Assembly (NCBI GenBank): GCA_009103225.1
Contig: RHPI01002619.1
Coordinates: 54,212-118,211, forward strand
Reading direction: 5' to 3'
DNA length: 64,000 bases
Source: Chlorokybus atmophyticus
Lineage: Eukaryota; Plantae; Mesostigma and Chlorokybus algae
Shown here: piece after piece, positions 1-64,000 of the stretch
How the letters are laid out: each line of letters opens with the position of its first letter
Numbering within the stretch: the first letter of the stretch is position 1
Notes under the pieces: model-generated
Database searches by the model: none
Seen by the model: the letters and a program-made list of their open reading frames with translations, nothing else
What the model was told of the DNA's origin: nothing
Position numbers and translations under genes: made by a program

Positions 1-848
1 GCTTTGCGCTGCCGATCAGCGGTTTGACCGCGCCGTTTATGCGTGCACATCGTTTGGTCACCCGTTGTTACTGATGTTAAAACGGTGGTCACCGCTGTGG
101 ATAAACAGTTGCGACGGCACGTATTATGAATGGGCTTGATTTCCGCACCAACTTGCACGGCATTATCATACTACCGCGCGGTATACAATTTATACACTTT
201 TGATTGCGATATTCTTGTGTACTATATGATATAATTTTTTTGAGGATAGTATACAAGAATCCATATACAGATATAGTCAAGACCATGTTCGCATATGGAT
301 TTAACAGTCATGTATACCACTTTTGCTTAATAATATATATATATATATGCAACACACTTGAAATGTGTACGTAAATTTTATAGATAGTAAGATATAAAGA
401 AATACAATGTGCAATGTTTAGTATGTGACTTATCATGTAATCACAACACATGAAAACCATTTTATATAAGATATACACACTGCCGAGCAACGACTAACAC
501 AAACGACTTCATACACTGGTCTACACTGGTCGTTGACGCCACACAGCTGATTAACACCCGTTAACGCACGACGGTCAGAGGGGAACAGCGCCGACAAAAG
601 GCGGCGAACGCGCGAAGAACACAGGTGACGATCAGAGGTGTTTACATTCGGTTCACGGTCTATCTCCGTCGCAAGACTCTTTCGGAGCCGTCCATCTAGT
701 GCAATGTCAGAGCACCTGCATAAGCAAAAGGCGTCTGGCGTCCTGACTGGTATGGGGCGGCAAGGAGTCACCGCCATATCATGCTTAATAATACGATCTT
801 ACCATTGCAAGTACGGTAGTGCGTTGGAGCTCTGGCAGGCAAGCAGCA

Positions 849-881
<33 letters not shown>

Positions 882-1056
882 GGTGGAGGCAAGCCAGGGC
901 GTCAAGGTTAGGATGGCGGCAATAGCGGGGTTGCGAGCTGCTGAATGCTTGTTATTGAGCTTCCACTACACGTTTTTGACATCGCTGCCTTGACCACTCG
1001 TCGTGCCATTAGGAAGGCCGGGGCGGCTAGGCCAAAAGCGGGCGGCGACGGGTGGG
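1..1056 (-). CDS. Possible exons of an unidentified gene running off the left edge
   Basis: Open GC-richer segments bounded by AG/GT-like sites (~1056-968, ~718-514, ~170-1) between AT-rich or microsatellite stretches. No recognisable domain, and exon phases are not firmly resolved. Confidence 0.22.
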
Positions 1057-1900
1057 ACCTCGCTCGCAGCTGGGTGTTGTGTTATACAACGTAGGATGTC
1101 GTGTGTTTGCTTATTGGTGAGCACAGGCCCTGTAATGCGTGCGATTGCAAGCATGCACAAACACGCGCGCGCGCGCGCGCACACGCACACACACATGCGC
1201 GCGCGCGCGCGCACCCACCCCATTCATGCAGCCAGCGCATGTGCACACATGTGTAGTGCAGGCAGCGCACCTATGTAGGTAGAAAACGAACTTGCATGCT
1301 TGCGTAGTGTAGGTGATGCATATATGAGCAGGTGCACGCACATGAGCTTACTCTTATATACGCGTGCGCATGCATTCTGGATGCATGTGCAAGCTTTACG
1401 TACACATGCAGGTGTGCATACTTATGTGCATCCGAGCATGTGTATATGAGCATACCGCATGTGCGCAACCCAGTATATGTGTGTGCAAGAAAGTTCATAT
1501 GCCGACATTGTGGGTTAATTGGACTGATGTAGTTGCTGAGGATGCTGTTGTGCAACTTGTATGCATTGTCTTCACATAGAAACAAATATACACACACATG
1601 TACATCAAATCCTTAAAGCAGAACCTCACGCGAACACATCAATGTCACTGACACATGCAGATCGACGCACACACTTGCACATCACATAAACACAAAGGCA
1701 CACGCAAGCAAAACATGCGCTCGCGTACACACAGCCACACCGACACACGCACATGCAAAGCTGAAGAGACACTTGTAATATGTTATTGACAAATACTTGC
1801 TTTCATCCCTTGAGAGTGTTGGCCATTGGAGCATATTGTATACCTTAATATAAATGCATGCGCACGACATCCCGCTCCCCCCCCCCCCCCCCCCCCCCCC

Positions 1901-1991
1901 NNNNNNNNNNNNNNNNNNNNNNNNNNNNNNNNNNNNNNNNNNNNNNNNNNNNNNNNNNNNNNNNNNNNNNNNNNNNNNNNNNNNNNNNNNN
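1901..1991. other. Assembly gap (N) flanked by poly-C
   Basis: Run of N. Confidence 0.98.
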
Positions 1992-2319
1992 NCCCCCCCC
2001 CCCCCCCCCCCCCCCCCCTTTCTTGCGGCCTTAACGTTACTGAGTGTGTACGTGTGTGCTTATACCTGTATATACACATCTCTCATAGGTTTACATTCTG
2101 ATGTGTGTGCAGCTTAAGTCGAATTGCACACACACGCGCAAGCGGTGCGGAAAGTGATAGACTATGCCTGCATGCTAAGCTAACAGGGTAAGGGCTGTAG
2201 TGTAGGCAGGTAGCTAGCGTGTGTACATAGCCCGGTGGATACATATAATTGATGATCTGGCGTGTAATATGTGGCTGATGCATGTATGTTGTGTGAGTCA
2301 CAGCCACGGCATTGCATAT

Positions 2320-2780
2320 ATTCTACACACACACACACACACACACGCATGCGCGCGCGCGCGCCTGCTTGCACGCGCGCGCACACACACACATATACAC
2401 ATACATATGCACACACACACATATGTATATATATATGTATGGAAGTACATGCGTGTATGTATATACATATGTATATGTATATGTATATGCATATATGCAT
2501 GTGTATATGCATACATGCATATGTGTGTATATGTACATATGAAAATTATTTTTCAGTATAAGTATATACGACCATAAGACCATAAGACCATAAGACCATA
2601 TATAAGTATGTACGTAAATATATGCACATACGTAATTATAAATACATATATACATAAAAATATACATATATACACACATACACACACATATATATATATG
2701 CAAATATATGCATATAACAATATGTATCTTATTGTCATACTTTATATATATCTATATCTATATCTATATATATATGCAAG
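2320..2780. repeat. Low-complexity (CA)n/(TA)n/(GC)n tract including about 4 copies of GACCATAA (2570-2600)
   Basis: Visible directly in the sequence. Confidence 0.85.
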
Positions 2781-3380
2781 CGTATGCATTAAAAAACATG
2801 TATTGTATTGTCATACTTCATCATTGCAAAATGGATACATGCAACATGTACGTCACAATTGACGTAACTCAATTGACGCCAACCATGAAGGCCTAGACCT
2901 ACACCTAATACCGGTAGTTAAACGGGCATTCGCTGGTGCACTGATTGCCAATTAGCAGCTGACTGGGACACTCATTGAGCTGGTTGTCAGTCAGTGTCAG
3001 GTGCCTTGGTCAGTGCATATTGCACTGATCAAGTCAGCTGACAACGAGGACGGCTAACTATCACGTGATCAATGCACATCCGGCCAAAGCTTTTTGGGCG
3101 CAACTGGCTTACGTGGCATTATGACATCAAGCTCTAAGTTGTTCCGTGGTTATCTTTACTAAGTTCGAATTAAGCTACACAGAGCAACAGTATCCAACCC
3201 ATGGCGAAAGCACTCCGGTGGGGTCACGTGATCCCGCGTCTGGAAAGGGCACGCAAGCTAAGCAGCCATCCCAGCAAGACGGCGGCGGCGGCGGCGATGA
3301 GGGAGTTGCCACGGATGCTGTCCTGCCACACGAGCAGCATTGAGGTAGATTGCTAGGAATTCTCCCACACCTGCCCCAAA

Positions 3381-10805
<7,425 letters not shown>

Positions 10806-11154
10806 AAGGCTGGCTGCCCACCACACTATCCAAACCCCTGACTTGTGTCCGTGAATGCTATCGCAAAAGTTAGTACCATGCCACGTTCGCAGTCAGCGAT
10901 ACAATATTGTCTTATACGAACACTGTAGTACACTATTACCGGGCTGTATATGGCGGTAGATACATAACCTATAGCAATGCAGTTACGGCAGGAGGATGCC
11001 ACGCATTTGAGTAATGGCAACTCTGGCACGAACCGATTAATACCAAGAGTGTTACACTAGTACTACCTGTTGAAGTAACTAACACAACATTGTTAAGCAA
11101 CCGCTGTACATGCCTTCCTACTGTTCAGGTTGGTACGCGCAGGCTCGTGGCGGA

Positions 11155-12500
11155 CTACTTGGATGCTGATGAAAAGGCTATGACAGGAAACTGTACGGCG
11201 TCATCTTGTCTGGGAATGTGCTTTGATGTTGTGAAGGGTAGTGATCACCAGATGATGGTCAATACTTCGGTGGTGGTGTTGTTGGTGAACTCTTCAAAGG
11301 AGACCTCCTGTACAGTATCGCATCCTTGTGAAACATCACACAGATTGAATAATCTCCCGAGCCGCTGGGTTACATGTCCAGGTTCAACATCGCCTGCTGC
11401 TGTGCTACACGAGTCACAAGAACAAACCTGTATGGTGATGCCCGTTGTATGATCCATGAGCTGCAAGAACGCCAGCACACCTTGAGTCTGCAGCAACTGC
11501 CTTAGTTGTAAACCATCATTTGGACAACAGGCGACATAGTGTTGATTGCATGAATAGTTCGCAGCCTCACAGGGTTACCGTCTATATGGTTAGCCAGATT
11601 GATAGATTAAAGCGCTGGCCGGGCGACCGATATCTGCGCTTTTGATCTAAGATAATGTCAGGTCATGTTGTGAGCTGCAGCTGAGCTTTCGCTCTCATGA
11701 CCTGCAAAGCGAGCACCTATCAAGAAGCAAGCTGTGGCAACTAATGACATGTCAACTGCCACTCCGCAGGACGATCGACTGGAACCACAGACATCAGATG
11801 CTTGCATTCAACGTGCTTGAAAAGCTGCACCTCGAGCATGCCTTGAGGACTGTGTACGCCAGTTAGCTTCACACTTATGCCGCCGTTTGCAACCCGCCCT
11901 GGTGGACACTGCTGGTGCCCAAAGTGTACCATCTTGGCTTCATCCCATTTATCTACACATAAGCTTCTGAAATTTGTTCGTGAAACGAAAACTCAGAGGT
12001 TCGATTGTGCAGGCATAAACGTGGGCCATGTGCCTGCACACATGAAGGCGGCAAAGCAAAACGTGCCACAGCTTCGAGAAATGACTGCATCTATACATGC
12101 ATCTCATTACAGTGTGCAGCTGTCATTGTCAGCTACACAAGCTCCCTCACTTGAAGTTGAAGCTGAAATTTATCTACCAACCAAACTGAGACCTACCTAC
12201 CTACAAGGGCAACACGCAAGGCACGCGCAGCTTCATCACCTGCTGTGCATGCAGTCAAGCCAGGTGCGCTGGTTCGCTCTGTTGTTCCAACCAGCCTTAA
12301 GCTCGTTGGTGCATGCAGTTGATCAACCAGCATGACCTGAGACAAATGTCCACATGAGTTCAGGTTCACACAAGCTTACCTGACGTCCAGCACGCTGCTC
12401 CGCAAAGAGAGTGTCCACGACATTGCTGGCGAGCTCCTTCAAGCCCAGCAGTCCGTTGTAGTGATGACCTTGTCGACCAGTATCTTTCGCCGCCCCCCAT
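11155..12500 (-). pseudogene. Decayed paralog of the SAM-methyltransferase, downstream of and convergent with subtilase copy A
   Basis: Exon-by-exon similarity to 26223-27584. Exon 1 is frameshifted, motif I is eroded (HFGHQQC instead of DFGCGTG), and no clear counterpart of the third exon was found. Confidence 0.7.
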
Positions 12501-13148
12501 GGCTACGGGCGGGCGCCAAGCAACGCCGTCGCCCACTGCGCCACTAGGCCCCGGGGCCCATACCGCCAACGGCGACAACAACAAGCTTGCGCTTAAGCCG
12601 GCAATTTCAGCATGCTGGCTTGCTGCTGCCTAGCCCGTTGGACTGGTTGCTCGAGTGGACTGCATGGGAATGAGTTGAGGATTCACGAGAGTCACAATGC
12701 AGGGTTGCCTATGCGGGCAGCGGTTACTGACCAAGGGTCAGGCTTGGGAGTGTTGCGTATTGCCTACCATTCCCTCACGTGAGCAGCACTATGGCATACA
12801 CGCTATGCAGATGTTAATGCACAGTCAGTGTACGTGTGTACGTACAGTAGTGGTTTCTCTGTGAGAATCACTGTGAGTGACTGTGCAATGTGACGTTAGC
12901 ACTGGAGTCAAGTAGCGGCACATTGCAACACCCGTGCCAATCAACACAACCACTGACAAAAAGCGAAACACTTGTTCACATCAACCAAGCTAATAAGTGT
13001 ATCCATCATGCATTCCTAGCTCAAAAACACACAGCGCAGCCGCGGGCAGGGAGGGGACTACAGCAACTCGCCATAGCTGATTCAACAGGTAGTGAGTCAA
13101 TGCAGGCGTTAGGGAGGTGGGGGAAATCAGCAACTACATGTTGCTGAT

Positions 13149-16100
13149 CTATTCCTCTGTTGTTGCGGTTTTGCGACCCCTCTTTGAAGTCCCGTTTCGC
13201 GCAGCAGGCTTCTTCTCAGCAGCAGCAGCGGAAACCGCCGCTTCACTGCCAGCCAGCACTGCAGCTTTTTGCCTCAGATCTGCTTTCAATGACTGCACAC
13301 TATCCTCATAGGCTTTCCTCGCTGACTCCTGCTCTTGTGCAGCCTGCATACAAAGCATGCATTGATGCGTTGAATGTGGTACTACCAACGCTTGTTATAT
13401 CAACTGCAACCACACAAGACAGCACCGTCGTACCTGCGAAGCTTGTGCGGCTGCAGCCTGCACAGCAGCAAGTTCTTGTTGCAAGCTTGAGACCTTCTGG
13501 TTCAAGTCCTGAACACTCTTTTGTTGCTGTGACAGTTCCTCCCTTGCTTCAACCAGCTGCAACCAACACACAAGCTTAATCAGCCCAGTCACGGACAACC
13601 ACAAAGCAAGTGCTGGTATGCCAAAACAACATGCGCAACATACGTCACTCTCTGCCGCTACTTGCGCATTCTTCGCCTGCCGTGCCTTGTCTACAAACTC
13701 CTCAACCATGGCCGCAGCGTCTGTGCGGATCTCGATGGACATGCTGCAAGGCCAAACCGCGTGGGTATTGCACGCCAAGCAACACAACTAAACACTTTGC
13801 AACAGGATGTCATTGGGCTCAACCTGGAGGCGTAAATTGCTTCCGCCACTCTCTTTTCATTCTTGGCGATCTGCTCTTCCAAGGCCTTCACCTGAGCCTC
13901 CGCGCGCTCTGCTGCTGTAGCTGACTCCGCAGCTCGTGCGCGTGTGTCAGCAAGCGTTTTTTCCACCTCCTCCAGCTTCCTGGCAATCAGAATAAATCAA
14001 ACAAGCGTTCAACTTCAAATGCAATTTCCAGCAACCAGAAACGTACTCAGTGCGCTCCTCCAGTGCAGCAATCTGTTGCCTCTGGTTGGACTTTGCCTCC
14101 TCCAAGTTGCGAATGCGCTCTTCTCTGTTGGTGATGGTCTCACGCAAGTTTTCAATTGCCGCCTCCATCTCTGCTGAGTCATCCTGTTGTGACGGCATAC
14201 AGTGTACCCTAGTTATGCGCTGACAGTTTTCTGGCCAGTGGCAAGCTAAACCCATACAACTGTCAGTGTATCTCATCGGTATCAAGGTTACCTGCAGGTT
14301 GTTGACCTCTTCCTGCAAATCAACTGCTTGCTGGTGCAGCTGCTCAGCAGTCTTCTTGTCCACAAGTATCTGGCGCGCAAGCTGGGTCTCACTGCTCTTG
14401 GTGCGGTCCAGCTCCTGTTGGGTAGTGTCAAGCTCCTCATTCAAGACAGTAACGTCCTTGATCAGTTTTGCTTCGGCTTCTTGTGCTTCAATCAACTTCG
14501 CCGCCAGGTCGGACACCTAGCAACAATGCATGTTTGGTCGTGAGATTGGCAGTGCATTAGGTGACATGTGCACACCAAGCTGGGCTGACAAAAGGACAGT
14601 GCAAGCACCTTGGCTTGCTCTGTCGTTAGTGCTGACTTGGCAGCATCCAGCTCCTCATTGAGGAGCGTGACATCCTTGATAAGCTTTGCCTCCTCTTTCT
14701 GCGTCTTTGTCAAGTCTGTTTTCAATTTGGACACCTGCACGTGTTTACTCAATATCCATGCCAGATGCCTTGGTGGACTGCATTATGGTCCATTTTATAG
14801 TCGGATATATGATCGAGCGCACGCAGAAAGAAGGTTGGGGAAGCATAAATAGGACTGCTCCTGCTCAACTAAAAATGCAGTCACAATATCGGCGCTCACC
14901 TGATCTTGCTCTTCTTCAAGAGCAGTCTCTGTTGTATGCAATGCAGTGCGCATCTGCTCCAACTGGGACTGTGCTTCTTCAAGTGATTGATTCGCCTGCT
15001 TCAGTTCTACCTGCAGGCTCTCAGCATTCTGGCGCTTGCTGGTCAGATCCGCCTGTGACTGCTGCAGCTGCTGCTCCAGTGATGCGGCCTTCTGCTGCAG
15101 TTCTGGCAAAATGCAGTGTGTTAAATTACAATCACTGGGATGTTCTGGACAACATAGAAACTCCTCAACTCATCGCCTCTCCTCCCAGCACACTTGCGAA
15201 AAAAGGTGGATGTATGCAAGCTTGCGTGACTGTTATAATATAATACCATGCAGCAGCAGCTTTTGTAACACGCACACGCACTCAATGACATAGACACCAC
15301 GCCAGCTGCCCCGCAACTACTGTGGAGGTGCCTTGTAACAAATCACAAACCGACTGCGCTGCTCAGCCACAACCTTACCTGCTTTTGCCTGATCTAGCTT
15401 GACCTTCTCCTTCTCCAGAGTATTGTACCTGCGCTCCTTGGCAGCGATTTCTGTCTCTAACTGAGCACGCTGTGATTTAGCCTTGGCGAGGTCTGCATCC
15501 AACGCTGCAACCTGCCATGCATGTGACTTCAGTTAGCTGGCAACCCACTTATCCGCCAACTGGCCTGCCTTGGCTGAACAAGCACGTGCCTTGGCGCGCA
15601 GGGAGGCAAGCTGTTCACTGGCAGTCTGCAGCTCTTTCTGCAGACTCTTGCCAGCGGATTGCTCAGCATCTAGCTGGCGCTGCAGTGCTGTTGCTCGCGC
15701 TTGTGCCTCCGTGGCGGTTTCGGCAGCAGCTGCCCGGGCCTTTGCTAGCTCAGCATCTTTTGCCTTGTTCACCTGCTCTTGCTGCTTTTCCAGCTGCTCA
15801 ACTGACACCTTGGCGGCATTGAGCCGACGGCGCATCTGGTGATGCCATATGCAGTGTTAGCATATAGACGTGGCTGGACAACAGCTGGGCGACAAGTGCA
15901 TATATATTGTTGTCGGGGGAACACGATGCGGTGACAGACTTGCCACCATTATTCATGCAACATGTTTGGGCCATACCTCCTCTGTCTCCTCCTTCTGCTT
16001 TGCGCTTTCACGCGACTGTGTCACCACAGTTGCTGCCAATGCGCCGGAAACAACAATGCCGAAGCCATTGAGCAACGTAAACGGGTTTTGCGACCTTTCC

Positions 16101-17710
16101 TCCGTTTCCACTCGTGCAGTGGCATTTTGTGCAGGGGCAGCTGCCTCATTGCTCTCAGCAATGGACAGACTCTCGGGATCCCTCAATCTGTCAACAATAT
16201 CAATCCCTTTACCCAAAGACTTTTGCTGTTGCTCTGCTAGTGGCGTTGACAGGTTTGGACTGGCAATTTCGCTGGTTGAAGAGTCGGAAAGGGGTGTATC
16301 CTGACTAGCAGCTGGATCCACAGCTGACTGTAGTGAGGTATCAGCACTGGCAATATCGGTGCTTGAGACCACGGACTCCTCAATGGACTCAGATTCAGCA
16401 CTGGCAATGTTGGTGCTCGAGACCACAGGCTCCTCAATGGACTCGAATTCAGCATTGGCAACGTCTGTGCTTGAGACCACAGCTTCCTCAACGGACTCAC
16501 TCTCGGGCGTAGTGACTGGACTCTCCAACTCTGCGACACTTTGCGCTTCCTCTGCAGATTGAGCATTTTCGCGGAACTCTGGCTCAACATAACTCGAACC
16601 TCCAGTCACTGAAAAGACAACAAAAGTTGCCAGCGCAAAACAGCAACACAACCAGCACAGATAGCCAGACTGTGCTTGATATCCTTGATACAAGAATGAT
16701 GCGATGGCCTGCAGGGCGATTGCTTGCAAGACTACCTCTTCGCCACAGCTCCAACAGTTCCTCCCGAGTTACTTCCGTGGCTGCATTAAATAGCACTCAA
16801 TGTCAGCAGTGCAGCACCTCACCCTGCTGTTGCATAAGCCAACTGCAATGGACAATGTGCGACATATACAATGAACGTAGGCTCAACTGCATGCGCCTTG
16901 TGTACTACTTTTCACGTTCAGGACGAATTCTGTCCATATATACCTTGCAGCAACCAAGCTTGCCTGTTTCCTTAACGCACTAAACTTACAGCTATCTGAT
17001 AACTGACAACCGAGACTGTACGAGCAATCGTTGGACAGCTGGTGGGCACTTAGTGGTGATGATGAAAATATGCTCATGTGCAACTCAGTGAGCAGCATGA
17101 CTGGCGTGGGCCACGTCACTTGTACCATTGTCAAACCAGGTTTTGCACAGTGTACCTGACTAGGCAGGAGGTGCCTAACTCGACAAGCGCTGTTCAAGTT
17201 GTTTCAGAGCAATTTATCAATTATAGCAGTAAAAGAAACAATTTACTAAAGGTACTAGGAAGACTGCAGTAAAAATATCGTGGGCAGAGACATGCATGAG
17301 GTAGAGGGCAGGCATAGCTTACCGCCGACCGACTGAGCAGCAGCCTTCCTAACGAACATGAACGGCAGCAACGCCGAGCCCGCAAGCAGAACAGATCTGC
17401 GCGAAAAATGGTCTCGCGCATCATCGTCATGGCCCTGCTGCCATGCACACCATCAGCGCTGCGCAATGCACTCGCGTCCCAAACAATGGTACGCCGTTGA
17501 CAACCTGCTGCATGCAACAAGAGGCGAGCCACAACGCTTCACCTGCGCTGAGCAGCGGGTAGCCTGCGGCCGGGGCGGCGCAGCAGATCTGGGCGGCGCC
17601 CGCCGCCTGGCGGCAACCGGGGTGCCCCGCCGCCGCTGCGGCAGGCGCTGGCTCTGGTCCAGACAGCAACAGGGTGTCGCGGAGGCGGGCGGAGGCGCAG
17701 TCGCCGCCAT
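13149..17710 (-). CDS. MFP1: MAR-binding filament-like protein 1 homolog (plastid long coiled-coil protein)
   Basis: Transit-peptide-like exon 1 (MAATAPPP..RCSAQ), an acidic region, the hydrophobic motif NPFTLLNGFGIVVSGALAA recalled from plant MFP1, then many heptad-rich exons ending KTATTEE-stop. The family call is from motif recall, not a search. Confidence 0.72.
16341..16502. repeat. Three tandem 54-bp (18-aa) repeats within the MFP1-like coding exon
   Basis: Units start at 16341, 16395 and 16449 and encode ESxEExVVSSTxxAxA on the minus strand. Confidence 0.9.
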
Positions 17711-18149
17711 GGCTGGCTAGCCTGACCCTAACCTCAGCCGCCCGGTCACGTGGACAACGCCGCCGGCAATGCCACTGCCGCCGCCGCCACCACCGCACAC
17801 GCGCGAAGCCACTTGCAGCATGCAGCCAATCAGCTCGTGTATGCTGCTGCTCGAGGCCCTTTCCTGGCCGTAAACTCCGCCTCGTGCAGCACGGCGCTCA
17901 CCACCAGCATGTGGGGTGCCACACTGGGATCAGTGATCGTTGAACACCCTTGCGACCGTAATGGACGATCGCGGGCGATCACGAAAGCAGCAGGATGTGA
18001 AGCAATGCAAAACAAACCAGCCCATCTCAGGTTACAGTCTACCCCCGTTATACGAATCATATTCATACTTCAACTTTTCATTTCACTACGGGGTTATGCT
18101 CTTGGCGCTTATAAGAATAGATATTGTTGTATTGTTAGAAGGATATATG

Positions 18150-19450
18150 TTCCACCAACAGGGCTATTGCCTGAGAAGCCCAAGCCACGTCATTATATGC
18201 TGACGTGGCGGAGATGAAATTATTAAGTAAAGTAGGCAAAATGTAATTATATGTTTTAATAAAATGAGTAACCATGCTAGCTACCAGGTTTTGCTCCGTT
18301 ATCAGATTGAGCCCACTTAAGATTCCAAGCCATCGCTTTAGTGTATTACGTACAAGACTATTTTGGTAACCAACAGGTTTTCCTGTCACACCATCGGTCT
18401 TATGCAAATCTATGATTTAAACGTATTCCCTTAAACCAAACTTCTAATAGGGGTAGACTGTATCAGTAAGGCAGCAAAGGTGTTTTGGTGATGCAAGTTC
18501 CTTTGAGGCAATCTCTTTCAATTTAATGAAAAACTCAGCAAAATACAACAAAATAAGCTATGACGTAATGTAATGTGCAGTGTTATCAAAACAAGCATCC
18601 TTAAAATATGAAGTTTTAGATATTACTGTAAATAATCTGCTTTATATATGTATGAAATATTTGCAGCAGATGTGCACAATTACCCAGACATAATGTGATA
18701 AAACCATTATCGTTCAAAGTAATATGTGTGTGCATGACGAGACCTTGTAAACAGCTAGCTCTCAGGTTGTTCAACAACCGTAGATAGCCATGCATATGCA
18801 CGTTTTGTTAAGTGTTTGAAGAGAGACCTTCACAGAAAGTGTTGTAAAACCAATAATCTTATAAACATCATGTCATAAATGTGTGATATGTATATACATG
18901 TGCATATAAGTTTCCACTTAAGTGAAGAATATTGAGTTGATATCAAGTCGAATATTAATGCAATTCGTCAAAAGACATTTCAATACACGTGCTGACGCAT
19001 ATGTATGCGATGCAAATTTGTACTCATATATCATAAATGTGTTTGCTTAATACATTGTCATGAATTTATTGAACTTGCATGATGCAATCACGGGTCTCAG
19101 CTGCGTTGTTTCGGTTGATAAATCAGCACAAATGGTGTCTATATATAATGAAGTATGCATTGGCCATTATGGTGATAAAATGTCACTTTAACTAAAGTGT
19201 ATCACTCAAATTTAAATTTGTTATACGAGTGGTGACCGTAGTGTACACTCTCAAGGTCTCAAGCCATACACAAGTCCTCATACGTTTAAAGCGATGCGAA
19301 TTCAATCACGTTTATATAACATTGAAGGCTCATAAACATCAAAAAGGGCTTTCGCTGAGATATTCGTTGACTTTTGTGCATATAATGGCGCTTTGATGAT
19401 GTCGTGACAATACTGACTATATCAATGAACAAGACTATGTACCACTAAAC
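18150..19450 (-). mobile_element. Probable highly degraded non-LTR retrotransposon (LINE) reverse-transcriptase relic in an AT-rich island
   Basis: Visibly AT-rich with many stops. Manual translation of the minus strand gives eroded motif-like peptides in RT order: ITIMANAYFI (~19175), MSFDELH (~18970), CLQG (~18750), CFDNT (~18590), KRWLGI (~18335), AYNDVAW (~18200). Confidence 0.4.
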
Positions 19451-20258
19451 TTCCTCGTGTTTTACACAATTGCAGGCAATTGCAACTTATGAGCGTAGGT
19501 TAATGTGACGAGTTACACATGGAGAAAACACAAACACCACATACCGGGCACATTTTGGCTCAGTTTCATGGCGCCACTTGACTGGTCCACTCCGGAGCAG
19601 CCCAAGGCCTAGAAAGTGGCCATCGAAGTGTTGCGGTTTTGTTGGATTTGACAGATTGCTGATTTTCCGACTGACGCGCGCTACGGCACGTGCAGGAAGC
19701 GCAGTGTACGTGTCAGCAGGGAGCGGTTAGAGCCCCAACTCCCTGCTGGCGCGATGCCCCTCCGCCGGGTTTCCCAACGCGCCCGCACCGCGCGAGCTTG
19801 TGCTTCTGTTGCTCGCCCTAAACTGCAGGCTTTCTCGTTGCGTCGAGGCCACAGCGCAGGGTGCAGGCGGCGGCGGCGGTGGTGTTGTTGACAAGAGGGT
19901 GGTTCAACACAGGCTAGGTGCAAGCTTGCGCTCACCGGCAGTCATCGCTGCACGAAACGCCAGTGTGCTTCTTCCCACGGTTCAACACGTAGGTTTGTCG
20001 ATGTCAGTGTCTGTTCGTCGTGAGTCCGAGAGCGTTGCTGCACAGTGGAGCGTGCGTTGACTCTCATGCCAGCTGTTACAGCTCATCTAACACCTTGCTT
20101 GACATCATAAGCTGCAAGCCGTCTCATCCCAGCTAGTCAGGGTGTGTTTTCTTCCACGCTGTGGGGTCATGTCGCCATGCACAGCCACTGATCAAGTGTG
20201 CCTTACCGCTGAAGAGATGAACTGATACTGAGGTATGTGCGCAGTGTGTGCGGCAGCT

Positions 20259-20717
20259 ATGGCCAAGAAAACAACAGGGCTGATGAAGCCGTTGAAGATT
20301 TCACCAGAGCTTGGTACCTTCTTGGGTGTGGATGAGATCAGCCGTGCAAACGCGATCAAGGAGATCTGGAAGTACATCAAGTCAGAGTCCCTGCAGGCAA
20401 GCACATATGAGTCTTGAACTCAACCTCCAGTATGTTAGTCGCGCTGTCCAACGACTGGCTGTCATGCACAACGCATACCTGTTACAAATGTTAAACTATG
20501 CAGCATCTGCAGGATCCCCAGAACAAGCGTGAGATCATGTGCGACAAGAAGCTGAAGGGGCTGTTCCACCAGGATCGTGTGCACATGTTCCAGGTAAGCA
20601 ATGTGGTCGGCATGCAAGCATAGCTCAGCGTGCAGGGGCTACTGCAGTAAGCAGCTGCTTACTGTGTTTGTGCAATGGCAGGTTTCAAAGCTTTTGACCC
20701 CGCACTTTGTCAAATAA
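20259..20717 (+). CDS. SWIB/MDM2-domain protein (small, plant organellar type; upstream transit-peptide exon(s) likely but not resolved)
   Basis: Spliced peptide MAKKTTGLMKPLKISPELGTFLGVDEISRANAIKEIWKYIKSESLQ|DPQNKREIMCDKKLKGLFHQDRVHMFQ|VSKLLTPHFVK-stop has the typical SWIB signature. Confidence 0.88.
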
Positions 20718-21482
20718 ATGTCCACAGACAAGCCTCGTGCAAGACACCTTTTGCCCGAAAACATTGTCCTTACTGCCCTACATTGCGGCGCTTTGCTGAT
20801 AGCAGGCACATTGCAAGAAATAGGTAGCACATGCAAAGCTTACTCTCTCTCTCAGGCTTACAGCAGATGCGCTGCACCATGCAGCCTGACCACTGTAGAC
20901 CTGTACAGCAATATACATACTTTGTATAGGTGACGCGTAATAAACCAATAGCTTCCTGGTTCAACCAATGCTTGTGATTAAGAGTGTCTGAGCCACGCCA
21001 GAGTGATGCCCCCAGGCTGTTGTAACGAGGTTCTTTCAATGTGAACAATTAGCATTACAATTTTAAGTATGTGGTGGGGAGGGGGAGGCAAACACACACC
21101 ACAGCACGACATACCACGGGCTTCGGCCCGACGGCTTGAGCATTCGCATGGCAGGGCACTACCTTGTGACTTTGTCAGTGCAGTTGTAACAAGTCCGTCC
21201 GCTCTTTGAGACTTCTGTGCTCTGCTATACAGTTGTGCCGCACCTGCTGCAGCTTTGGAAACACACAGTGCAGTTGCCCTGCTTGCATGGCGACCATGCA
21301 ACAGATCCGTCGCTGAAAAGCATTGCCATGCGCCGTATGGCAGCAGGGTCATGTGGTTGCTGCCTTGATCATTGAGGTGTGAGTGCCGGCGCCTTCACCC
21401 GCAGTCCGTACTGTCGCTGGCCACGGCATGTTGGCCGCAGGGCCAAGCGGCACAGTTGGCGGCGGCGTTGCATGGCGTCTAC

Positions 21483-22790
21483 ATGCTGGCCTTGGCGGGC
21501 GGCGAGAAGTTTGACGTCAAGGCCCGTCATAGTGACGACAGCCCAGGCGTGAAGGAGCTCGCCAGCAATGTGGCGGCCATTCTCTTACGTACAGCGTGCT
21601 AGACTGGTCTAGTCAGGTAAGTTTCACCTTGGACCGAAACAGATGTGGACTTGTAGACAACTGCTTCAGCCGCTCAGGCTGGTTGATCAACTGCCTGGAT
21701 GAATTGATTGGCTGGACTGCATGCATAGCAGGTGTTGAAGCTTTTGCCTTGCGTGTTGCTTTGGTTAGGGTGTTCACAAGCTTTCGCTTCAAGTGAGGAA
21801 AGTGTGTAGCTGACAATGACTGCAGCTCACTGCAATGAAACGCATGGATGGACGCATTCATGTCTCAAAGCGTGTGTCACGTGTGTTTGTGCCTTGTCGC
21901 CTTCATGTATTGTGCAGGCAAACTCGGCCACGTGCATGCCTGACAACTGAAAATGTAAGTGTTTGTTCAACCAACCAATATCATATAAGCGCATGTGCTT
22001 GAACAGGGGATGAAGCCAATTGGTGCACTTTGGATAAGACGCCAGCAATGTCACCCGGGCGTGCCGCAAATGGCAGCAAGAGTGCGAAGCTTACTGATGT
22101 CCACAGTTCCAGAGCTTGCTTAAGGTACAGCTGCCCAAGCACACGATGAATGCAAGCTTCTACTGTCTGTAATTTTAATGAATGGAGCTGTGACATGTCA
22201 GCAACTATTACAGGTTTGCTTTCTTGATAGGTGCTCTCTTTGTAGGTCATCAGAAGGCTCAGCTGCAGCTCACAACATGGGCTTGCACTATGTTGAGAGC
22301 GCTGAAGAACGCAGGCACGACTTGCTAGGCCAGGGCTTCAGCCTGATTTCGCGGAGCATGAGTGCGCGCCACCTTGACGGTAACCCTGTGATGAAGCTAC
22401 ATATACTTTCTGCGTGGTCAACAACAGCCTGTCGCAGTTGTGCAAGCAGTTTATATCTGACGCAACTGTTGCTTGAAGGTGTGCTGGCGTTTTGGAAGCT
22501 TATCAGTGGCGTTTTGCAGCTCATTGATTGCAAAGCTTCCACGGCCATTACAGGTTCGTTGTTTGTAACTCGGTTAACGAGATGGCAACAACAGGTTGTG
22601 TTCAGTCTGCACGCGTGAGAAGTCAGCTCAAGCAGCTGTATCGTCCACCTGATCTGATTTGCCCCTAGGTTGTCATACTTAACGGGACGTTTCTACTCTG
22701 AAGAGTTCACCAACCACTGCGCTACCGCGAGTTTGACAACACTAAGTGGTCAGCCTTTCCATCCTCGAAGCACAGTCTCTGGACATGATA
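21483..22790 (+). pseudogene. Third, inverted, decayed copy of the SAM-methyltransferase
   Basis: GGEKFDVKARHSDDSPGVKELASNV resembles exon 1 of the intact copy and runs into an in-frame stop. Degenerate exon remnants lie at ~22005-22125, 22245-22385, 22450-22545 and 22690-22790. Confidence 0.7.
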
Positions 22791-23203
22791 AGACCATGCA
22801 GTTTCCTAGCATGGCCTTTGCATTACCACCCAAGTAGTTCGCCACGGGCCTGCGCATATCAGCTCTTACAGTAGGGTGCCATGCAGCCATTGCTCGTACA
22901 TCCTGTTATATACCAAACACATGTTGTGTTAGTTACCGGTATTACTGCTGCATCACTCTTGTTAATATCATCTGTTCATGCCGGGTTTTAAACTTCTACT
23001 TCTCTACTGGAATGCATGGCATCTTCCTGCATCCGTAACTGTGTTTATGTTATGTACCTGCCGCTATGTACAGCCATGTAACATTGTAGTAGTAGTCTTC
23101 AACGAAGCAAATTACACTGACCAAGGTGCTGTGCGACCACTTTTTTAGTAGCATACACTGACACAGTCAGGAGTGTTGACAGGGTACTGGGCGTCCAGTC
23201 TTT

Positions 23204-24393
23204 TCAGGAATGCAGCTGGGCAGCCATCCGAGGGTGAGGATCGTTATCTGGTGCGGGTGCGGTAGCTGGCGGGCTATACGGTTGCAACATGGCAGCTGCA
23301 TCAACCTGCACTGCATTCATGTACGCGGGTGGCATGAGCGGTGAGCCCACCATGCTCACATTTTGTCGCTGCCTCCTTTTGTTGATGTGATACACGAAGA
23401 AGAAGGCGGCAGCCGCAGCTACTGCCCCTCCGCCTCCAGCAGCGGCCACTACAACTTTGCTGCTGTTCTTCTCGACTGGTGTAAGCGCTGGTGGCGGCGC
23501 CTTTGCTAGTGTGGGTGGTGAGGGTGGTGGAGAGGAATTCCTTGGAGGAGATGGTGGTGGGGTTGGAGGCGGGGTCGGCGGTGGAGGAGTAGGTGGAGGT
23601 GGGAATGGTGACGGTGCAGCCACGTATATGCTGGCGAAAGACTTGCAGGTCTGGGTCTGCGTGTCACGGTAGTAACCTGTGTCGCAGCTCCCGCAGTCGG
23701 GCCCGCTGTAACCCTGGTAACAGCTGCACATGCCGCTGGCTCTCAAGCAGTCTCCTTTGTTGCCGCACTCCTGCGTGCTGGGAGGTGGAGCCAGACAGGT
23801 CTGCAGCACAAACGGGCAGTCTCCCAAACAGCATTTTGGTGCTCGACTTGGTTTGGCAGGGCTCATTGGCTTCGCATTGGCTGTTGCCGCAGACTCCTGA
23901 CGCCTGCACCTCTCCAACGCTTGCAACGCTCAATCCGCTGCTGCTGTTGAACGCCGCGGCCTGGTTCAGTGAACTAACCAACTATCTGACCCGTTGATTG
24001 CAGCGGCGCACCAGGGAGCACAACGAAGTTGATGTTGGCTTGCTGCAAGGAGCCTGCGAGTTGCGTTTCCGGTTGCCACTACTGCAGGTATGATGTCTGT
24101 CACGTTGACGTACTCCTTTGACACGCTGAGTGCATTCGCTATGTAGCTTTGTACTGTGGCATTGACCGTGTCATCGACAGTAGATATCGTGCCAGTGGTT
24201 GCCGATTGGTCGGCATTGGCGTCCGTGTTAACTTTTGTGCGGCATGAAGAGCCGTCGCCATCGCACACGCCACACTTGTCAACGATCCCGCCATGACAGC
24301 ACACGCCTTTGGGATCCAGGAACGTGGTGCTGTTGCACTCATGCAACACGTCGAGAATAGTAGCAATGCTGTTGCAAACACCGCAGACATCCA
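23204..24393 (-). pseudogene. 5'-truncated, frameshifted copy of the last exon of subtilase copy A (Cys-rich, EGF, TM, tail)
   Basis: Close nucleotide and peptide match to ~9647-10805 (e.g. CCLGDCPFVLQTC, QECGNKGDCLRASG), but split over three ORFs by indels. Confidence 0.85.
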
Positions 24394-24420
24394 TTCCCAT
24401 TGCAGCCACTACACCACAAC

Positions 24421-25850
<1,430 letters not shown>

Positions 25851-25942
25851 CATTACATACAGTCCTGGTCGTGGCAGTGTGCGCAACCTCATCCAGTAAA
25901 TACACAGAAACTACTTAGTAGTCAACGTGACTTATCACAGCC

Positions 25943-25999
25943 AGTGAAGAGAGGTTGTTGGTAATTGTAATGGGCAATTACCAACAACCTCGCTTCACT
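25943..25999. repeat. Inverted repeat: 25-bp arms with one mismatch and a 7-nt loop
   Basis: AGTGAAG-A-GAGGTTGTTGGTAATTG / TAATGGG / CAATTACCAACAACCTC-G-CTTCACT. Confidence 0.9.
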
Positions 26000-26222
26000 A
26001 GCATGAATAAGTCTGAGATACGTCACAGTTATGGATGCAGGAGGATGCCATGCATTTGGTGGTAGAAAGTCAAGTGTAGGGAAAGTCAGCATGAACCAAT
26101 ATGTGTTACAGACAGCAAACTGCTGAAACCTGTGGAGGTATCCAACACAACAGTTGGGCGAGTGCTGTACATAGCTCCCTACTGTACAAGTTGACCTTTG
26201 AAGCACAAAGGGCAGCAGTTGC

Positions 26223-27584
26223 CTACTTGGGTGCTGATGCAAAGGCTGCCATGATGGGAAACTGCCTGGTGACATCATCTTCAGGGATGTGCTTTGAGAA
26301 TGAAAAGGCCTCTAGACACCTGACATTCGTCAACCCCGCCGCAGAATAGTGATTGGTGAACTCTTCAGAGGAAAAGCCGCCTATACAGCATGAGTCACAA
26401 GCACAACACAACGAGTCAAAAAGTGTCTGTCAGCTGATGATGTATGTTCAGTGATTGACGCCACATATAGTTGCCATGCTCTGGGAGATTGAGGAACGAA
26501 CCTGAATGGTATACTCCGGCATGTTTATGTTGATGGCCACCGTGAAACTGGTCACTAGAATCAGTGCGTTGCAAGTCAAAGAAGGCCAGCACACCTCCAG
26601 GCTTTAGCAGTTGCGCCAGCACACGGATCATAGCTTGGATATCTACGCATACACTGTTGTTGAGTGACGGCAACCTACGGCTATGTAGCTTCGCAATATG
26701 CTTACCGTCAAGGTGGTGTGCAGTCATACTGGAAACAATCAAGTCAAAGCGCTGCCCGGGCAAGTCATCTGCGCTTTTCAGCTCAAGACAGTGGCAGCTT
26801 ATGTTCTCTGCGCCCTGCTGCTGAGCTTTCTGCTTCATTACCTACGAAGACAGGCAACCCTATCAATTGCCGACACGTCAAGTGCCATATCAGGCACGAC
26901 TTATAACGCACTACAGACGTCAAGTGCTTCAATGACTACACGTTCAACGCTGTACCTCAAGCATGCCTTGCGAACTATCTACACCAGTGATGCTTCGCAC
27001 TCTTGCTGCCATTTGCAGGGCAACATTGCCGGTGCCACACCCGAAGTCCATAACATTCGCTTCCTCCCACCTGTAAATACAAGGTCAGGGCTGAAAGGTT
27101 TCGTCAAACGAACACCTTTGTGAACTTTGACTCAAAAGCACATGAGCCCATACTTGCAAGCACGCCTGAACACACAAGAAGCACAGCACAGCTTAACCAC
27201 TGGCGAGCCCATGCTAACAGTTTGTTGGTGATGTTTTTGACGCACAATCTCCCTCACCTGGAGATGCGCTTTATGAACCCAGAAAGCAACGCGCATAAAC
27301 GCATAAACACCTGCTGTGTGCATGTTGCTGATACCAGACGTCTTGCTTGATTGCTCCAACGTCTCAACTAGCTTCGGGCTGATTAGCTAGCTAGCTCACG
27401 CTGCATGAGCTGCTGAAGTCTGCACGTCCCCTTCTACTTCAGCTGGCGTTCATGCTTACATAACGTCCGGCAGCTCCGCAAAGAGGGTGTCCACGACGTT
27501 GCCGGCGAGTTCCTTGACGCCCGGCTTCTCGTCGTAGTGACGGGCCGTGTCGTCGAAGTAGCTCTCACCGCCCGCGCCCGCCAT
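26223..27584 (-). CDS. Class I SAM-dependent methyltransferase (5 exons, apparently intact)
   Basis: Exon 1 MAGAGGESYFDDTARHYDEKPGVKELA; exon 2 with motif I VMDFGCGTG and GVDSSQGMLE (~26960-27070); FDLIVSSMTAHH; LLKPGGVLAFFDL; last exon ending SAPK-stop at 26223. The exon 1-2 junction was checked in frame; later junctions were read only approximately. Confidence 0.8.
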
Positions 27585-28630
27585 GACTTATGGATTGACC
27601 TACCTCCAGCATGCAAACGCCAAACAACAGCAATCACTATGCGCCTCAGCTGCGCCCCACCGCCGCCCACACCACCAACAACGACATCCACAACCACAGC
27701 CAAACCAACAACATGAAAGTTGACCACAAGCTCGACACACCTCAGCTTGCGGATGGTGGCCAGGCGCAGTCTGGGATGGTTGTGCACGTCGTGAAGGATG
27801 TCAGCAGCGGCAGCATTCAGCATGTGCTCGCGCAGCGGTTTGGGCAATCAGGAGCTGCCTGCATGCTTTCAACGCACCGGTTGCTTGTGACAAGCTGGTG
27901 GCATAAGCATGCTGGGTGCCTGAAGTGTGTATACACAGGGAAAAGGCTGATGTAGTGACGCTGGGATTGATTTGCCCTGTTTGTACAAAGCATGGTTGCA
28001 ATGCTAGCTTTCTAGGGAGTGCAAGAGGATAGGGCACAGTTGGATATGCTGCCAGCAGTGGTGTATTGCCAGCCTCCCTGTCCAGGCAGTCGCACACATC
28101 TCTCTTGTTGAACACATGGTGGCAATTGCGCATGTTGCTGAAAGCCTAGCTGGCAAAGCGATGGTGTGTACGCCAACTGGTTGGCAGGCCTGATATCGCG
28201 TCACTTTAACAGTCACAGAGACACAGTCACTCACAGCAATCCAAGTTGTTTGGCTTAGTTTGTGCTCCTGTTTTGAGCAGTCGTCGTGCTTTTAGGCCTG
28301 TTTGAGATCTTCACAGTTTTCCTGACACCTGTGCTCAGGATCGCCCCCCCCCCCCCCATCTTGCCTTGACACTCTTTAACCAGCGAGAGCATGACAGCCA
28401 TATCTAGTACTACGCATGTTTGTTGTTGTCTGGCTGCTTGACTATCTGTATGGGTGGAACAGTAGATGACAAGTGAGCTGATCTGTTGGCATGACGCAAG
28501 GCAGGTTGGACTGCGAGCAGTACCGCAAGCTGATGTCATTTTAACTGTGCACGCAGTTTGCCACAACCTTCAATACCTAACATACAACGCCAATGTGGTG
28601 TTGTTCCTGGATGTGTTTACTATCTAATAA

Positions 28631-31600
28631 CTACATCCCTTGTGAGCCCGAAAGCCTGCTTCGGGCAGGTGCAAAGGGCGTGTCCACAACTTCACTCGCC
28701 CGCGGTGAATGCGCTGTGGGGTCAGGCTGAGGATGTCGCCTGGACAAACCCGAGCCCCAACCGCCAGGAGCACCAGCAGCGGCCGCTGAGCTGGAGCCGG
28801 CGCCATCATGAATGTTGACCAGACCATTCGGCCCATCCGGCCTGTCGTACTTGGGAGAGGCGCCCTGCACCTCCTCATAGGAGTCAGCATGGTGTGGAGA
28901 GGACTCCCCACGTAAGTCTGGTGACATGCGCGGGGAGTCTGCGTTGGGGCTCACCACCACCGGCATCATCTGCGGCATGAGCATCTGTGGCATGGGCGGG
29001 GCTGACGGCTGCAAGTCCAAGTGTCCAGCTGCGGGGAAGATCTGCGGTTCCGGCGTGTACGGTGGTGGCGGCGGAATGCTGCTAGTGCGGTTGTTGTTGT
29101 TGTTGTTGTTGTTGTTGTTGCTGTCTGTTGCTGGCATCCCCGCCATGCGTGAATGCGCAGCCAAGGCCGCTTCTCCGGCGTAGCGGAAGTGTTCTCTGTC
29201 ACGCCGTTGCCGGCGTATCCGCATGCCAAAGAAGAGTGCCGCAGCCGCAGCAACAAAGCCACCTCCACCTGCAGCAGCCGCGGCCACAACCACAACGCTG
29301 CTGCCACTCGATGCCGCTTTTGCTTCCGTTGATGGGGTGTCCACCGCAACCGGCGGCGATGATGGCTTTGGAGGTGGCGGAGACGTCGGCGGAGGTGAGG
29401 GTGTTCTTGGCGGGGGAGGTGAGACTGGTGTTGTTGTCTGAGGCGGGGGAGATGCCGGCAGCCTGTACACAGATGCAAGCGGCTTGCAGCTCAGCGTGGC
29501 GCTGTCTTTGTAGTAACCCGTGTCGCAGCTATCGCATCCAGCGCCGGTGTAACCAGTGAAGCAGCTGCACGTGCCGCTGGCGCGGAGACACTGGCCCGTG
29601 CCGCTGCACTCCTGCGTGCTCGGGGGCGGTGCAGGGCATGTTTGCAAGACATATGGGCAGTCGGCGAGGCAACATCCGCTCTGCGTCTTCGTCTTGCAGG
29701 CCTCATTCGCCTCGCACAGGCCGTTGCCGCACACGCCTTGAGTCTGCACGCTAGCCACGCTATTAACGGACAGGCCCGTGCTTGCATTGCTGGCGGGCGC
29801 GGCTGTCAGTGCGTTGCTGATGTCGGCAGTGGCCTGGATAGGCGCTCCGGGTAAGACGGCAAACTTGATGATGTAGCTGATGGAGGATTGGATGGAGGCA
29901 TCGGCGTTGGCGATGGTGAGGATGCCGGCGCTGTTGCTGCTGCCGGTGGCAGAGATGTCAGACACGGCAATGGTGTTGTTAGGCACGCCGAGCTTGCCAG
30001 CGAAGTAACTCTGCAGGGTTGAGCTGAATGCCGGGTCACTGGCGAGGCTCGTGTCGGCACTCACGCCGGCAGTTACGTCCGTGCGGCATGACGAGCCATC
30101 CCCATCGCACACGCCACACTTGTCCATCACGCCGCTGTGGCAACAGATGCCCTTCGGATCCAGAAAGGTTGTGCAGTCGCACTCGCCAAGGACGTCCAGG
30201 ACTATGGCCACGCCGTCGCACACGCCGCACACGTCCACGTGCCCACTTGCGCAGCACTCCTGCTCACTGTCGAGCACCGATGCAGCTCCAGTGCAGCACT
30301 TGCCATTGATGTCCGTGACAGTAGCACAGCAGTTGCCATTGACATCCAGCACGCCATTGCAAGCCGCGGGCACTTCGCAAAAGCCGGACTTGTACCCGCT
30401 GTTGCACACACACGCACCCGCTGTGCAGTTGCCGTGTCCAGAGCAGCTTTGCGACGCACAGAAGTCACACAGGTCTGTGCTGCATGCTGCGGTTGAATTG
30501 GGCGCCTGCCCGGTGCATTGACTGATTGCCGCCGGCCTTCCATCAGAGCCTTCGCAAGACACTGCGCGTGTCATCGTTCCTCCACCGCAGGTCTTGCTGC
30601 AGATGGTCCAGTCGCTTATATCCCATGCGTACACCACGCAAGGTGCAGTATTGCACATGCGGGTGCTGTCCGGCTTGCTTGCAGCAGTGCATAGACTGGC
30701 ATCCGGCGCAACAACAGCTGGATTGTCCGCAACAGCTTGCATGCACGTGACTGTCCTCACAGCTTGGCCGCCTCCGCAGGTCTGATTGCACACTCCCCAT
30801 GAATCGTAACCCCAAAAGTAACCCACACACGCCTGCGTGTTGCACGCTTTTGAGGAGGACACGTCGAGGCCGGCATCCCGACACAATGCGATGTCGGCAG
30901 TGTAGCCATACGAGCTCTTGCATACGACTGTGCGGGTTTGCGTGCCACCACCGCATGTCTCAGAGCATTGGCCATAGGCACTCGAGTACACGGAAAAGGT
31001 CTCACACGCCAGCGTGTTGCACGATGCTGTGAGATCGGGCATTGGCGTGTACGCGCACTGGGAGGAAGCCTGTGCGGGAGAGTTGTTCGGGTACACGCAG
31101 TCCACCGTGCGCGTCTGTTCGCATATGAGAGACAGTGAGTGTTTTGCTGTTGTATTGTTATGCTTGTGCTATCACAAGCAAGTGGGCATACCATCTGGCC
31201 GCCGCCACATGTGGCATTGCACTCAGACCAGTTGCTGGCGACCCAGGTTGGTAGCGGTGGGGGTGGTGGCGGTGGGCTGCATACGCGTGATGTTAAGTGT
31301 TATGCATAGTGCTTTGGACTTCTATACACCGCAAGCACAAGTTGTCAACCGCATCCCCTTCATCAACTATGCCCTCACACATACCGAGGAGGTGGGCTTG
31401 GTGGCGGATGAGGTGGTGGTGATGGCGGGGGCGGGGAGGGTTTTGGGCTCGGTGGTGGCGGCGAGGATTGTGGGGACGGGCTTGGTGGCGGCGATGGTGA
31501 TGACTCAGGTGAACTCGGCGATGGCGCTTGTGATGGTGCCGGTGAAGGCGGGCTTGGAGGTGGCCCCGAAGATGGTGAAGCCGGAGGAGAGGGCTGAAGA

Positions 31601-33716
31601 GAAGGAGCTGGTGCAGGTACGAGTGAAGGAGGAGATGTGAGTGGAGGTGGGGAAGAAAGAAGAGGTGGAGATGGCGATGACAGGGGAGGTGGAAGTGCAG
31701 GTGGAGACTGTTGTGGTGGTGATGACAGCACTGGTGGTGATGAGGTGGGTGGCGTTGTGGGTGGTGGCAATGTTGGCGGCGATGATGTCGGGGGCGGGAG
31801 TGAAGGCTGTGGCTTTGGGGATGGTGGTGGCGATGATGATGATGGAGGTGAGAGCTCAGGCGATGGTGATGGCGACAAGGGCGGCGGGGGAGAGGGCTGT
31901 GGTGAAGGGGTTGGTGATGTTGGTGGGGACGGTGATGGTGAGGGCTGTGGTGAAGGCGATGCTGGGGAGGATGGGGGTGGGGAGGATGGGGGAGACGGCG
32001 ATGGCGTTGGTGATGATGGAGGCGATGAGGATGGCGGTGATGGTGATGGAGGCGGGGAGGATGGTGGTGGTGGCGAGAGCGGTGGCGATGATGGGGGCAG
32101 CGGTGATGGCGGCGGCGATGAGGGCGGTGGTGAGGGTGGAGGTGGAGAGGGTGATGGTGATGGCGGCGGTGGTGAGGGCGGTGGGGTTGGTGGGGAAGGT
32201 GGCGGAGGGCTTGGTGGTGGTGGCCGTGGTGATGGCGGTGGAGGTTCTGTACGCATAGTTGCATCAGTCAACATGTTGCAATATGAGGCAATCCATGCGC
32301 AGGCGTGTACACGTACTGGGCGGTCTTGGTGGTGGCGGTTGTGACGACGTCAAGCTCGGAGGAGGTGGAGTCGGCAATGGCGGACTGTTTGCGCTCAGCG
32401 TCACATTCAGAAGGTACGTGCCAGATTCTGTTTGGTAGCCATCAACAACCTGTGTGCATGCGTCTCACTATCAATCTCATTGCATTGTTGAGGCTCAGCA
32501 AGCGTGTATTACATTGGCTTGCAGGCTTACAATGTAGTAGTTGTTGCCTGCAAGGAAGCTGACGCCAGTAAGCAGTGACTTGAAGTTGTCGCAGCCGACA
32601 CCGTCATCATTGCACCCAACGACAGTGTTGGCGTTGTTCATGAATATGAAAATTTTGGTGTCGTAGTTGCCGCCACCGCACGTGCTCACATCCAGTATCA
32701 AGTTTACTGGTGGGGTGTACATGAACACGACGTCGGGTGCCGTGGACGCTGTGTCGCACGCCACATCGTAGGTGTCGTTGTAGTTGGTCGTTGAACCGGT
32801 GTAAGAAAAGGGCAGGTATGTTATCACCTTTGGATTGGAAATGGTGTCTCCACATGCCGAGCACATGTCTGCAGATGGTAATGTTGCTTAGTTCGCTTAA
32901 TTGATGAACGAAACAAATGAACCTATACCAGAATGCAACCACCATACAACTTGACATTGTTCAACGCCAACCTGCATCTGTAATGGTGGCCGTCACTGTC
33001 ACGGCGAACTGGAAGTTGACGTCCGAGCTCGTCAGCGTGAACATGACGTCAAAGCTGACGTCGCCGTCAGCTGTGCAAAGCACAGGATTGTGATAAAGTT
33101 GACAGTGGTAATAATGATAATGATGATGATGGTTATGTGTTGCAGGTGTGCGCTTTAAAGTGTTGTAGTTACTGACCTATGTAGTTTCTGATGGGTGTGA
33201 GCGACACGCTCTGTGTCGTCGACCATGACACGGTGGAGATGGTGAATGTTGATGGCGATATTGACACTGCGCACACACCGACACGATGTGAGACCCTTGT
33301 TGGGTTGTGCGCAAATGCATCATCAACATACGTTTGTCAGTGCGGGCGGAAGTCACTGTAACCGTCACAGTGCTTGTGGGTGCAGATGAAAGCGTGAACG
33401 ACACCGTTTGCGCGGGGTCGCTTTCAGAAGCAGTGAAGGTCTTTGGACTCACCTGCAACACACAACAGATTCTTGAGGTGTTTGATCCAATCTGTATATC
33501 AACTGAACTTCATCACCACTGGCTTATAACAAACCGTGGCAGGCGGGAGCGTGAGCAGCGAGAACAGCAGGCGGTTCGTCGTGCCATCAACGTTGCTCTT
33601 GATTTTGTTCCAGGTCGCAGAGTCCGTTATCGCGGAGGTGACTTGTGTCGGGGTCGCACTGGGGTTTGCGCTAAGGTACAGCGCTGCAACACCCGTCTGT
33701 GATGTTGACCATAGTC

Positions 33717-33768
<52 letters not shown>

Positions 33769-36416
33769 CGACGCCATCAAAGGCTGTGATTATAATGCCA
33801 ACTGCTAACTCTTTAAGGTGTAGGGACCAAGTGCAGTGTGTTACTGTTTACCACATGGGGTGTTGCCATCGATGTCCCAGAGATTGTGTTGTTATTGTTG
33901 TCCGCGTCATACCAACCGCTCATGATATCCACGCCCTGAGCCACAACCGCCACGAGTCAAGACTCAGAGTCAGTCTGAACAATCAACACGCACGACGCCA
34001 GATGTGTTGATGTGTATGCTTACAGGTCCGTAAACGTCAACGCAAGTGCCCCAGTTGCTGAAGGATGCGCGCGTGTCCGTGTAGTCGCTGGCAGCAACTG
34101 TGATCGCTGTCGGCTCTCGTGCTGGGGACGATAAGCATGCATCCGCATTATCATTGCCCGCTGCCACCACCACCGTTGTACCACTGTTCAACAATCACTG
34201 GCTCAGTTGAAACACTTGCGCATCTGTGACTGGTTCAACAATGCGTGCATGTATGCCCACGCACCCACGCGCATGCATGTGTGCGCGCATTGTGTGCGTG
34301 TATTGAGCGCGTGCATGAGCGCGTGCTTCAAACACGTGCGTGCGATACCTAGCGACAAGTTGTTGGATGGCGAGGTCAACTGAGCTAGACGCAGCTCCAC
34401 CGATGGACATGTTGACGACGTTGGGCTTCTTCCCGTTGGTGCGCACCCAATCCAAGCCCGCTGTGATCTGCGACCACAGACCGCTCCCGAGACAGTTCAA
34501 ACCCTTGACTGCACGTGAGCAACATACAGAGTCAGATTGTGTTGTGTGATGGACTTCAACTCTTGCACGCACGCACACACAACATCATCATCTCACCTCC
34601 CCAGATGGTGACGTTCTTAGCGACGCCGAAGGTCTGGCCGCCGACCGTGCCGGCAACATGGGTGCCGTGGCCGTTGCAGTCAACACCATAACCGGCGGAC
34701 TCGTTGATGGCATCGAATGCGACCTGCGCCCTTGAGTTGCCCTTACTGTCCTTGAACTGCACGTGCGACGCCCTTATGCCCTGCACATGGAGATGCATCA
34801 GTACAGCTGAGTATGATGTGATGCATCTTAATTTGCAAGTCAACCAACCAAGTCCTCAGCTGCTTACTGTATCAACAATGTAAGCGTTCACGCCCGTGCC
34901 GTCGCTCGTGTACGAGTACAGCTTGTCGAGGGGGAGGTCATGCTGGTTGATGCGGTCCAGACCCCATATGGGATTGTACTGCAGCCGCAAGCAGACGAGT
35001 TGGTAAGGTTTTGTTAGGTGTTGCACTTGCAGTCGTACATGTTTTATACGTGTTTACTCCACCTGCCGGGTTGTTGTCTTGATTGTGATGAGCGCATCCG
35101 CCTCCGCAAACAGCACGCTGGACTTGTACATCTGTTGCGACAGAGTGAGTTGTCTGTACTTGAATTACAGCGTGAAGTGTCCAGCTGTTGCTGCTCAGCC
35201 TTACTTGCAGAAACGCGCGAAGGTTGCTTTGATCTAGCGTGACGGCCACCCCTTGTATGACAGACTTGTATGTGAAGGTGCAGGTGCCATTGAACTTGTT
35301 GTACGACTCGGATGCCGCCTGAGGTAGCATGTCAGTTCAAATCGCTACTACAAAATAGTGTGCGCGCAAGCTTAAAAATCATGCGCACACGCATGCACCC
35401 ACACGCACAGGTGGGTGCGAACATGCACACGCACATGTACATGCGCATGCGGATGCGCAAGCGGATTTTCACGCACACTCACACACGCGCACATACACAC
35501 GTGATTACGCATGCTCGTGCACGCACAGGCACACCCGCCCGCCCACGCCCACACACACACACACATTACCACCGCTCCCACACAACCTCCCTCCCACTCA
35601 CCAGCTTGCACGCGTTGGCCGCTTCCTTTGCCGCCACCTGCCCGCCCGTCGGTCTCCACACGATGATCCAGCGGTCGCCTCCATCATCTTTACTCGTGGA
35701 CGCCACGTCCTCGAGGGAGAGAGTCGGGTCGGGGATATTGTAGATGGGGGGAAGACCCTCCTCCAACATCCAACCACCTAACAACAACACTCGCTGAGTG
35801 GTCATTTGCGTGGGTGATTGTTATTTTTTCTTGCCATGGACATCGCATTGTGGTTGATGTGAGATGAGATCTGTAAAGCACAGGTGTAGAGTGTTGGCTT
35901 CTTGATATTGGTTGTTCGAAGATTACAGAGTTCTTGTGTCGTTGAGGTACGTTATCACCCACAATGTGCGTGCGGGGTTGGTGTGGGCGTCTACTTTTTG
36001 TGAAATAACACTGCACGAGTGCCAAGCCAACCAAGTGGCATGAAATGTCCTGACGCGATCATCGTCGTCGAGCTCCCAGCATTGGAGTGCATTGCCGTAA
36101 ACACAACGCTTTGTAGGTGCAGGTAGATGTAGGCGTGTTGTTAAGCAGTTGTTGTTGTGGATTAATCTGTTGTGTGGGTTTTTCAAGCGTTCATCACGAC
36201 TCTGCACGCTCCCCCCCCCATCACACTCGCATCATCCTCACCTGGCCTGCGTCCCTGTATCTCCGCCTCCTGGGGGGTCTCCTGCCTCGGGTACGCCTGG
36301 TTGGCACCATCCTTAGCGGCATCAACCACCACAGCGCCGCCCCCGACAAGGACAAGCACAACGGCGGCAGTCAGGAGGAGGAATACACCCCTCCTCCTGT
36401 GAGTCACAGCCGCCAT
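28631..36416 (-). CDS. Paralogous multi-exon type-I membrane subtilase (copy D), same architecture as 3381-10805 plus an extra PPC-like beta-sandwich domain and a long cytosolic tail
   Basis: Signal peptide [26 protein letters not shown]. Catalytic motifs GVNAYIVDT (~34870), NGHGTHVAG (~34660), AAGND (~34155) and [10 protein letters not shown] (~33860). SPPP-rich exon 31375-32250. The last exon is covered by the 824-aa ORF 28631-31105, with TSP1, EGF and TM. Confidence 0.88.
33717..33766. repeat. (GAT)n microsatellite in a subtilase D intron
   Basis: Trinucleotide run located between the GTSMATPHV exon and the TGVAALYL exon. Confidence 0.9.
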
Positions 36417-36634
36417 GGCCGCTGCGGTGGGGCTCACTCACTCCTGCCCTACCCTGGCCTAACCTCCCCCCTTCCCTCTACTCTCAACCATGACCAGCGT
36501 CACACCAACATCAACAAGGAACGAGGAGAACGACAAGGCGGCGGTGGTGAAGTGTGACGTTTTCTTACGCACGCACGCTATTTGTGGGGCAGAGTGACAG
36601 AAACGCTCCCCCCCCTGTCATAATGGACAAAAGT

Positions 36635-36646
36635 TGTCACGTGACA
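36635..36646. promoter_or_regulatory. Palindromic G-box TGTCACGTGACA between the divergent subtilase D and PPO genes
   Basis: Perfect 12-bp palindrome with a CACGTG core. Confidence 0.45.
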
Positions 36647-36930
36647 TATAGCGGAAGGGAAGCTATTGCAGCTTCCGTACAGCGGAAGGTATCCAGGGTA
36701 CCAGGTAGCTCGTAAACGTGCCTTCCCGTTCCTTCCGTCGTGAACGCGCTGACGTGTCCTACCTCAGCCAATGAGAGCGGAGCAGTACCAAGGATAAGTC
36801 TGTATCTTTGTGTCAGTCTAAGCCGTCGACTGAGCTCTACGGACTGCATCGGACGGCTGCTCTTGGCCGGAGCGGCGGTGTCCCTGGCATTGTCGGCGGT
36901 GTCGGTGGCATTGTCGGTGGTGTAGCGATC

Positions 36931-39900
36931 ATGGCGGCGGCGGCGCAGGTGGGGCCAATGATCGCGAGCATTGATGCGGTGCGCAGTGACTTCCGCATGC
37001 CTGGTGCGGTGGGCTTGCGGCGGCAGCAGCGGCAGGAGACGCCTCAGAGCAGGGCGCTGAGCGCCCCACAGACGGCAGGATGCCGCAGGAGTGGAAGGCT
37101 GTGCGTGAGGGCTACTCAGGTCGAGAAAGCTAGAGTTTTGAGGAGCAATGCATGTGTAGTTCACATGCACATTGTGTTTACAGAATAGCAGCCTGGGGAT
37201 ATGCTTGGGCACGCATGCAAACTGCTTGCGGCCTTGCTGAATGGCGTTAGTAACGTAGCAAGTTGAGCTCGCGCATTTCGCGGAAGTCTTAGTATTTGTC
37301 ATTGCGCATTGGGTTTGCACAGTCAGCATGTTGGTGTTGATGCATGCACTGGTTGTTTCATACACACAGGCAGGTTCTGTGGGCGCAAACGATAAGCAAG
37401 AGGTGCCGTGCATCTCTGCGTCATGACTAGCCCAAGTAGGATGTGCATGCCTATGTGCATGCAAGCAAATTCCGATACCATGCAGCCTTCCGTCGCTCTG
37501 AACTGTGCATGACATAGTGCTTGCCAAGAAATCATCTAACGTGAGCAAACAGATGACGTTGTCACGCAGTATGCTAGTATAGTATAATATATGTATAACC
37601 CCTTCCAAAAACAAGCGCATCAGGCAGTTCAACACTTGCAGCGCCCAATATTTCTGCATTTCACGCTAAGCTTCCACCTAGATGCACACTGCTTCCGCGT
37701 CATGACTACTATGCATCCCACCATCCAACAGACCGTCGTCATCATCACCACCCAGTACACTCACCTCACTCGCACCCTTTTTTCCCCACCCAGGCCCCAG
37801 CGAAGCAGAGCACAGGCGCAGGGCCCCCCTCCTCCTCCTCCTCCTCCTCCTCCTCTCCCCTCGACGTCGTGATCGTCGGCGCCGGCGTCTCCGGCCTCTG
37901 CACCGCGGCCGCCCTCACGACGGACCACGCGATGGCGCGCGTCCTGGTGACCGAGGGGCGGGAGCGCGTCGGGGGGAACATTACGACGGTCAGGGACGAG
38001 GAAGGGGGGTTCACGTGGGAAGAAGGGCCGAATAGCTTCCAGCCGGGAGTACCCATGATGAAGATGGCGGTGAGGATGGGAGATAAGGGGCATGGGGATG
38101 GTTGGGATACTTGATACGCAAGCATGCATTCGCATACGCGCATGCACATGTACTCACATGTGTGCCACTGCTCTCTTAACGCACTGCTCGATAGGTTGAA
38201 GGAGGAGTTGTTGTTTGCATGCATGTATGCATGCATGCATGCACATCTACACACCCGCGCATGAAAGCGCACACAAACATGCAGCTCCTCATTGCCATAT
38301 GTTGGGGTAGGTCGATATGGGTGTCAAGGACGAGTTGGTCTTCGGTGACCCGGACGCACCGCGGTTCGTGTATTGGGAGGGCAAATTGCGTCCCGTCCCG
38401 GGCGGGATCGGCGACCTGCCGTTCTTCGACCTGCTCTCGCCGATCGGAAAGATACGCGCCGGGCTGGGCGCACTAGGCATACGCCCCAAAGCGCCGGTAC
38501 GAGTTGTGTTGAATGGTTCCATAGTATGAGTGTATGAGTGAGCATACGTGTGAGAGTGTGAGTGGTTCTATGTTATAAACCATAAAATGTGCCATACAGT
38601 CACAACTTGGCATTGCATGGCACATTGTAACCACAACGTGTGCCATATAAGCACCACCTGGCACATGAACCCACACCCAACTGTGTGGTGCGCCCCTCCC
38701 TGTGCTTAGCCATGATATGCCAAGAGTGTGTTGTTAGGATTTCTTTCTCACTGGCGATTGCAAGTGCAGGGCTTTGAGGAGACTGTGGAGCAGTTTGTGC
38801 GGCGCAATCTTGGTGCAGAGGTGTTTGAGCGCTGCATAGAGCCATTCTGCTCAGGTGGGGCCGCAAGTCATAGGCTTTGCTAATGACATGTCAAGTTGGT
38901 CACCACTTCTTTACTATTGCTGGCGTGTGTATCAGGTGTGTACGCTGGCGATCCCACAAAGCTCAGCATGAAGGCGGCTTTCGGCAAGGTGCACAGGTTA
39001 GAAGACATCGGCGGCAGCATTGTTGGCGGCTCATTCAAGCTGATACAAGATCGCAAGAAGAACCCTCCACCACCAGCAGACCCGTAAGTTGCGCGTGACA
39101 GAAGTAGTTTCTTTAAATGAACTCGCGAATAAGGTGCATCAGTGCGCACACTTGTAAGATACAAAGGATGTCAAGTTCTAGCGCACTCTGTCTCGCAAGC
39201 GCTACGAGACAGTGTGCGTAGCTAGAAGTGAATCAGTGGGCATAGCTAGAATGCATTCGTAGCAGACAACTACTGTGAGATGACAGTACTGCCACAGAGG
39301 GTTTGACACAGTCAGATTGCACACTGCATTGGTTCAACTTGGTCGAGCTGCGCGTATTGCATGCAAGTCATGCCATTGCTGCTGCTGTCATACAGGAGGC
39401 TACCGAAGCCAAAGGGGCAAACTGTCGGCTCATTCAGGAAAGGGTTGATAACGCTGCCGAACGCCATTGCCGCAAGGTTTGTGTTTAGAACAACACTGTG
39501 TAAATGGTTGTAGTGGTTATGAACGAGTTGTTCGATGGAGAATCCGCTTTGCAGGCTTGGCGACAAGATCAAGGTGAACTGGAAGCTCAAATCACTTCAG
39601 AAAAAGGGCAACCTGTTCTACTTGTCGTATGATACTCCAGACGGGCCGACTGAAGTTGAAGCACGCTCGGTTATACTCACGACACCTTCATATGTCGCAG
39701 CTGATATTCTGAGGGATGCAGCAGTAAGTGCCGATACTCGTCTGTTAGTATTGTGACTTCATATCAAGTCATGACTGAGTCGAGTCACTTGTTGCAGCCT
39801 TCAGCTTCAAAGGCCCTGGAGAAGTTCTACTACCCTCCTGTGGGCGCCGTCACGATATCGTACCCGTTGTCCGCCGTCCGACCAGACCGACTGAAAGACG

Positions 39901-40587
39901 GCCAGCTGCCCGGCTTTGGCCAGTTGCATCCGCGCTCGCAAGGAATTACAACTCTAGGTGAGCAAGCAATGCTTGGCACGTGTGCACCCATGCGCTTACG
40001 CACATACCAGGGTGCGCACACGCACGCACATGCATGCTTGTGCTCGTGCTTGCGCTTGCTCGGGCACACAGATCAACCTAACACAAGCTGTGAGTTGTTG
40101 CTGATATGCACTGTTGTTGTCAGGTACTATATACAGCTCATCGTTGTTCCCGAACCGCTGCCCCGACGATCGTGTCCTGCTGCTCAACTACATCGGTGGC
40201 GCACAGAACACCGGCATCTTGCAACAGGCAAGCCTGTCAGTTACTGTTAGCCTCCATCTCACCACACTGCTTTGTTAACACTGTTGTATGTCTCCGCAGT
40301 CGCACGACGACTTGGTGAATCAAGTCGACAAGGACGTCCGCACGATGTTGATCAAGCCTGATGCGGGCAAGCCTCACGTGTGCGGCGTGCGCGTGTGGCC
40401 GCGCGCCATCCCGCAGTTCCTCGTCGGTCACTTGGACACGCTCGCGGAGGCACGCGCGGGTGTCGCCGCGGAGGGACTCGAGGGACTCTTCCTTGGAGGC
40501 AACTATGCTGGTGGAGTCGCGCTCGGAAGATGCGTGGAGTACGCTTATGAGTGTGCAGCGGAAGTCGCTGCGTACGCTACGAAATGA
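36931..40587 (+). CDS. PPOX: Protoporphyrinogen IX oxidase, plastid (HemY type)
   Basis: Transit peptide, then [11 protein letters not shown] (FAD binding), [61 protein letters not shown] and [15 protein letters not shown]. Confidence 0.96.
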
Positions 40588-41266
40588 GGATTGTCGTGTG
40601 TGTTGATGGAGTGTTACCCTTCAACAACTAGCTGTATGGATTGCAAGCGGCCAGTGCCTGCCTGTAGTGTACAGAGATTACGCCTTTTGTAAAGTCTGCC
40701 GGTGCTCGCTTGTGCTATGCTGGGTTAGATCACCATTGCCAAGCCCAGCACTAGCAATTGCGAGGATCACATAGTAACGTGTGCAACACAACCGAGATAC
40801 CGCTGTTCACGCAAGCTCAGCCACCACAAAAGCCATGAAACATTGCAATGGGAACATTAAAAGGGCTTGTGTTCAACAAACGATTTGTTGCAACATACTG
40901 ATTTTTCCAATTCTACCAATTGGGGTGGGCAATATGTTGCGCGCGCGCACCGAGCACATTGCAATTGCATGGCACGCACCATGCACTCAATCAATCCTGA
41001 CACGCGAGATGCATACACGATTGGTATAAGATGAATTTGGTGTTAAGAGTTGAGCACTTAGTTGCTGGTTGGACCCGTGTAATTGTCATCATCTACACAA
41101 TGCAGTGTACAGCAGTATACCACGCCCTGCACAAGGCTCAGCCCTGGTAAAGCTTCCAAGCCCTATGCCAAGGAGCAAATCGGGCGGTGTATACTTCGAC
41201 ATCGGACTTGCTTCAACCTCCCAGTTGCAACCAACGGAACAAGCAAGCCAACAAACCACTGCCTGG

Positions 41267-42017
41267 TCAGCCTAGTTTCAACGTGAACGGCAGCGGATCC
41301 TTCAGCGCCGTCACATGCGTCTCTCCCCACACCTGTTCCACCGTGGGCATCCTCGTTATCTCGTCGACCACCCTCATGTCCTCTTCCTTCACCACCCCAA
41401 ACACGTTGAACGCGTTGCCCCACTCGGGATGGTCCGCCACAGCGATGAAGAAGTCTGGGCCGGACCCGATCATGCACGCGTGGCCGCGCTTGACGACGGG
41501 GCCGGGCTCGTTGGGGAGATCGGGACCGGACTTGCCGGCGGGCCACATGTCGGGGACGGAAAAACCGCCTTGGACGAGGGCGTAGGGAGGACCGTAGGGT
41601 TTCTGGAAGACACACAATGCATGACGTGTTATGCACATCCCTGGTGCCAAAGAACGAGTGCACACATGCACATCCCAACGCATGCGCACCCATGTGTGCT
41701 TGCGCACGCATGCATGCACGCATACATGTACACACACGCACACCTAAGCACATGCGCACTGCACATACCTCCCATATCTTCTCTGCTCGATAGAACCTGC
41801 ATCCTGAGCCGCACTTGGACCCTTCTGCAATGCGCTTCACGAAGGCTGCTGAAGTTGGCGCCAGCTCCGGCTGAAGCTGCACGTTGAAATGAAAGGCACA
41901 TGAGGGGCTTTGTTGTTGCAGCACAGACAATATCAAATGACACACAGCAAACTCGCATACCTCGATAGGGATGTCGCCAAGATGAGTCCCGATCACAACC
42001 ATCACCTGAGCCTGCAT
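41267..42017 (-). CDS. Cyclophilin-like domain protein (plant At4g17070-like family, from recall); either a separate gene or 3' exons of the HPAT gene upstream
   Basis: Three phase-0 exons: AQVMVVIGTHLGDIPIE|LQPELAPTSAAFVKRIAEGSKCGSGCRFYRAEKIWE|KPYGPPYALVQG...GSGPDFFIAVADHPEWGNAFNVFGVV...LKLG-stop. Confidence 0.75.
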
Positions 42018-42148
42018 AGATACGGGTTTCAGTCAAGTTCGTCCTTGACTCATAACTGAGAATGCAACATTTGTGTTTGCGCTGTCTAAGTCAAGTTGAG
42101 ACAACACCATCCCGCAAAGCATTGTTGTGTGTTTGTGAGCGACACAAG

Positions 42149-44811
42149 GTCACCGTTGCGCTTCCTGTTGTTTCCGCTGCTTGGCTTCGCGCTCTTCTCG
42201 CTCCCGCTTCTCCACCTCCACACGAGTAGCACGCGCCACGTCGCCCGGCTCACTCGCCTGCAGCAGTCAACAACCCAACATGTTAATATCCACCAACATG
42301 TTATTCACCAACACAACATCCCAACATATACTTCTGCAACAACATACCTGGAAGGCTGCTTCAAACGTGGTGAAACCCTTCGGCAGGCCGTTATTCTCCG
42401 CGTTGATAATGTCCACCGCTTCGTTGAATATCGAAGCCTCAAGCCTCAAGATATCCATCAAGTCCTGTCAACAAACCATGTGCATTAGCTGAAAAAACAA
42501 TACAGTGAGTCTAGTATAAACCAGAGGCCACACGCACGTACTTTTTTGACGGGTTCGTGCCGAAACCATTCTTGCAAGAAATATGTCTCGGGCTGCCATT
42601 CTGGTAATTCGGGTATCCTTCCCAGCTTGAAATTGGTGTTGTGGTACTCACCCTTCATGTACGAGCGCTTGTCGAAAGTCCATATCTGCAACAAAGTGAG
42701 GTCAACAGACGGCGATGGTAGGCAAAATGAAAGCCAAGGGAAATCATATCACAGTGTCTGTACACAGCCAATGTGATATGCCTTGATTGACTCCTTGTTC
42801 TGCAAGCGCACCACCTCACGCTTTCGCAACCACACATGGGTGCGCGCATGCACGCTCCCATGCACACATCTGCGCTTACGCATGCGCGCATGCATGCGCG
42901 CGCACATGCACACGCTGATACGCAACTACATAAATGCGCGTGCGCGTGCACACAAACACAAAGAACAGCAGACACTTCTGTGATTCTGCGCGTGCGCACG
43001 CACATGCACGCATGCACATCTGGCTCCACGTCACAACTAGTCACCCTTCTCACCATAGTGTACTCGTATTTATCAGCGGGCCCGCTCCTCGTATACATCT
43101 CCGTCCCCCACGTATAATGCATCATAGCCGCCTCCCCCGTTCTCCTATCCGCCGGCGGCTGCACCATCAAGGTATTATCGGGTACCGTCGTGAGGTCCAG
43201 ACTCACGCGTGCCTTGGCGCACGCGATCGAGAAGGCGTACATCTCGCGCACCCAACCGAGCGTCTCCACGGCCTCGGGGTCGCGCTCCATCTTGGCGACG
43301 ACGAGCTCCCACTCGGCGACCTGGCAACGTTGTGTGCATGTGTTGGTGATGAATGTGTGCGTGCATGCCTGTATACGTGCGTGTGAGTATATGAGCGGAC
43401 ATTTGTGACGGTACTATTACAATTGTGCACACCCTGCTTCCCTATGTGCGTGTGCACACATAGGGAAGCAGGGTGTGCACACTTGTGGTACCCAGACACC
43501 TTACCTAGACATCTTATCACAGGTGTATGCCTGATGCCAGACGCATACAGTGCCACCACACACACAAGCACTCCTCATACCACGCGTTTCATGTCGTCGC
43601 TGCGCATGAGTATGGGTGCATTGCCGGTGGCCGGGATGTCCGACACGGGGCCGAGCTCTGGCGGGTACAACCGCTCGAGGACTTGCTTCAGCGCGGGATT
43701 GCGCGGCGCGATGTACCTGAGGATGGGTCGATAAATACACACATACACACATTCACCGGCATGTGCGTGCACAAGTGAGATAAGAGTCGTACCCGAAGGG
43801 GAAGCCTATGCCCTGGCCGGGCTGGAGGCTGGGGGGCGGAATGGCTTTCATGAGCAAGTAGTCTGTCTCTCCGAGCAGGATGTGCTCTGCAGGAGACAGA
43901 AGGTCACGCAATCAACAACACCACCACCAACAACTATAACAACAACAACCATCGCACCAACAACGACAACCATCAGCAACCATCAACAACCATCGCAGCA
44001 ACAACAACAACGACCATTCAAAGAACATGCAATCCTAGGACATGCTCTCACGCACACAGATGTACTCTCATACGCACGTGCTCACAGTCATGCACGTGCA
44101 CTCTCACCGCACTGCTTCGCGTCCTCCGTCTCCATCCACTCCCGCAGCGCCGCCGACCTGTCCGCCACGGGGTAGCTGCACCACAGGTCGCAGTCGGGGT
44201 GCTTCGTATCAAACCGAGCAGTGGGCACCTCGAATACAAGGTCGTCGGGAGTCCTGAGGAGGAGAAGTTGTGGTTAATGTAGTTATTGTTGTTGTGGTTG
44301 TGGTTGTGATTGTGGTTGTTGCTGTTGCTGTTGTTGTTGTTGTTGTTATGCTTCCTGCTCTTGCTCTTGTCCTTGTTCTTGCTCTTGCTGCTTTTGTATG
44401 TCCTTGTTGTTGTATTGTACAGAATACAAGTAACTGACAAACTACTCACATGCGGTGGAGTACTCGTGTGAATGCGTGTAGTCCACTAGAGGGTTCGTTC
44501 TTGTGTTTGAGGAAGGTTTGGTATAGGACGCGGGTCTGCCAGTTCATGTACGGGCTGCCGTTGCTCGTGATCACAAAGTGGATGCCGGGATGCTTGCCAC
44601 TGGAAGCCTGTGGTGGATGTGGTGTAATGGTGAATGTGTGCATGCAATGCATACGAAACAAGGTGAGTAAACGTCTGTAGTGATTTGTAGTGTGTGTTGC
44701 ATGTCCGGCTTCACGATTTGCATTGCGCTGTATCCAACCTTGGTTGTTTGTTGTTCTTGTCGTTGCTGCTCTTCTTTTGCTCGTTGACCTTCTTGTTGCT
44801 GTTGTTGTTGC

Positions 44812-44851
<40 letters not shown>

Positions 44852-45125
44852 TGCGCTCATCAACTACAACTGCAACCTTCTCAGCAACCTTCGCTACTCC
44901 ACTGCCAACGTCGCCAGTCTCAACGATACCACCACCATGTCCATCACCTCCTCCTCCTCCTCCACCACCTCCTCCGCCGCCGCCGCCGCCGTTAGGCAAG
45001 TGTACTATCGACGCCCACGTGGACAGCAGCAGCACCCCGACAAACCCGCCGAGGAAACCGAACCCCACGAACGCCGCGATTGCGGCTGGGGAAGGCCCGC
45101 GAGGGCGCCGACCACCGCGCCTCAT
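42149..45125 (-). CDS. HPAT: Hydroxyproline O-arabinosyltransferase (GT95/HPAT-like), type II membrane, copy 1
   Basis: N-terminal TM and Gly/Gln-rich stem, then ITSNGSPYMNWQTRVLYQTF, FTRVLHR, YPVADRSAAL, ETDYLLMK, GFPFGY, GNAPILM, LGWVREMYAFSIACA, MVQPPAD, MHYTWG and WTFDKRSY. Confidence 0.88.
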
Positions 45126-45599
45126 CGCGACGACAGCACCACCACCGACGACGACGAGGAGGAGGAGGAGGATGACCCCGGCAATGCCGCCGCCTGGCTG
45201 AGGGTAATATTCCGTGTCAAACAGTTACACTTTGGGCCCAAGCAAAGGAAGTTCCTCAAACTACTTTCCTAGCGGCTTCCCGGTTTGAACCTCCGTAACA
45301 ACTTCCTACGTAAGGCTTCCGTTTGGTTGCCCTGATTAACAAACAACTTCCGTGTGATCGCAGGCTTTGACAGCACTCAGCGGCATTGCTTTGCTAGCGG
45401 CGGTGGCGGTGTTGGGGTTGTTGTCGTTGCTGGGATGATGAGGGGGGTTGTCGAGCACAGGATGAGAGCGCTTGCTGACAGCTGAAAAATGGCTGCCTGC
45501 CTGCCTGCCTGCCTGCCTGATGAGGTCAGGAGGAGCGCGGGAGACGTGTCCTCCTCCTTGAGGTGAGAGAGAGTCTGGTAGGCCTGCTAGGTTGCCGCC

Positions 45600-48367
45600 A
45601 TGAGGCGGGGCGGCAGCGGCGGTGGTGGAGGTATGGGTGGCATGGGCGGCATGGGCGGTGGTACGGGTGGTGGCATGCGTGGACAGGGCATGAGCACCAC
45701 CGCCATACTCGCCTTTGCAGCGATAGGCTTCCTGGGCGGCTTCCTCATTACACACATGCTGTCCACCTGGCTGTCAGTCATGCAGGTTTGAACATGCGCA
45801 TTACTGTTGAGGACTTATATTCTTATTGTTTATTATTGTTAACGTACTATTTGCATAATTTTATTGCACTGCGTGCGCAAAATTGCACAATGACGCATAC
45901 ATGCATCAAGACACAACACGCTACTGTGTGTGTCACGCAGTTGAGTCACCAGCACACCGCCACCAGAGACTACGCCATGCCTACGGACCTAATCACAAAT
46001 AACAACAACAATGATGCCGACGACGATGACTCCATGCAAGACCCCCTCGACGACGACTTGGACGAGTACACCATCCACGAAGACCACACCCTCACCCCTG
46101 ACTCAGCTCACTCCCAACATGAAGAGGACGACACTACTTCTGGAACCATCTCTCAAAGCAGTAACCGGTTACCGGGCATCCACTTCGTCATCACGAGCAA
46201 CGGCAACACCTACATGAACTGGCAGACCCGCGTGCTGTACCAGACGTTCTTGAAACACAAGGGGGCGAAGGGGTCGGCGCTGGCAGCGTTCACCAGAGTG
46301 CTGCATAGAATGTGAGTGAGAGTGTGGGGGTGCGTGTGTGAGTGGGTGGGGGTGGGGGTGAGTGTAGGTGTGGGTGCGCACGTGCGTGTGTATGTGGGTG
46401 TGCATGTGGGCGTGCATGTAGGCGTGCACGTGTGCGAGCGCGTGCGCGTGCGTCTGTTTGCATGCATGTATGTGTGTGTGTGTGTTGACGTCGTCAGTAT
46501 GTCGTGTCTGTAGGACGGATGACGAGCTCATGCACGAGGTTCCCACCTCGCGGTTCGACCCGAAGCATCCGGCGTGCGACGTGTGGTGCAACTACCCTGT
46601 CGCCGATCGGTCCGGAGCCTTGCGGCAGTGGCTCGAGACGGAGGACGCAAAGCAATGCGGTGCGTGCGCGTGTGCATGTGTGCATACGGTTGTGTGCAAG
46701 TGTTCGTGCGTGCGAGGGCGTACGTGTGCTTGCATATGTGCACGCACGTGCGAATGTGTGTGCGCGTGTGCGCGTGAGCATGTATCTTTTGTATGTGTGC
46801 ATGTGCGTGTGCGCGTGCGCGTGCGTGTGCGCGTGCGTGTGCGCGTGCGTGTGCGTGTGCGGGTGCGGGTGCGGGTGCGTGTGCGCGCAACTGTGTGCAC
46901 ACATGTGCGTGTTCGTATGCAAGTGTGCGTGTTGACAGTCGCACTGTGTGTGCTTCCGGGTAATAATGAGTGCTTTGTCTCACTGTTTGCATGTCCAAAA
47001 CAGAGTACATCCTGCTGGGAGAGACGGACTACCTGTTGGTTAAGCCTTTAGCCCAGCCGAACCTGGCACGCGGAGAAGGCATGGGTTTCCCTTTCGGGTT
47101 GGTATAAGTGTGTATGTGTGTGTGCGTGCGGTGATGCATCATGTGTGGGACCCGCACACAACCCACACAACACCTTTGGACAGGTACATCATACCAACAT
47201 ATCCGACAATCAAAGAGCCCATGGAGAGACTGTACCCGCCCGAGCTCGGCCCACTATCGGACATTCCCAACACGGGGAATGCGCCCGTCATGATGCGCGC
47301 GGATGACATGACTCAAGTGGTGAGCACATTTTAGCAACATGCTTGGTGTATCTAAGCTGTGTGGTTGTTGCATGCTGTTGATCAGAATGTGTTTTGGTTT
47401 TGAAAGGTTCAACTGTGGGAGCAAGTTGTGGATGTGATGGAGGCCGACGCAGAAGCCGTTGAGAAGCTAGGTTGGGTACGTGCATTATATAAAATCAGAG
47501 GGATGCCACAGCTGTTTGAGCACATGTGTCTGATTGTGTTTGCGTGTGCGTGTCTGTGCACAGGTGCGTGAGATGTACGCCTTCTCCATCGCCTGCGCCA
47601 AAGCCCACGTACGCATGGACCTTCCTCCCCCTCCCAACAACGTCTTCATGGTCCAGCCTCCGATGGACCGTTCCATGGGCAAGGCGGCGATGATGCACTA
47701 CACGTGGGGCACGGAGATGTACACGAAGCAGGTGAAAGACGGCAAAGAGGACTACACCATGGTGTGGACGTACGACAAGAGGACTTACATGGGAGGGCAG
47801 TATCATCAGGCAACCTTTAGGCTGGATCGCATACCCGAGCTGCCCGAATGGGAACCCAATAAGTATTTCCTGCAGGAGTGGTTCAAGCGGGAAGAGGTCA
47901 CAAAGGTACATGTTGTGCGGAGACATGCAGTTGTGTGTGCGCATGAGCGTGCATGTGTGCGTGTGTTCTAATGCAGTTGTATTGTGCATGCAGGAATTGA
48001 TGGACATCCTGCGCCTTGAGGCGAAGGTTTTCAACGAGGCGATTGACAGCATCAATAACAAGAACAACGGGCTGCCGCAGGGTTTCACCTCAGTTGAAGC
48101 AGCTGTCAAGGTGCTGTGTAAATGTATAGAATTCAAGGATTGTGGCATGCATGTGTGTACGTGCGTGCACATGTTCGCGTGTGCTTGTGTCCGCATGCTC
48201 GCATGAATGCACGTGTGTCCATGCGCGCATGTGTGCGTGCGTGTGTGTAACCACACTGTTTGCTGCAGGCAGGCGAGCCTGGCGAGCAAGCAAAGCAGGC
48301 CAGGCAACGAGTTGAGCAGCTGGAACGGGAGAAAGCCGAGCGCAAGAAGAAAGCTGAGGGGAGGTAA
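45600..48367 (+). CDS. HPAT: Hydroxyproline O-arabinosyltransferase (GT95/HPAT-like), copy 2, head-to-head with copy 1
   Basis: Same motifs and exon structure: ITSNGNTYMNWQTRVLYQTF, VREMYAFSIACAK, MVQPPMD, MHYTWGTE, WTYDKRTY. The last exon AGEPGEQ...KAEGR ends in a stop at 48367. Confidence 0.88.
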
Positions 48368-49324
48368 CAGAAGGCTTTGCGCGTCACATAGTAGCAGTTG
48401 CTGCGCTTTGTAATGCCATAGACTCTTCCATGAGCAAAGCAGAGCAAATGTACAACGCATGCGTTTGCAGCACATGCAGCGTGTAGCGCAATGCACACAA
48501 CAACAGTGTCATGCATGGTGTCGGCGAATGCTCCTGCTGGTCATCGGTAAGGAAGATACATAGTTCACGGTACATTCAAACTGACGGAAGAAGCAAGCTG
48601 TTGGATGCGATGCATGCACACGTGCAGCTGAAGAGAGTCACTGCTACTTGCTCCAAAATTAGCATCAGCCTACAGCACATTGCGCACCACAACCGAGTAA
48701 AACAGCTGCGCATCAACCTGCTACTAGAGCATAACAACACAACACAACACAAGGCAAGTTGTGCTTGCATGCTCACATACTTGCATGCGCGAAATGGCTT
48801 CACATCTTATTTAACACCAGGCAAGTTGTACAGGATATGCGCGAGACAATTGGCGACATGCATGACGTCACAACAGCATAGCATACCAACCAGCATGCAA
48901 ACACAGTCACATACACCACCACCGGGCTATGTTGACTGCCTGTTTACCTACCACACCCTACTCTAGACCTCCCTGTTATGTGTGCAAAAGACGATCAGTC
49001 AGTCACGTGTATGGTACACTGCGCGCAAGCTGCAACTCAGCAAGAAAGACCACTCAACACTCAACATGGAGTTACCAGAGTGGGCTGCAACTGCAGCACC
49101 TGACTACCCACACCATGCTGGCTTCCACATGCCACCCACAAGGGCACAAAGATAGCTAACACCATGCACACGACGGCCTGAAACAAACCAAAGCGTATAC
49201 TGGCCTTTACAAGCATGCATATGGAAAAGGTGGCAGCAGCATTGTGGAAAATCAGCAAACAGCACAGACCTGTTTATTTGTCCTGTGCAGGGAATGCGCA
49301 GTGTACACTAATGTTACAACTCGC

Positions 49325-51428
<2,104 letters not shown>

Positions 51429-51478
51429 CCTTGCCGACGCCGCCCACAACACCGCCCAGGCCAACTATCAGCTACCCG

Positions 51479-51487
51479 AAACCCTAA
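51479..51487 (+). promoter_or_regulatory. Telo-box (AAACCCTAA) in the RPT3/LSMT divergent region
   Basis: Exact motif about 50 bp upstream of the RPT3 ATG. Confidence 0.5.
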
Positions 51488-52037
51488 TTTTGCGTCAGTT
51501 ACGCTGGCTCAGTCGTATCGGAGTCACTCCGGATACGCCAAACACTCGCCGGTTGCGCTTTGCCCATCGCCTACGCTGTCAAGGAGGCGGCGGCGGTGGC
51601 GGAGGCGGCAGCACTTGTTACACAAAAGGCGAGTAAACTTGTTTGCTTGCATGTGGCTGTGCATGCTGTTTTGTCAGATGCTGCGGCCAGAAAGCGCGTA
51701 TGTTCTTGTGGGGATGTAGTGCTGCACTACTACTACTGCCGCAAGCAGCCAGCCAGTCTTGCTTGAAGTTTGGGTTTGCTACTACGTTTGTCAACTAGCA
51801 TGCTGTAAAGATTTTGAATGATGATCTTTCAACCTGGATGCTTCTTCCTTGCGTTGTTTATAGTTGCGGCGACGTTGTATTGCACTTGACTGGTCACATG
51901 TTTGGCAAGAGCTTGAGGACTGAGCCCATGGCTGTTGTCATCGCAATGCAGCCTAGAGTTGCATTGGATCTGATTGGAGATGTCTGGCAACTTCTTAGTT
52001 TCTGTTTTTGCATGCAGGTGGAACTTGCAAGCCCACC

Positions 52038-54216
52038 ATGGAGGCTTTGCAAGTTTCCATGCGGCACACAGGCGGCGCCAGCGTCAGCGCAGGGTGGTGG
52101 CTAGCGTGCCAAGCTGCTGCGCCCACACGGCTGCAACACCGCGCACAATCACCATCTCAACATAGACACAGTAGCCACCGAGACTTGAGCTTGCGTAGCA
52201 CCTGGACAGGTGGATTGAAGCACAGGTTACAGCACAAAGCAGCTGAGCGTGCAGGCTTGCACAGTGTGCGTTGCGTGGCTGCAATAGCACCAGCAGCAGA
52301 GAGTCAAGCTAGCAGTAAGCAGCAAGCGCAAGAGTTGGTGAGATGGTTGAAAGAGAATGGTGCTCTTGATGACAAGTCGAGAGTCACTGTGGAAGAGACT
52401 CCTTACGGGTTGGGTCTGGTTGCCACGCAAGACATATCGGAGAAGAGCACTGTTGTCTCTGTGCCTGAGAAGCTGTGCTTGAATATTGAGGCTGCGCGCG
52501 CGTCTAGCATAGGACAGTTTTGTGATGGGTTGCGGCCTTGGCTAGTGGTCGCGTTGTTTCTACTCAAGGAGATGAACGATCCGAACTCCTTCTGGCAACC
52601 TTACCTTCACATGCTGCCACGCAACCTCGATTCACCAATCTATTGGACAGATGAAGAGCTCAGCCTGCTACAAGGTATGCATGCATTGCAGTGTACGTAA
52701 CATACATTGCTGCTACTGTTATACATGTCATACTACTGTGGTTCAACTGCTATCAACTGGCAGGCTCGCAGCTATTGTCATCAGCAGAGGGTTACCGAGA
52801 CTACGTGCGCAGCGAGTTTGACCAGCTTCAAGCTGGGGTCTTTGCCGCGCGGCCTGACCTTTTTGATAGCAGCACTTTCACATATGATAACCTCCTCTGG
52901 GCGTTTGGCATTCTACGGTCGCGCGTGTTCCCACCTCTGGACGGAGACAAGTGAGTTTTCTTTTATGCACATCAGGTTTTGGGTTGGTTTATCTTATGAT
53001 AAGGTTGTGTCGTTGTTGACTATCAACACAACACATCATCATCATCATCATCTGCAATTGACACATGCACACATTTCCATGCAAGCAGCATTGCCCTGGT
53101 GCCTTTGGTGGACCTCGCAAATCATGGCGAGACCTCCGAGGAAGCACCTCAGATCACGTTGAAGAGTGCCGGCATGTTTGCTAGAAGCAATGTGGTGACC
53201 TTGACAGTGACTTCAAGCTACAAGTCTGGCGAGCAGGTATAACAAAGGTGCAAGCCAGCATGTGTAATTGTGTTGAGGTTTGGGTTTAAAACTTTGTACT
53301 TGTTTGGTCAGGTGCTTATTAACTATGGTGACAAGTCCAACACTGAGCTTGTTCTGGACCACGGCTTTGTAACTAACTCCACCGAGCGCGACCGGTACTC
53401 GCTTACCTGTGAAGTACCTGAAAATGACCGCTTCTTCGACGATAAAGCTGACATTTGCGAATCGGTTGAGCTCGGCTCCAGCATAGACCTCCAACTGATC
53501 CGCGGTCAAGAACCGCCAGAAGACCTGCTCCCTTTCCTCCGCCTTGCCAACTTGAGTGAGTGAATGCAGTGCTGCTTGTTGCTATGTACAGGTACAAAGT
53601 AGTGTTGCTGTAAAGTTGCATGCAGAGCTTGCAAGTCACTGTGCTGCAATGTGGTTCACAGGTGGTGCAGATGCTTTTCATCTTGAACCCCTCTTCCGCA
53701 GCGTTGCTTGGCAGCATGTGATAGACCCCGTAAGCGAGATTAATGAGGTAAGAGGTTACGCACAGGTGTTCAGGACCAGTCTTGCCAGTGACTAAAGCAA
53801 GGCTGGGCAGGCAGCTGTCTGTGATGGTATGATTGAAGGTTGCACTCAAGCGCTCGCTGCCTACCCGAACAGCATTGAGGAGGATGAACAGTGGCTCAAA
53901 ACCAACTCGCCCACAACGTCTTCTTCTGGAAACCCTCAATACAGGCAAATGCTGGCCGTGCGAGCACGCTATGGAGAGAAGGTTGTGCTGAGAGATACCC
54001 TCAACTTCTTCCAACTGCGGAGACAGGATCTTCTCAAGCTGGAGTTCTATGCGGAGCGCCGGCTCAAGGGCTTGGGCCTTATGGATGAGGGTGGAGCTTC
54101 CACATTTGATGTAAGTACATATGTCCCGCGTGCCAAATTGATTGATGCATAAGTTTTGGGTGCTGAGGATTGATCTCGCACCTTCTGTGTTGAAGGACTT
54201 GATGAGAGGAAGGTGA
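52038..54216 (+). CDS. LSMT: Plastid SET-domain protein lysine methyltransferase, Rubisco LSMT/FBA methyltransferase type
   Basis: Transit peptide, then PYGLGLVATQDI, WQPYLHMLP, WAFGILRSRVF, LVPLVDLANH, INYGDKSNTELVLDHGF, DRFFDDKADI and EFYAERRLKGLGL. The last codons are uncertain: stop at 54152 if unspliced, 54216 if spliced. Confidence 0.9.
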
Positions 54217-56192
54217 CATCACCAGCAGCGAACTTCCCCGTGAACATCAGAAGACGACGAACTAGGATGAACCAGCTGCTGTTAATCTGCATACTGGCAT
54301 GCATACACTAGCTTCATTTATTGGTTTTCTCGTCTCAGCCAGTTAATACACCAACAAGAACAGGCATGGCATGTGGACATGCCATTGGCACATGGCACCA
54401 CCTTGTAATCTACATTACAACTCATGGAGTTCCGCAACAGTGCTGCATGCACAGTGGCACTGCTGAACAGAGTACGTGTGTTTATGTACATACGCACTTG
54501 GAATGGTCAGCATGCATGTCGCAATACCACATAGGGTACAAGATTAAACTGATGCATAAGCAAGCAGCATAGGCTCTTCCGCCCTGTGTTTTTGCGCAAA
54601 CAGCCCTCTTGTGGTGCTGAGGATTGGGCCAAAGTTCTGCTTAGAGCGTTGTATCCTCTTTGTGGTACACCTGTAAGCTAGCATGGCGTGGCTTGCTCGT
54701 GTGCTGCTTCGGCCTGTGAGACAGCAGGCATGGGGTGCTGCTATAGCTGAAGCTGGGTGTGCGGCATACTATTCCTTATAGCAGAGATGCGCATAGTGCA
54801 TGTGTCATCCAATGCAGGCAGCCTGCACTGCCACCGCCGTCGCCACCTCTCTCCACCCATCCCAAAGGCAAGTGCAGGGTTCCCAAGTAAAACCCTCTGT
54901 TGGTGTGTCGCTCCCAGGTTTGTAGGGGGGGTCAGGCAGAAGCTGTGACTGCAGTCGTCTCTTTCGCATTTGCTTGCAAACGTGTTGGACGCTTATTGCT
55001 GCCTGTAGCGAAGGAAGGTTGTTCATTGCCACTCCCTGGCTTCGCTCTGTCATAATGCCTCCCTGTCCTTTGCGTTGCACGCATGTTGATGCTGCAGGCT
55101 GTCTCCTCAACCTCTATTATCATGACATGTGTCTCCATCATGACTACAATGTCAACAGCTGTACGCAGGGTAGTATAGTATTGCCTTATAGTGTTGTGTG
55201 ATTGCCTTTCACAAGAGCAACTGCAAACTGACTCATAACACGGGCATCGCTTGGTTTGGTGTCAAGCTGCACAGCCACTGTACAACTTGTGTAGCACTCT
55301 TGCGCGTGGCTCTTGGCACTGTTCTGCTACCCTTCAGGAAGTCATTGTGATCCTGAGCGAGAATGAGACAAGTTGTTGTGCTGGTGATGCTGGTGCTGCT
55401 GCTTTGTGCGGCGCCAGCCATTGGACTGCAAGAAGTACAACAAGTGTAAAGAGTGCCAATGCAGGGATGAGAAGCAGAAGTGCATTAAGTCTCCTCCACC
55501 AACGCCAACCCCAAGACCACCGCCACCTCCAACCCCGCCTGGTCCTGAGTAATCCGTGAATGAGATTTGCTTCTTTTGTGGAGCGAGTTGAGTAACAACA
55601 GCAAGCCAGGACAAGGCAAATCAATGAGAGCAGTGCCGGCACCATACTGATGCGGTATGAGAGAATGCAATGCAGTATACTTCAGATGTATATAAGCAGC
55701 GCAAGTAATCTTTAGTACTTGCAATGTGAATAGGTTTACTTGTACAAATGCTGTCGTGCAGCCAAGGGGAGCGCCCTGCAAAGAACTTGATGTGGACAGT
55801 TTGCTCAGTGTAGTTTACCCTGGTTGTCCTTACCGTTGTCACAAGCCACGTTCTTTGCAACAAACTCCGGAAAATAAATAGCAAGGCAGCAAGATACAAT
55901 GTACTGCGGCATGTTGGTGACTGACACAAAGAGGCTGCCAGCAGCAGCAGTCAGAGCCCTGAGTTGAACTCTGCTGGTGACTGACAAGGCCGACAGGGTT
56001 TACCAAATGCAGTAGTGATAAATCCCATAGCATCAACAGTATTTACCAAGGTGCGCATTGCAAGCTGCTGTGCCCCTGTTGCTTGTGTAGCGCGACAACA
56101 TATGTGAACTTGCACTGCTTGTGCTCTACATGTCACCATCTACAACCGCCTGACATACTCTCTCGCCTCTGCAAGTCCCAGAATACTTACTG

Positions 56193-58336
<2,144 letters not shown>

Positions 58337-58821
58337 CTACGAGGCCAGGCCAGGCCAGGCCAGGCGACGCTAGACTACGCTAAGCTAGGGTAGGGTAGTC
58401 CTGTACTCACCACCCCTCCCGCCTTCCTGCTGACCTCCAGAAATGCCCTTAGAAACCAAGCCAAACGTGGAAGAGAAAAAAAAACACCCGTCTCCTGACT
58501 CTGCAAGATCCTCAGACGCTACGACGGCAACCACAATGACGCCACGGCCAGCAACGCCGCCACCGCCGTCGCCGCCGCCGCCGCCGCTTGAAAGTGCTGT
58601 GTAGACAGCAAATGGCGGGAAAATGCGTGCATGCTGTTTACCGTGGCCTAGTTTGAACCATGGAAACAGTGAATCAACAAACCGCCGCAGTGAAGAAACG
58701 CCGTGGCCGCGGGGTCAGCCGCGAGCAGCGAATCAACCTTCAAAGTGATTCGCCAGTGGTGAATCAATTACCACCCCGTCACTACAGCAGTGAATTACGG
58801 ATGCTGTAATAAAAAAGACCG

Positions 58822-58831
58822 TTTAGGGTTT
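58822..58831 (+). promoter_or_regulatory. Telo-box (TTTAGGGTTT) in the MSI1/HISN5 divergent region
   Basis: Exact motif about 85 bp upstream of the HISN5 ATG. Confidence 0.5.
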
Positions 58832-58915
58832 GTCGGCGGGAGCGGCGGCGGTGGCGGTGGTGGTGGTGGTGGCGTTGTCGGCGTCGGTGTCTGGTGGCGT
58901 GCTTCAAAGGTCAAG

Positions 58916-60657
58916 ATGGCTTCCGTTGCATCTGCTGCTGTGGTTTCTTCCCGTTCTGTGGTGTCTGCTGCTGCCTCCACCAGCGGGCGGCGGCAGTCAG
59001 CGGTTGCCACGCCGCATGCACCAAGGAGGGGAAGGCAGCACAGGTCTAGCTTCTACGGGAGCAACGTCAGCGTTGGCGCTGTGTCCATACCTACTAGTGG
59101 CGCTCAGCGCTGCTGGCAGCCAGTGCAAACATCCGCCGTGTTGGAAGCTGAACGACCTACAGACGTGGCTGCTTCGCCTTTGACAGGTGCTTGTAGTACA
59201 GAGTGTTGTATAATATTTTTGCACTGTCGACGTACATGTGTCTCTCAACATTTGTATATGGTAGATGCGCAAAATGACGTTGTTAATTTGCCCGTTATGT
59301 GTCTGGTGTTGGGCTGTCTCTGCTGCAGGTCACTCCACTGCACAAAAACTATTTGCCAGCAAGCAGCTCTGTTGATATCAAGTGTTCCCTGTCCCGATTT
59401 TGCACCAAACTGAGAACTTTATGTTCTTGATGCAGACGTTAAGAAGCGTGTCAGTACCGTTCACCGCAAGACAAAGGAGACGTCTGTGGAAGTGACTATC
59501 AATTTGGATGGCACCGGTGAATGCATAGCTGACACTGGCATCCCTTTCCTGGATCACATGATTGACGTACGTGCATTGCCTCTGGCAGCAGTTGGTTTCA
59601 AACCATTGTACTCACATTGTTGTTCATGAGGATGCTGATGGTAGTGAAGCAGATGTTGCATGGCAGCTGCATGCATGATACGCCACAACTTGACTTGAAT
59701 GCCTCTTATATGCTGTGCAGCAATTGTCATCGCATGGGCTGTTTGACTTAGTGGTCAGAGCTCAAGGGGATACACATATCGATGACCACCACACCAATGA
59801 GGATATTGCTCTTGCCCTCGGCCAGGTAAAGCAGTTGTCGGCAGTGACGATGAGCCATGTACTAGGTCCTCTCAGTCAAGCAGTTGTATGCATGTCTGTG
59901 GCCATTAATGTGTGGTTGTAATTAGGCCCTGGCCAATGCGCTTGGTGACAGAAAGGGTATTCATAGATTCGGAGACTTCTCAGCACCTCTCGATGAGGCG
60001 CTCGTGCATGTTGTGCTGGTAAGGTTGCTGGGGCACCGTCTGCGGGAGTTAGCCTTGGGCTTATTGGCTCAATATGCATGCTGACAACCTGATGCTGCTT
60101 GCAGGACCTGTCCGGTAGGCCGCACATGAGTCATGATCTCAACATCCCTACATCACATGTTGGAAAGTACGATACACAGGTACTCGTTGTGTGTGTTGTG
60201 CATCTGGCGCACTCTGTTGCTTACATATGCTTTACTGATGTCTGCAGCTCGTCGAGCATTTCTTCCAGTCTCTAGCAAACACCTCTGGCATGACGCTGCA
60301 TATCAGACAGGTATGACAGAGCAGAGTTTTACCAGCATGTGGCTTTCTGACTTTGCTGGTTGGGTCAGCCGGAGTTGATTTGCATCAAGTGATTGTGTCG
60401 TGTTGCCCAACACTGATGCTGCTTCACCATTGCAGTTGGCTGGTCGCAACTCTCACCACATCATTGAAGCCACTTTCAAGGCGTTTGCGCGCGCCTTGCG
60501 GAGGGCAACAGAAGTTGACCCGCGGCGTGCAGGAACAATACCGAGGTAGGCGCTACATCATGCAGTTGTACCTTTGCGGTGAATTGGTGTCCCTTTGATG
60601 GAATCCGATTCTGATCGAGTGTCTTGCAGCTCAAAAGGAGTGTTGACTCAACAGTAG
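58916..60657 (+). CDS. HISN5: Imidazoleglycerol-phosphate dehydratase, plastid
   Basis: Ser/Ala-rich transit peptide, then [72 protein letters not shown] and SSKGVL. Confidence 0.96.
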
Positions 60658-62896
60658 CTGCTGTGCAAGTTACATCGTTGGGGATGGTTAGTTGGCAGCT
60701 CTCGACAACCGCAACTGCGCATCTGCTTGCGTATAATGTGCGAGGACATGCGGGGTTGTTGTAGTCTGGTTCAGGCATTCTCTGCGGAGACTGCCAGCAT
60801 GTTTTAATAATGGAAGACACAGCTTGTATAGTGCCTCATGGTTGCTTCGCGTCTTGGGTGCATGTATCTCATTGGTCAGTTGACTTGGTGTCTTGGGTGT
60901 TGGGCGCTATCACCTGCGAGTGACACAACTGCATGCCTCCGTGGCTGATCGGACAAGCGCAACATTGCACCAAGTTGTATTGCCCCTTTTAAATGGCTGA
61001 GTTATGTCAATTCGTGCAACTTTGCATGCAATTGGGCATTTTGCGTCAATTAGTAGCTTTGCAAGTCTAGCGGGAGAGGAGACGTATCAATGTGAATTAG
61101 TAAGTTGATATCTGATGTGCGTGCGTGTTGGTGTCTGAGGATAGGCATGGCTGTGTGGTATTTGTTTGAACGCTTTGTGAATCCATAATAGAGTTTCTGT
61201 GATTCAGGCCAAAAGCTGCAGCGCATGTGTGTGGGTCGACATCACTACTGTCAAGCCATAAATGCGAGTGGAAGCGCGTACACACGCGAATTCCCCATTC
61301 CTTCATTTATACACTGCACGCAGCCGGCACATGACATGTGATTCTACGCGTATGCCATTTGTCATGTCGGTTGATGCGTGTGTGTCAGTTGTGCTGTAGT
61401 GTGCGTTCACTCAGATACTGTGTGCATATTGTCTGGGCTGTGTGTGTATTTTGATGGTCTTTGTGTTTGTGTGCATACGATTGTGTGAGTGCTGTGTGTT
61501 CCTGGTATGTGTGTGCCGCACATATCACAACTACACTCTATGCGGCATACAGAGTAGTTGAGTTTGCATGGGCATGCATTACGCATGTGCTAGCATACGT
61601 GGCATGCTCGCACACAGTGCCAACAGCCACAGAGTGTATCGCGGTGATAACAACACGAAGAAGCCATGAGACCCGGGCCCACCTTACAACACCAGTCCAA
61701 TCACCACACATCGACAATGATGGCATACGTTACGAGTAGCCAGCACATCACCTGTGATGCTGGTACATGTATCTGTTTCCACCTAGCCCCCACTCCTACC
61801 ATGCCACACACAATGCACCATTCGGTAACCAAAGTCACACACCTGCATTAAGCGAAGTATGTAGACTTTTTTGCAATGTGTGCATCTGTTTGTGGCTGCG
61901 TGTGGGTATGTGTGTGCCTGTTCGTAGGCTGTTTGTTGAGTGTGCAGTTCATAGTTGCTGTGGGTATCATTGAGTGTGTCAGTTGGTGACTGCTTGTGGC
62001 TGTGTGTGTAAGTCCGTTGTTGTTGTGTATATAAGGGGTATGGTACGGGGTATGGTACTGTGTGTGGACAGCGCAGCTCGTAGTCGCTATGCGTTTGCAA
62101 GCGTGCTTCAGAACTGTGCGTGTGTGCGTGCGAGCCACTGTTAGGTGCATAACTGCGTGTGCTTGTACAAGTGTGTGCTGCTTGCAGGACATGTACGCAC
62201 ACGCGCAGCCTTGTGTGCATGCACTTAAAGGCGTTGTGCTGAGTGTGAGTATCTGTTGCAAAGTTGCATGTGGTTCTGCAGTTGCACAACCAACACTGCA
62301 TGTAACAGTCATCAAACACGCCAAGGTAGTCAAGGACACGTCTTTAAATACCTGCTTTAGAAAACAACACATGTTGTCTGCATGCTCAGGACGATGTGAC
62401 TATGTTCAGCTGGTATATGTACAACAAGCATATATATCAGCATGGAAGCATGACAGCCATCAGTGATGATTGGCATTTATCGAGCAGCACGGGGAATAGT
62501 TTCGTGGCACATATTTTCACACAACTGCATCACGATAGGTCATTACCACAAAGTAAGTATGCACACACAGCAGCAGAAGCATGGCAATGCAATATTCAAG
62601 TAGTCAGGTAAACATTCGCGACAGGGAGACATAAGTAGGGCTGAAAGAATGCTTGATTGATAATCAAGAACAATGCGATGAAACGTATATACACAAGCTA
62701 CCAACTACAGTGCCAATGAATGAATGAATGAATGACTAAGTACCCCTACAATGCAGAACGATACAAAAAAAACAGCCAAGCCAACTACAAAAAGGCCTGT
62801 CGACACATGTCCGCCAAAAATCACGAGGCAAAATTCGTCAGCCAAGCTCCTCCAGCCCAGCTCCTCAGTTCAAAACTGATACATCCACTGATACAA

Positions 62897-62935
<39 letters not shown>

Positions 62936-62938
62936 TTC

Positions 62939-63940
62939 CTAGTACACTGTGGCCTGCGAGATGCGGTTGGGTCCGTTGGCGTCGTTGAAGACGAGGCGGA
63001 GCTCAAAGGCGCCGGGCTTGAGGGCAGGAACGGTGACGGTCTGAGACAAATTGTGTGTGAGTGTGTGTCGACAGAGGTCGTGTGTGTAGCATGAAGAGAT
63101 GCGTGCGAGTTTGGGGGGGGTGACACATACACACCTGCAGGTGGTTGGCGGAGGTGTCTACAGCGTTGAGGGCGGTACCGGCAGCCCAGCTGGTCGCTGT
63201 GGCAGGGGTGGCCGAGCTCTGTGTGGTTGTGATTGACACGAACCCATCATGAGACGAAGCAAAGAAGCGAACCAACCAATCAAGTGTATCACACACATGT
63301 GCGAGAACAGCAACCATAACAACAACAACCCCTGCCACACGCGCACACTGATCACCTTGTAGTAGAGGAAGGATGGGAGGACGTCGGTGACGTATGAGAC
63401 GTACAGCTGGCCCTTGAAGGAGGCCAGGGCAGGACCCTGCATTTGGGCGTGCATGTGTGTGTGTGTGTGTGTTTGTGTGAGCGTGATGGTGGGAGAGTTA
63501 GAGTGAGAGAGAGATACATACCTTGAGGGAGTTCTCCGTGCCGATGTTGAGAGGTGCGCTCCATGTGGTTCCGGTCGTCGTGGAGGCAAGGCGCAGCTGA
63601 CCCGCGGTGGTGGAGGAGCCCAACCTGAAGTCCATTACCATTGTTGTAGTAATTGTTGCTGTTACCCTTCACTGACCAACACATTCGCACACTCTCACCT
63701 CCACCCAATGTACAGCGCATTCCCGAACACGGCCGCCCCGACGGTGGAGAACGTGACGGTCGGCGCGGGCAGCGTGGAGGCCAACGCCCATGAAGAGGCA
63801 GTCAGAGGGGAAGAGGAGCGAAGGACCCTGTGTTGGTGTGGGTATGTGGGTGGGTATGTGGGGGTGGGTGGGCGTGTTGTTTGTTTACCTGATGGCGCCT
63901 GTGGCGAGGTCTGGGTAGATGGCGTAGAGGAGTGTGCCGA
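62939..63940 (-). CDS. 3' exons of an unknown gene (extends past the window) with beta-propeller-like P-x-L-x-x-F-x-x-x-LY repeats
   Basis: Phase-compatible splicing gives RPQLIQFGTLLYAIY...SW, GAAVFGNALYIGWR...TTWS, GPALASFKGQLYVSYV...TSW, and a terminal exon TVTVPALKPGAFELRLVFND...ATVY-stop. Confidence 0.6.
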
Positions 63941-64000
63941 ATTGGATGAGCTGGGGCCTCTGTGTGCCACATCAACACAACTCAGCTCATGCACGTGCAC

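Follow-up and report, generated by a model that had tools for sequence, protein, structure and literature searches.

Two genes, encoding a hydroxyproline O-arabinosyltransferase (HPAT) and a cyclophilin-like domain (CLD) protein, are located on the minus strand of the Chlorokybus atmophyticus sequence. The coordinates of their features are given in Table 1, numbered along the window, which is the whole 64-kb stretch of DNA that was analysed. All introns across the locus have GT..AG ends. The CLD is encoded by three colinear exons, C1–C3, which together give a complete cyclophilin-like domain without a signal anchor. This agrees with the preliminary description of the locus, in which these exons were placed about 130 bp beyond the HPAT stop; ATG 42017 lies 132 nt after the TGA at 42152–42150, which had been given as ~42149. 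A search of the region against Rfam for structured RNA gave sub-threshold matches only, on CA/TG-rich introns.

Table 1. Coordinates of the HPAT and CLD features within the window.
Feature	Position	Strand	Evidence and remarks
5' UTR, HPAT/CLD mRNA	45126..45203 (minimum extent)	-	X1 contig over 44997-45203; ATG-free
HPAT exon 1	44739..45125	-	ATG 45125-45123; joint 44738>44608 in contigs
HPAT exons 2-8	42348..44607	-	X1 and X2 joints, GT..AG sites, open frame
HPAT exon 2	44607-44450	-	
HPAT exon 3	44253-44108	-	
HPAT exon 4	43886-43793	-	
HPAT exon 5	43716-43581	-	
HPAT exon 6	43320-43054	-	
HPAT exon 7	42685-42542	-	
HPAT exon 8	42464-42348	-	
HPAT exon 9 (104 nt)	42154..42257	-	Charged C-terminal tail ASEPG...EAQ(R); retained in mRNA
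Inter-cistronic intron (142 nt)	42012..42153	-	Donor CG|GTGACC, acceptor TATGCAG|G
UGAUG stop/start overlap	42000..42004	-	Spliced mRNA
Exon C1	41961..42011	-	Family profile positions 117-130
Exon C2 of CLD (LQPELAP...CGSGCRFYRAEKIWE)	41769..41876	-	Family profile positions 132-166, E 1e-08
Exon C3 of CLD	41267..41602	-	Stop TGA 41269-41267; family profile positions 178-279, E 9e-52
3' UTR	41016..41266	-	X2 contig ends 41016, X1 contig 41182; sole 3' end seen among HPAT-containing contigs; neither TGTAA nor AATAAA

The exons of both genes were searched singly and not as a joined protein. Pfam profile PF23452 (HPAT / GT95) was matched by exon 2 at profile positions 2–45 (3e-08), by exon 5 at positions 128–171 (6e-04) and by exon 6 at positions 173–252 (1.9e-14, 54 bits against a cutoff of 23.9). 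Exon 1 encodes a signal anchor, AAIAAFVGFGFLGGFVGVLLLSTWA, followed by a poly-Gly and poly-Gln stem, and a type II topology was read off this exon as MRRGGRRPRGPSP, with approximately 25 hydrophobic residues and the Gly/Gln-rich stem. The first open reading frame (ORF1) is predicted to encode a type II membrane hydroxyproline O-arabinosyltransferase. Exon 9 and the tail of the head-to-head HPAT paralog are homologous, with an alignment score of 61 compared to a mean of 18.9 for shuffled sequences, none of which reached 61 in 1000 shuffles. Because this conserved HPAT tail is common to the paralog, inclusion of exon 9 represents the normal form of HPAT. No second CLD was found downstream of the paralogous HPAT.

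The transcript structure was obtained from assembled contigs of three runs: X1 and X2, each from an independent study, and X3, which comes from a diverged strain. The contigs of X1 (1835 nt) and X2 (2004 nt) extend from HPAT exon 2 to exon 9 and continue through C1, C2 and C3 into the 3' UTR; all 11 introns are absent, and the path from exon 8 through exon 9 to C1 is unbranched. The junction between exon 9 and C1 is 42154|42011, with a CG|GTGA donor at 42154|42153 that falls within the HPAT stop codon. The joint was recorded as 42010>42153 in X1, X2 and X3 with an ambiguity of only 2 nt. In X3 the inter-cistronic intron appears as a clean bubble with a spliced arm at a depth of 117 and an unspliced arm at a depth of 36, the end points of which match (42182 and 41983). 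The unspliced arm was seen only in X3, and the absence of any other intron from the contigs indicates that they derive from cDNA. On the C1 side of the joint, 28 nt are unchanged in this diverged strain, whose intron sequence differs. Exon bases wholly explain the bin depths of X1 and X2, indicating that no contig covers the 142-nt intron and that there is no alternative 3' end.

Both X1 and X2 represent the HPAT/CLD mRNA well, and the mature transcript consists of two complete ORFs joined by splicing, so that HPAT and CLD are not independent units. In contigs of this kind rare isoforms are dropped and transcript starts are not resolved, and a contig containing two genes is not in itself proof of a single transcript. 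The coupling of HPAT to the CLD suggested in the preliminary description is borne out in one respect, in that the two are spliced together at the ATGCAG|GCTCAG acceptor which it had named (ATG 42017–42015, exon start at 42011 in CLD phase 0) and which is used in the contigs. The donor is, however, at 42154, exon 9 is kept and the join is out of frame. A lack of junction-spanning reads, named there as grounds for abandoning the coupling, was not what was found, since junction-spanning contigs exist.

Reading frames across the joints were computed from the exons, with leftover bases carried from exon to exon. The spliced ORF1 encodes an HPAT of 520 aa that ends ...EAQRLR-UGA, with the stop codon at 42004–42002. 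The second frame, ORF2, encodes the CLD (161 aa), and its AUG at 42002–42000 overlaps the HPAT stop with the A shared between the two codons (UGAUG). The context of this AUG, CAGGUGAUGG, is strong, with a G at both -3 and +4. As exon 9 is 104 nt long, the HPAT frame is displaced by one base on entering C1 and terminates after Arg-Leu-Arg; the first 10 nt of C1 complete the HPAT ORF (R-L-R-stop), and from 42002 the exon encodes MVVIGTHLGDIPIE, the first β-strand of the CLD. The intron donor overlaps the genomic HPAT stop, TGA 42152–42150, relative to which splicing extends HPAT by Leu-Arg. The UGAUG overlap is absent from the genomic order and is created by splicing. Because the exons are joined out of frame, the dominant mRNA encodes two separate ORFs, and the HPAT-CLD chimera that had been envisaged is not its main product.

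Several other ways of expressing the CLD frame were considered and rejected. The ATG at 42017, which had been put forward as a possible CLD start, has a weak context and lies inside the inter-cistronic intron that is removed by splicing. It is one of five ATGs in that intron, the other four lying upstream of it, and it is preceded by an in-frame stop at 42035–42033. For a -1 frameshift from HPAT into the CLD, the only slippery heptamer is GGGUUUC in exon 8, from which the -1 frame stops at TGA 42252–42250, and exon 9 contains no slippery X_XXY_YYZ heptamers. A +1 antizyme-like shift at the UGA would not reach the CLD frame, which is -1 relative to HPAT. An alternative or NAGNAG acceptor gives no rescue, as use of the second AG, 6 nt downstream, leaves the frame unchanged. 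The features associated with leaky scanning, namely a short ORF1, a weak start and few AUGs before ORF2, were not found: the start codon of ORF1 lies in the context GCGAUGA with a purine at -3, and ORF1 contains 22 AUG triplets within its 520 codons. Leaky scanning to ORF2 is considered unlikely because of this length and number of AUGs.

A HMMER search with exon C3 of the CLD gave 279 relatives, and on the basis of its sequence ORF2 belongs to the AT4G17070-like CLD family, which appears to be functionally uncharacterised. ORF2 is 57–67% identical to distant marine algal members and matches the Malvaceae representative P0017 with an E value of 1e-22. In the family alignment all of the invariant residues (FYRAE, GPPYALxQG, HxEW, W, L) are kept in ORF2, the conserved core (FYRAE, GPPYALxQG, GPDFFI, HxEWG, WG.T.VT.L) is present and the conserved Cys pair is retained. 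The intact frame over three exons, together with these conserved residues, indicates that ORF2 is under constraint and is not a relic. When used as a single-exon query, exon C3 scored 19.5 bits against Pfam PF00160 (cutoff 21.7) and gave 0.2 against the PDB. A profile built from 16 family members matched solved cyclophilins over the whole domain with E values of 3e-07 to 1e-05, and family relatives of ORF2 have a Pfam cyclophilin match above threshold. Judged from these profile matches, ORF2 very likely adopts a cyclophilin fold.

An N-terminal signal peptide or type II anchor is usual in this family, together with an ShKT or PAN (PAN_4) module, and a strongly hydrophobic segment is present in 44 of the 72 representatives with an N-terminal extension. 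ORF2 shares with the family the match over the whole domain and the invariant residues, but differs in having no signal or anchor and no ShKT or PAN_4 module, as it begins at family profile position 117, the first β-strand. The N-terminal parts of 91 family members were used in a tblastn search, which revealed no hidden signal, ShKT or PAN exon in the window. The preliminary description had suggested looking for fusions of GT95 with cyclophilin-like domains in algae; judged by length and match position, there were none among the best 150 of the 279 relatives. Ten of the longest relatives, examined by Pfam, contained PAN_4, RRM or CLD only and no HPAT, and no family gene had an HPAT neighbour in the four genomic contexts examined.

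With the architecture of the mRNA, its reading frames and the memberships of the two proteins in their families established, the interpretation we somewhat favour is that of one spliced mRNA carrying two separate ORFs, HPAT followed by a signal-less CLD, as a bicistronic message of the green-algal kind. The intron that starts in the genomic HPAT stop removes the entire spacer, including its five ATGs, and ends at C1. Ribosomes terminating on HPAT may then reinitiate at the overlapping AUG by termination-coupled reinitiation, which would yield a low level of free and probably cytosolic CLD. Reinitiation after long ORFs is normally inefficient. Because the CLD family is secretory and the Cys pair is kept in ORF2, a cytosolic product lacking a signal is unexpected on biological grounds, and fusing it to HPAT would be the more sensible arrangement. 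That splicing builds the UGAUG at which ribosomes reinitiate on a signal-less CLD, or that this form is switched with an exon-9-skipped, Golgi-anchored HPAT-CLD chimera, is proposed only tentatively.

The arrangement could instead represent two overlapping transcription units, with the CLD mRNA starting in or just upstream of exon 9 and the assembler having merged both. Exon 9 would then serve as a 5' UTR exon, free of AUGs and spliced to C1. We regard this as unlikely. It is consistent with the absence of ATG from the 104 nt of exon 9, which makes AUG 42002 the first AUG and in a strong context, and with the blindness of contigs to transcript starts, by which a two-gene contig does not equate to a single transcript. 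However, an ATG-free stretch of 104 nt is expected by chance approximately once in five, and in X1 and X2 the stretch beyond the genomic HPAT stop is covered by no contig, so that no separate HPAT 3' end is visible, although short tips may be clipped. A chimera could also exist as a minor isoform, in which exon 9 is occasionally skipped and 42348 is joined to 42011 in frame, giving a Golgi-anchored HPAT-CLD protein. This would be the only form that brings the CLD into the lumen, the major mRNA serving HPAT alone. The phase arithmetic of the preliminary description is correct here: the penultimate HPAT exon ends with FEAAFQ at 42348 in phase 0 and is followed by GTATGT at 42347–42342, both ends of exon 9 are in phase 0 so that its skipping preserves the frame, and the acceptor is real and used. 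The start of C1 coincides exactly with the domain boundary, and no signal for this CLD, which belongs to a secretory family and retains its Cys pair, was found in the 64-kb window. The predicted junction 42348|42011 is nevertheless absent from the joint table of all three runs, contigs of this type dropping rare variants, and X1 and X2 run unbranched from exon 8 through exon 9 to C1. Exon 9 is moreover an old and conserved HPAT tail, and the best 150 of the 279 relatives include no HPAT-CLD fusion, leaving the minor isoform as a rather improbable addition to the bicistronic message.

The absence of a signal module and of a promoter belonging to the CLD itself would also suit a captured remnant, the exons of which are untranslated and serve as a spliced 3' UTR of HPAT. 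Beyond the ORF1 stop there are two exon junctions, and because one of these is 149 nt past it, HPAT mRNA could be lowered through NMD. This is doubtful in view of ORF2 itself, which is intact over three exons, keeps the invariant residues and matches the family profile with an E value of 9e-52, and whose start codon, in a strong context, is placed precisely at the ORF1 stop. In addition, the diverged X3 strain has the same joint and identical flanking sequence despite its different intron, and X1 and X2 represent the mRNA well. The evidence consists of contigs only and the RNA origin of the runs is a guess, so the joint between exon 9 and C1 could be an artefact of assembly, a chimeric contig linking independent genes. 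Three runs, belonging to two studies, gave the same joint at GT..AG boundaries with just 2 nt of uncertainty, the spliced and unspliced arms of X3 form a clean bubble between the same two end points, and the contigs lack the other introns, making such an artefact highly improbable.

Influenza B M1/BM2, with its UAAUG, and calicivirus VP1/VP2 use termination-reinitiation at a stop/start overlap after a long ORF1. The viral process needs an upstream element complementary to 18S rRNA (TURBS). The Chlorokybus mRNA is likened to these cassettes by the overlap alone, a pentanucleotide located behind a long ORF1. Nuclear bicistronic mRNAs are also known from green algae (Gallaher et al. 2021, PMC7896298; leaky-scanning study 2024, PMC11291117). 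The catalogued loci have small and closely spaced ORFs, weak ORF1 starts and few AUGs upstream, a combination that suits leaky scanning (PMC7896298, PMC11291117), and the published view favours leaky scanning past short, AUG-poor ORF1s and disfavours reinitiation as a general mechanism (PMC11291117). Some Auxenochlorella loci have natural overlapping stop and start codons (PMC11291117); the supplement text of that study yielded no HPAT-CLD pair. The locus described here shares out-of-frame ORFs and the near absence of a spacer with the green-algal polycistronic loci, but has an ORF1 of 520 aa with 22 AUG triplets, an overlap made by splicing and a streptophyte host. This published support for leaky scanning counts against reinitiation, as does the status of the reinitiated ORF2 product as a prediction from sequence.

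In Chlamydomonas, translation occurs from an AUG positioned 3–10 nt beyond the stop codon of a long ORF1, and ORF2 is expressed without an IRES whether in or out of frame, which the authors read as post-termination reinitiation (Onishi and Pringle 2016, PMC5144980). The mechanism of these vectors was later disputed (PMC11291117). The synthetic vectors resemble the present mRNA in that the ORF2 AUG lies within a few nucleotides of a long ORF1, while differing in being artificial and chlorophyte and in having a low ORF2 output that need only suffice for drug selection.

Nuclear mRNAs carrying two genes are a recognised peculiarity of chlorophyte algae, whereas this locus belongs to a streptophyte, on the land-plant side. 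As ORF1 is long and rich in AUGs and the overlap exists only after splicing, leaky scanning is not an easy explanation here, and the locus is a naturally occurring case in which termination-coupled reinitiation could be tested within the green lineage. If the proposal is true, a nuclear gene of a streptophyte would have translation coupled to termination behind a long ORF, under the control of an intron that begins in the stop codon. The presence on one transcript of an enzyme predicted to arabinosylate Hyp-rich wall proteins and of a proline-isomerase-like member of the uncharacterised AT4G17070-like family provides a lead to function. Gene models at this position should show two ORFs on one transcript, and neither two genes nor a fusion.

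The hydroxyproline O-arabinosyltransferase gene (HPAT, ORF1) and the cyclophilin-like domain ORF behind it (CLD, ORF2; exons C1–C3) were found to share one spliced transcript carrying two ORFs, which meet in a UGAUG overlap made by splicing. Transcripts were examined as assembled contigs from three sequencing runs of one organism (X1, X2 and X3, the last from a diverged strain or cryptic species), drawn from an older multi-species study and from a 2021 study in which several diverged samples bear one organism name. The runs contained 10–45% of the words of the stretch, which is what spliced RNA would give. The X1 and X2 contigs (1835 and 2004 nt) lacked every intron and are thus cDNA; both ran unbroken from HPAT exon 2 through exons 3–9 and the three CLD exons into approximately 250 nt of 3' UTR, with GT..AG ends at 11 of 11 gaps. 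The inter-gene joint omitted 42153–42012. Its acceptor, ATGCAG/GCTCAG, is the one named in the preliminary description, while its donor is CG/GTGACC, in which the G of the GT closes the final Arg codon and the T opens the HPAT stop codon. By the record coordinates the small exon has room for exactly 50 letters, which rules out extra letters hidden at this joint, and the X1 and X2 bin depth around the intron was wholly explained by exon bases, leaving no unspliced form or other HPAT 3' end in those contigs.

The same joint was present in X3 at a depth of 117, together with an unspliced arm at a depth of 36 whose end points, 42182 and 41983, fit a spliced/unspliced bubble. The exon flanks of the spliced joint were identical to the window and the other X3 pieces were 95–99% identical, while the intron differed (122 letters vs 104). 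The inter-cistronic intron is free to evolve, with the joint and UGAUG kept. The intron difference was located at 42023–42128, with at most three further changes in 42011–42023, the stretch holding ATG 42017.

Coordinates of the HPAT and CLD features, in window positions
Feature	Position	Strand	Basis
HPAT penultimate exon (ends ...FEAAFQ)	end 42348, phase 0, then GTATGT	minus	sequence reading
HPAT last exon, exon 9 (ASEPG...EAQR)	42257–42154, 104 nt	minus	sequence reading
HPAT genomic stop TGA, reached from exon 9	42152–42150	minus	sequence reading
CLD exons C1, C2, C3	42011–41961, 41876–41769, 41602–41267	minus	sequence reading
Second HPAT gene, head to head with first	45600–48367, ATG at 45600	plus	exons to 48367

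Reading frames were followed with a local script that passed leftover bases from exon to exon. The HPAT frame was open over nine exons from ATG 45125. Given its length, exon 9 carries two bases into C1, where the frame reads CGG CTC AGG TGA, giving an ORF1 of 520 aa with its stop at 42004–42002 in the spliced RNA. The CLD is read one base out of step with HPAT; after splicing, its first AUG is at 42002–42000, so that stop and start share an A. A G stands at both −3 and +4 of this AUG, which opens an ORF2 of 161 aa. ATG 42017 lies within the intron in a weak context; if the intron is kept, four other ATGs and an in-frame stop (42035–42033) come before it. The dominant mRNA thus carries two cistrons instead of encoding a fusion. 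Frameshifting into the CLD was also considered and rejected: exon 8 contains the sole slippery heptamer, from which the −1 frame runs into TGA at 42252–42250.

A HMMER search with exon C3 alone returned 279 relatives among 1.84 billion representatives, the named ones including land-plant proteins "like AT4G17070", prasinophyte proteins "cyclophilin-like domain containing", one from Mesotaenium and one from Thecamonas. C3 alone fell just below the Pfam cutoff, and a 16-member family profile matched solved cyclophilins over the whole domain (E about 1e-6). The three CLD exons aligned colinearly with profile positions 117–130, 132–166 and 178–279 and ORF2 held all the invariant family residues, which indicates that it is intact and constrained. 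Profile positions 1–116, a signal peptide or type II anchor with a ShKT or PAN_4 module, had no counterpart in ORF2, as the preliminary description had noted in reporting no signal anchor, and the N-terminal parts of 91 family members matched nothing further in the 64-kb window. ORF2 is a "headless" member of this secretory-pathway family. The closest relative by identity among the matches listed (67%) was P0004 from IMG sample 3300017048 (positions 1–800 of contig L002); L002 is scaffolded with an N gap that cuts a ShKT-CLD protein in two, and the called 167-aa P0004 is an artefact of this.

The preliminary description, whose coordinates were right to within 1–3 bases, had proposed that exon 9 is skipped to give an in-frame HPAT-CLD fusion. 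The headless CLD is the best argument for this, because HPAT would provide the missing anchor, and both the phase-0 end of the penultimate exon and the phase arithmetic were correct. A minor isoform of this kind could exist; however, the 42348-to-42011 joint was absent from the contigs of all three runs, which retained exon 9 and gave a two-ORF mRNA. No HPAT-CLD fusion occurred among the best 150 of the 279 relatives, the longer ones being PAN_4+CLD or RRM+CLD, and none of four genomic contexts of CLD relatives had an HPAT neighbour. Exons were searched one at a time. The observation was confirmed and its interpretation partly supported: splicing does couple HPAT and CLD in one transcript through the predicted acceptor, but from a donor in the stop codon and with exon 9 kept.

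A CLD-specific transcript could also begin in or just before exon 9, which has no ATG and would form a clean 5' UTR; transcript starts cannot be seen in contigs. The CLD could instead be a relic that sits in the 3' UTR without being translated, although its intactness and conservation speak against this. That the exon 9–C1 joint is an assembly artefact is very unlikely, the same GT..AG joint recurring in three runs from two studies.

The bicistronic mRNA is a variant of those known from green algae, where first ORFs are short and AUG-poor and translation of the second is explained by leaky scanning (PMC7896298, PMC11291117). In contrast, ORF1 here has 520 codons and 22 AUG triplets, so leaky scanning cannot easily work. 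Splicing takes out the 142-nt spacer, which contains five AUGs, and lands the strong AUG on the stop codon, the layout expected if ribosomes ending ORF1 reinitiate at the overlapping AUG. Termination-coupled reinitiation at UGAUG is thus the most likely route, and we infer that ORF2 is translated. In Chlamydomonas, translation does occur from an AUG placed 3–10 nt past the stop codon of a long first ORF, in frame or out (PMC5144980), and Auxenochlorella is mentioned as having natural stop/start overlaps (PMC11291117). Nuclear polycistronic mRNAs of Chlorokybus were absent from the papers searched. The ORF1 stop is followed, 149 nt further on, by an exon junction. By the usual exon-junction model, a junction so placed would leave the mRNA open to nonsense-mediated decay unless ORF2 is traversed by ribosomes as well; yet the transcript is well represented, which hints indirectly that ORF2 is read.

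Single exons of the upstream gene matched Pfam PF23452 (3e-08, 6e-04 and 1.9e-14), which identifies it as an HPAT. Its exon 1 encodes a short basic tail, a hydrophobic anchor and then poly-Gly and poly-Gln. The second HPAT gene has an identical exon layout and 63–78% protein identity per exon. Its last exon, AGEPGEQAKQARQRVEQLEREKAERKKKAEGR, aligned with the exon 9 tail at a score of 61, compared with a mean of 18.9 for shuffles (0/1000 reached 61), so the charged tail is older than the HPAT duplication. Exon 9 is thus part of HPAT proper, with the CLD joined behind one copy only; there is no second CLD within the 64-kb window. The paralog stop likewise falls on a potential donor (GGGAG/GTAACA), and neither a CLD nor any other recognisable ORF lies behind it. 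The two start codons are 474 bp apart, and the genes therefore probably share a bidirectional promoter.

Long CAG/CAA and GGN runs occupy 44786–44996 in the stem region of exon 1, and intron 2 is CAA/CAG-rich at 44276–44397; both stretches were skipped as repeats in read matching, and transcript assemblies break there. Intron 5 holds a 30-nt inverted repeat (43419–43486, 97% complementary, 8-nt loop) with sub-threshold matches to several Rfam miRNA-precursor models (~42 bits vs cutoffs of 76–100), which may be a hairpin-forming repeat, a small-RNA precursor or a mere palindrome in a CA/TG-rich intron. Another expressed stretch, 40700–40853 (depth 132 in X1 and 18 in X2), lies ~160–300 bp past the 3' end of the HPAT/CLD mRNA and presumably belongs to a neighbouring gene.
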